DNA of 64,000 bases, taken from Lophium mytilinum. Its lineage: Eukaryota. The stretch's first letter is position 1. Each line of letters starts with the position of its first letter. The DNA lies in contig MU004187.1 of the NCBI GenBank assembly GCA_010093605.1, positions 434,001 through 498,000 of the forward strand, read 5' to 3'. Shown here one piece after another: positions 1 to 64,000 of the stretch. The notes beneath the pieces are model-generated. The model saw only the letters and a list, made by a program, of their open reading frames with translations, made no database searches and was not told where the DNA came from. Both the position numbers and the translations under genes were made by a program.

Positions 1-805
1 GTTTTGGGACATGATGACATACAGACAGGAGTGCTCTTCTGGGCGCTGCGTAGGCTTTATATGGGTGGTTATCACGCCGCCACAGCCGTCGATCCCTGAA
101 GACGATGAGGAACAAGAGGGAGAGTCGCAGTCGCAATCTCAGTCTCAATCCCAGTCCCAAAACGACTCCCAAAGCACCCTCTTATCCCCCAAGAAGCCTT
201 CAAAGTCGCGCCGTCGAATATCCACCCGCTCTGGCCCAATCCCTCCCCGGCTCCCTCGCATAAAATCTGCCGTTTCCTCCCTCTCTAACCTCTCGTCATC
301 ATCGTCCGCTTCGAATGGCCAATCCCAATCTCGCCTTCCTCCTGAATCAACGCCATTCTATCACTGGCCCGCCACCTCGCGTGGCGACCTCCTCTTCTCG
401 CAAAAAGACTACGCCCGCGCCCTTGAAGTCCTTCTCCAGCAGAATCTCTCAACCCGCGCAGCGGCCGTACGGAGCTCCGGGGCATGGGTTAGGGAAGTAG
501 GCGTATTGGCGGGTGTAGGCGCAGATGGATGGGGGTGGCGCGTCGTGGGGCGCAAGGAAGGGAGTAGCACTGCAAACGGAGCTACAGGAGGTGCTGTGAA
601 CGTGCTGGGAGTGAGGAAGAAGAGGAGAGTAGATGAGGGTGGCGACAAGGGCGCAAAGAACGAGGAGGGAGAGGCAAACATCTTGGGCAGCGGTTTGGTG
701 CGGAAGAAAGTCAAGGTAATGGAAGATGGAGAGACGAGCGGAAGTGCTGCTGGAGTCGATGTTCTTTCCGCGGGGCTAGTCAGGAAGAAAGCCAGACCAG
801 CTTGA
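1..805 (+). CDS. RTT109: 3' part of histone H3K56 acetyltransferase Rtt109 (gene starts before the window)
   Basis: The frame is open from the window edge and reads FWDMMTYRQECSSGRCVGFIWVV. It continues DYARALEVLL...W...WGWRVVG and ends in repeated V(N/D)VL...VRKK tail motifs, as in filamentous-fungal Rtt109 C-termini. Confidence 0.8.
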   Translation, partial: FWDMMTYRQECSSGRCVGFIWVVITPPQPSIPEDDEEQEGESQSQSQSQSQSQNDSQSTLLSPKKPSKSRRRISTRSGPIPPRLPRIKSAVSSLSNLSSSSSASNGQSQSRLPPESTPFYHWPATSRGDLLFSQKDYARALEVLLQQNLSTRAAAVRSSGAWVREVGVLAGVGADGWGWRVVGRKEGSSTANGATGGAVNVLGVRKKRRVDEGGDKGAKNEEGEANILGSGLVRKKVKVMEDGETSGSAAGVDVLSAGLVRKKARPA

Positions 806-1875
806 TAATATGGAAGAGAGGCGTATGGCTTTGGGCTTCAATTTCGCATCGATTTGAATTGAAAGGGAAGCTTGCATAGGGTTTGCACAGGATTTGCATA
901 AGCCTCTGGGTTGCACGTCTTCTCCAATTGGGAGATGTTGACTGGATGCTAGTAATAACGACCTAATAAGAAAAGATTGTTTCTACGCAAAGCCCTCCCT
1001 GGATCTAAGATGCACATCCAAGTTGTTGTGATTCCCCTGAACAGTGATTGTTTCATCACGTGTTCGATATGAAGGCCCGTGCATTTGTGATATCGCGCTA
1101 TCATCCAACGGCAACTTCACTGATCAGCTTCTCTGAGTGGCGCTTGTAAACATCCCATAAACGCCGCCGAGCGGCTCGTGATGTTCTGCGGTCCTTCAAT
1201 CACTGGCCGCTGTCTTCAAAGCACCACTGCCGCAACCCGGGCTTGGCCAAAGCACTGGCCGATCTAGACATTCACGATCTCGATTCACGAACTGCACTCT
1301 CGATCACAGGCAACTTCTGCGGCCAAGGAATAGAGCGTCGCACTATGGCTAACAACGGCATTCTCAGGTGAGCAGAGAGGAGCTTGGTTTGCTCTCAAGG
1401 AAATGATATTCATAAATTCTCTCTATCAAAACGTTTGAAATGCGGATACCGCCAATGCTTGACTCTTTTTGGGAGGGTTTTTCTCCGTCAAATTCACTAC
1501 CAAGACTTAAGCCGTTGTCTAAGGCCGCTCGTTGCTATGCCGTCATCGCCGTGCAATTTCGTCCTCGCAGCCGGCGACTGCTCGAAGACGAAATATTCAC
1601 TGGCCACTGGGGCCCGCCGGAGCTGCTCTCGCGCCTCGAGTGGCCACCGCCATTGAATGCTCTTCGCGTCCCCCTCGCATATAAATACCACCTCCTCCTC
1701 TAACGAAGACACACTTTCACATCAACAACTACGCCTACCCCCAAATCAGTTTCCACCGCCAGCTGCCCCCAAGCAGCCAACAACCTCAAAACTGTCCTGA
1801 CCGTCACACTACTTGGTTTTGGCTGCTCGCGCCACCTTCGCCTATCCTTCAGCCAGCTGGAAGATCGCTTCCGTC

Positions 1876-4381
1876 ATGGCACCTTCCTACGGTACTATGA
1901 AACCTGTTGAGTTACGGTCTCGACTACGACAGCGCGGCCTTCCGGAATACGGGCGCAAGAAAGACATGGTGGAGAGACTGATGGGCTCAGATCTTGATCC
2001 CCGAGCTGCTCGACGTAAGGCTAGGGAGAACAATCGTGCGACGACTGCTGCTGCGCCGACACAGCGATCTCGTAGGAGCGGCACCCTACCGAAGCAACTC
2101 ACCGCACGAGATTCTAGCCCCGCCCAGCTTCCCAACATTGCAAGCCCAAACATGCCGTCAACATCCCCATCCACTGACGTTCGTGAGACCCAGCTCGGTA
2201 GATTCACCGGTATGTCGTTCTCTTACTAAGGACAATGGATCTTCGCCCGCAATAGCCTCCCAGGCCCCTTATAATTCAATGCGCATCCTTCACTCACTAC
2301 ACTCCATCACGATAGCTTGCCATCAATACACCCACTCACTCGCTTCTAACTTTGATATCTCTTTGTACACTATGTGCTGACTTGAGGTTTCAACAGCAGC
2401 AGCCCCCGGAAATTCTTCCGAAACTCTTCCGGACAACGCGCTCGCCGGCACCGACTCAAATCCCATCGTGCTGGGAGCGGATGATGAAGAGGGGGACTCT
2501 GAAGTAGAGTACGTCAGCACTCCGTCTCGGTCTAACGAAGCGCGCAACGTGTCTGATAAGCACTCTGCCTCCCCCGCTGCAGAGCGCCTGGCTCCAGAGT
2601 CTCATTCTTCCCCTTGGCACAGCCACCACGGCGGAACCTCGCCCTCGGATGCGGGACAAGACGTCGAACCACCTAAGTCAGCAGCTGACCTAGCCCAAAA
2701 CCAACTCGTGGCTGATCACGAGGCTCAAGGTGAGGACTCTGAAGAAGTTAGCAGTAATTCGGATACCGAGTCTCTTTCTGGGGAACCTCAAGGATCCCAA
2801 GCTGCTTCTCCGCCTCCCAACGCTGCACCGGATGTCGCTCCCGCTCAACATCGAGCCGTTGTTCAAGTGCAAACCGGCAATCTAGACGGAGGAAACGCAC
2901 CACATCAAGGAACAAAATCGACTTGGCCGAATAGTGGGGTTCAGGGAGCAAAATCTCTCCAGCCTAAATTTGGTGGACACTTTCCGAGCCCCGAGGCTGC
3001 CCATGATTGGTATGAAGTAAATGTCGCACAACTAAGCCAATGGATGCCCCCATCCCCGCCCGATATGGTGGACCATGTAGAGCAACAGACACTGCCTTTG
3101 GTGAAGTTCTTTTACTATGCGTTCACTAATACAGGCGACTTTTTTGATAACCAGACAAATTTTGGTCGCAAGAACTGGGTGCTGAGGGCGAAGTATACCT
3201 CAGAGATGATTGAGTCAGCGTGCTTTGAGCTGGTCAAAGAGGTCATCGAGCTTCATCGATATGGATTCAAAGGAGGCGCGAAGTACGACTTGACCGCGGA
3301 CCGACTGAAGAAGCTCGCTAACCAGGACCGCAACTTGGATATTGAAGACCGCATTATGGTCATCTACGTCGCGCTCTATCACTGGAAGATTATATGCGAC
3401 GAAATGGTGACCCTGCCACCCGGAGACAGGGATCGCAAGCGATTCGTCAGCGCTCCTGCGTTGTACTTTCGTCGCAAAGGAGAGAATCAACACAATAACA
3501 ATATCAAGGCGCAGAAGCACACCGTTACGAGGCGGAACGCAGGGGAAGAGGAACCCGAAATTCCTCTAGAGCGACTTCAGAATCCAGATTTGAGCAAAGG
3601 ACGACGCGACGCACAATCACTCGGTTTCACTCTCTTCAAGGACAATTCAGAGGTTACCGAGTTGATTCAGTCGGTCAATCGGGCGCCGCGAACTACCTTA
3701 AAGGCCACTCAGAGTTCCCCATCAACAAACGCGCTGAGCATGCCACAGCACGCTTTAAAGCGCCGGAAGCTAAATTCTGCCAATAGGCTACCTGTTACCG
3801 TTCCCGCCACCCCACGACTGAACCGTGGGCATCCACTCCAACAAGTCTCACTTGCTTCTCCTGAAGCGACAGGTCCGATAGCTCAAGGAGAAGGCGAGGG
3901 TTCAAACCGTCTGGCACCCTCCCAGCGAGCCGGCCGCCCGTCTCCTTTTGCTCCCGCAGGGTTCAACGATGAAGTCGAAAACTACGTCAATGATGATGGT
4001 GAGGCAGGTGATGAGGATGACGACGGCTCTACGAACACGCTTCCTCGTCCGTCTTATTTGTTCGACCCATATGAGAATGACAGCGTTGGGCTCAGCTCGA
4101 CTCTGCCCCGTGCCACTGCTCATCAGGCAAATCACCCGAACCGCCTGCTTCGTCCTAGTCTCCCAAACATGGCCCATCGATCGCCTGGACCACAATTCTA
4201 CAGGAACTCTAACGCGTTGTTCAATACTCGCGCATCAGGCGCTCCTACCTCGAGGCCTAATTATGCCATGGGGTTCAGTCGTGCTGCGGCTCTCCAAGAC
4301 CTGTCAAGAATGTCGCAGGCGGAGATCCTCTTATATCTTGAGCTGGCGGAGCGTGAACGAATGGGCTTTGGCCGACAATAG
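1876..4381 (+). CDS. SAP-domain protein (about 772 aa) with a central uncharacterised domain; exons 1876-2209 and 2397-4381
   Basis: The N-terminus YGTMKPVELRSRLRQRGLPEYGRKKDMVERL fits the SAP consensus. A GTATGT...GCTGAC...CAG intron (2210-2396) joins it in frame to the 637-aa ORF. Confidence 0.75.
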
Positions 4382-5134
4382 GCATTGAATGGCTCCCGCG
4401 CTCAATGTTAGGCTTTCGTATCCGGCCTCGAAGCATGTGGAGACGTTTTCCTTCTTCAAAGTCACTAAGAACGTGTATTCATCGATGTTCCGGACCGGCT
4501 ATGAATGTCTGCATCAACGACCCCAATCCCCTTTCACATCACTCATTACCTTCATCAAGCCCAAGATTCATGTTCTAGACCCAAAAACAATACTGTCGAT
4601 TCTTCACCGTGTACAACACTCCCGGGATCCCGCTTTCAGGGGTGGGTGTACAGGTCCATCAGGTAGATATCCTATTTTGTATTTCGAAGACTCTGGATTT
4701 CAAGAGAGCGTCCTAGACCGTTTCAGTCTCATGGACATAATAGGCGGGCAGGTGCACGCTGGATATCACATGCAAGACAACCGATACTCTCCAGATCTGG
4801 CCATCGACAACTTCGTTGACGACACTCAACAAGGAATCTGATAGCCGGATTGGTAGGATTGGTTTGCATTAATCTCTCTTCTTTCCCTACATTTGTCTTT
4901 CATCCCCCAAGCGATTTGCTTTTCACAGAACAAAAAACCCCGTAGATACCCTCGTAGGTAGTTTTGAACTAGAAGTCTGAGAATCCCATTCCCTTCTATC
5001 CAAGTGAATCTGTGACTGTACCCCATCTCACGAGTCCTCCATGGCCCTGCTAAAATTGGAAACCAGCAATCCGCCAACCTGAACTTCCCTCTAGTCGAAG
5101 CGCTGGCACTCCACCAGAATTTTCGAACCAACTC

Positions 5135-5320
5135 TTAGTGCCGATCTGTAAATCGCATCAACACCCTCGGACAATAATCGCAGCCTCGGTGCCCGCAACG
5201 GCATGCAGCGCCCTCAATGAAGCTGGTCAATACCATGGTGTCAACGAAAGGACATCGGCAGCAGGTGTATAGGCAGATGTGAGTACCCAGGCTGGGCTCT
5301 TGGGAGGTGAGGAAGGGCAT
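5135..5320 (-). CDS. Small Cys-rich, putatively zinc-binding protein (61 aa)
   Basis: The ORF carries the pattern YTCCRC-x16-CRCGHRGCDYC, and a TATAAATA lies upstream on the minus strand (about 5483-5490). Confidence 0.45.
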   Translation of the reverse strand: MPFLTSQEPSLGTHICLYTCCRCPFVDTMVLTSFIEGAACRCGHRGCDYCPRVLMRFTDRH

Positions 5321-6593
5321 GGGTATTCGGTACTGGGCTCTGACGCCGCGGAAAGAAGAAGGTTATGGGTGGTGTCGACGGGGTGGAGCGAGAGGCTTGA
5401 AGATGAGGCTGGTAGCTGACGCTTGGAGATAGGCTTGTGGGGTTTCTTGACGTCTGCAGATATCGTGAAGTTCATGATATCGTATTTATAGGGTAGATGT
5501 TCCTGGACCGTGGAAGGTGAAGTGGGCAGCTGTCGAGCCGTGTGGACTGGATTGACGTGGCATCTACGGCAAGTGTATGAGCGTTGTCATGTCTAGATAG
5601 TTACTCATACGCGACGTTTCACAGTGGTTTCTATGTTAAAGTAAGTGCCAGGATAAAGATGATGCTTTTCGTTTATCGCGTGATCCGTTCAGCGATTTGA
5701 AAAGACTCAGAGGTGGATAGGGGCGTTGGTTACACTATAGGTGATTTGCAGGATACCTCTTTCACGATTAAATTTCCATGGAGAATACGTAGCGGAGCCT
5801 TTACAGCGCCGAACGGTGGACTTACAGGCACTCTTCACATCCAGCGACTTCGCGTTCTGGCGTAACCCTTTCGCCGACTTGCATACTGATCGGTCAAAAC
5901 CCCTTTACTACTTCCCACAGACGTCCTCAATTATTTATCTCAAAGGGTACTTTTGGAGCTTGATTGTTCCGCTAGAACCTATGGTGACTTGTGATGCTAC
6001 CAGGTAGCAATATTGAAGACACTTACGAGGTGTTTTGCGCAAAGCTTTTAGTACAGCAGTCTCTGGTATGGCCTAGACGTATCAAAATATGTGTTTATCC
6101 TCCTAGGTGCTAACCCCTGTCATAGAAAGTTAGGAATTTCGCTTTTTCTTTTCGCGAAAAATACCCCCGTTTCAGGGTGTAGTACGGCCGTACATAGTCG
6201 CCCGTAGAGTGCTCCATAAGAACTAGCCCAAATCTATTAAACACATTGGCGTTTTCGCTTTATAATCAGCTGATCATAACCATTCTTATCCATTAGCGGC
6301 ACAAATCCTAGATATCAGGACGGGCACTAAGCATCGCTAAAAGGCGTGCTAACCACCGTTCGTATAACAGATTTGCCGCCTGGCCCAGCTTGATAATCAC
6401 CCAATCAAATCTTCGTGCGCGAAATGCTCGCCCTGACTAGCTAAACTCCGAGCCCCACAATAGCTATCGCGCAACCTCTGTCTAGCAGATCTCGAAGACA
6501 TCATAGCTTTAGCATTGATCATCAGTGATTCGTTCAAGGAGGAAGGAACATACGTTAAGCTCGCTAGGTACTCCAAAGTCTCCACATGGGGTC

Positions 6594-6671
6594 AAGTTGG
6601 CCGATGGAATCTAGAACTATAGGCGGCGAAGTTGGCCGACGACCCTACCTATAGGCGGGCAAATTGGCCGA
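6594..6671. repeat. Short degenerate tandem repeat (period about 32-35 bp) upstream of the SDR promoter
   Basis: AARTTGGCCGA occurs at 6594, 6629 and 6661; CTATAGGCGG occurs at 6617 and 6649. Confidence 0.75.
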
Positions 6672-6918
6672 CGAAATCAACAAAGCACACTCTCGGACGT
6701 TGACCCAGAGGAGTAAAGGCGTTAGACCACTTAAACGCCGAACATATATTTTCCCTGATTTCTAATTGCTGCCTAGGGAAAGCTTCCTGCTATATAAACG
6801 GAGGGAACTCGCTATAGAGACGATACAACCAAACCATCTCATCACCTTCTCTCATCTTAACCACCAGTTTCAAACCTTCTACTCTGTCATCCCATTCAAT
6901 CTTCTCAAACACACCAAA

Positions 6919-7890
6919 ATGCCGTCCTACCTCATCACCGGCACCTCTCGCGGCCTCGGCCTCGAGATGGCCTCGCAGCTCTCCAAAAACAGCGAAAACT
7001 TGATCTTCGCAACCGCCCGCGGCGCTCCGACGCCAGCGCTCCAGAAGCTCATTGATGGCTCCTCCGGCCGTGTCGTCTACGTCCAGCTCGATGCCGAGAA
7101 AGAGGAGAGCATCAAGAGCGCCGTAGTTCAGGTCGAGAAGCATCTGAACGGAAAGGGTCTGGACATCCTGATCAACAACGCGGGCGTGATGCCGTTCGCG
7201 CTGAATGGGGTAGCTACTATGTGAGTAACATGCTCCGCAACGATTGAATTCGACGACGTGTGTGGGGAAAAGCTAACGAGCTCTCGAATCACAGGGACAA
7301 CCTGAGCTCCACCTTCTCCACGAACGTGCTCAGCGTGCACCTCGTCACGAGCGCTTTCATCCCTCTGCTGCAGAAGGGCACGGAGAAGAAGGTGTTCAAC
7401 GTGTAAGTCCCCCTCCTCCCGTTTGCTAGAGACTAACAAACTCATGCTACGGGAAGTTCTACCACCCTCGGCTCGATAGCCCACGCCGCGACCTACCGCC
7501 AGATGCCCGCGCCCGCTTACGCGGTCACGAAGGCGGCGCTGAATATGTTGACAGTGCAGTATTCTCTGGGGTATGAGGATCAGGGATTCACCTTTATTGC
7601 GCTGACTCCCGGGGTATGTCGCACTCCTTCTCCGTTTTCTTCCAGCTACGTTCTGGTAGTGAAGTGCACGTCATTGGAATGGAGCTAATAAGTAATTATA
7701 GTGGTTGAAAACCGATCTCGGAGGCGATGCGGCAGATTTGCCTGTGGAAGTAGGTGCGGAGGCGACGCTGAAGATTGTGCAGGAGAGGGGGAAGGAAGAC
7801 ACGGGGAAGTTCATTAACATCAAGGTGGCTGGGTGGGAAAAGGCACCGGGACGAATGAACTACTATGATGGAGAGGAGGTTGCTTGGTAG
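6919..7890 (+). CDS. Short-chain dehydrogenase/reductase (CsgA/C-factor-like); exons 6919-7220, 7295-7402, 7457-7613, 7702-7890
   Basis: Motifs are TGTSRGLG (Rossmann), DILINNAG, YAVTKAALN (YxxxK) and PGWLKTDLG. Introns are canonical and a TATATAAA lies at about 6791. Confidence 0.93.
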
Positions 7891-8013
7891 AGGGTTGGCC
7901 GGGTTGAAATCGAGAGACAAAAGACTGAGATTGACTTATGATAGGTAGAAGTACATATATGTAGGAAATAACCCGAGAGTGGAGTCTGCTTGCAAAGCTT
8001 GTATTACCGACAG

Positions 8014-9673
8014 CTAGTGGTCCAGAACAGCGTCTCCAGGCGTGAAAGTAGACCAAAACACTCTCTTAGGCTTACACTGCCCGTATTCATCTTTTTCACA
8101 GTCATCATCCGGCTCTATCAGCTCCCACAAGTCCATATTGGCTGTGTTTAGATTGTTCATGGCAGACGTAGGGCCATAGTCATCCAGCGAAGTTCTACCG
8201 TATCCATATCCGAGGAATTCCGTCACCGAGTAGGATGGAGAACGTGTTGTACAGCCGTTTGCAGAGGCTACAATGACGCTGCAGTCACCCGGATTCCATT
8301 TTTCGGTGTCGTCCTCTTCTTGATCAGGGAGCGTGCTGAGCGTCTCTTCGTCGACTGCGATAAAGATATGAGGAGGCTCTTCGTAATGTCGGAATTCTGC
8401 TGACTCAAAATAGCGGACTAGACTTTCTAAGGTACCATCACCATTAGGAACCGTTATGAACTGGAACTCGCCTTCCTCGTTCATCAGTACATCACGAACG
8501 GCACGTATTTGGTATTCAGTTGTTGGCCCTAAAAGAAATACAGGGTATGGTTCTCCTGTGACTGAGTTAACTCCTGACATGGGTGCGTTTAGAGAGTAGC
8601 CTAGTACCAACGATAGTAGGAACATCGGGGTTCCCAACCACCTCGAAAGTCCACAGCTTCCTATTGACACTCTCGTTCTCGCGGCACCCGTTATTTGTTC
8701 CGCGGCCGGTCGGATTCCAGGCACCTTTCCAAATAGTGATCATATCATCTGATTTCAAATTGAAGAGTCTCATGATGTTTCCGTATCTTGCCTCATCTAA
8801 CGATGCTCGACGACGGTCCACGACAATAACCTCGGGCTTTCTGTCCAGGCCGTGGAGGTGGGTGCAGTCAATGAAGAAGCCAAAGACTTGTTCGTAGGGG
8901 GCGGGGAACTCTTGCTTGACTTGATCGAAAATGCGCCACATGTCGACTCGTGAGGCTGGGACCGCGTCTTTGGGCCAATTGTAGATCTGAACTGGTTCTA
9001 GAAGAGGATCAGAACCAATTTCGCTCTTGAGGGCTTCAATCTCGGCGTCGGATAGATGAATTAGAGATATCAAAACCGTTGAGGATGCGCTTAGTTTCAT
9101 GTTCGGAGGGAGATGTGTCGGGAAATCCCATTGTACGGCATTCAACTTCGAGACGACTTCCCAGCCTTCATCCGGTTTGTGTGGCCGCAAGACTCGACAC
9201 TCTTCGGGTACGTGCTGTGGGAATAGAGAGATTTGCCGCAACCAAATGTCTGAGATGGTCAAGTTTGCCCGTCTGGCCGGAACACGTGCAGCCTCCAGCT
9301 CCCCACTCCACCAGTGGTCTATGGGTGAGCTTTTGAAGGAGTTTGTAATAATGACCGTGTTATCCCTAAGCGTCTGAGCGTCCACGAAGATGGCGCTAAT
9401 TTGTCTATGCTCTGAGATATCAAAGACGATCGAAACGGGAGGGTCGTAATTTCGAATCCAGGGTACGACTTCCATGGGTCTCGGATCGACGTTTGGTCGA
9501 CCCTCCCATTCATGATCGATGGCATTGAGTTCTTCCAGAATAGAGGTGCGTTGCTCTTCTGTGGTCTTGACGAGACAAAGGACAAAGAGAGTGCATGTGG
9601 ACTTTCCAGTGACTGGGTCCCGCTTGGAGAACCTTGACGTAAGATGCGGAAACTCAAATTCGAACTTTCCCAT
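8014..9673 (-). CDS. Uncharacterised protein of about 535 aa with three internal repeats; predicted intron 8556-8607
   Basis: Two overlapping ORFs join in frame through a 52-nt GTACTA...TTAAC...CAG intron. The motif hydrophobic strand-(T/S)EEQ helix...(I/F)xVDxxTL recurs three times. Confidence 0.65.
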
Positions 9674-10410
9674 GACGACCGTATCAAAAGACCGATGAAG
9701 AAGAACGTGGAAAAGCGAATAAGTATCCGCTTGGAGAAGAATTGGACCGTCGAGGAAGCCGAGAAGCTAGTCACGTGCTGGTATCAGCGGACAAGCTGCG
9801 TAGTATCCTTCGTTACCGCTTTAGATGATGGGAATGCAGGTTGCGTAGGACGTATGAAGTTTCTTTTGTATCTGGATGAGGTGTGAGAGATGAAATGGTT
9901 CCAGGTCGCAAGGAGCGTCGTCCGTAGGCACCAGGCCGAGCACGGACGGTTTAACGCTATCAAGGCTAAAGGGCCGACCTCCCCTGACTCTAAGCTCACT
10001 ACTCTGCATCCCTCATCATATGAACCAACCTCTTGCACTCCCATTGGAGATGTACAAAACACAACCTCGAGACCTCAGGAACAGCCAAGAAGCCACGTCT
10101 GCGACGAGGACGGCATCGCGAGATGCTGAATACCCGAGTGCCGGTGGTGGCTGAACGCTAGGCTCAGGCCTTCGCGAATTTGGGCCAGACTGCTGCGTTC
10201 TGTAGGCGCCAGGGCGCTATTCGTACGGAAAGGCGAATGCCAATACTTGGCAAACATGAGACGTGAATTTAGGGAGTGGCCTTTTCCCTCTCGCCGCGCC
10301 TTGTTTTTGAAAAACTCCACCACGCTTTTCATATCGCGAAGTTAACTTTAGGCACTGGTACCCAGAGATCTAGGCATCAAGAGTTACACCTTCGAAAACA
10401 GAAGCGACTC

Positions 10411-11874
10411 ATGCTGTTCATTCGCCTGCTCTTATGTGCAGGAGTCCTCGGCACAGCAGCAACCTCACTGGTGGGGCGGAAAGGTGATCAGCATCGCTGT
10501 GGCTTGGCGTTTGGGAATAAGACCTGTGATGCCATATTTGGACGTTGTTGTTCGAGCTACGGGTGTGTACTTGGAGTCCTTCAAAGAGCAGTCATTGCTA
10601 GTATGATTAAATCTTATCGGCCGGCAGTTTCTGTGGAAAATCGGACCAGCATTGTTTAATAGATAACGGCTGCCAAAGCGGATGTATTGTCATTGGTACG
10701 TTTTCTGGTCTACAATCGCAGTATCTTCACTCAACACCGACAGTCACGAACGCGACGATACTACTCCCATGGAGCTGGACCGTGAAGCCGGAGACTGAAT
10801 ATGCGGCCAAGCACCCATGTCCCAGTGTTGCTAACATTCTAGTAACATTTGCTGCTATCAACGTGATATCTGGCGCACTAAGTACCGTGTTCGGCCATCG
10901 CTTAGTGGTAAAGAAGATCACATTTGGTTTGTTCGGCAAAAGAGGGGGAAGATCCTACATTTATATGTGGATCATGCCATTTGCATTTCAGCTGGGAGCA
11001 AACGCCCTCGTTGCAAATATGATCCAGCGAACTACAGGGTACGGGCACGACTTCACCATCGCGCAGCTGATGTTCTTCTTTGCCGCGCGGCCAAGAGTGT
11101 CCTGGATTCTGGTCATGTTACTGTCTGGCATCAGCAAGCGGAAGCTGGCGAAAGGACAAGCGGAGCAAGATGACCAACCTCTTCTGGACAGATCGTCCTC
11201 CGAGTTCAATGCCATACCACTCGACGATGTGAAGGACGTCTCATACTCCAACGTAGAGTCATTAGTAGAGGACCACGATAGCGAGCACCGTCAAGCCCAA
11301 CAACGGGCAGAGCCAGTGTACGAGGATGACTACTACTGGAGGAACGCGGCCCTATCTCAGTATTTCGCCGAACTCGCCTTGCAAGCTATCACACTATATT
11401 ACATGAGCAAGACCGTCGTCTTTGCTTATAAGCGCGGATACTACGATCCAGGCAGTCTTCCAGGACCAATGGGCCACAGTGCACGTATCATGTATGCTGG
11501 TGCGCTATTCTGGCTATGCGCACAGCTATTCGTCTATCTAAGTGCCCCAACGTTCGTTTTCATTTTAGTAAAAGAGGGTGGTGGGACAATGATGGTGTCG
11601 AAATTGATGCAGATGCTTGGTACGCTTCTTGAAGAGCGACGTCTGGTGCCAGTGCTGACCTTTTGAAGGAAGTGTACTTGTTGTGACTAGCTGGTTGGCC
11701 TCGTGGCTCTTTTGGGCTGGCTTCGTGCGGCTTGCTGGAGATTTGTAGGTCGTCAGGTCTCGATATATAGCCAAGCTAACGTGAAACAGATATTGTCCAC
11801 CAAAATTGGTCGAACAAGGCGCTATATGGAGTGCTTTCTCGAGCCTTGGCATGATAGCAGGTGTTGGTATATGA
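10411..11874 (+). CDS. Signal peptide + hevein/CBM18 chitin-binding domain + multi-pass membrane protein; exons 10411-10562, 10628-10695, 10744-11619, 11669-11744, 11790-11874
   Basis: The spliced product has RCG...TC...CCSSYGFCG...HC...GCQSGC (8-Cys hevein pattern). Several hydrophobic helices follow, ending in SWLFWAGFVRLAGDLYCPP. All junctions are in frame. Confidence 0.8.
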
Positions 11875-11921
11875 GTAACGTGTGTACAGACAGTGTCCAA
11901 CGACCGTTTGCAGCATGGCCT

Positions 11922-12066
11922 TACAGTACCAGGTCATAACTTCGGGCGCGTGGATATCTCACAGCTCTGACTTTACTCTTGCCCGACTGACACCACTGTG
12001 GGGGTGCCCCAGGCAGCAAGTTGCACCCTCGTCAAAAGGTAGTCTGGTTTCCACTGCGTTGACCTT
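11922..12066 (+). repeat. Dispersed repeat, copy A
   Basis: Aligns by eye with copies at about 27891, 39097, 43578 and 46932 (reverse); the shared core is ACACCACTGTG..GGGTGCCCCA. Confidence 0.85.
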
Positions 12067-13406
12067 CACATCGCATTTAGAGATTTAACCACTTATCGGG
12101 CTACTCCAAGCAGTTGCAAGAGTTGTCCAAACTTGTTCTCAAGTTCTCCATGCACGCCCGTGCATGATCTCCCCCGAGCTCAAATTCAACGTCATCCATT
12201 ACCTTCCCCATCAACATGTCCTGTACCGATAAGATGACTATAGAGCGTGTTTCCTCTTGAGATGTCTTTCTTTCAAGTCTCAGACAAGCGCCACCTCATA
12301 TTCGTCGAAGTTCAGAAGCAAAGAAAGTCAGGCTCTGCCAATAATTGAGCAAACTTAGTCTAACACACGATAAGGAGTTGTAGAGACTGATTGCTATAAC
12401 GCAAAGATCACGCCTCGTTGGCACCTTGCTTTACGTATCGTGCAGCGTTCCAAGCGTATATCTGCATCAAACACACAAACTGCCAAAAATGCGTTCGGGT
12501 AACGTTCAGAAATCGACTATTTCAGGTCTTTGCCGTCTCTAAAAGTTTCAGAATTTGCTAAGCCTGAATTAGAGTTCTATATCGCTTCAGAAAATGCTGA
12601 TGTTCCAGGCTTTGCACATTTGCTGATTCCCATTGAATATTTCCGATGGCGGCGTTTATCACTGAATGCTGATGCATGGCCAGCAATCGCCTTGCTGGAA
12701 TATGTCAACGAGTCGTCCGCACTACCCAGTCTCAGCCTCCATGGATATTGAATATGGGAAGTGTTGAACAGACAAAGAGAGTTCTTCCTTGCAGTAGTTC
12801 GGTTCCGTTCAACGTACCTTTTTATATAGGTCGTAGGCTATAGATCGTAGGTGAATTCACCAAAGTCCCGGCCGAAAACGTTCTTTGGTTTCACTCGCGA
12901 CCTTCTCTGCCCAATTCGTCAGCTTGGAAGCTCGCATTCACTATGGCAGACGCGCCCTTACCGGCGCCAGCTTTGGGCGATTCGGAGCTGCGATCCTGTA
13001 TAAAAACCAACTCCTTCATGGTCTCCATAGCTCCCCACAAACTGCACACACACAATCTGCAACACCACCTCAAAGCTTTTCCACACCAGAAAAGTCGCCC
13101 TCACCAGTGCTCTAACCGGTTCCATAACCCAATCCAGATAGTACGTACTTTTCTCTGCTCATTCACGACAGGCCGCAATGTTCCGCAGCCCTTTGATACC
13201 ATCAATCCATCCCACTTTGTCCCCTTCACTACATCTTCTGCGTACCTCCATCCTTTCGTTTAAGCAAGTTGCATTTCCTTCCAGGAATTTCCAAGACGTG
13301 CCTCCAGCGTCAACACTACCAATCTACATGCAGCATCTTCTAACCTATCTTAGTTGGTTCATTTCACCACTGAGAAGCTCCATCTTCTATCTTTCGGAAT
13401 ATAAAC

Positions 13407-15601
13407 ATGGTCCAAAAGCGGAAGTTCGATAGTAATGATGGCGATGCAGCCATTCAGCATTGGCGGAAGGAGAATATGGCTTCATCCAGGCACGTACGGG
13501 GCGACATCCGTCCACCTCTTCGGTCCTTAGACTTGAACGTAGCTGGCGGCCCGCATGGCACACAGGAACGTGCTCAGCCTTCCTATATTCAATATCCAAA
13601 CATCCTTGAGCAGCACACTACAACAGTCAATGGTGGGCTTGAAGGAATCACCGCCAATCAGAATCAAGAGGCTATCGAGGCTGATCTCGAGCCTCCCGGG
13701 ACTAGCAGCGGCAATGCAATCGTGCTCGCAGATGAGCCAGACGGTCCTCTCTACTCTGGAGGAGTCGTCACCCCGGCCGCCCTTTTCACTGCTCCCACCA
13801 CCCTCGGCGTTACTCCAGAAGTGCTAAACCACGCCACTACCGTTGCGGAACCGCCGATAGACTTTGCGAGCTCTGGTCTCTTAGAGGCAGGTGCGGGTAC
13901 AGCCGAATCTTTACTGCAGACCATTGCTAATACCGAGGGCGCAAACAACGCTGCTGCAACCCCTGGCTTCCCAGCATACCAACCCCATTTTCGGACGACT
14001 CAAGATGCCCTGAATTTCCGAAAAGAGAGCCGGAGGATAGCTCCCTATATTGATCCCAAGAACGATGCTACTATCGAGCTGGTGGTCGCTGAAATGCCGC
14101 AATGGATCGCTTTGCTATACAACTCCATGGTGAATCGTCAAGGCGTAAGGGATTCGGCTACTAGCCAAGGGTACAAGAAATTGGTTCTCAACAAACATTA
14201 CGAGCCGGAAGAGATAGAAGCAGCTTGCATCGACATCATGGTAAGGCTTCACCTAGTCCCAAATCAAAGGTGAACGAACCCTGAACTAACCATAGTGTAG
14301 ATGGAGGTGCTGAATCTCTGCCAAAACGGCTGCGAGCTGCATCACGACCTGGCCATTCTCAGCGAAGACCGTGATGACAACAAGCATGACTGCTTCATGC
14401 GGATGATTCACATTTGCTACGCATTGAAGGTAACTGAAGTCTTGTCTTATAGAGCGCTTCATTTGCTAACTACGCGTAGTTTGAAAAGTCCATATGTGAT
14501 GAAGTCCTTGTCGCTATAGTCGGTGACAGAGTCATAAAGCAGTTTGTAAATGCTCCAGTGGCGTGGCGCGGAGTAAGTAATAGCAACCTCTTCCCTTTTC
14601 TTCTCAATCAGAACATCAGCTAATCACCGAGATAGCGCAAAGAGGAGAATCGAATTGGCAATTGGAACAAAGCTGAGAAGCTCAGACAAAACAAAGAAGC
14701 CAAGGAGATGGGCGTGCCCCCTAACCCGGTGAAGAAGACCCCGCGCGTCATACCATGGAGAAAAACTCAGGGCGAGCCGCCGGTGAATGACGTGGCTGCA
14801 GAGGCAGCCGCGCTTGGGATCAGTATCCCTCGAAAGTACCGGGATCTTCTGTTACAGGATGGTGTCACCTTGCCCGCTCATTACCTCCCTCATTGGGACG
14901 TCGAAGACGCCCCTAATGAGGAGCAGCAAGCTGAAGGTCAACAGTCTGATATGCAGGCGCAAGGTCCCGACGGTAATAGAGATGTTGCTTCATCTCCCGC
15001 TCCTAAGAAGCCCAAGGCTAGGAAGGCGAAGCCCAGGGCCAGCCGAAAGAAAACCAACGCCCTATCGCAGAACTCAGTCGATGCGCCGGTTGTTCCAGAG
15101 CAAGTTGTTCCAGCGCCACAAGAGTTCGCGCCGCAGGAGTTCGCGCCGCAAATGGTCCGAGTCGGTCACGAAGGACTCCAGTTTGACACGTCTTTTGGAC
15201 GTCCAGCATACTTGCAGCAGGACCTGGTCGGGCCTCAAGTCAATGAATCTAGACCTCCAGTTCCATCCCTGCGGCTCAATACCCAGCTCCACACAACCCC
15301 CCTCCCCAGTAATCCCTCCCCGCAACACTTTGGGAACCTTGTGCTACTCGACCATGCCTCCAGAACTGCCCTGAATGCGGAAATGGAGACGAACGATGAA
15401 CAGTTTGATATCGCACTAGATGATCAGATCTTGATGGAAGCGATTTTTGCGTCCATCCGTGGAACGCCGCTAGAACCCTTCGACAGCGGTTTCAGCGTGG
15501 AATCCCCCTCTGGAAGCCTTGGCGGGCTTAGTGACGATGGACCTGGTAGGGATGAGAGCTTCGGCACAAATCTTGGGGACATCTTTGACATGACCTTGTA
15601 G
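13407..15601 (+). CDS. Uncharacterised protein (about 673 aa), paralog of the 1876-4381 central domain; exons 13407-14240, 14301-14429, 14480-14572, 14636-15601
   Basis: Three canonical introns give a continuous frame. The spliced core has YEPEEIEAAC...ALKFEKSICDE...KQFVNAP...RKEEN, and a basic NLS-like stretch KKPKARKAKPR follows. Confidence 0.8.
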
Positions 15602-16282
15602 ATTACTTGCGCAGCTTGGGTCTACAGGAGAGGTTCAAGGACGTCTTAGTGGGTTGAGATCAGTAGAGCCGGGGTGATAGTAGGTTTGTATCACCTAGCC
15701 CTCATACCTCACGAAAAGGTCAGGATGATGGAAGTCTAGGCGCTCTGATTTAGCTGCTCCGGCTTTTGGCATCACGGCAGTATTCTAGCTAGGCTGCTGG
15801 GGTGGCCATGACATCGGCAAGTACTGGGCAGGATTGATGGTGGGCGAGTCTGATATTAATCGAGTGTGCGAGTGTCACGGCTCTTGTTACATAATGGTCG
15901 GAAGCGTTGTTGTTTGTAGGTGCACTTTCGTGTTATTAAAGCTGTAATGTGATATCTAAGACTACGTAGGCGAACTCTTCGATGTAGTAGAGCGAGATGA
16001 GGTTTGACAACCATTGCCGTGATACTTCAATAGCCTCCAAATCATTGCTAATGAGGCGCTTAGAATCCTCGGAGTAAAGAAGGAGGTAGTGCAAGTGAGC
16101 CAGTGGTGGCGGAGAGTGACCCGGAGAATACTGAAGGCATCCTGGAGGTTCATAATGATCCCGAGGAAAGGAAGTATGGAAGGCCGAATGACAGAGGTGG
16201 TTGAATGACAACACCAGTGGCAGCAAAATTCCTCGGGATGACGTCTCCGGAGGCCTTTACACACACAAGCCGCTGAAATAAC

Positions 16283-16699
16283 TCAATTCTGCAGCACTTG
16301 CTTCTTAATATGGACCTTGAAAAAATCACAATCTCCACCATCAATGTATTCCAGCGACAATGCATCGAGGCTGTCGATTTTCCATGTCACTTGACCTAGG
16401 TCTGCGTTTTCGTCTCCTTTGAAAAAGTTGCCTTCCTCTACGACATCTGGGTGCTCCTCCTTGAAGAATGCCATGACCTTCGCATTGGCGGCCTCGATGG
16501 TTGTGAATACACCAACAGTACTGTGCTCGTGGGAGCTATACACGTATCTTTCTTCGTGCATTACGACGAACGTAGGGGGGCTGCTTGTTAGCGCATTTGC
16601 TACAAGGGCCTGCGACAGCCTGGCTTTTCTGCCAGCTACCTCGACTGCGTCTTTAAGGGATTGGGGATAGTCTCCCTGAATGTATTCGGATCTCTGCAT
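16283..16699 (-). CDS. Hypothetical protein (138 aa)
   Basis: ATG-initiated ORF with globular-looking composition and a GVFTTIEAAN strand-helix motif; I recognise no family with confidence. Confidence 0.55.
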   Translation of the reverse strand: MQRSEYIQGDYPQSLKDAVEVAGRKARLSQALVANALTSSPPTFVVMHEERYVYSSHEHSTVGVFTTIEAANAKVMAFFKEEHPDVVEEGNFFKGDENADLGQVTWKIDSLDALSLEYIDGGDCDFFKVHIKKQVLQN

Positions 16700-17952
16700 T
16701 GCGAGAATATATGTTGGGGTCGAGAGAGTCAGATATCTGCAGCGGATGGTATTTGAAAGGCTTGCAATAATCTTTTGTCTTGAACGGCGGGCACTTCGAA
16801 GAAATTGAGGTAGGTAGTTGGGTGGCAGGCGGAGAAGGAAGCGAACCTGTGGAAGGTACTTAATATACTATACCCCTCTTTGACCAAACGTGGTTGAATA
16901 ATAACGCAATTCAGCGTAGCCATGGTCGAGGCTTAGTAAATGAAGGCTCCGTTTAAAGTTTTCAAGAGAGGGTTACTGGCCTTTTCATCCTTTTGCTACT
17001 TGAACCTTTCGAGATAGAAGTCGGATACCGAAAATGAATTATTCCAGTTGTAATACGCGATTACATTCGGCACCGGTCCCCATCCAAAGAAGTGAGGTTT
17101 CTTCACGACACCATCGTGAGGTTTTTTAAAGACTTCAATGACTGTGGCATTGGCAGTGTCGACGCGACGTATCCACAGACAGCCTCGATCTTAGCGCTGT
17201 CATCTTCCCTCCTATAGTGGGATTACGTCTCATGCATTAATGGACACTGAAAGGACTGCGGATGACATACACGTCACGAAACAAGTTCGTCGCCAATAGG
17301 CGGCCCTGCCGGCTGCCTCACATGCTTAGAATATTTGACGTATCGGAAATAGTATCTTGTGACGGTTGGATTACTGCTAGGTTGGCGTCGGGAGCAGATT
17401 TCCATAGTACGTGGGATCGATATAGAAGATGGCTTTGGGAGCTGTTGTACATGTTGGAGATGATGCAGAGTGTCGAGGTTGAAAGCTGACCTCATAGATC
17501 ATTACATTTTTAGCCTTCATTCTTTATTCTGTACGATCATGTATGATTGTGGATTTGAGAAGATGCACGCGCTTGTAGATTTCGTTCGATTCTAGGCAAT
17601 TGATTGAAGTCTATGCCATATGGTAGTAGTAAGACAGTGGCAAATAAGATTACCATACCCCAATCTCCATACGATCTATTTTCGTTCTTGCTCAGAGAAC
17701 GGAGCCGCTCCCGCTCCGACTGAGTGCTCTCTGGAATCAATTGATGATCAAGTTTGAGTTGCAGGTCACCGAGATGTAAAACTTGATGATTCCAGCTGGA
17801 CGCGGTGCTCATAGTCTACGGCAATGGGCGCTTTCAGATTTGTTACAGGGCTATTAAGATATCTCTGGATATTGAACCCGCTCCTAAGCTAGCTTGTCTG
17901 GCCTGCCATGATTCTCATGGTCCAGCTCCGTTCGAGATTCAATACCATATTC

Positions 17953-20900
17953 TCAAGCTCCAAAGTGAATGAAAGGTGCCCATGACAATGGGTTCTTGTT
18001 CCGTCTGTCCCGCCTCAGCTGCATCAATGCCTCATGCAAAGCATACGCCACTACGTCATGTGGAGAGTCATAGTCCTTCGAGTCCTGAATATTGCGGAAA
18101 AGAAACTGATAAAACAGACCGGCCAGGGGAGCAGCTGCAGAGTCCTTTGCCTCCCACATTGTGCCTATGACATGGGAAAAGCCTGCATGCAAGAACGTAC
18201 TCGTCATGTGGATCATCTCATCCGCAAGCTTGTAGTTCGAGTTCTCTGCCGTAGAACACGCCGACAGATACGCAATTTGAGCTCCCTTGTTTTTCATCAA
18301 CAGCAGATCTCTGACAGCCAACGGCTCTGCTGTAGCTGCGCTCGCACGTCCGAGCAACAGTCCACTCGAGGAAGGATTTTTAGCTTTGGAAATACCGTGG
18401 CAGATGAAGTGGACGTTGGTGCTGATTGGGAGCTCGGATAGCGCTTCCGCCTTTGTCGGGTTCTCCATTACTCTGAATCTATGTCCAAAGCAATTCTTGA
18501 TGATTTCCTCTTCTTCTTTTTTAGCGCCCTTCAGTGGATTTTCTCCCGGAGTTGTTGGCATAGAAACAAGGAACAGGTCGCTCTTCCCGACGCCGATCAA
18601 TGGAGGGGGAGCCTGTCGAGCGGTGTGTAGCGCCGCAAAAGACGGCGTGTAGGAGGACACCACATAGTCGAATACATTCTCGGTCGTGTGAGCACCTTCT
18701 CCTGCCGCATGGAAGGGTAGTCGGCTGATAACCCCGCAAGCTGACCACCAAAGTCGTGGGAGACGCTGATTTTCATTTTTGACGAGCAAGTTCAATGTTG
18801 CTAGGATAGGCTTCACAGCGGAGACCCACAGCCACTTGAGTATGCTCTTTAGCTTTTCGTTGTTCGTACTGACTTCAAGGGGAGCACACTTGGAAAGCCT
18901 GTTCTTGCCATACAAAGTGTTAAGATGTGACTGTATATCGGTAGGGTGTAAGTCTGGAAGATCTAATTGATGCACTCCAGTGTTTGTCGTAAGAATGGCA
19001 TGTCCGTGGTTCGTCGTTGCAATCAAGAGGACAATGGGATATCTGCCCATGGGTTTAAATAGGCCGTCAACAAGGGGAGGTGGGTTGGATGGCTGATCCA
19101 AGGACAGAGTTCGAAATTCTCGCTCCAATTCTGTAAGTTTCTGGAGAACATCGCGTCTTTTGTCAAAAACGTCGTGTCCTCCAACTTCCAGGCTAAGTGG
19201 AAGTTCCCGTGACTCAATTGCTGCAGTTAATCGGTCATCTGTGCACAATTCTTGCTCTAGGGAGCGATATCGATCGAGCGCGTCAGGAGCCAGCTTTTCC
19301 AAATTCGACAAATTCGAGATCGTATGAAGTCCGGTACTTGCTAGAAGGCCTCGACTGGCTTCAACTAATTTCAGGGAGTTGAGTGCAGCCTCATCTGGTG
19401 AAATACCCATTACTTTTCCTGCTTCAAGTGCTGTGAAGCCAGCTTTAGTGGCGAGACCCGGAATCTGGCTTAAAAGCCACTCTTGATCTTTGCGAGAGTA
19501 GGATCGAGGGACCAAGTCCGTCAGGAGATCAATCACTTTCTGAAAGGTTTGATATGCTTCCTGCCACCACTGACATAGTGTCAAGCATCCAGCAAGTGAC
19601 GTCCCAGCTTCGATTCGGTATCGAGGCAGTGCACCCGCCGATTCCAGAACCTGGCGGCTACATTTCCATTGAAACCGGACGTCCTCATCAGCGGGGAGAC
19701 CACCAATTTCAATTCTGACTTCGAAAGACTTATACAGCGACTGAGATATTGCGCGGAGTTGACGGGGAGCCTCTGGGTGATCTGGGCTTAGATTGCCGAC
19801 GGCCTTTCTACAAAGAGCCAAGGCTCTTTCATAGTCATTCAAATCTCTGGCTCTGACAAACCTTCGGATAAGAAAGTCGTACATACCCAATTGGAAGTGC
19901 TCCTCCAAATGATGACCTTTGGGCATGAGTGCTAGAGACTTTTCGCAAATTTCTAATCCCTCATTAAGACGATTATCGTTAGCTTCCTCCTGCCACTGCA
20001 TCAGCAACCCTTCGCCCAAAGTTGAACCAAACACCAGTCGGTCCAAGTCTTCTTCGGGTATGCTACTATATGCTTTCCTAGCATTCGACACTCCGTTTAC
20101 TAAATCGTGCTCGTATCCATCTCCGTGAGATTGTGTCAGACGGTTTCGTTCGAATCTTCGCAGCTGCCAACAGGCCAACGAGTTCCAAAAAGAGGGTTTG
20201 GATGGAGAGCAATCTTCAAGGAGTAATACAGCCCATCGGCACGCATCGATAGCCTGATTTAAGTCATCAGAAGCCTGCGTCACGAGAAACTTGATCCCCA
20301 ATATCGAGCTATAAGCGTTAAGAATAGGCAAAAGTTGGCTTGGTGCAAGCATTGCTTTGTCTTTGTATTCCTCAAAGATCCAGAATGCCTGTCGAACGTG
20401 ATCGAGGCCCTCGGTGGCAAAGCTCAAATCTCCGGTTTGCTTGAGGGCTACACACAGCGATGAGGAGAAGTCTGTGAGCAAATCAATCCTCAATTTCGGG
20501 TGTATTCCTTGGGAGGCTAGATCCCGCAGAGAAGCCCTCTGGCACGCGATAGTCTCGGTCAACTCTGACATGTCAATATGACTTCCTGTGGTAAGAAGAC
20601 CACCTCTGCGGAACGAAGCCAAGCTCATCTGTGCTACTAGCTTGCCTGGCCCGTCGAGGTAGCGTTCCGCTTCGCGCAATAAGTCCATGACATCCTGCCG
20701 GCGATTTGTGGTGCCTTCCACGTTTTGCATGGCTAATTTACATTTCGCTAGTCGAAGAAGCAATTGGCCTTTTACTTCATTTGATTCGATCTCGGTGCTA
20801 AGAGACGTTTCGGCAATTGCAGCAGCAAGATATAAATCATCTTCGTGAGATCCATCTACAGATCCAAGATAATATCGTAGCAGATGCAATTCGCAAAGCC

Positions 20901-22167
20901 GGTCTTTGAGCATTGGCGATTCGCTGTGATCTTCAGGCGTCATCTCTTGTGCCGCTTGAACCATGGAGATAGCCTCTAAGATCAACGGGAGCGAATTAGT
21001 AGTGCGAGCTGCCAGGCACGTTGCGTCGACTGCAGATCTAACCATTCCAGGCATCATACGGTAAGCCTTCAGGCTTTGAGAAAGCCTTGCGTCTTCTTGA
21101 AGATTTGGGAAGCGAACGAGGATCCTGTGACATGTGCGCCGGTACTCGAGAAGATCGTTCAGGTTACCTGTTCGGTTGAACTTGTCGTAGAGCTTCCCCA
21201 TTAGTATGCCCCTTTGTCGTATCTCAAGGTCTCCGATCTGTTTTTTGGAATCGACGGCTAGGGTCTGATGTCTCAGAAAGTCGATGATTACGTCTTCAAG
21301 CTCGGCAGTGTCGGGTTCACGTCCTCCTGCCCGGATGTTCATAGCATATGCCATCATAACAGCAACTGATTGGTGGTCCAAGCCATTGATGAGAGTGCTT
21401 GGGAATGCGAACGTGTGTTCCCCTTCCCCCGTCTGGATGTTTGTCATCGTGAGAACGGCTGATTGCTCATTCAGGCTAGTGGAGGGAGTGCTGGGAATTC
21501 CGGTTACGAGACCCAGGCGGCCATGGTTGTTCGCGATCCTTTCATCCAAATCCACAAAAGCGGTCATCCAGTCACCCTTTACGTTTCTAAGTTGGGCTTC
21601 AAGAACTGTGCTGCCTTCGATAAGTCGAACATCCCGTGCGGAAAGTTGAAAGTTTCCATTGCATGGTACCCATCTGAATCGACCATTTTCGTTCGACAAG
21701 GCAGAAGCAAGGTCTAGACGCGCCAGATTATATTCTTCACCAGTAACTTGGCATTCTGCGAGCAGATATTGCCCATTGTCGAGATATATGCAACGGGAAG
21801 TGTTGGAGAAATTTCCAAGCACAGGGTTTGGCGGCGCTCGATGCGCGCCGGAATCAGAGACAGAAGCTTGAGATGTTTTGCTTGCGTCAATCAGTTGCAA
21901 CTCCTTCGGCGACGGACTCGTGTCGTGGGTGTCGATCTCGTTGATTTTGCGATACAGTTCGCGATGGTGATTCTTTAGGAAAAGGCCCCAAATCTCTTGG
22001 AAGTCACCAATGGCTTTCGATTCGATATTGCCATCTGATTCTTCAGCTGCCAGGAGCTCAGATGGGGGAAGATCGATGGGATCGGTCCTTGGCCTTGTTC
22101 GAGAACTGGGCTCTCCTACGCAGGGGAAGCCTTCCCCATCTTTTGGGCTTTGATATGCTGGCCCCAT
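17953..22167 (-). CDS. CHAT-family (caspase-like, clan CD) protease with an N-terminal CVNH lectin domain and a central TPR-like helical region (1404 aa, intronless)
   Basis: The C-terminus has WLWVSAVKPIL, PRLWW...LPFHAAG, VVSSYTPS, catalytic VHFICHG and AYLSACSTA, GFSHVIGTMW and WAPFIHFG. Residues about 118-219 show the two-fold CVNH repeat. DDLNQAI- and NDYERAL-type helical repeats lie between. Confidence 0.92.
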   Translation of the reverse strand: MGPAYQSPKDGEGFPCVGEPSSRTRPRTDPIDLPPSELLAAEESDGNIESKAIGDFQEIWGLFLKNHHRELYRKINEIDTHDTSPSPKELQLIDASKTSQASVSDSGAHRAPPNPVLGNFSNTSRCIYLDNGQYLLAECQVTGEEYNLARLDLASALSNENGRFRWVPCNGNFQLSARDVRLIEGSTVLEAQLRNVKGDWMTAFVDLDERIANNHGRLGLVTGIPSTPSTSLNEQSAVLTMTNIQTGEGEHTFAFPSTLINGLDHQSVAVMMAYAMNIRAGGREPDTAELEDVIIDFLRHQTLAVDSKKQIGDLEIRQRGILMGKLYDKFNRTGNLNDLLEYRRTCHRILVRFPNLQEDARLSQSLKAYRMMPGMVRSAVDATCLAARTTNSLPLILEAISMVQAAQEMTPEDHSESPMLKDRLCELHLLRYYLGSVDGSHEDDLYLAAAIAETSLSTEIESNEVKGQLLLRLAKCKLAMQNVEGTTNRRQDVMDLLREAERYLDGPGKLVAQMSLASFRRGGLLTTGSHIDMSELTETIACQRASLRDLASQGIHPKLRIDLLTDFSSSLCVALKQTGDLSFATEGLDHVRQAFWIFEEYKDKAMLAPSQLLPILNAYSSILGIKFLVTQASDDLNQAIDACRWAVLLLEDCSPSKPSFWNSLACWQLRRFERNRLTQSHGDGYEHDLVNGVSNARKAYSSIPEEDLDRLVFGSTLGEGLLMQWQEEANDNRLNEGLEICEKSLALMPKGHHLEEHFQLGMYDFLIRRFVRARDLNDYERALALCRKAVGNLSPDHPEAPRQLRAISQSLYKSFEVRIEIGGLPADEDVRFQWKCSRQVLESAGALPRYRIEAGTSLAGCLTLCQWWQEAYQTFQKVIDLLTDLVPRSYSRKDQEWLLSQIPGLATKAGFTALEAGKVMGISPDEAALNSLKLVEASRGLLASTGLHTISNLSNLEKLAPDALDRYRSLEQELCTDDRLTAAIESRELPLSLEVGGHDVFDKRRDVLQKLTELEREFRTLSLDQPSNPPPLVDGLFKPMGRYPIVLLIATTNHGHAILTTNTGVHQLDLPDLHPTDIQSHLNTLYGKNRLSKCAPLEVSTNNEKLKSILKWLWVSAVKPILATLNLLVKNENQRLPRLWWSACGVISRLPFHAAGEGAHTTENVFDYVVSSYTPSFAALHTARQAPPPLIGVGKSDLFLVSMPTTPGENPLKGAKKEEEEIIKNCFGHRFRVMENPTKAEALSELPISTNVHFICHGISKAKNPSSSGLLLGRASAATAEPLAVRDLLLMKNKGAQIAYLSACSTAENSNYKLADEMIHMTSTFLHAGFSHVIGTMWEAKDSAAAPLAGLFYQFLFRNIQDSKDYDSPHDVVAYALHEALMQLRRDRRNKNPLSWAPFIHFGA

Positions 22168-22611
22168 GCTCGCAATATCTCTCGATTATAGCAGTGCTAG
22201 CTTGTAGGAGATGGTGATATGGGGCAAAGTGCTCAAGGCAGAAAGAGTGAAAACGTTGATGAAGATGTTCTTTCACGTCCTTTACTTCTGTGGAAATGCC
22301 GACGAAACAGGCTGTAGGATGAGGCTCTGCGTATTTGGGGTTTTCACTTGGCTGGAACACGACAACATCAGGCAGCCACGTCAGTCAGCGACGCCACCAA
22401 TCTCTCGACGTTACACAGCGTCGAAGGAAAAGCCATTAGTAGATAAGAAGACGAAGACGCGTCATCTCCACACTGGTCGAACTCTGGATAACCTGATCTC
22501 CATGTTCTGAGCCGTGAAGAATAACGAACCTACTCATCGTCACTCATCCATCGTTTACGACCTCCTATACGTCTACTGTCACTGAGACCGTACTCGTTTA
22601 GTCAAGACATC

Positions 22612-23442
22612 ATGCGCCCGAGGCTTATTTTGAGAGAATATCCACTTGAACTTAAGGAAGTGCCAATAGGTTCCTTCGTCGTTGATCTTGCGTACCCTCA
22701 TCAAGATGCAATGAAAGGAGATAAGGAAGAGATCGATCTGAACAAGGACTGTACCAAATCTGTATCCGAGGGCCCGGCTCATCAACTCGAAGCTTCAGCA
22801 ACGACAACAGTCTGGGCCTCCTTTCAAAAGATCCTGGGCCTTTCAGTCTCTGCTGCTAGCAGCAGTTCGTCGAGAATTGTAGCCGATCAAACGGTACTCT
22901 ACGAGTTGCGCAATCCTAAAGCACGACTCACGGACCTGGTAGACGATGAAAAAGTGCGGCAGTGGATCCAAAGTGAGATCGAGGGTGGAGAAGACATATA
23001 CCTGATCACCGGTTTTCAGACCGCCACGAACCAACGAGTCCAGCATAGTGACAATCAAAAGCTATCCGGGTCACAAAGCACCAACATCCCAATTGGTAAC
23101 AACGCACTCCAGGCGGGGCAGGGTGTGAGCTATGAGCAACTTGCCAGCAAACAGGATTCATACAAAGCCCCCGAAGAAAGAGTTTTTGCAATTCGAGCCC
23201 GCCGAGTCATCGTCCGAGAGATCAAAGCCATTGAAGTTGATCAATCAACTGGATACGATTACAAGTTGGAAAGGAATGTCCGTTTCCGTATGCTTTCCGA
23301 CAATCGAACAAGCGGAGATGACGGAGTGTCGGAGCAAATTGTTGAAGTGGTGTTGGAAGATGAAGACACTGATTTCGGTGCGTCATTGAGCGAGGTTATA
23401 TGCGTAGGACCAAATGAGTTTGTGTATTGTGTTCCTGAGTGA
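22612..23442 (+). CDS. Fungal gasdermin-like pore-forming protein (RCD-1/HET-Q1-like, 276 aa, intronless)
   Basis: Motifs IGSFVVDLAYPHQD, YELRNP...VRQWI, IYLITG and APEERVFAIRARRV, two Ser/Thr/Gly-rich hairpin-like segments and a short acidic C-tail fit the family. It lies head-to-head with a protease gene. Confidence 0.82.
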   Translation: MRPRLILREYPLELKEVPIGSFVVDLAYPHQDAMKGDKEEIDLNKDCTKSVSEGPAHQLEASATTTVWASFQKILGLSVSAASSSSSRIVADQTVLYELRNPKARLTDLVDDEKVRQWIQSEIEGGEDIYLITGFQTATNQRVQHSDNQKLSGSQSTNIPIGNNALQAGQGVSYEQLASKQDSYKAPEERVFAIRARRVIVREIKAIEVDQSTGYDYKLERNVRFRMLSDNRTSGDDGVSEQIVEVVLEDEDTDFGASLSEVICVGPNEFVYCVPE

Positions 23443-24133
23443 TGAATTGAATCGGAGCAGCGGAAGGGCCATGGGCTGGGAGGGGGCTGTTAGGTTCTAG
23501 TTTGAGTTTCGGCCTCAATTCGTAACTTACTTGCAATTATCAAAGAAGCGGAAATCCTTACGCTTCCGAGATCTTCTCAACTTGATGAAGTGGAATGAAG
23601 TCTGAAACAGCAATCTCAGAATAGCATCTTGAATATGTGATTTCTACCACGTGACCTCGTACATCCAGGTTCCTTGGCGACAAACTCGAACCTCGGATCT
23701 CGACGCGTCCTTGAGGGCGGGATACCTAGCGCGTTCGGAATCCGAACAATCACCAACTGTTTCGTAATTTCCCCATCTTTTCACAGCTACACCACTGCCA
23801 GGTCTTCATATTCACCGCAGATGGACAAAACTCCTCAGGCTGATGGCTCTTAGCACTCCGCGTCCCGACGTTCCTCGGTGATAGACCCGCGACTCGTGGC
23901 TAAGTCATTTCAATGGGCAACCGACGTCCTCATTCCCTCTACGAACGAAACAGATGCCAACGACGCAACCCGAGCACGAGATTTATGCCAATCCTGTCAG
24001 CTCTGACGATGAGCAAGCGCCCACCGACATCGACACCTCCCGCGCCCCTCGTTGCCAGCTGCCCGAGAGCAGACCGGACGAGTATATCCTTAGAGAGTCC
24101 AAAAATACACCACACTAGGAGATAAACCTTAAG

Positions 24134-24424
24134 ATGAAAGCCGCAAATAGAACGCTCACAGGCCTTAACGGAGAAGGGGTCTGGGAAGAAGCTACCGAAA
24201 ATGAAGATCCACTCGACGATGGGATGGCAACACCCCAAAGGAAGCGCTTAATAGCTAGGGGAACATTCTCGTAGAGCAAATAACAGGCCTCAACAGGGAA
24301 GAGACTAGTAGAGAATTCAATGGAAAGTGAAAATACATTTGACGATTGAGTGGAAACTCCAATAAGGAAGCGCCCAATGTTCAAGAAAACATTCTCGAAG
24401 ATCTGACCAACATTTAAGAACTAA
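24134..24424 (+). pseudogene. Decayed reading frame containing an internal duplication of about 125 bp
   Basis: One frame reads DDGMATPQRKRLIARGTFS* and DD*VETPIRKRPMFKKTFSKI*, with several in-frame stops. Confidence 0.35.
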
Positions 24425-25371
24425 ACATGATACTAATAATGCCAAAGGCAAGAAAGTAGACAAATGTCCCAGCTTCGCAGTTTCGACTTGCAATTTTCGC
24501 AGTTTCAATGCTAATAATTACGGACATGGCGTTCTCGCAGGTAACGTATGCATCGCAGTGCTCGCTCGTTCTATTAGTCCGCTTTCGAAGGCGTTCGTCC
24601 CCGACGCCAGCCTCCAAGGCGATCCGCCCAATCTGTGTTGGCCTTCTAACCCTAGATTATGAACACTTAGTCTTGGATTCACATTGCCAAACGCTTTGAT
24701 CTTCTACGTAATCATCCCAACCCTGCGTATGAGTCACACGTTCACATTTCAGCCCCAACCTTAGAACGGAAGCGGCGGAAGAGATTTACGGGGAGATCTC
24801 ACCTTCTCCGCGTGCCATATAGCAACGATGCCGATTGGTAGATGAACAATGCCTGTTCATGCTAGGACGATTGCGGCCTGGAACTCTTGCTGAGTACGAC
24901 TTCGGATGACAGCATGGGTGTGAGAAGCCTCGTGAACCTACAACTGAAGCCACACATGTCGCCCTCGGAGCGCTATCTCGTTAGCTAGCTCGTTTGTCAC
25001 ATGGGAGGGGACTTGCGAGGGCACGTAGATAGCGCGCAAGCAGCAGTTGCTCCTAGTCACCTTCGCCGTCAATCTATGGCAATCTAACGAGTGGACATGT
25101 AAATGCTTTCTGTGACGTATCTACCCCTACCACTAATAAGAAAATACATTCCTCTAGAAGAGGTATCCCGAGTCGCATTTGATGATCAATGTGCCGAGCA
25201 AGCTATGATTTCTAATGCAACAATACAAGTGGGTCCCGCGAAAGATAGCCTGAAAAGCCGACCATCTACCGAGCTCTCTTTTTATAAGCTCAACGTCATC
25301 TTATATGATTATTCTCAGTTCTCTTTCTATACGTACAAAGGTATTATTCTTCGCGAGTTCATATCTCCTTC

Positions 25372-27251
25372 ATGTTTTCGTACCTTCAATATCGACGCAT
25401 TGGCCAGGCGGTAGAGAGACAGCTTCAAAGAGACCAAGAAAAAGCGACTGTGGTGCCAGATAACGATGTCAATGAGTCTGCCCTGCCTATCCCGCGGCGT
25501 GGTAGCCAGAACGAAAAGGAGAGCCCCAGCGACGAATCTAGCTCGCAGGAAAATGAAGGATCTTCGGTGCCTAGAATCCCACAGCAACCCGACTCACTCC
25601 TATCGACGCCGACACATCACACCGAGAAAACTGCTCTCGGATATTCACTGGCTGGAATCAGTGCAAGAGATCGCACTACCAGGGAGGGCAAAGGCGGGCA
25701 TGTCTTTGTGGTTGGGTGGGATGGACAGAACGACCCAATGAATCTACACAACTATAGCCATCTAGTGCGAGTTGGGACTACGTTGATGGTTGCAGCAATC
25801 GCGTTTGTGGTGACTGCAGCATCTTCAATTGATGCTGCGATCTTACCTCAAGCAGCCGCAGAATTTGGCGTGAGCGACGTAGTCGAGACTTTGGCAACAG
25901 GTATGTGCTCTGCTGTTCCACTACAGTTACTACATGTACATACCTAGACTCACCTATAACACAGGAAACTACCTGATAGGGTTCGGAATCGGAACCTTAT
26001 TTGCGGGACCACTGTCCGAGACGTTCGGGAGAAACTTAGTATACATAGGATCTCTCGTGATGTTCTCAATCTTCATCATGGCCTCTGGACTCGCCCCGAA
26101 TATCGGCGCTCAAATCACATTTCGATTCTTCGCAGGGTTTTTCGGATCGCCTCCCCTTACGTGTGCTGGAGGCACTGTGTCAGACCTCTGGAATTCCTTG
26201 GAGAAAACCTACGCCTTCCCCCTCTTCGCAATTTCTGGATTCGGAGGTCCGACCTTGGGACCAGTAATCGGAAGCTACATGGGTACAGGAGCTCCAAGTT
26301 GGCGTTGGACCGAGTGGACCATCTTGATTATTTCTGGGGCTGTTTTGACCCTCGTCATTCTCTTACAACCCGAAACCTTTCCTCTCTTGCTGCTGAAGTG
26401 GAAAGCCCAACACCTCCGAAGGCTTACCGGCGATGATCGATACCGGGCAGAGAGCGAGATCATACACCAAAATCTCTGGCAACGTCTGCGGGTAGCGCTG
26501 ATAAGGCCATTCGCCCTGGCCCGTGAGCCTATCGTTATTCTGATGACTATCTACCTTACCATGCTCTATATCGTCCTGTTCACCTTCCTCGACGGCTATA
26601 CCTTCATCTACTCCGACGTGTACAAGACGCCTCAAGGCCTAACAAATGTCTTCTTTGTGGCCATGTTCATCGGAGTCCTTCTCGGAATGCCCCTAGTAGG
26701 AATAGTGTACTCGTGGACTCGCAAAGACCTGGCGCGAATACGCGCCCTCGGCGGGTTTCAGATCAACCCAGAGTACCGTCTATGGTTTGCTATGTTCGGT
26801 GGCTCTATCGGCATTCCCCTCTCCCTGTTCTGGATGGCGTGGACCGACTACGTAAGCGTTCAACATTTTACATTATACCTTTTTTTTCCCTCATGAGATC
26901 ATGCTAATTTGCCTTGCACAGTCATCTATCAGTATCTGGTCTCCCATTGCGGCCGGAGTACCGTTCGGCTACGGTATCATATGCATATTCCTCAGCGCAT
27001 ATATGTACATCATCGACTCTTACGAAATGTACGCGGCATCGGCCTTAACCTTTGTAGCTCTCGTCCGCTATGTCGTGGCTGGTGGGATGACTGTAGTTGG
27101 CATCCCTTTCTACAAGAACCTTGGGACCCACTGGACATTGACGATTCTTGGGTGCATTAGCGTTTTGATGGTGCCAATACCGTATCTATTCTACAAGAAA
27201 GGGTACGAGATTAGGAAACGGAGCAAGTATGCCGTCAACCGAGAAGAGTGA
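25372..27251 (+). CDS. MFS transporter, DHA1 (drug:H+ antiporter 1) type; introns at about 25901-25963 and 26852-26921
   Basis: Motifs VGWDG.NDP.N, GPLSETFGR, RFFAGFFGSPP, GP.LGP..G, WRW, PET, PEYRL and YIIDSY..YAASA. Confidence 0.92.
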
Positions 27252-27890
27252 GTTTGGAAAGGATGAAAACAACCACCACTACGGGAAGCATAATGCGAGA
27301 GGAGATCTCCGTCCATCCGCCCACTACAATACGCCGCATGAAATGTGATATCTCAAAGTGAATGTGCGCTTTTCGTACCAAAGCCACCCTTGCAACACCT
27401 TTCCTCCACAGTTAACTTCAGCTGCTTAGGCGACATTGGTATAAAAAGCACTGCATTCACCAAAAGACGACCACCGATATGCCGAACTCCTGGTGTTATG
27501 CCTCACATGGCGTGGCGTCGCCGCCGTGTTCTTTTGGACTCGGTGGGCGCAGGCACGCGCGTGCTGGTCCCGGATGTAGCTCGAGTAGGTGTCGGCTTCG
27601 AACCACAGCATCCCATATTGACGGTGTTTGTGGGTACTTGTTATGAGTTTGTGAGTTTGTATAGTGGTTTGTGGGTTTGCGTGGTGGTTTGCGTGTTGGG
27701 TCGTTGGTTGTGAGTTAGTATCGTGGTTTGAGTTTTTTCGAAAGCTGAGGAATGGAGGAGGACACGGGGAGTGCAAGATTAAATACTCAGTCGGGGGGCG
27801 GAAGACTGGTAGCAAAGGAAGACTTTCGTCGAGGTACCGTGGGTGTATTGCGATCGAGTTGGTGCGCTCTGATGCGCTCTGATGCGCTCC

Positions 27891-27980
27891 ATAATACGAT
27901 GACCTTAATCCGGGCGCCTAGAGTCATTACCGCTTGGATCCAATCTTGCTCACTCGACACCACTGTGAGAAGTGGCCCAA
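27891..27980 (+). repeat. Dispersed repeat, copy D (diverged)
   Basis: TCCAATCTTGCTCACTCGACACCACTGTGAG matches copies B and C. Confidence 0.75.
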
Positions 27981-28958
27981 CTACCAAATAGTTAATCAGC
28001 CAGGAGGCAGTATAATGTGAAGGGCTTGAAACTTGACGTCGCATCTAAACGTTTAAAGTCCTATGGAGGCACTTCAAATAGTGTCAAAAGAGGGTGTACA
28101 TACTCATGACCTATCTTATAGGTGACCAGAGCTGTCACGGGCGACCTGCGCATCGACTTCAATTCTCAGTAAGAGACATTCTAAGGAAGTTTCTTTCTGC
28201 ATGAACAAAGGCGTATTTCGAACTTGAAGAAGGAGACATGGGAAATTACGTAATTTTGCACGTATAATAGGTAACTTGCTATGGTCCTACCGAGTTTTCA
28301 CGGCAAATCAGATTGCCATCCAAAGAGGCATATTTCCTGGTCAGTTTCAGACTCGAATCTTTTGGCTCAAATTTTGATCTATGAGATTCGAGTTTCGTCG
28401 AATGCCTCAAACAAGCTCTTGCTAGTTATAACGTTAGAAAGTGATTGTTTGTGTCACGTGGGTATCACAAAAAATGGAGAACGGCAGATGTCGATTTAAT
28501 GTACCTTGGTAGGAATCGAGCTAGGCTATATACACAGGCGTAGTGGCCCGTGCTTGTGTACCTCGGAACGGAACTATGGCTTCATGTTTTGAACTTGCAT
28601 GCTCGGCATCCACTTATGGCTCAAGATGGAGTGCAATCAAACCAGAAGTATGGAGACCTGTGAGCTTCAATACTGTAAGCATTTTCTATGATTTAGTTGG
28701 CCCTCGGGTGGAGGCTAATGAAACGATTACCGGATATGGTTAGGATATGCATCACTAGAAACGAGCGTAGTAAGAACCTCAGCTCACGCGTCATCAGCTT
28801 CGGCTCTGTCAGAGATCTCTAGATATCCCCCAGTGAATATGTAACGCGCTCGATTGCTATGCTCACTGTTTCGATAACATTGCCAATGTAGCCTCCTCAT
28901 TGCCCACGACTTCTAGAACCGCAGCGCCGCGGATCCCCCCAGTCCTCGACCCAGCACC

Positions 28959-30980
28959 ATGCGACCCACCTCCCCAGCGCCCCTCCCACGGACCCTTCAG
29001 GCCTCGCCCCCAAGCACCGATGATGGAGATACGCGTCTGACGCCATCCTCAGACTCAGAAGGGGAGCATGAGGAGACAACGCTAGGACAGGCCCATGCTG
29101 GAGAAAGCTACCGGATGAAGAACCTATCGTCGCGCAGCGTCGGCAAAAACGACAGGGCAGAGACATCAGGTCAGGAACACGACATAACCGGCGAAGGCGA
29201 GGACGAGAATCTATTACCAGATGCTCGTCGCCTGTCCCAAGGGTCGTCAGTCGAGAGCTACGAGCTGTACACGCCAGAGGAAGACAAAGCGGTATTGAGA
29301 AGCTTGGATCGGAAGCTAGTTCTATTCATGGCATTGCTATATCTATTGAGCTTTTTGGACAGATCTAGTAAGGTCAATTCCTCTAATTTGGTCACCACTG
29401 CGTAAATTACGGTCCGGCCAATCGTTATGTCGTTTCATTGCCCACGAGATAACACCTCGATCAAGCTAACACTACCGTAGATATCGGGAACGCCCGAATA
29501 GCTGGGCTTGAACGCGATCTGGCGTTATCTTCTTCTCAATATGAATGGCTTCTCACCGCATTCTATATCACTTATATCGTATTTGAATGGATGACTTTGA
29601 TGGATGTTCAGTCGCCTTTCTTGACGCTTCACGTGCTAATTGGACGCAGGTACCGGATAGTGCCTCCCCACATCTATATCTCACTCTGCGTCTTGTCTTG
29701 GGGCATTATAGCGTCACTTCAATCAACTTCCACTTCTTTTGGCGACTTGCTGTTCCTTCGAGCGCTTCTCGGCGTTAGCGAAGCTGCGTTCGGACCTGGT
29801 GTTCCTTTCTATCTATCATTCTTCTTCCGACGAGATGAGCTTGCACTTAGAACAGGCTTGTTCATCTCCGCAGCTCCACTTGCGACCTCCTTTGCAAGCA
29901 GTCTAGCTTGGCTCATCACGAAGCTTGGGGAGCATGGACCTCTGGCACCCTGGCGGCTTTTGTTTCTCGTCGAAGGCTTTCCAAGTGTTGTCGTAGCAGC
30001 TTGGGCTTGGGAGCTTATCCCTGATAGTCCAGGGACTGCATCATTTCTCAGCCCGCGGTTAAGAGATGTTGCAGTACTGCGGCTCAGACAGGAAAAGGAA
30101 GCAAGCGATGACATCGACTTTGACGTTGGCCACAAAAAACGTGGATTTGCTAGAGAGAAGAAAGGCAGAGTGGTATTCAGGGAAGTGTTACAGACTTTGA
30201 GGGATCCAAAGTGCTATATAACTGCTGTTAGTAACTTCATATTCCTGCGCGGATCCTGCTAACTCCCAAGCAGTTAATGTTCTTTAGCTGCAATGTAGCG
30301 TTCAGCTCTCTGCCCGTCTTTCTACCAACCATAATTAGAGAGTAAGCATTCGGTCTGGATAGACATCGCGTTAGTACTGATAAATGTGTAGCATGGGCCA
30401 TACCTCACTAAAAGCCCAAGCCCTCTCCGCACCTCCCTACCTGGTCTCATTTGCGGTGGTCCTTCTCACAGCGTACTTCTCCGACCGCTATCAGACACGG
30501 AGCGTCTTCATTATGCTGCATGCTCTCCTCGGCGCATCAGGCTATCTCTTGATTGCGCTTGCTGGTTTCTTTCGCTGGGATCATTTCTGGCGCTATCTTG
30601 GAATCTACCCCGCAGCCGCGGGTTTCTTCTCCGCCATCACTATCATAATCACCTGGACCGTTAACAACCAGGAGTCGGATTCCAAGAAAGGCACCGGGAT
30701 GGCAATGCTTAATATCATCGGACAGTGCGGGCCACTGGTCGGAACGAGGCTTTATCCAGATACTGACGCGCCTTTCTACGTTACAGGCATGAGCATCTGC
30801 GCCATCTTCATGATAGCGGTTGGAGGGCTGGCTTTCTTGTTGCGGATTGTACTCGCTAGAGCGAACAAAAGAGTAGACGACCCTCGCAGGCGGGAGGGGA
30901 GCGACCTGGACTCTGGGATACCGCTTGTTGGTGCCAATTCAGCCAAGTTCGAAAAAGAGCGATTCATTTTCATGCTCTAG
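28959..30980 (+). CDS. MFS transporter, anion:cation symporter (Dal5/Tna1-like) family, multi-exon
   Basis: Motifs LDRKL...LSFLDRSNIGNARIAGL, RALLGVSEAAFGPG, PWRLLFLVEG, FLPTII, AQALSAPPY and GQCGPLVGTRLYP. Confidence 0.9.
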
Positions 30981-31552
30981 AATATTAAGATGCATTCTCC
31001 AGGCTCGTTCTTCTGAAGAAACGGGTCAAGACATACTTTGGAGTTGCCAATTGCCTTAGCGATGCATGCACCCGCTATGTGGGCTGCCAGTTGACGTCTT
31101 CAGTGCCTGATTAGGTTATCACATACTAACCATGCAAATCATCCAGCACGTAGAATATATTTCACTAACGAGCTTTTCAATAAAAACATGGAATGTGAAT
31201 TGGAACATGATTTATGATTATCTCGTAGAACACATCTGATACCTGTACGTCTTGTGAGTCGTGACATCAGCTCGTACAAAGGACTTCGATTCCCGAAACC
31301 CAAGCAAGAGATATCACATCACTCATTTCACTCCCATCTCGGCCAAATACTCAGCGTCCGAACTGTAGTGAGACGTGGACTGTCTGGACACAATACCCAA
31401 GTACGAGGGTCAGGAACTAATACTGGAGGAATGTAAAGAGCAAACGTGCACGGTCATCTCTGGAAAATTCCTGGGGTCTTCGGAGGACATTACTCCAGCC
31501 ACCGCACTCCACCATTTAATCGTTTCAGATCGCGCTCTTTAATCACATCCAA

Positions 31553-34048
31553 ATGGCCAAGAAGAAGAAGAATCCGCAGGCCGATGCGTCTGCGACCGTC
31601 AATGGCAATGGAGCTTCTGCGGCCGTGCCACCAGCTACTGCTGCACCTCCGAAGAGTAAAGCGAAAGCGCCAGAGCCAACCACATCCGCATTGATCATAT
31701 GCCGCAACAAGTAGGTTCAAGTGGAGGCATGTCCTTTATATTAGCACTGTCCGACTCTCATGTGATATCCGCCGCTAACTTGAGCGCCCTCTAGACATTG
31801 GAGATACATCTCCTCGTTTCACGGCCCATGGCTCCAGCTACCCCCAGAGGTCCTCGAATCCCTCGCGCACAGCAACTATCTATCACCCCGCCCTCATCCG
31901 ATCGACCCCGCCGTCTTCTACGATTTACTCAAGATCCGCAAGGCTGTAGACGAGGCCACGAATCTCGCAGTGCGCGCAACCAGTGGTCTTACATCTGCAG
32001 CCCTCAATAACTCCCTCAATGCTGGAAATGGAATGCTTGGAGGGGCTGCTGCACTGGGGATAGGATATGGGGGCGGTGGGGGAAATGGCAAATTGAGTCG
32101 AGAAAGGAAACATCGGATGCGGGAGCTGGCCACGCAGAAACTATCACAGGCATACCATTTGGATGAGATTGCGGCCAGTGTCGCGACAATGCAGTCCGCA
32201 TCAACACTAGAAGACGTTGCCCAGCTGGTTCTGCAGCGGAGTACGAACGATATCGATGCGAAATACGTGCACTTTTTCCACGAAAAGATACCCTCACGAA
32301 TGATGGCGCAATGTACTCCTCTGGACGTTTTAAATGAAATAATATCTGAACGGCCTTCGGACGGGTCGCCTTTGAGAACTCGAGCTTTGACGCGGATCTT
32401 TAAAGAGGACTATGTGGCCGCAGCGCAAGATCTCACGGAGGGCCTCCGTCTGTGTCGATACAGCATGTCTCAGCACAGAGCGGGGAAAGATCAGTTGGTT
32501 TTGGCGCGGACCATGAAAGAGCAGTATGGGCGTGATTGGAGATCTGAAGTAAAAGTCGAGGAGGAGGACCAGCCGAATTCTCTGGAAACCCAACTTTTAT
32601 TCCATCGCGCCGGCATATATTTCACAATTGCTTGCCAATACGTAGACGCAGCCCTAGACGGCCTGAAAGAGGCCGAAGCCGTGCAAAACGACCGTAAATC
32701 TGGTCTCGCTGAAGGAGAAGAGCCACCCCCACTCAGTCCCGCGGAAAAGGAGGCTCATCGCCGGCGACTTGAGGCTCGTAAGCTGGTCAAGACTAATGCA
32801 AGACGTGCTTTGAAGGACTACATGGCATTTCTCGAGCACTTTGACTACACTCCTGGTCTCTCATCCGATGTCGCGGAAGATTTCATCCGGCGTGTAAACA
32901 GTGCATCGAATGGATATACGGGCCCTGGAAAGAAACACAACAAAGGACCAGGCACTCCACGTTTGTTAGAGTCGCCGAGTAGTCCCTCGTCGCCAGTATC
33001 GGACGCTTTAGTGCCTCTTCGCAAGCCCAATCAACACTACGACCGCTCGAACTGGCCCCAACTACCTCCACCAGAGATATATCAAGTATCCCAACTTTTC
33101 TCCGCCACTACTCCGTCAAGCCTCCCACCCTATCCTAACCCCAACGGCGGCTTGCTTGGCTCATTGCCTCCATCGGCTGCCAGCGCTGCCGCTTCTGCTT
33201 TCGCAGACTCCCATGAAGCGATAACCTATCACCCTCTTATCACCGACGCTCTCCACTCTCTTCTTCTATGCCATGCTCTCCTTCAAACCCCGCCAACAGA
33301 ACTCCGCCGTCACGCCCATAACGCCGCACGTCTTGCCCGCGTCTGTGACGGCTACCCGATATTCCTAGCCGCCAGATCCCCCGCCCGCGCCGACTGGATC
33401 GAAGTCCTCCGCCGAGCCGGGAACTGGGTCCAGCTTGCCCAGAGCTGGGAATCTCTCTGCCGCCCCGCCCCTCTCCCAGGCCACAATGGCGGGCACGGCG
33501 GCGGCAGTGAGCTCGCCAAGTCTGGCGCGGCCAACCAGCCGAAACCGGAGACGGAAGCCCAAAAGCGAGAGCGCCAGAAACACGAAGCCATCCTCGACGC
33601 GCTGGCCGACGAGCGTGTCGTCGATGAGGAGTCCTTCCAACGTGCGGTGCGTGCGAGAGAACGCAGGGCGCGAGAGGACGAGGAGGCGCTGAAGAACGGG
33701 CATACGCATAGCTCGTCGTCGGCATCGACTTCAGCGGCTCCTTCGTCGGCTTCCGCGGCTTCGGCTAGCTCGGCTCCTAATAGTCCTGTTCCGCCGCCGA
33801 AGCGCTGGGCGCAAGAGGATGGGAAGGAGTATCCTATTTCGACGGAGCGGGCTGAGGCGATTTCTCGCTGGGTTCGAGACGCGCCGCTGGTGGTTGAGGG
33901 CGGGAAGAAGGGGAGGGGGAAGAAAAGCGCTGCTGGGAGGACTAAGAAGGCGCGCAGTCCTACGTTGGGCATAGGTCTTGAGGAGAGCGTGAGCAATCTT
34001 AGTATCGAGGAGGTCGTGGAGCAGGACCCTGAGCACAATGGGGTGTAA
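31553..34048 (+). CDS. Conserved fungal protein of unknown function (helical, TPR-like core); intron 31711-31794
   Basis: The spliced N-terminus ALIICRNKHWRYISSFHGPWLQLPPE continues into the long ORF with DEIAASVATMQSAS and DGYPIFLAARSPARADW. Confidence 0.85.
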
Positions 34049-34814
34049 ACGCAGGATCATGGTGTGGTAAGGATAGCTTTTGACTAGCAACTGCTTTTTG
34101 GATACACATCACCACCCAAAACTGTTTTGTTTCCGATGACAGCAACGCGCCAGGTCGAGATCGACACGAAGACCATCAATGTTCTCCGCGCCTCGGACTT
34201 ATGTCTCCCCTTTAGCTTATTATTCGCGCGTTGTCGAAAGCGCCTATTCCTAGCACCACGTTCATGCCGCTGCCCAGCCTCCAGATGTCTGGAACAAGAC
34301 TATTCAGAATAAGTATTCCATCCATGACGACCGTCTGAAAACCAAAAGCAATTTAGGTGAGGAATAAAGACGTCAGCATGATGGGCCTGCGATCACGCCC
34401 ATCGTCTTGACAACTGCTCCATGGCAAGTCAATTACAGTACGAGGATATACATTTAGGCACGTAGACTTTCATAGCTGTGGCTCCGCTCTAGCTTAAGTA
34501 AATTCGGAAATCTAAAGCCTATCCGGATGCCCCATAGCAGTTGCAAAGGATAGCCGATCTTATGGCTTGGTACTGTAAGTCGATCGCTTAATTCATAAAC
34601 AACTGGCTTACAAGATAGGTATACGTCTCGGCTTCCCTTGTCGCATCCATGAAGGCCAGCTTCGATCATGCCGCCCAATCGGCCCCCACATCCATGCTCC
34701 GGCTGCAGTCACTTCCCAAAGGGTATTGCTGCCGCCTTGGCAGACCATATATACCTGAGTACATATTAAAGGCGACAGCCGTCCCAGCCTTCCTACTGCA
34801 CAAGAGCTTGCACC

Positions 34815-37214
34815 ATGGACGACACGTCCGATGAACCAGCGAGCGCCCAAAATGCGGATCAGATTTCTGTCAAGTCTCAAGACTCGCCCGAACCATACGA
34901 CATTGCTGCCCTTATGAGAGAGATTCAAAATTCCAATAGGCTCCAAGAGCAGCTGTTGTCGCGTGTACAGGTCGCGCTAAAGGTGAAAGTGCCCGCGGCA
35001 GAAAACGAGACGCAATCTCCTCTCGCAGATGTCAGCGAGGAAGATTGGGAGGAACTAAGCCGTGCTGGACAGAGCCTCTTGAAGGCGCACAGCTTAACAT
35101 GGAACTATGGAGAAGATGAAAAATATAAGGAGGTTTCTGGAAAACTGGATGCGGCCCTAAAGGTCTTTCTTAAACAATTTGAGCGTCCTACTAAAGACCT
35201 TTCCAAAATGACCAGGGCCATACGCAATCGTCACCAACAGGGCCAGCGCCAGCCTGAACTCTTGATACCAAACCCAAAGAAAGGAGTTCTTAAGATAGGA
35301 TGGTGCCCGCCACCTGCACGCTTGACAGACAATATCGGAGAGTCACAGAAGCAGGACGAGTTCGAGGGTGCTGTCAAATCTGCAATTGAGGGAATACGAT
35401 CCAACTGGGCAGTCTCTGAAAGGGCTAAATCAGTCGTCGAAGTGATCAATTTAGATTACGACAGAAGTGGCTATCCAGTAGACATAGTCTGGAGGCACAG
35501 CAAAAAACATCTCTCTGGGATCATGGGGTTTGATCTCATCCCCCGTGCGAAAACGGTACATACCTCTAACCGAGGCGTAGGAGGTGCATTGTCCCAGGTG
35601 ACCTGAACGCAGATTTTCTTGCCCAAATCCTCCACTGCCTCACGGCTTGGCCAGGCAGGGATTCGCCACTTCTATATTCGGGCGCAGGCTTCTTCCACGA
35701 GCCAGCGCTAGGTTTTGTCGCCGCTGTCGCTGGCCCATGGCCGAATCGCAGAGGACTTTCATGTTGGTCGGCTGGCGATTCATCATCATTGTTGCACATA
35801 CAGCACCACCTCCGCGTTCTTGTCTTAGAACCCAAGCCCAACCACACTTTCCTAGAAGATGATCCGGGCAGAATACTCATGTGTTGTAACCGTGAAAGAG
35901 GCACGCTAGCAAACTCAACCACAAAGAATCTCTGCTTGACGGAGTCGCGACAATCGATAGCTCTTAACACCACCCTTACATTAAAACTACCGGTCTACAC
36001 TTTGTTCCATCTGATACGCAGTGCCGGAGATGCCATGAGGAGATCCTCCGGGTTGGGACGATTTTCGTGGAAAGCCACGAATCTCAGAATCGGTATTTAC
36101 TACAAGGGCATTTCGATATTTCAATTGAAGCTATACCAAGTCTTTGAAAGCCAGCACGGGACTTGGACCGAATCGATAGATGAGATTGATCGAGTCCTTC
36201 AGATCCGGGTAAGTTGGACCGATCTTGTCTAAAGCAGCTAGAGTCATACACTAAGTAAAATAGCCCACGGATATTCTTGATGACAGGAAGCGGAATGAAC
36301 TCATGTTTGACAGCTCTCTCAAAGTATCTGAACAATATTTTGCTATCCTCCAGATACTACGCATTATGAGAGAGTGGATTTGTGATGCTCTAAAGGACCT
36401 TGAGCGGCAGAAAGAAATCTGGCAGAGTGATCGTGGCTATAGATTAAGTCGCAAACTTGACGAAAGCATAATTGAATCTAACTGGGAAGTCTTGGTTTCC
36501 CTCCAGCAAGGCTTTGAAAAGATCCTTCTCGACAGGATTGATAGGAAGACTGAGGAAGTGAAGAGTCTTCGTGACGGGGTAAGTCTTAGATTCTTGAGAT
36601 ATCGTGGTTTGGTCTAATGTTTCCGGGACAGTTGTTCAACGCTACCTCCGTCCTTGAGGCTCAAAGGGGCACAGAGATCAACCAGTATCTGTTCGTATTT
36701 ACAGTGACCACAATTTTCTATCTGCCCGTTAGCTTTGTTGCCGTAAGTCTTCTTTACGCCTGGTCCTAATGCCCCGCTAATCTGTGTGCTTGCACTATAG
36801 ACTCTCTTTGGGATGCATCTCTTCGATAGCGAGAGCCTCCACAGGACGCGAACCTCCTTCTACGTATCCACTGTCTTGATATCGGTTGTCACATATGTTC
36901 TCTCTGGCTTTGCGGCTTGGTGGGTGGGCAACTCAGAGCGCCGGCAGAGACTGAAACGTTATTGGAAATCTTTGAGAGCTGAATCGGCTAGCGAAACAAA
37001 CTCGGAGACGAAGCAGGCATCAACCGGCAAGGAATCGACGCCTGTATTAGCGGAAGAGAAATCGAAGTCGAAGACGTTATGGAGCGGACTGCGTTCTCGG
37101 AAACACAAGGACAACGATGAAGAGTTTCAACTACCAGATCTCGGCGAGCTGAATGTGAGCACACGGGAATCGCACTCCTCGAGCCCTGATCTTGCTCGGC
37201 CGACAACACAGTGA
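34815..37214 (+). CDS. CorA-like (Mg2+ transporter C-terminal fold) membrane protein, multi-exon
   Basis: Spliced exons give LMFD...YF.ILQ.LR, a coiled coil KTEEVKSLRDGLFNATSVLEA, TM1 FTVTTIFYLPVSFVATLFGM and a second TM segment. Confidence 0.75.
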
Positions 37215-37292
37215 GGCGTGCCCCAAGTGGCATGTGAGAGCTTCGCCAGAAGGTAGTCTAATTTCCGACGTGTCGGCCTCCACATTGTATTT

Positions 37293-37745
37293 GTTACAAA
37301 AAGTCACATTTCTAACGGCGTGAATAGCTTTTTACTACCCGCGGGGTGCACGCAACGTGCACGTATTATGACTATCTTTTCTTACGCGTTTTTCGCGACC
37401 CTCTAAATCGAGCCTATTGAATTAGGTTTAGAATAGGCCGCGGGAGTGCGCCTGTGGAAAGTTCACCTCCTTTGGTTATAAAGAATCACATTTCTAACCG
37501 TGTAAATTGATTCTTGGGAGACGGGGAGGGCACGCGGCGTGCACCTATTATAGGAGTTTCCTACTTTTTTTCCGCAACCTTCTAAATCGAGCCTGCGATT
37601 TAAGGTTCGAGGGAGGTCGTCGGGGTACCTCGATAGAGCTGCTGCCTTTTTCAGTTACAAAGAGTCGCATCTTGACCGTACTTTTTGGTAGACGCGGAGG
37701 GTATGTAAAGGGTACGTGGTGTGCACGTTTTGTAGTTGCTTTCCT
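37293..37745. repeat. Degenerate tandem repeat, unit about 180 bp, about 2.5 copies
   Basis: A GTTAYAAA...TCRCAT motif starts at 37293, 37475 and 37654. TCTAAATCGAGCCT occurs at 37402 and 37581, and GTGCAC is present in each unit. Confidence 0.8.
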
Positions 37746-38151
37746 ATAGAGAAGTAAAAGGAATGTAAAGGCCTATCGAGGTACCCCAAGCCGTCACAGG
37801 AATTGGCCAAACCTAGCTCTTAACTGACTCGATGCAGGCCTGCTTGCCGCTCCAGAATGTGATACAGATATGTATCTTCTCACTACAGAGAACTATTCCA
37901 GGAAGGTAGCTGAAGGTCCTCGCCGCGAATCATAATCCGGTTTTGGGACGATCAAGTGACCGTTGCTGTAGGTCACGTTGCCAATTCCTAGAAAAGCAAG
38001 GCGCAGCAAGGATGCTGGCGACGTCACATCAACACTTCAAAGTACAGGCACACTATCTCGCACCTTTCTTCTAACCTGTCTCTAACTCTTTACATCCTTC
38101 TTTCGAAACACATTCTCGCATCATAAAAGGCCACTCCACATGAAAAGAAAC

Positions 38152-39090
38152 ATGGCTCCAAACGACAATCCCAATGAGACTAGCCCCATGCTTGAGAGTG
38201 GAGAACGTGACACGAGGAAATCTGTGGTAGGTATACAACATGTCCAACGTACGTAGCATTTATTAACAAGGCATTTTTATCACTGCCCGCAGAAAACTTC
38301 ATTGTCACGAACCGCCTCTATCATCCACTTCTTTTTGGGCGGCATCGTCTCTCCGGATGCTGTGGCGTACGAGCCAATCGAGATTCTTCTCAATACCGAA
38401 GACGAAAAAGAGCGAGATGAATTAACGCGACAATGGCGCAACCATAAACTGGAAGAGTTGAACTTCGTTGGCATTGTGGTCAGTTGATGCTTCAATAACT
38501 ATCTTTCCTTCACTTCCTCTCAAGCTTCCTCATGTGGACGCTGTTCCATTCCTCCATCCACGATCTTTTCCATTTAAGCTCTTGACAACTCTACCTTCGT
38601 TTCTGAAGCCACCTAGTCTGCCCTCCTGGCCGGCGTCCTCACCTCCACCGGTTCTTGGCCCAACATCCTGCCCAACGGCGGCCCCAACCCCGTCTCCGTC
38701 CGCGCAACCTTCTACGCTGGCATTATCCTGGCACTCTTCAGCCTCCTAACATCCGCCTCCCAAACCATTCGCCTGCACCGCATGTCCGCGCACCGCGACG
38801 CCCCACTGCGCATCCGCCGACTACTCAGAGGGCCCCATGGCCACCCCCGAAAGGCGCAAATCTATGCGTGGCAGCTTCCAGTTGCGTTCCTGACGGCGGC
38901 GGTTGTTTGTATGGTTGTGGGCATGTTTATGCTTGTTTGGAGCGCGACGGCCGGGTGGAGGGAAGCAGGAGAGGAGGGCTGGTGGAATGAGAATTCTAAG
39001 ATGGCGGTTGCGTTTACCGTAGTGGCCGTGGCGAGCATTGGGGCGTTTTTGGCGGGGCATTACAGTTTGTATGAGGACGGGGAGGATTGA
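38152..39090 (+). CDS. Small multi-pass membrane protein of unknown function; introns at 38227-38292 and about 38479-38616
   Basis: In-frame splicing gives WRNHKLEELNFVGIVSALLAGVL...SW...YAWQLP with about four hydrophobic helices. Confidence 0.75.
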
Positions 39091-39096
39091 GCTGGT

Positions 39097-39178
39097 CAGT
39101 ACTCCGTCATCAGTCTGGGCACTCTAATTCGTTTCTTCTTGGCTCGGCTCTTGTTTACCGACACCACTGTGAGGGGTA
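39097..39178 (+). repeat. Dispersed repeat, copy E (diverged)
   Basis: CGACACCACTGTGAGGGGT core plus weaker upstream similarity (CAGTAC...GTCAT); begins a few bases after a stop codon. Confidence 0.65.
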
Positions 39179-39448
39179 GTTTGGCTACGCAGTAGCCAGT
39201 CAGTCGAGAGGCGGTCTAAGCTGCACTGCTTTAACTCGACGTCGGACTTGGGTTCTCGATTTTCTGCGGGGGCCCCAAATCGTGCCGAATAGCTTGCCCA
39301 GACATATGACTATCATTTTATGGGAGTATGATTGTTTGTGATTGCTGCGTCAATGGCGAATGCAACGGCTGAGGAACTCTTGAGGGCGGAAGTCCATACT
39401 AGAGAAGAGGCAGGTATAAAACAATGATCCCATGGTATATTGACTTCT

Positions 39449-41088
39449 TCACAGTGGAAGGACATTGGGAGCAGCGACTGTGCATATGTCTCTGACACCC
39501 CTCCTGGCACCCCATTTGCGAAGCGCTTCTTGTGCGGTGCTTCTCTGACTTTCGAAGGGAGACATCATGCACACGATCTTAGTCGGCAATATCATCGAGA
39601 AAGACCCGCCACTAAAGGAGCCGAGCAGTTCATGATAGGCAATCGAAGCTAGTACCGTATCTCCGTGTTGCGCTATTTGACGCTCATACATTCCCGGTAC
39701 TGTCGAAGCAGCCGTCAGATACGTCAAGGCGGCGATGTTTGCTGAATCATATTGAGCGGTATACGTTGCGCTGCATGAGTCCTGGAATATAACATGGTTA
39801 TGCAAAGGTGAGTAGTCCACCCCGAATAGTGGAGACGTCCTTTTCAATCGGCGTTCATAGTTTGGGTCGATGTATTGCTGATACTGCTGCCAGTACTGGT
39901 GGAGACATAGTAGTATGTGTTGAGCTTTGGAATTTAGATGAGTACGATATAGTTCCGATGCGACCGGATCGGTTCCCCGGAACCTTTGCATCTCGTTCCG
40001 GAGAGGAAGACAGCTAGGTATTTGAAGCATGAGACCCACTAACTCGTCGAACTCGCTTGGTGGCTGTAGCTCGAAAGGGATCGTATTCCACATATCCGTC
40101 GAGAAAATTGAAGGTTCTTCTAACGTCATAGAAACCGCGACCGCGCCGTGCCGTACGGAACGGAAAAGGCTGTGTAATAACCCGCTTTGGCATGCTTCCG
40201 GCCCTAGGATCTCGATCACCTTGACTGCTCCCTCAGAGTGTTGCAGCCATCCCAACGGCGTGGTCGAAATCATGGATTCGAAGGTGGAAAGAAGAATAGC
40301 AACACAGATTGCCGCGACCGAAGTGTCTCTTTCATCCCGGCCCACGCGCTCCAGCTCGAGGTTCTCTCGCTGGCTTTGGAGACTGGTTGAGTACCACCGG
40401 CATGCTTCGATTACGGTACTCTCGTCCTGGCAGATCCTGCCGTAGAAGGCCAGGGATGCGGCTCGCGTGGCGTATATCAACGTCGAGTTCTTGTGTCGCA
40501 TGGTTAGAAGCTCCTTCGACCAGGCGTGAAAGCCTTCTTTTTGCGATCCATTGAAAGCGAATGCGGAAAGGAAGTGACAGATATATAGTTGGTCGAACTG
40601 GTCGCCTCGATATGGTTGGTATGTGGTTGGCAATCGGAACCCTGCTTCGATATAAGGAGATAACCACGATATCGTGTCTTCCTGGAATGGGACCAGATTG
40701 GATGCGGTTTCATAAGGGTGACCTTCACTGAGACTCGACTGCGGCTCCGAGGCATCGCAGTGGTTTCGCTGCGTCTCGAAGACAACACTGCATGGCTGTT
40801 CTCGCTTCTGTTTCGCAGCTCCAGTTCCAGCCTTCTTGTTCCCGCTTTCCTTCCTTTTGTTTGGGTGCTCTGTAAAATCGGCGGTCATGTTGACGAAGAT
40901 CACACCTTGCTCTGCGCCTGGACACTTTACCCCCATGAGGAAACATTGCGAACACTCCGGGGTAGCCTCGTCGCACTGTCTTCCTGTTGGGCCCTTCGAC
41001 GATCAGGAATTAGACCGAGAGGAACTACCTTCACCCTGCGCTTCAAGCACACGTTGCAACCCTTACTCCTTAATGGATGGCGGCCCAT
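39449..41088 (-). CDS. Zn(II)2Cys6 fungal transcription factor
   Basis: After removing one short intron the N-terminus reads GCNVCLKRRVK|CDEATPECSQCFLMGVKCPG, followed by a fungal TF middle-homology-like region (WLQHSEG...GPE). Confidence 0.9.
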
Positions 41089-42082
41089 TCTCCACAGACA
41101 CAACGAGAAGAATAAACGCTTTCAAGTAACGAATAGGAACAAGTAACAAAAGACAAGTAACGATCCAGGTCGGTGTATCTACCGAATGAAGGTCGAACTA
41201 TACAGTATGTAGGATCCACAAACAACGAAGACTTCTACTTTCGATCTTTCCCCAGGGCGTCGTCCTTGATAAACCTACTGTCCTGCCTATTATTCAACCC
41301 TCTCGGTACCATCGCCTTCAGCTTATGTCGATCAACCTCACTATACCGCCGCAGTCACTCGCCCTTTACGTCCGTAAGCCGCACCACTGCAGCCACGCCC
41401 TCACCAAGCCACAAACAACCACTATGAGGCTAAATGAAAAATGGAAAACAAGCGGCGTAGACTCCGTTAGGGATGGCAGAAATGACTAAGTATAGGGCTG
41501 CTGACGATCCCTAGGATGCGACCCCTGTCGTGAGGTTTTCCCCTTCGAGAAGCACACCGCGCTAGCTTCTTTTGATGCGTAAACGCTATATACAGACACA
41601 ACAATACACCTTACATACCGTAACTATCAATAATACTCATCAGCAAGGTTTCGTAGTCCATGGTACGATCCTCACCATGTCCAGCTTGGCAAATCCACCG
41701 CGCTGAAGCTGATGTATACGACTGAGGTTGCTTACGGCCGCAAGCGAGTTTATAGACGGCCGTTAGATACCACCGGCCCAAAATGCTACGCTTTGCCAAG
41801 CCGTAGATCGTCAGCTATGCGCCTTGAGGGCGTAGCTATGTTAAGAAGTTCGTGCGGTGTTGGTGTTGCATAGGGACGTTTTGAGTTCAGCCGCATATGG
41901 ATTCAGAGCTTGGGTCTTTTCGTGTGGGTTTGATATATATCCTGCTCGTTGTTCGTTGTAGCATCCATCATCAGCCTTCAAATCGTCACTCCTCTTCTAG
42001 CAACATTCACTACTAGTCTGCCTTTTTCCAGCAGACTCGCGCTATAACTGTCTCTCATTGTCCACTTTAATTCGCGACCCAA

Positions 42083-43229
42083 ATGGCAAATGCCTCCATG
42101 CCCCTGGAGTGCACCGAAATCACACCCCAGTGCCCAGCGAACGGCTCTGGACTGAGCTACCCTCCAAATGTCGCCGCCAGCATCATTTCCCTCTACATAT
42201 TCGCGCTCTCCGTCCCAGCCCATGTGTTCCTTGGCTGGAAACACAAGACATGGACGTTCATGGCTGCTATGCTACTCGGGTCGTCATTCGAGGTTACCGG
42301 ATACCTGGGGCGAGCATTGCTGCATAGCAACCCTTACAAGCTTATCACGTGAGTTGTCCCCACGGCCCATCGATGGTGAGCAGGAAATGGAATGGGAAAG
42401 ACTGACAACGGACAGGTTTCTCATCCAAATCGTCACTCTTACCCAAGGCCCCTCATTCTACTCCGCCGGCATCTACCTCTGCCTATCCAGACTCGTCGTC
42501 GTCTACGGCGTCACCCTCTCTCGTGTCAAATCCATCACCTACACCCGCGTCTTCATCTTCTTCGACCTCATCTGCCTGTGCCTGCAAGGCGGCGGCGGCG
42601 GCGTTGCCTCCTCAGCCGACAACAACCAATCCATGATGGACCTCGGCAACAAACTCATGCTGGTCGGGTTGATCCTTCAAATCGTTTTTATGCTCTTTTT
42701 TGCCATCTGCTGTCTAGAATACTTCTGGCGCGTGCGCAAGAATCCTAGCCGGAAGAACCCGCAGTTTGCTAAGTTGCGGGCGAGCAGCAAGTTCAAGGGG
42801 TTCTTGGTGGCACTGTTTGGGTGCTACTGCGCGATCTTCACACGGTGTGTGTATCGGGTGGTTGAGTTGGGGGGTGGGTGGGATAATGCGCTGATGCGTA
42901 AAGAGGTTCCCTTCATCATTTCCGAATCGAGGTAAGCCATCCCACTCCTTGACTCCGTCCGAAATATAGGATCTGTGTACTAATTCGATATTTGTAGTAT
43001 GATGGTCATTGCCGCTTGGATCCTCATCGCTTTCCACCCCGGTCCTTGCTTCCAGGGCGCGTTCAATCTCCAGAACTACCAGCAGCTGCAGGACGAGCAC
43101 TCGAAGGAAGATATTTCTTTGATTGCGGGGAAACGTGGCGCGAGGAATCGGTCGGCGTCGGCGTCGGGGTATGGGGTTGATTTGAGGCCGGAGCCGTATG
43201 ACCCTGTGCGCGTTGGGCGGCCGTTTTGA
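42083..43229 (+). CDS. RTA1-like protein (lipid-translocating exporter family), two introns
   Basis: Motifs FEVTGYLGR, P.FYSAGIY..L.R, FIFFDLICLCLQGGGG, RCVYRVVEL.GGW and FHPG. Confidence 0.92.
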
Positions 43230-43577
43230 TTCAGATGGCAGACTTCCAGAGGACTTGGAGCAAAAGGCAGCCTGCATATGGAGAGGGGTGTATAGGAAAC
43301 AAATAGTTGCTGAGATCTCGGGGCCTAGACTTGTTTATTAGAGAAGATGAGATGCGCGTGCCAGAGATCGGGTCTGGTTCGGCGTTGGATGCAGGTGTGG
43401 TGTACAGTGACTTCCTCCTTGTCCTATATCCAAGCCTAGTTTTGGGGGTAATAACTGCATAGAAAGCACTTAGAAATATAGTTAATACTGAAATCGAAGA
43501 TAAGCCTCGCGATTTTGACGGACAGAAACCGAAAGTGACTAGGTGAGCGTAAATTCGAGGCCGTGGTGCCAATCGGG

Positions 43578-43697
43578 TACAGTACGAGGTCATAAACTTA
43601 GACGCGTGGATATCTCACAGCTCTGGCTCCACTCCTGCTCTCTCAACACCACTGTGAGGGGTGCCCCAAGTAGCAGGCGATAGCTTCATCAAAAGGC
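43578..43697 (+). repeat. Dispersed repeat, copy B
   Basis: Shares CGCGTGGATATCTCACAGCTCTG exactly with copy A, plus the ACACCACTGTG...GGGGTGCCCCA core. Confidence 0.85.
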
Positions 43698-44113
43698 TGC
43701 CTATTGTTTATCAAAATCCTGCCAGAAGCGAGTCCTCGTTGCGCAGAGACAATAGTGTAAAAGCTCGAACCCGACGGCTGACGACTCTTGTTCACCAGGC
43801 GTCGAAAGGGATTTAACAGATGGTTGTGTGGACGGTGTTGAGGATGGATGAAAGTAAGCTCAATAGACAGCACTAGGAGCCTGCTGATATAGACAGCTTC
43901 TGCAATTTCGGATAGAACAGCGTACACTCGGCAGAATTCGCGGCGAAACCTCCAACGTTCCTGCACTGGAACAATGGTTGGCCCCCGTATCTTGTTCCTG
44001 CAGGGTTGGATCCACCACGATGACGTGTGTCAAGGAGCAAACAGACTCTTCTTGTCATATCTTGTGGAGTGGCAATTACATGCACTGTCTGTTCTACACA
44101 ATCGAAGCAGAAA

Positions 44114-46260
<2,147 letters not shown>

Positions 46261-46931
46261 ATGACAGGTGTGAGAGGATGATGACCTGGACTAACGAGGA
46301 TGCTTTGAATAGAGATAGATATAGATAAAACGGCTTTTGAGAAAAAGAACAATCTTTTACAGTGTAGTATAATATGGTGGTGTGAACTCCCTAGTGAATT
46401 TAGGAGAGAAAATATTCTTTCCTCACCTACATGTACATTCTATTTCTAGCCCTTCTCTTAGGAAAGTTGCTGAACTCACTTGGTCGCGGACCAAATAGCT
46501 AAGTAAGCTCCCCGTGCCGTCTCCTTGCGAGACCCTTTCCTTTGCCAATATCGCCTGCTTAGGACGAAGGGTTCGACCCCCACAAGGGTAGGTCTTCATT
46601 TTGCGCTTTGCAATTGTTCGTTGGGCGAGGTGGGTGGGGCAGCCGCCTGCCAGGTGTCAGAGAGGGTGACTTGAGGGTGAATGTGACTATTTGGAGGCGG
46701 TAAAGGTGATGGGCCGTCGAGCTTCACCAGAGCAGAAAAGACGGGTCCAGTTGAGGTGGCACAGAGTTACCTTTGAAGTGCTATCGAGTTTCCCGTCACA
46801 AACTCACACGTCGCGCTATTACATTCGCTCGTGAAATTAGGTGGGGAATACGTAAGGTACCTAAGTTTGGGCACCCCTTGCAACTACTTGGGGTCCCCCG
46901 ATAGTCTTCTAGAATTCCGAATACAATATAA

Positions 46932-47076
46932 AGTTTAATGCAGCGGAGATCAGGCCATCTTTTGACAAAGCCATCACCTGCTACCTGGGGCACCCCTCAT
47001 AATGGTGTCGATTGAGCAAGATTGGAGCTAGAGCAGTGAGAACTCCACATCCCAAGTTTATGATCCACTACCGTAC
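46932..47076 (-). repeat. Dispersed repeat, copy C (inverted)
   Basis: The reverse complement reads ...TCATAAACTT...CTCACTGCTCTAGCTCCAATCTTGCTCAATCGACACCATTATGAGGGGTGCCCCAGGTAGCAGG...GTCAAAAG, matching copies A and B. Confidence 0.85.
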
Positions 47077-47489
47077 ATCTAAATGTTCTTTCCAAGGGAT
47101 GCCCTGGAGGCCGGGTGCATTGCTCCTTTTCTAAGAAGGGACACCATGTAAAAGTCCTTACTTGACCCTGTACGAGTGAGAGTAAGAGATAGATGGATTG
47201 ATGGTGAGCAGGCCAAGGCCTTGCATCTTGGATACACATCACGCAAAAGAAGAAAGGGCTGAGAGTCGGAATGTGACATCAAAAGAAGCTTCCATAGCTA
47301 CCATTCATGGACCTGAAAAGTCATATATACACCCACCAAACCACCGTTTCCGATATCCGAGGCCGAAGCCAACTCCCCTCTCTTGCCTTTAGATATCCCT
47401 AACTTCATCTCCAAAGCGCCATGAAAACACGAACCCCAGCGCCAGCGCCAATGCGATGCCAAGTCCAAATCGTCACATCAGTGACCAAA

Positions 47490-50154
47490 CTACTCGAAAT
47501 TATCATCCTTGAACCCCACCTCCTCGCCCTTCGCGCGGATCGGACTCAGTGGCCCAGCGTCCATCTGCACAGCCGGCACGACGCCGCCTATAAGGCTCTT
47601 TCGATGACTCCGGGGTGCGCTGTCGAGCGTCTCGCTGACCTCCTCCACCACCGCGGCCTCTTCTCCAACTTCACTTTCCAGCTCTTCTCCATCATGCCCG
47701 TGATATCTGAACTTCAAATAGACTATATCGTTGTACACCAGGTCTAGGAAATCTTGCATTCCCTTCAGCGGCATCACGGGAATAACCTCCTTCTCCCCTT
47801 CCTTGTCCATATCAGCAGTGGTGATCAGAGGTCGACGTGACGCATAGAATGCCTTCGCTCGCTCAAGATTCTTCTCAGCCTGCATAGGCTTCTCCACTTT
47901 GGTCCACTCGTCCGCAGCCAGCGCAGCCCACATGCCTGCCTTCCGCCGCCGGGACCCGAGCTTCATGCTGCCGACGCCCTGGCGAACAGCGTAGCACGCG
48001 CTGATGCGTTCTTGAAAGAGAGCCGTACCTACGCCTCCGACGAGCTTGGTGTTGGCGTCGATGATGCGCTGGCCCCAACGGGCCGCGTCATCGGCAGCAG
48101 AGGAGCCGCGGAGGCGGAGGAGCTCGAGGCCCAGCGCTGTACTACGGAGGGCGTGGTATGGGGATGACGAGCGGGTATTGTAGTTGTACAGCGCGGTCTC
48201 GAGCCAGTTATCGATGTTTTCGGTGCGGATTTTAGACGAGATGGGCTGGGTGCTCATGAGGGCAGAAAGGGCGGCCATTTCGTTGGCGGCAGCGTAATGG
48301 AGCACTGCCTGGTCGTTGTTGAAGTCGGTAATCAAGAGGGTGTAGGTTGACAGCGCGAGCTTGAAGTCTCGCAGCATAAAAGAGAAATCGGCTAGTTTCC
48401 GCATGAGTGCTTCGGGCGCCTCAGGCCGGTAAAACCCTTGGAGACTGTCATAGTTGGAGCTAGAAGAATTAGCGGTGGGTGATGAGGAAGTGCGGCTGGA
48501 GGAGAAGGGCGTCCAAGCGCGCTTTGAAAGAGACATGAAGCGGCCTGAGATGCCTCGCCGTCGAGAAGCAACATGTTCGTTCCATTGAGCGGCCATTCTT
48601 TCCATGTGAGGAATGATAGATTGGACGACCAATTCCCGGGTGAAGGTGCGTAAGGCGGTGACATCAGAGTCATAAAGATAAGGAGTAGGATCCTCAATGT
48701 CGTCTGTTGTCTCTGTCTAATCATTAGCGGAAAGTTAACCTTCAGAAGTTTTGCTTCCTACCTCGCTTTTCAATTTTCGCCAACTCTTCGGCAGCGGAGA
48801 TCCATTCACACTTAGGGTGTTCCACGCTATCATCATCCGAGGGAATGCAACGATTGGGCTTCAGTCTAAGAAGATGGCAGTGCAACCCGAAGTGCCGCTT
48901 CATCTGTTCGAAGAGGGTGTTGGACTTGGCAATATCTCCTTCCTCATCGTCATGAATGAGAACATAGTATCGGAGATACTCCTGGTGGACCCACTGCGGC
49001 AATCTGTGATCTCCCCCAGACGTCGAACTGTAAAGCCGTCGCAGTTCCTCTATCGGCGACGGATGCCGGGAACTAATGGCAAGGACACAGGACACTGGGT
49101 GGGAAAAGGTCTCGAAGGGGACTATGGGAATGCCGGATAGGGTTCTTTTAAGAAACAGGGTATAAAAGGGTGATTCCGAAGTCTCCGCTGGATGAGATGT
49201 GGCCTTATGATTCAAGTAGTCCTCGACCGGATTGTTGGAGTACTCTTCAGAGTACTGCAAATGCCGTTCTACAACCTCTTCGATTTGACCGAGATCTCCA
49301 CCGGTACGTATAGTGTGGGATGATGGCCGTGCACTCTCTCGATTGCCATTCGCTCCATCTGTGCTATTCCTCCCGGGTACTTGTTGTGGCCTGAAGCCAT
49401 CCGTGGGCGCCACGAAGCGTATCGCGAAATCGCCCCAAGCCCTAGTTACTCGTACACTGTCTATCATCGCAACCTTTCCGGGTATAGACTCTCCAAACGG
49501 CCTCAGCAGCTCCAGAAAGCCTCCAGAAAACCCTTTCTCATGCATGATATCGTCGACATCCTTCGAAGTATGCACGGCAACGTGAGGCGCAAACCCGCGC
49601 AATATGAGACTCCGCAGTTCGTCCGACCCACCAACCGGCGCATTCATGGGGGATTGTGAGCCATTTTGTCGTCCAGGAGAGAATACTGAGCCCGGAATTA
49701 CTGACGCAGTGGGGGTGGCAGACCCTGAGGATGGAAGGGACATGGAGGATCTTATGGTCGAGGCGTATAGTGAATGGAGGGAGGAGTTTGAACGTCGTGA
49801 GGGTAGAGCCGTGGATCTCCCCATGCCGGCGGGTGACTCTCCCCGCTTGGGCAGCCTTATTGATGCGGCCGAGTCGTACATGTCCGGGCTTCGAAAGGAA
49901 GAGGCATCTTGCGAGGGCGTCATGAGAGCCTCCCGCGAGAGTTCCAGATGTCGTGCTGGGTGCGCGCGAGGACCGGCGAGGTAGGGCTTCTCATGGACCG
50001 TGGAGGAGGTTTCGGAGGACCGCGAGTAGGTGTTTGGAAGGTGTATCAGTACTCCATCAGTGGGTATGCGTGGTCGAGGGGTATATAGCGATGCAGCTGG
50101 AAGTTCAAGTTCAGGTGGGACCGAGACCGAAGCCACATGTTCGCCGGGGGCCAT
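47490..50154 (-). CDS. TRS85: TRAPP III subunit Trs85/TRAPPC8; one intron at about 48714-48761
   Basis: Motifs ELLRPFG, ETFSHPV.CVLAISS, YLRYYVLIHD, MKRHFGLHCHLL, S.IP.MER...WN..VAS.RRG and RKLADFSFMLRD. Confidence 0.9.
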
Positions 50155-50347
50155 TGCGGAGGAACAAACAACCTCCAGAAAACATATTAAAGTTGAGAAC
50201 GTGTCTTTGCACCATCTCCGTCGAGGAAACGGCCTTGTATAGCAGGCAGTGTGCTGTCATTCATTCACCATCTGATTCATCAAACTTCCACTGGTGGTCA
50301 CCCTCACTGATCATAGAGATCCGACACCAAGCCAGGCACTCACCCGT

Positions 50348-53300
50348 ATGACTCTACGTCTTTTTCCGCGTCGGTTTCTTACTTCTCTGCATCTTGGAAA
50401 CACTTCCCCATCTACATATCCAAGACTTGTTAGTGTCCGTCTGGCCGGGGCCCATTATCTTTCCCCTTATAGTCGCTGGATGTCCTTGCGAAGATCTTCA
50501 GGTTCAGCCCTACGCGAGGAGCAAACCTCGAAGCGACAAAAGTTCGAACATCAGAGGCCCCCAAAGATACGTCCACACGGCACCATGGGCAAAAGCTCAC
50601 TTCCGTCTGACCTGGAGCTCACCAAGGTTGAGTCGACTTTGCGCCAGCTGTTACTGGATGTCGTCGCCTATATTGAGAGCACATCTGGCGCTGGTGCACT
50701 TGATTCCACCGTACAGTTGCCCAAAGAACTCGAAAATGCCCCACTGGAGCTTCGATTTGCTGGCGGTTGGGTCCGAGACAAGCTTCTTGGGGTGGGCAGT
50801 CATGACATTGACATTGCCATCAACAAGATGACGGGGCTCAACTTTGCGGAAAAGATGCAAGAATACCTAAAGAAGCCCGAGAGTGTTGAGAAGTATGGCC
50901 CGGACATCCTACGCGGTATAGCGAAGATTGAGCGGAATCCCGAGAAATCCAAAAACCTGGAGACGGCCACCACCAAGCTACTGGGGCTCGATTTGGATTT
51001 TGTGAATCTTCGCAAAGAGACATACAAGGACGATAGCCGGAACCCAGAGGTCGAGTTTGGAACACCAGAAGAAGATGCCATGAGGCGCGATGCCACTATC
51101 AATTCCATGTTCTACAATATCAACACGTCGTCAATTGAAGACCTCACAGGCAGAGGCTGGGAGGACATGCAAGCGAAGATCATCAGGACGCCATTGGAAC
51201 CGTATCAAACTTTCATGGATGACCCACTGCGAACTCTCAGATTGATTCGGTTTGCTAGCAGGCTCAACTACAGCATCGACCCCGACGCAGAAAATTCGAT
51301 GGGCAACGATGACATCAAGAAGGCATTTGCATTGAAGATAAGCAGAGAGAGGATCTGGGTCGAGTTGGAGAAAATGCTCAACGGGCCAGATCCGCACATG
51401 GCGATGGTTTTGATCAATCGTGTCGGCCTGTACGATACTATCTTCACAGACCCGAGTCGCGATCTGCCATCGAAGCCAGAACTTTCATACTTTCCTTCTG
51501 CGTATGGAACAGTCTTCGAGATGCTTAGCCCCGAGAAAGCAGATGGCACTATATCATCTAACCTGCTACGCAATCCGGAAGAGAAGTTTCAAGCATGGAT
51601 GTCTGCAGCTGTTATGCCATGGGCCGATGCACCTCTTGTCGATCCTCCAAAGAAGAATAAGCCAATGCTGTACGTTCCGCAACTAGTAGCATGGGAGGGT
51701 GTCAAAGCTCCGAACAGAATCTGCGACGTCATTACAGCGTCGTTGAAGAATCTTGAGGAGATAAAGAATTTGAAGGATCAATGTGTGATTCAGCTGAGAT
51801 CCCCACATAGGCGGAAGGATGGACAAGATGCTACTGCCAGGGATACTTTAGGAATGGCGATTCGAAGCTGGGGTCAGTCTTGGAGGAGCCAATTGCTTTT
51901 TGCACTCTTACACGACACCGCCCTAGGATCCATCTCAAAAGAGAGTGAGTCTGGACTATTCTTCTAGTATTAGCACGCTTACTGACTAAACTCTAGCCAT
52001 CCTATCCACATATAGCACCTTCCTCACCCACCTCACTAAATCGAATCTCCTCGAGGTCTACGCCGAAAAGCCAATCATGACCGGCACCGACCTCGCCAAA
52101 GCCCTATCCATGAAACCCGGCCCATGGATGAAGGACGCCCTCAACGTCGTAATGGCCTGGCAACTCCGCCACCCTGACGTAACAGATCGCACAGAAGTCA
52201 TCGAAGCCGTCAAAGCCCACGTCGATGCCAACTCTAAAAGCGGCTCCAAACCCAACCAAAAGACAAGTGAGCTTCCCGCCCGCCTCGCCACCCACTTTCT
52301 CCAGCTTACCATCCGACCTCTCTTCGCGTCGTCACAGAAGAACGATCTTAACAACCTCACCCCCGCCGGTCATGTGTCCAGCCGGCCACCAGCTCGGAAA
52401 ACAGTTGATTTCGACGAAGTGGCGCCTTGGAAAGCACCAAGCCAGGCCTACGCCATCGACCTCCTCCGCTGGGTCCTGCAAGCCCTCGACCCCAAAGGCG
52501 TAGAAGCAAACTGGGGCCTCCTCATTCCCCCAATCCTCAGAATCTTAGACGACCTGGACACAGCATGGAAAGCAGTCGGCTGCGAGCTCCTTACTGTTCT
52601 CTTAAAAACAACGCCCCCTGCATTGCTATCACGAACCGGGCTCGGGAAAGTCTTCGAGGAAACACTCATGCCCTGTCTCACCTACCTCCCATCCCTAACC
52701 CCTGAAGCCGAATCTGTAGTTCTATTAGACAAAACCATTCCAGCTCTAATGGCGCTAGCAGACGCTCTATACCCTCCTTCTCAATCTACTGCAGCAGCCC
52801 CTACTAGTTCATCTGGCAACACAAAAAGACCCCTTACAACACCAACCCCCGTAACTCGCTCCCGCTACCTCGATAACCTCCTCCGTGCCGCCATCTTCGC
52901 CCCCTTTGCGCACTCAGGTACCCATGTCCGCATCGCGGAAGCCCTCTTTACGCACCTCATACCCCTTCTTAATACAATGCAACTCGACGCAGTCAAGCAC
53001 CTCCAGCGACTCCTTCCTATGCTCTCAGATACCCTGTCCGAACCGCTTGGTGTAGCGTATCCGCCGTTGCTAGAACAGGCGGCGAGGGCGATGCAGAGTG
53101 TGATGTTGAATGCGTGGCCGAGGATATCAGTGCATAGGGGGGAGGTGGTTAGGGGGTTAGTCGTGTGCTGGGTGAGGATCTGCGAATCGGAGGAGCTGGC
53201 AGAAAAGGGTAAGGTAGAGGGTTTGGAGGGGGTGAAGAGGGAACTAAAGGCTGCTGCGGAGATGTTGGTGAAAGTGGTAGAGACGGATGAGGAAATTGAT

Positions 53301-53372
53301 TTCAAGAGCGAGGTGTCAGGGTTGGTTGAGGCGGATGAAAGGGTTAGGGGGTTGTTTGACGGGTTTGTGTGA
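50348..53372 (+). CDS. CCA1: CCA tRNA nucleotidyltransferase with an in-frame C-terminal Tti2-like domain; intron 51945-51996
   Basis: CCA motifs are GGWVRDKLLG..SHDIDIA, DFVNLRKETY, EEDAMRRDATIN, DDPLR.LR.IRFA, KISRERI and the tail KPGPW...WQL. With no stop, a Tti2-like region follows (IRPLF, PWK, LIPPILRILDD, LL.RTGL..VF...L.P.L.YLPSLTP, LNAWPR). Confidence 0.9.
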
Positions 53373-53678
53373 GACCAGATAGCTCCCTGATGTTGTGGCA
53401 TAACATAGCCTGTATTCTCACTCATGTTGGAGATGCTTCGGTGCATAATGGGATGGGAGAAAAATCGAACATATCTGCGAGCTTATGACCGTGGGGTTCG
53501 AGTCCAGTTCATCGTTGCCTTCACAAATGTGTTATAGCACAGCCATGGTAGCCTGGGCTTCCAACTTACAGCTACAACAGTACCAGAATATCGAGGTGGT
53601 TTTCTTCAGCTTAAAGAGTAACAATTACACTACACCTACACCCAATCTACAACCCCTCCCCCCTCCCCCCTCCCCCAA

Positions 53679-54428
53679 CTACCTCAACAACACCCCATCC
53701 ACCTCCTCCCCATCATCCTTAACCGTCTCCAGCTCCAAATCACTCTGATCCTCCCCCTCCTCATCACTCTTATCCGCCTCCTCATCCCTAAACCCCTCTT
53801 GCCCCGCCAGCAACGGCTCCGCGCCGCCGGTCCCCGCATCCCCCGTCTTCTTCCCCTCCTCCCGACTCCCTATAATCACGCTGCCAGCCACCAACATCGC
53901 TGCACCAATCCACCACACGCCCGGTAGCGACTCGGAGAAGATGAGCGCGCCCAGTACGGCTGTGAGCATGAAGTTCGCCGAGGTGTTGATGATGCTGACG
54001 CGGACGGTGGAGGAGGCGAGGGTGAGGGCGCGCGTGAAGAGGCCCCACATGATGGCGTTGAAGAGTAGGTTTAGGGCGAAGAAGAGCTGGGAGGTGGGGT
54101 TAGAGGAATGGAATGTAGTGGATTGGAGAGAGTTTTGGGGTAGGAGGTGATGTGACACGGCATGTAGGAGAGGGAGGGACGTACGCCGCGGATGATGTAT
54201 TCGACGAAGTGGTTGCCGGGGCTGAGGCCGAAGCCTTTGGAGATGGCGTGCGCCCAGGTGGTTGTGAGGGTGGTGGTTGTGCTGTATAGAAAGGTTAGCG
54301 TGCTGGTATACTCCATGGGTTATGAGCGGAGAGGCGTACAGCTTCGCGAAGACGCCATTGAAGGAGGCACAGGCGCCGCTTGCAACGGCGAGGATGAGCC
54401 AGGTTGGGCTTGAGCGGAGTCGGTCCAT
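53679..54428 (-). CDS. TMEM42-like (DMT/EamA superfamily) small membrane protein, two introns
   Basis: Motifs AVASGACASFNGVFAKL, NAIMWGLFTRAL, INTSANFMLTAVLG.LIF.E.L and WW.GA. Confidence 0.85.
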   Translation of the reverse strand: MDRLRSSPTWLILAVASGACASFNGVFAKLYASPLITHGVYQHANLSIQHNHHPHNHLGARHLQRLRPQPRQPLRRIHHPRRTSLPLLHAVSHHLLPQNSLQSTTFHSSNPTSQLFFALNLLFNAIMWGLFTRALTLASSTVRVSIINTSANFMLTAVLGALIFSESLPGVWWIGAAMLVAGSVIIGSREEGKKTGDAGTGGAEPLLAGQEGFRDEEADKSDEEGEDQSDLELETVKDDGEEVDGVLLR

Positions 54429-55248
54429 TGTCAAAGGGTATGGAGGGGTGTTAGGGGGCTTAAGTGTCTATGTCGTGGTGTTAGAACGCGCGAGGTTGAG
54501 CGCCAAGGTTGAAGCCGCGTTCGGCCGGCATTCCGATTGGTGCTGTGGTGGGTTATGCTTGGAGGTTTATATACATTATTGGAGCACTCCAGAGGTGCCA
54601 GAAGAGAGACAAGACACTCAAATATCAGTCTTAATCACGATGCGACAACCTTGAATTTCGTGCTAGCTGTGAATAGCTTGTTGAAGTGCCTTTGACGGTG
54701 TCAAACAGCAAGCAAAGCGCAGTTCAAGGATGCCTAAATCACAGCAACATGAGCGTCACATGTCAGGTCTATTTGGAAAAATCGTCGGAACACTCCAGAT
54801 AGTATTCGCATAGTGCAGCTCTAAAAGCATTCTGAATCATGATAGAGAGTCCTTGCATGCCGTGTGGATTTCCATCTTGTGCTGGGCCCTCCAGACAGCG
54901 TCATACCACGATCAAACCATGATCACGAAGCATCGAATCTCAGGTGTGCGGAAATAGTGTAATTCCCTCACTGCAGGTGTATCATGACTTCCTGCACCCT
55001 GTAAAGCCCACCGACTCCATAACATGCACACCCTTCCTGAACGCCTGGACACAGCAGCTCTGATCAAAGCCCCACACGTGAAAGAAAGGTCCTAGTTGAT
55101 TGTTGGTTTGGCCTCTGACTTTCTCTTTGCGGGACTCGAAGGTTGTTCTTTGGTAGGTAACCGAAATGCTGGATGTACCCGATGGTTTTTCTCGTTTTCT
55201 AGAAGGTTCCGGATTTAGCAACGCCTCTCAAAAGCATTCAGAACCCAT

Positions 55249-55708
55249 CTAGGCAGGATCACCAGGACGCTTCGCATTGCAGCTGACGATCTTGATTTTC
55301 TCCGCCGTGATAGAGTTCGTATTGTCCAGTTTGAGAGCGATGTCTTTAATGATAAAGGTCCACACTTCGTCGCAGAACCGGTAGGTATCGAGATGTCCCT
55401 ATAGCAGGCGCATAACTGTTAGCAAGCGCACCAGACCAACGACCGCGCGCAACGGGCAAAATTTACCTTGAACGTCATGCGCGCCTTGACCTTCTCGGCG
55501 AGCACATCTGCGACGGCCTTGTCGAGGTGGGTGAGGATCTTGAGGGCAAGTTGGGGCTCGATGCCGCCGTTGCTGATGAATTCGTCAAGCGTGTCCGTGA
55601 GCGAGCTTCCTAGGCTGCGGCGGGTTAGTGAATGAAATTAGTACACATCGCAAGTAAGAGGCAGTACCTGCTACGGCGGTAGAGCTCATAGTACTTGGAG
55701 TCGGCCAT
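55249..55708 (-). CDS. TOA2: Transcription initiation factor TFIIA small (gamma) subunit, two introns
   Basis: The spliced product reads [25 protein letters not shown]...IEPQLA...[20 protein letters not shown]...KIVSCN. Confidence 0.96.
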
Positions 55709-56066
55709 GGTGGTGGGCGTGGCGACGACGACGATGTAGGAGCGACGGAGCAAGGCATCAAGGCGGGATCAAAGAGCTTGGATGTCGGCGCCAAGCCACT
55801 ATTGAAATATCTCACGTGACCCGAGCTCACTGAAGCAATGACCTTGTCTTATACATCTATAAGATCCATTAAATAGTACTAAAAAGTGAGCTGGAGGTCT
55901 CGGGAAGCCTGAAACAAAAGTGTTCTGCTGTACGCACTAAAGTGAGATAAAAGACACGTGACCCCAGAGCTAGGTGCATCATCCTGTCGCTCATCGAGGA
56001 GAGCTCCCGCCAGCACCCCAGCCCACCACCATCGCACTCGCTCCTCTACCGCACTCCGACCCGAAC

Positions 56067-56869
56067 ATGGTCCTCAAATATGGCTTCGGCGCGTCTACGC
56101 TGGCGTTGGGTGTGATCGGCCTGTGTGAGTAGGAAACTATTGAGGGTGTAGGCAGCGACTGATTGCAGCTAGATATGCTTTTTAATGGCGAGGGCGAAGC
56201 GTTCAACGTACGGATTATCACAACGAAGCTCTAGTAGCTATACTAACGTACTATACCAGGTCGGAGCATTCCTCGAGAGCGTCTCACCATACGTATGGGC
56301 GGATCTGGGCATTGGGATGTGCATAGGGCTATCCGTCGTCGGAGCAGCATGGTACGCACACGAACCCATTATCAGAAGAGCAACCTGGCTGACCGGAAAT
56401 CCAGGGGCATATTCACGACCGGCGTATCCATCCTTGGCGGAGGTGTCAAGGCTCCACGGATAAGAACGAAAAACTTGATCTCCATCATCTTCTGCGAAGT
56501 CGTCGCTATCTACGGCGTCATCATGGCCATTGTCTTCTCCTCCAAGCTCAAGTCCATTCCGGACTATGAGACTATATATTCGGCCACCAACTTCTATACC
56601 GGTTTTGCGTTGTTCTGGGGCGGCATAACCGTGGGCGCGTGCAATTTGATATGTGGTGTCTCAGTGGGCATCAACGGAAGCAGTGCCGCATTGGCTGATG
56701 CTGCGGACCCAACTCTGTACGTCCTTTCGGTCTCGCTCACGCACCTCCCCTACTAATATAACCTAGCTTTGTCAAAATCCTAGTTATCGAGATCTTCAGC
56801 TCCGTCCTCGGACTGTTCGGATTGATCGTAGGGCTGTTGGTGGCAGGAAACGCGCCAGACTTTGCCTGA
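56067..56869 (+). CDS. VMA16: V-ATPase proteolipid subunit c'', multi-exon
   Basis: Motifs [47 protein letters not shown] and [18 protein letters not shown]. Confidence 0.95.
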
Positions 56870-57226
56870 TGAATACGAGATTCAGGAAGGACAGAAAAAT
56901 GTTAAGATAGCCTAGCGGTGGCCCACAATGAATACTCATCCGGCATCAGGAGTTCAGGATAGCGGGCCAGTCTTGGTGTAGTTAGAATGGCGACGCAACG
57001 GTGGTTGCATGTCGCAAGCATTATCGCTTCAATGTGTATATAAACTGTGTAGCATGTATCATGACCAAGGAATTCATTGTTTGAAATTGAAGATTTGCTC
57101 TATATGAACTGGAGTGTTGCCAGGTGCTAGTGAAATGACGATACAGTCAGTACGTTACTAGAAAAGTGTGTTGTCTAAAATGGTCCTCCGGCCGCCACCG
57201 CTAACTTCGACTCTCCCACCAACACC

Positions 57227-59665
57227 ATGACCGACAACAAATTACGGGCAGCGATCCTAATCATATCGGAGACTGCATCGCAAGATCCATCAACTGACAA
57301 ATGCACGTCGATCTTGGAAGACGTCTTTGAGACACTAGGCAAAGACCAATGGGAGGTCTCTGTCAAGGAAATCGTGACAGATAGCGTTCTAGACATCCAA
57401 CGTTTCCTCCAGCGCTGGACTGATAAAGAAGATCATGTCAATCTCATCATTACCAGTGGTGGGACAGGCTTCGCCGTGAAAGATTATACGCCGGAGGTAA
57501 GTGTAGCGCATTCATAATTTAACATTGCAATATGGCTCACGGAAGCAATAGGCTGTGATGCCTCTCATACACCGGCATGCAACGGGGCTCGTGTAAGCCA
57601 TCCATCTATTCTTAGTTTCTTTTATCAACCTGATTGACTCAAATCTGCCAGCCATGGGATGTTAGCAGCATCTCTTTCCGTTACTCCGTGTTAGTCTCCA
57701 CCCTTTCTAAATCGCATATGAAGTCTAAGACGCTCTAGTTGCCCTAATGGCAAGGCCCGTTGCTGGAGTTAGAAATAAGACGTTGATTCTCACACTTCCC
57801 GGATCACCAAAGGGAGCAAAAGAGAACCTAGAAGCTGTACTGAAGCTCCTGCCTCATGCTTGCATTCAAGCTGCGGGTGCCGACTCTCGTTCTCTGCACG
57901 CGGGCGGAGTGAAGAAATTGGAAGCAGAAGCTGGAGTTCAATCTGGTGTAAATCCTGTCATATCGAAAGATGGCGGTGAGTGATGTTCCACGAGACGTGA
58001 ACAACACCTCCTATGCGTTTAGAATAGAATATTCCTGAATCAATGCCCCTCGTTCTAGGAACATGCTAATCGCTGAACCTAATTCAAAGGACATCACCAT
58101 CACGGTCATAACCACGGACATTCCCATGGTCACGGAGGGCATGCTGCTCCAAAAGCTCACACCAACCCAGAGTCCCAGCCGCAGTCGAATGACCTGACTG
58201 AAGGACCTACGCGTAGATATAGGTCGTCTCCTTATCCTATGCTATCCGTGAACGATGCACTAGATTTAGTCTCAGAGCATACGCCCGAACCAACAATACA
58301 GAAGGTTCCCGTAGACATGGCCTTAGGGGGATCAGTGTTGGCTGAAGATGTGAAAGCCGCTGAATCTGCACCTGCATTTCGAGCGAGTATCGTTGACGGA
58401 TATGCGGTAAGCCGCCTTTCTTCATGCCATCTTCCATCTTAAATGAAAATATCTCAGCAAGTCTCATTATGACCTAGGTCAAGTTTCCACAATCTGGCAA
58501 GTTCGAAAAGGGCGTCTACCCCGTAGCCCTCATCTCCCACGCCCAAGCCGGCGAGATCGCTCCACTAACTGAAGGTTCAATCGCTCGTATCACTACCGGC
58601 GCTCCACTACCACCAGGTGCCGATGCCGTCGTCATGGTGGAAGACACTGTGCTTAAGAGCAGGACCGAAGATGGCAAGGAAGAGAAGGAAATCGAGATCT
58701 TGACCGACGAGATCCAGCCTGGCGAAAATGTGCGCGAGGTCGGTAGCGACGTCAAAGCCGGTGATACCATCATGAAGAAAGGAGAAGGCATAACAGTAGT
58801 CGGTGGCGAGTTCGGGCTCCTGGCTTCCGTAGGGACAACAGAAGTCTCGATCTACAAGCGGCCGGTCGTGGGCGTTCTCAGTACTGGCGATGAGATCATA
58901 CCGCACGACCGACCTGGTGCACTCAGACTAGGAGAAGTCAGAGACACGAACAGACCTACCCTAATTACGTCAGTGCGAAGTAGTGGTTTCGAAGCAGTTG
59001 ATTTGGGCATCGTGTCAGACAAGTAAGCCTGCTTTCCCCTATCTTCCGAATCCCGTTCTGTTGGCTCATACACCTACGCACTTACTAGACCCGGCACCCT
59101 CGAAGAATCCCTTCGCGCCGCCCTCCGCAAATGCGACGTCGTTATCACTTCTGGCGGAGTATCTATGGGCGAGCTCGACCTCCTCAAGCCCACCATCGAG
59201 CGCTCGCTTGGAGGTACCATCCACTTTGGCCGTGTCAACATGAAGCCTGGCAAACCGACCACCTTCGCCACTGTACCGCTCAAAACATCCACCGGCGAAC
59301 GTGTTTCCAAATCTGTCTTCGCCCTTCCTGGCAACCCGGCTTCTGCGGTCGTCTGCTTCCACCTCTTTGTGCTACCGGCGCTGCATCAGGCTGCTGGGAT
59401 CAAACCTGCAGGATTGCCGCGCGTGAAGGTGGTGCTGGAGGAGGCGGTGAGAATGGATAAGCAGAGGCCGGAGTATCATCGCGCTTTAGTGGTATCGAAA
59501 GAAGATGGACTGTTGTATGCGAGTAGTACAGGTGGCCAGAGAAGTTCACGCATTGGCAGTTTCAAAGGGGCGAATGCGTTGTTGTGTTTGCCTGCGGGCG
59601 AGGGACAGATAAAGAAGGGGGAGAGGGTGGACGCCTTGTTGATGGGAAAGCTAGGGGAGGCTTAG
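57227..59665 (+). CDS. cnxE: Gephyrin-type molybdenum cofactor biosynthesis protein (MogA-like G domain + His-rich linker + MoeA-like E domain), multi-exon
   Basis: G domain: TSGGTGFA..DYTPE, ARPVAG, LPGSPKG. Linker: HHHHGHNHGHSHGH. E domain: RASIVDGYA, RITTGAP.P.GADAVVMVED, STGDE, SGGVSMG, KPGKP, LPGNP, QRSSR. Confidence 0.95.
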
Positions 59666-60345
59666 GAGAGTGTAGAGTAGAAGCCGGTTGCAAAGCAACG
59701 TTCACAACGTTGAAGCTTTTGGTCATGATACAGGTCCTAGGTTTACTTTCGTAGACTTTTGTACAGTCTTCAAAGGCAAGTCTGACTCACCCCCTTCGCC
59801 GAGTCACGTTTCTATATATTTCTACGCTACATCATACGGATTGGAGTCCTAGTACAGCCTGTGCAGCGAGATCTTTATGGGTGTATTCTTGTTTTTTACT
59901 TCTGAATGGTGGCGCTGTATCAAGAAAAGTCCAATTATCTTCCTCTGCCCGCATCGCTCAATGTATTCCTGGAGGTCTGGAAGGTATGGATGTTCAAATG
60001 AACCCGTCGGTAAGCTCTCTATGCCACCTCGAAAGACAGCAGTGGACGGTCGTACGAAGCATCACGGGGCAGTCCCTGAACAGAATGAGTCAATCAAGGG
60101 ACGGCAAGCATGTCAACAAGACCAGTAAGATAAATAGCAGATCCCACATTCGCTCCTACCAGAAACATAACGCCGGCATTACCCTATCACGACTTCCTCT
60201 TGCCGTCATTACGACCTGACCTCCTACCCTTCGTGACTTCTACTTCATCATTCACCTTCACCCTTTAAATTGCACGCACCTCCCGCCTATAAATACCCCT
60301 TGGCCGCGCCATGAGAAAACAGTTCACCCAGCCAGCCACTCTAAG

Positions 60346-61353
60346 ATGTTTAACAACAACGCGTCAGCCGACGACAGCGAGGCCAAACCCGGCCCCGACC
60401 CACCCCCAGAGGCCGTGGGCCTGGCCTCCTCCCCCTTCTTCTCATCTCCGCCTAGCTCACCTCGTGGCCCTATCACCCCCATCATCGACCAAGACACCAC
60501 CTCTATCCCCCCCAACTCATCCACCAACCCCATCTTCCCCCCAAACTACCTCAACATCAACCAAGACTACGTCAACGCTACAAAGACCATCCCCCCCTTC
60601 CACGACTACACCGAACCCATCACCCTCCTCGAATGCGCCACCACGACCGCCGACGGCACCCCAGTCCGCGCCATCGACTGGGTCAAGCACGCCCTCGCCG
60701 CCGACCGCACCCTCGGGCTGATGCTGACGTACGACCACACGAGCTTCGGCTACATCAAAGACGGCAGTGACGCGCGCTTCCTGATCGTGCCGCGCGCGCT
60801 CTTCCACGACAGCGTCAGCGTCGGCTGGTTCGTCCATTCGGCATTCCGCTACTCGGAGATCAACTGGACGGCGTACAAGCCGTGCATTGCGCCGCTGCTG
60901 CAGGAGTGGCTTGAGCAGGGGCTGGTGAGGATTGTTCAGCAGTGGCGGTGCGATGCGCCGCCGGCGGAGATGAAGTTCTTTAAGGGGTACTTTTTGGCGG
61001 CGACGGAGCAGAATATTATGACGTTGTTGAATCGGGCGACGCCGGAGAATAGTGAGGATGAGGATGAGGTGGAGGAGGATGCGCAGGAGGAGGTGGGCTT
61101 GGGGTTGGGGTTGGGGTTGGAGGTGAAGGTGAAGAGGGAGGAGGGCGAGAGCAAGCCAAAGGAGACGGCTAAAGCCCCATTGTGGTGGTACCCGGTCAGG
61201 CAGCAGATGCCGCCGCCGGTGGTTCTGAGAGCGAAGAAGGTGGAAAGTCCGGTGCAGAAGAGGAAACGGGAGAGGATGGATAGTGCGATGGAGAGTCCGC
61301 CGCCGAAGAGGCGGCAGAGCGAGGATAATCCGGTCATTGACATTTCGGATTGA
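60346..61353 (+). CDS. Hypothetical protein (335 aa) with a basic C-terminal NLS-like segment
   Basis: Long ORF with strong third-position codon bias and a TATAAATA at about 60288; no family recognised. Confidence 0.7.
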   Translation: MFNNNASADDSEAKPGPDPPPEAVGLASSPFFSSPPSSPRGPITPIIDQDTTSIPPNSSTNPIFPPNYLNINQDYVNATKTIPPFHDYTEPITLLECATTTADGTPVRAIDWVKHALAADRTLGLMLTYDHTSFGYIKDGSDARFLIVPRALFHDSVSVGWFVHSAFRYSEINWTAYKPCIAPLLQEWLEQGLVRIVQQWRCDAPPAEMKFFKGYFLAATEQNIMTLLNRATPENSEDEDEVEEDAQEEVGLGLGLGLEVKVKREEGESKPKETAKAPLWWYPVRQQMPPPVVLRAKKVESPVQKRKRERMDSAMESPPPKRRQSEDNPVIDISD

Positions 61354-61906
61354 TTCAGGGGTGGGACGGTGTTTTGGAGTTGTGAGGATATCTGGCATCG
61401 GCGTTTTGGCGTTGAGCGGAAGTTAGGTCTTCACCTTTCAAAATTACTTGGCATTGCTGAGACTTGTTGGGCAGTCTGAAGGTTCATACTTAGACTTAGG
61501 AAATAAGTCTTTACTAAACCTGATGCTTCAATGTGTTCTGAAGATGTGACCCAAAGTAATATGTTCAAAGAAACGTTTTAGACTAATAGCTGCGTGATGT
61601 CTGACAACCCCATCGCCCAACTGAGTCAACCCAAACTGCGTCGTGCGTTCGAGATGGTCTCAGCTTCAGGGGGACTGTGCTAATTGGGCTCTTGATAAAG
61701 AAGATTTGAAAGTATAGGAAAAAGGGTTGGTGAACGTGATATTCGATGGCTGGAGGAATGATCATTTGATACGTGCTCTGATATCGGCGGAGAATTACGC
61801 CTATGTTTAACGTCGGCGCCCATCGTGTTCACACTGGGTGCCAACGACTTCCACTCTACCAACGCCTGAAAACCCTGCTAAGCAACAATTTTACCCTACA
61901 ACCCTT

Positions 61907-62695
61907 TTACACTACCCTCTTGACCTGGAACAAGATTAGCATATGGGCCGAAAGCACGGTGGAGACGGAACATACCTCGAAGAACCTCTTTAGCCACCAA
62001 ACCTGGAAAACACCCTCTCCAATAAGCACCCCAAGCTGGAAAATACTCCACCACTTCACTCGCGCGTTCGTGCTCTCAGCGGTGTTCCTGTGTGTTCGCT
62101 CGCGCACGACGATATAGCCTTGCTCGTCCTTGACCTGGGCGATCAGCTCTCCGAGTTGTCGAACTAATCAAAGTATCAGTAACCATCATCCAACCCTCTG
62201 AAGAGACGTTTCACAGACCCTCTTTCTCCAATGGATCCTGCGGCGCTTCTGATTCCGGCACGTAAACGATTCCATGGACATTGAACGAGACCTCCTTGGT
62301 ATTCGCGGACCAATGCTCGTTGCTGAAGCAGTATGTGTATCGGCCGTCCATGCCCGCAATGAAGGAGTGGTCGCCGGAGGAGATTGAGCGCTCGTGGACT
62401 TGGTAGGAGTTGGAGGGCGTTTGGATCTGTGAATTGCGCGGTATCAGCACTCTACCAATTGCATATTGTTGTATACGAGGCATATATGGGGCCTTACCCA
62501 GAAGTCGACCTCCAAGTTCCCGCTACCTCCAAACTCTCGGTCGCCGACTTGGAAGGTCACGGTCATCTTGTCGTCCTTGTGCAGCTGCTCGTGGAAGCAT
62601 TCCCGCGAATGCGCCTTCATCTGGATGTTGTGGGCGGAGGACAGGCCGAGCATGCTGCTCGCCGCGGCGAGGATAGCGAAGGAGGAGAACAGCAT
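61907..62695 (-). CDS. EMP24: p24/GOLD-domain COPII cargo receptor (Emp24), three introns
   Basis: Signal peptide, RECFHE, GRYTYCFSNE, RERTHRNTAESTNARVKWWS and the C-terminal KRFFEVKRVV. Confidence 0.95.
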
Positions 62696-63698
62696 CTTCA
62701 GAGGAGTTTCTTGTCCTCTTGGGCGGTGGAGATTGACAGCGGGGAGAAAGTCGTGGTGTTTTCAAGGAGTGTTGAAGATGCCACTGTACGAGTTGACAGG
62801 GGTGTCTCGGAGAACCTCGAACGTTTTTCCGGGTATCTCCTTTCCTCTCTTCCTCCGAGCCACAACATCTATCTATCAATCTTCATTTCTGAAGGCATTC
62901 CATTGACAGGATCCTCATCTGCTTCGTCATTCTGCTCTACAGGTAAATATCTGACTTTATACAGATGCTTCGACCGTCTTTGTCTCTGGTTGGCGAGAAA
63001 TATGCGTTCACGACGCGTTAAGGAAAAGGAGAACAGCGAGCCTTCATGATCGCTAGAATTACAGATAAAAGTCAGTTGATTCGAGTACGGTAGGATGTGT
63101 AGTTCATTTTGGAGCCGTGGTTCGTGCTTCGATGTCATCTTTTGGTTTAGTGCATGGCGCCCGAGAGGGCCTCACGGGCATACACATATGCTCAGGCGCC
63201 AAGTTAAGGGAGTCTAGTCGTAGGTAAGAAACGAGTAGAAATAGATTAGTTTACATTAGTTGATTTTGGGATCATTGTCTGTCGTGCTGCTTCAGAGGCC
63301 CAAATTTTCATGCGATGGTTTCGCATGAGGTGCCTCAATGGATTATCCAAGACTCCAAAAGAGGTCGAAAGTTGCTTCAAAGTCAAGGCTCTCCAATTTT
63401 GTCCAGCAAATAGCTCAAATTTACTAGACCCATCGTTGCTGTTTGTCAACGGCGGTGCAGGTGGGAAATTCCTACATCTATGAACAAAAAGAACGCCATT
63501 GAGGCCGGCTTGCACTTCTTTTGCCTCTCCTTTCTTCAGCCCACTGCCGAACTTCCTCCGCCTTCACTTTGCCTCTCTATTTCTTGAGCCGGCCCCTCTC
63601 CTTCCTTTGACCACCTTCACCCTTGTTCTCTTTCACCTCTTCACCATCTCACCGTCATGACGACAACACCTTGACGATAGAACTACAACTCTAACAAT

Positions 63699-64000
63699 AT
63701 GGCGCGTAACCCACCTCCTCCGCGTAGGGTCTCCAGAACCTCAACCCTTCTCTTCGCGCTCGGAGCGCAAGACACGCCCTTTGCAAAAGACAAGACGAGA
63801 AAGTCGGCACCCTCAGTAAGTGCGGCTCTACCAACTCGCCCGCAAAGGCTGCGCTACGAAGAGAAGCTGATGTTGATCTACAGACCCCATTTCTAATCGG
63901 CAGCAAATACAAGAAGCCTTCCGATACTAAGAAAGCGGCATCCACGCCCAAGGACGAGAGCAACAATAAGGATGCGGATAAGAAGTCTGGCGCTGCAGCG
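63699..64000 (+). CDS. 5' part of an unidentified gene running off the window; probable intron at about 63816-63883
   Basis: ATG follows a pyrimidine-rich leader. A GTAAGT...GCTGAT...CAG intron joins it to an open Lys-rich frame reaching the window end. Confidence 0.55.

Follow-up and report, generated by a model that had tools for sequence, protein, structure and literature searches.

The locus described here raises the question of what a lectin-type domain does on a protease that is encoded next to a gasdermin. The window, that is the whole stretch of 64,000 nucleotides of Lophium mytilinum DNA that was analysed, carries a gene in which a CVNH domain is joined to a TPR solenoid and a CHAT protease. 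A preliminary description had proposed that the CVNH domain is an intracellular glycan sensor that gates the protease, in an architecture that could be undescribed. The features used are listed below, with positions counted from the first letter of the window.

17953..22167, minus strand: intron-less gene for the CVNH-TPR-CHAT protein P0001, 1404 aa (ORF list and translation)
21817..22167, minus strand: N-terminal leader, 117 residues, of low complexity (P 13, S 13, E 10, D 9)
21511..21816, minus strand: CVNH lectin-type domain, residues 118-219, two repeats of ~50 residues (Pfam PF08881 and internal repeat)
21208..21510, minus strand: linker or unassigned segment, residues 220 to ~320 (family match absent; relatives without counterpart)
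18844..21207, minus strand: helical TPR-like solenoid, residues ~321-1108 (relatives and profile A3)
17959..18843, minus strand: CHAT caspase-like protease domain, residues 1109-1403 (Pfam PF12770; TPR-CHAT/Csx29 matches in the PDB)
18397..18399, minus strand: codon of His1257 (CHG motif), putative catalytic His, aligned with CHG of TPR-CHAT 7zoq
18256..18258, minus strand: codon of Cys1304 (LSAC motif), putative catalytic Cys, aligned with GAC of 7zoq
22168..22611, no strand: divergent intergenic region, 444 bp between both start codons (ORF coordinates)
22612..23442, plus strand: gene for the fungal gasdermin-like protein P0019, 276 aa (fold, family profile and row 623 of a published Dataset S1, see below)

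The interval 21511-21816 maps exactly onto residues 118-219 of P0001, and the CVNH feature is encoded on the minus strand inside the ORF at 17953-22167; the plus strand of the same interval gives a nonsense reading with a stop. No stop codon was found between residues 1 and 1404. M1 is the sole Met upstream of the CVNH domain; the next Met in the chain is residue 201, within the domain. A database entry of 1404 aa is identical to the product of the gene, and in the public annotation it is likewise one single product. In run X3, one contig of 5,898 nt spans both genes and is collinear with the window over 17849-23475; none of its joints falls within the 1404-codon ORF. That contig does have a joint of 55 nt, whose ends look intron-like, at 23475/23531, and at 23799/23852 a second X3 contig shows a GT..AG joint of 52 nt; the DNA run X1 lacks both. 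Run X3 was taken as RNA by guess only ('RNA?'), its use was limited to spliced joints and contig cover, and a contig that runs across two genes does not amount to proof of a single transcript. A tblastn search of the window, with the parts for CVNH, CHAT and gasdermin as queries, recovered only the genes themselves and no second copies.

The CVNH domain was identified by a Pfam scan, in which PF08881 matched residues 120-218 (E 3.4e-20; 73.2 bits, cut-off 24.5) over profile positions 1-101 of 102, in keeping with its earlier placement at residues ~118-219. In a phmmer search of PDB sequences, each of the 18 chains matched was a CVNH lectin or cyanovirin-N, the best at E 2.8e-19. The two homologous halves noted in the preliminary description were also recovered: residues 118-168 and 169-219 are identical in 14 of 54 aligned columns, with an alignment score of 26 compared with -18.8 ± 9.6 for 500 shuffles (maximum shuffle 18; z 4.7). 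Both halves pair separately with the halves of the Magnaporthe oryzae lectin MoCVNH3 at ~50% identity (26/52 and 26/51 columns, counted on the alignment midlines). The domain is not decaying, as its full-length 73-bit match and its two intact repeats show. CVNH-only ascomycete proteins of ~103-112 aa make up 27 of the 30 nearest clusters in the Atlas. An AF2 model of residues 105-330, made from the single sequence without an alignment, had a mean pLDDT of 35.2 and was unusable for either the CVN fold or the linker. CVNH and CV-N proteins are reported to recognise alpha-1,2-linked mannose in high-mannose glycans (PMC11952781; PMC6359319), and the binding-site residues differ widely across the family (PMC11952781). 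Three of the four cyanovirin-N cysteine positions are occupied by residues other than Cys in P0001 (PDB-sequence alignment); because of these replacements and of the variable binding site, the sugar specificity of the domain is not readable from its sequence.

The claim that the domain sits at the N-terminus holds in so far as it lies near the front end of the protein; 117 residues rich in Pro, Ser, Glu and Asp precede it, so that it does not reach the terminus itself. No Pfam family matched this leader (residues 1-117), which is probably disordered. No signal peptide or membrane segment was visible in 19-residue Kyte-Doolittle means over the first 40 windows (maximum -0.13), the absence of a signal peptide having been stated earlier, and P0001 is predicted to be cytosolic. 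Behind the CVNH domain, the Pfam scan matched no family in residues 220 to ~320. The solenoid that follows is shared with TPR-CHAT relatives (in BLASTP, P0003 aligns from residue 448 and P0002 from residue 601) and is supported by the family profile A3, which in the PDB matches designed and consensus TPR proteins (E 1e-11), the TPRs of OGT and TPR-CHAT/Csx29 structures; a Pfam TPR_10 match at residues 769-799 was sub-threshold. An assignment of P0001 to the NLRs sensu stricto was considered and ruled out, as there is no central NACHT/NB-ARC P-loop NTPase module: neither a strict nor a loose Walker A motif was found in the protein, and no NTPase family was matched in Pfam at E values up to 1. 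By its domain content, P0001 is classed as a repeat-plus-protease sensor and not as an NLR.

The protease domain was assigned by PF12770 over residues 1109-1403 (E 7.3e-35; 121.2 bits, cut-off 24) and, together with the profile matches, upholds the TPR-CHAT body first described. His1257 and Cys1304 are invariant in the seven sequences of alignment A3. We take the CHG and AC motifs to be the catalytic dyad, and presume the same identity for the dyad of Csx29. PADLOC assigned no family to P0001 or P0019.

Both its fold and its family profile mark the divergent neighbour, P0019, as a gasdermin, and the term 'gasdermin-linked' used of the protease earlier was thus justified. An AF2 model built on an 81-sequence alignment (pLDDT 81.9; pTM 0.76) was compared with the PDB by Foldseek, and the first ten matches were gasdermin pores throughout: RCD-1 (E 3.8e-9), then Trichoplax, GSDMD, bacterial, GSDME, GSDMA3 and GSDMB gasdermins; the extended-hairpin state of the model keeps the TM-scores modest (0.27-0.54). 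Structural neighbours in the Atlas include Bact_GSDM, GSDMD and PJVK. With a profile of the 81 family members, all five PDB matches were fungal gasdermins (best RCD-1-1, E 2.1e-4); the single sequence without the profile reached only E 0.42 to known gasdermins. No gasdermin family of the local Pfam copy matched P0019 or its 81 relatives. One stray Pfam match in this set, to Phage_TAC_17 (E 0.0046), was disregarded. P0019 ends in an acidic C-terminal tail of ~45 residues that is conserved in the gasdermin family (E245 in 63/81, L248 in 59/81 and D250 in 55/80 sequences). In a scan of metagenome contigs for gasdermin relatives with the single protein P0020, 100 stretches matched and none was confirmed. 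The 444 bp between the two genes presumably form a shared promoter region.

The architecture is already described in print, contrary to the preliminary description. Dataset S1 of Clavé et al. (2022; PNAS, PMC8851545) lists this exact protease/gasdermin pair in row 623, where P0019 presumably is KAF2496709.1, a het-Q1 homologue paired with the protease. P0001 stands in row 503 of Dataset S2 with the annotation 'CVNH>TPR' plus CHAT, and corresponds to KAF2496708.1 of L. mytilinum (N-terminal part 1105 aa and protease 299 aa; both sequence cells agree). The word 'cvnh' occurs once in Dataset S2, against 357 occurrences of 'CHAT' and 312 of 'TPR', so that P0001 is the sole CVNH entry in a table which, by the text of the paper, holds 1,601 gasdermin-linked HET-Q2-like proteases; lectins are nowhere mentioned in the main text (PMC8851545). 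The clusters of that survey were defined by a gasdermin homologue at most 10 kb from an S8 or CHAT protease gene with a long extra region (PMC8851545). Here the two divergent genes lie 444 bp apart and a 1,108-aa N-terminal region precedes the CHAT domain, which makes the pair a HET-Q2-like/het-Q1 cluster. The locus is a catalogued example of the HET-Q2-like/gasdermin systems already known, to which a lectin domain has been added in the one case found. Among the literature matches listed, no paper brought CVNH together with a CHAT domain. The only CVNH-bearing paper among them was PMC10684091, where the domain stands in an unrelated list.

The fusion was found once only. No second CVNH-CHAT protein came to light in any survey made: PF08881 is present in just 1 of 18 P0001 homologues, and no other protein of 772-2457 aa matched the CVNH region of P0001. 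Residues ~320-1404 align with actinobacterial TPR-CHAT proteins at 25-37% identity (best tblastn segment), and the longest of these alignments begin at residues 320-333 (loci L046, L035 and L062). CVNH was absent from these relatives, both by Pfam scan (0/26) and by tblastn (0/80 loci); the Pfam sensor family 'TPR-S' was found in 5 of the 26. A fungal gasdermin HMM gave no match within 8 kb of the 80 actinobacterial loci, a result that says little about gasdermin linkage in bacteria because the HMM may be too weak to detect bacterial gasdermins. P0001 likely originated when a stand-alone ascomycete CVNH gene was fused to a TPR-CHAT gene most closely related to actinobacterial ones. As the fusion is a singleton, conservation offers no argument for a function of the CVNH domain.

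The reading preferred here, with a probability of roughly 0.6, is that the locus is a fungal two-gene module for regulated cell death, made up of a HET-Q2-like protease and a HET-Q1-like gasdermin, in which the CVNH domain is an extra surface for recognition or clustering. P0001 would be a latent, cytosolic, caspase-like CHAT protease with the putative dyad His1257/Cys1304, probably kept inactive by the long TPR solenoid. Once activated, the CHAT domain would most likely remove the short acidic C-terminal tail of P0019, and the trimmed gasdermin could then form membrane pores and bring about the death of the hyphal compartment. The CVNH domain, apparently added before the TPR part and behind the disordered 117-residue leader, would most likely give the sensor part an additional surface for a glycan or glycoprotein, and recognition or clustering through it would promote proximity-driven activation of the protease. 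For a homologous pair of Podospora anserina, Clavé et al. report that the gasdermin Q1-6 is processed by a truncated CHAT domain of Q2L-6, with a barrage reaction and localized cell death; they chose the truncation since full-length Q2L-6 'might be in an inactive, repressed state' (PMC8851545).

Several other accounts of the CVNH domain were weighed against this one. Gating of the protease by glycan is plausible as such; its strict form, by which the binding of an oligosaccharide (high-mannose, wall fragments or non-self glycans) to the CVNH domain triggers the CHAT protease and gasdermin pores, is considered unlikely. The cytosol of fungi contains the cell's own free high-mannose oligosaccharides, and a strict sensor would have to ignore them. 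The TPR part is shared by all the CVNH-less relatives, 5 of 26 of which match TPR-S, and is the usual presumed sensor; the fusion is a singleton, and CVNH specificity is not predictable (PMC11952781). Set against these points are the intact, full-length domain match, the carbohydrate-binding lectins that are its nearest solved relatives, the family's affinity for alpha-1,2-mannose cited above and the predicted cytosolic location of P0001; a multivalent glycan could also cluster the protease. At the other extreme, the domain may be a recent neutral passenger of the fusion, or an aid to localisation or stability, with regulation running wholly through the TPR-CHAT part as in the relatives. This is what a fusion seen once in every survey would suggest, and the position of the domain between a disordered leader and a ~100-residue segment without a family is as expected at a fusion junction. 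It is nevertheless a doubtful account of a domain that shows no decay in its 73-bit match or in either repeat, stands in frame with the sole available start codon and is covered by the X3 contig.

The domain could also recognise a protein, either by binding a self, competitor or pathogen protein or glycoprotein, or as a bait that mimics a stand-alone CVNH protein targeted by an antagonist; the protease would then be activated by this event and not by a free glycan. Its nearest relatives are abundant stand-alone ascomycete CVNH proteins, and there are precedents: in P. anserina het-B, it is a lectin fold, joined to a HET death domain, that confers specificity for a PII-like protein, and 5-10% of Sordariales HET proteins bear a lectin fold of the het-B type (PMC10890737), while a secreted Sclerotinia CVNH protein was reported to target a plant peroxidase (PMC11064801). 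The het-B fold is, however, of the fruit-body lectin type and not CVNH, and the proposal is rated as quite improbable. That a small CVNH gene and a separate TPR-CHAT gene were read as one, given that stand-alone CVNH genes of ~105-112 aa are the norm, is highly improbable: residues 1-1404 run without a stop, the first internal Met (201) falls inside the domain, the X3 contig has no joint or break here, and the public annotation also gives one 1404-aa product.

A further proposal goes beyond the evidence set out above and is speculative and rather improbable: the CVNH domain would be a working cytosolic lectin that makes the gasdermin pathway glycan-responsive, a multivalent ligand clustering the TPR-CHAT part and firing the gasdermin. 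Such a lectin could sense high-mannose or wall-type glycans that enter the cytosol once membranes or organelles are damaged or the cell is invaded, in parallel to the galectins that mark damaged vacuoles in animals. To our knowledge, the trigger is known for no fungal gasdermin/protease cluster outside allorecognition. If true, a class of ligand would for the first time be defined for a fungal gasdermin pathway, and the 'lectin to protease to pore' design would be a portable one. The CVNH-bearing version is a concrete handle because candidate ligands are directly testable on one purified protein pair; the ligand class of CVNH domains is well understood, and this practical value holds although the locus and its layout have been published and the fusion stands alone. 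Should the CVNH domain prove irrelevant, the locus is one more catalogued TPR-CHAT/gasdermin pair.

Compared with known systems, P0001 has in common with the actinobacterial TPR-CHAT proteins, and with Csx29 of the type III-E CRISPR 'Craspase', a TPR solenoid, a CHAT domain at the C-terminus and the His/Cys dyad. The actinobacterial relatives differ in carrying no CVNH domain in any of the 26 proteins scanned, and in Csx29 the control lies with an RNA-guided Cas effector instead of a lectin. The closest solved relative of the domain itself is MoCVNH3 (MGG_03307), a CVNH-LysM lectin (PDB 2l9y and 5c8o) that also has no signal peptide (PMC13027065). MoCVNH3 is a small lectin with LysM placed between its two CVNH repeats, whereas the repeats of P0001 are contiguous and the TPR-CHAT part follows them. 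The closest system is that of the P. anserina Q2L-6/Q1-6 and other HET-Q2-like/HET-Q1 clusters, in which the gasdermin gene likewise adjoins a TPR-CHAT gene (PMC8851545); P0001 differs by the extra CVNH domain and the 117-residue leader ahead of the TPRs. The BH protein of P. anserina het-B also has a lectin-type fold in a cell-death protein, where it is the recognition part and appears to recognise a protein and not a sugar; there the fold is that of a fruit-body lectin and the executioner is a TIR-like HET domain (PMC10890737), whereas the present system comprises a protease and a gasdermin. The logic by which a sensor acts on a caspase-family protease, which removes the inhibitory C-terminus of a gasdermin and so releases pores, is common to the mammalian inflammasome-caspase-1-GSDMD pathway (PMC8851545); in contrast to that pathway, P0001 has no NOD/P-loop, the predicted inhibitory tail of P0019 is short, and sensor and protease are joined in one chain.

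The CVNH domain and the gasdermin-like neighbour of the protease gene are encoded as follows.

21511-21816, minus strand: CVNH segment, residues 118-219 of the 1404-codon open reading frame at 17953-22167 (P0001; KAF2496708.1)
22612-23442, plus strand, opposite to the CHAT gene and 444 bp from it: P0019 gene, open reading frame of 276 residues

The preliminary description had placed a CVNH domain with two homologous halves at about residues 118-219 of P0001, and its coordinates correspond exactly to these residues on the minus strand; the plus strand of 21511-21816 gave no sensible reading, with a stop inside the translation. In the Pfam scan proposed there, PF08881 (CVNH) was found at residues 120-218 (E 3.4e-20; 73.2 bits, curated cut-off 24.5 bits), covering profile positions 1-101 of 102. 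All 18 PDB sequence matches of the segment were cyanovirin-N or CVNH lectins. The closest single-domain relatives were entries for the Magnaporthe oryzae CVNH-LysM lectin (2l9y, 5c8o), with 26/52 and 26/51 identical columns, half by half (about 50%; counted from the alignment midlines). The halves were homologous to each other (14/54 columns identical; z 4.7, 500 shuffles), and neither a hydrophobic leader nor a membrane segment was found by sequence scan of P0001, in agreement with the claimed absence of a signal peptide. A stretch of 117 residues rich in Pro, Ser, Glu and Asp stands ahead of the domain. The observation of a CVNH domain is confirmed by the Pfam and PDB matches, the related halves, the missing leader and Met1, the only start codon able to include the domain.

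The TPR-CHAT body claimed for the remainder of P0001 was recovered as well. PF12770 (CHAT) was matched by residues 1109-1403 (E 7.3e-35), and TPR families gave sub-threshold Pfam matches only. Among PDB entries, the profile of A3 (alignment of P0001 and six relatives) matched designed or consensus TPR proteins, OGT TPRs and TPR-CHAT/Csx29 chains. His1257 and Cys1304 were invariant in A3 and lined up with the motifs CHG and GAC in 7zoq, a TPR-CHAT protein of solved structure. Neither a Walker A motif (motif scan) nor an NTPase family (Pfam) was found in P0001, which therefore does not qualify as an NLR sensu stricto.

The nearest relatives of P0001 were only 23-28% identical to it. In a genome scan, a relative was encoded by 516 of 602 candidate stretches (best tblastn segment 25-37% identical), and 80 loci were retained, all from actinomycetes; the closest relatives found in any collection, over residues ~320-1404, were actinobacterial (Streptomyces, Nonomuraea, Lentzea and others). 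The longest actinobacterial matches (loci L035, L046 and L062) begin at residue ~320, and the alignments of two further relatives (P0002 and P0003) at residue ~450-600. Residues 1 to ~320, comprising the leader stretch, the CVNH and a segment of ~100 residues belonging to no known family, were matched by none of the relatives found. A fungal gasdermin HMM, which may be too weak to detect bacterial gasdermins, had no match within 8 kb at any of the 80 loci.

Among 18 homologues from 5.8 billion clustered proteins, PF08881 and PF12770 occurred together in the query alone. The query was also the sole match among proteins of 772-2457 residues in a search with the CVNH region, which relies on shared five-residue words and may miss distant cases. 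In the 26 actinobacterial relatives with the longest open reading frames among the 80 loci, Pfam detected CHAT in all, TPR families in nine, 'TPR-S' in five and CVNH in none; tblastn with the CVNH gave no match in the 80 loci and no second copy within the window. The Atlas clusters nearest the segment were mostly CVNH-only proteins (27 of 30; ~103-112 residues, mostly ascomycete). The simplest history is that a stand-alone CVNH gene of fungal origin became fused to a TPR-CHAT gene.

The gene model was compared with X3, a public run presumed to be RNA, which contains 99% of sampled window words. Two joints were found, 23475/23531 (55 nt skipped; CT..AC ends, a GT..AG intron on the minus strand) and 23799/23852 (52 nt skipped; GT..AG ends, plus strand); both are intron-like and absent from the DNA run X1, and X3 therefore includes spliced RNA. 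A 5,898-nt X3 contig was collinear with 17849-23475, so that the 1404-codon frame has no internal joint, consistent with a gene that lacks introns and has its CVNH and TPR-CHAT parts in one continuous stretch; the contig spans two genes, which is no proof of a single transcript, and its depth is not interpretable. The 23475/23531 joint lies 34 nt beyond the gasdermin stop codon, on the same contig as both genes, and suggests a spliced minus-strand transcript that overlaps the gasdermin gene at its 3' end or is antisense to it there. X3 contigs from ~23772 had a word depth of ~270-460, against 21 on the gasdermin/CHAT contig, depth not being comparable between genes. These higher-depth contigs (23772-24000 onward) carry the 52-nt joint, and the region could be a small gene without a Pfam-sized open reading frame.

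P0019 had no family match in Pfam or PADLOC, and its sequence alone matched RCD-1-2 weakly (E 0.42). An exhaustive HMMER search gave 266 related representatives at E <= 0.001. Alignment A1 was built from 81 of 150 listed relatives (single-stretch, near-full-length, ~240-320 residues), excluding fragments, multi-stretch relatives and long fused forms. All five PDB matches of its profile were fungal gasdermins (RCD-1-1 at E 2.1e-4, followed by RCD-1-2 and the HET-Q1 pore), and ESM Atlas neighbours likewise indicate gasdermin. An AlphaFold2 model of full-length P0019 built with A1 (mean pLDDT 81.9; pTM 0.76) contains two beta hairpins, both very long (strands 129-161 and 166-204). The best ten Foldseek matches in the PDB were all gasdermins (RCD-1 pore chains, E 3.8e-9 and 6.1e-9), with modest TM-scores of 0.27-0.54. 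The model is in an extended-hairpin, pore-like state, not an autoinhibited one, and its best matches are therefore pore structures. On this model P0019 is clearly assigned to the gasdermin fold despite the modest TM-scores. The gasdermin link claimed for the protease thus holds by fold, profile and adjacency. An acidic C-terminal stretch past the core, conserved in A1 (E245 63/81, L248 59/81, D250 55/80), is the likely inhibitory tail. Longer relatives, P0066 (1047 residues), P0068 (582), P0092 (1922; 11 matched stretches) and P0133 (487), could represent fusions or tandem arrangements of gasdermin domains.

The surroundings resemble an ordinary ascomycete chromosome with intron-split genes:

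25.9-31 kb: MFS transporter genes, intron-split
44.7-46.3 kb: alpha-amylase gene, intron-split
47.5-50.3 kb: TRAPPC-Trs85 gene, intron-split

Further intron-split genes encode a poly(A)-polymerase-head protein, Tti2, a V-ATPase proteolipid, MoeA/gephyrin, RTA1 and a fungal transcription factor. Of the 75 open reading frames found in the window, 50 of at least 130 residues were scanned, and they revealed no further gene for a protease or death-domain protein. Downstream of the CHAT gene, a 138-residue frame (16283-16699, minus strand) matched DUF7336 weakly and below threshold (E 0.018).

As established for this kind of pair (Clavé et al. 2022; PNAS, PMC8851545), gasdermin-adjacent proteases control fungal gasdermins by removal of a C-terminal piece (HET-Q2/HET-Q1), the CHAT domain acts likewise on Q1-6, and the full-length TPR-CHAT protein is assumed to be repressed. 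From homology, adjacency and the intact dyad, we infer the same control here: full-length P0001 would be repressed, and its CHAT protease would cut the C-terminal piece off P0019.

For the CVNH, the intact domain and the known properties of such domains suggest some ligand-recognition role (probability roughly 0.5). The preferred reading is that the domain would give the sensor part an extra recognition or clustering surface for a glycan or glycoprotein. A strict model in which glycan is the trigger appears unlikely, and in its most specific form decidedly so. That the domain is a protein-recognition or bait module is likewise decidedly unlikely. A neutral passenger of the fusion, a reading that fits the singleton status of the CVNH-TPR-CHAT protein, is also improbable. 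These readings overlap and were rated independently, and the ratings need not total one. The sole new element is the hypothesis of a lectin input gating a fungal gasdermin pathway, which would be cheap to test on the P0001/P0019 pair and would matter if true.

The survey of fungal gasdermin genes by Clavé et al. (PMC8851545) reports a CHAT-type protease gene adjoining 353 of 1,884 gasdermin genes (19%). Most of these proteases have an extended N-terminal region with TPR, ANK or WD40 repeats. In P. anserina, the CHAT domain of Q2L-6 on its own processes the adjacent gasdermin Q1-6 and gives a barrage reaction. For Lophium mytilinum, Datasets S1-S3 list three gasdermin genes, each paired with a protease (the other two partners being Patatin-S8 and TPR-S8), and no HeLo or HELL genes. 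In Dataset S2, 'cvnh' occurs once, 'CHAT' 357, 'Peptidase_S8' 1,244 and 'TPR' 312 times; the words LysM, Ricin, Jacalin, Concanavalin, Glyco and Galactose-bind are absent. 'Lectin' does not appear in the main text. Repeat-bearing CHAT proteases come up in a 2025 review on cell death in fungi, where 'lectin' stands only in the cited title of the het-B paper; the architecture is therefore on record, yet never discussed in these sources. The preliminary description had suggested that it could be undescribed, which does not stand: row 503 of Dataset S2 gives KAF2496708.1 a CHAT protease and, ahead of it, an N-terminal portion of 1105 residues ('CVNH>TPR'), identical to P0001 over the ~400 N-terminal residues compared and the whole 299-residue protease. 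Systems of this kind are known, and the published table already includes the locus itself, together with its CVNH annotation.
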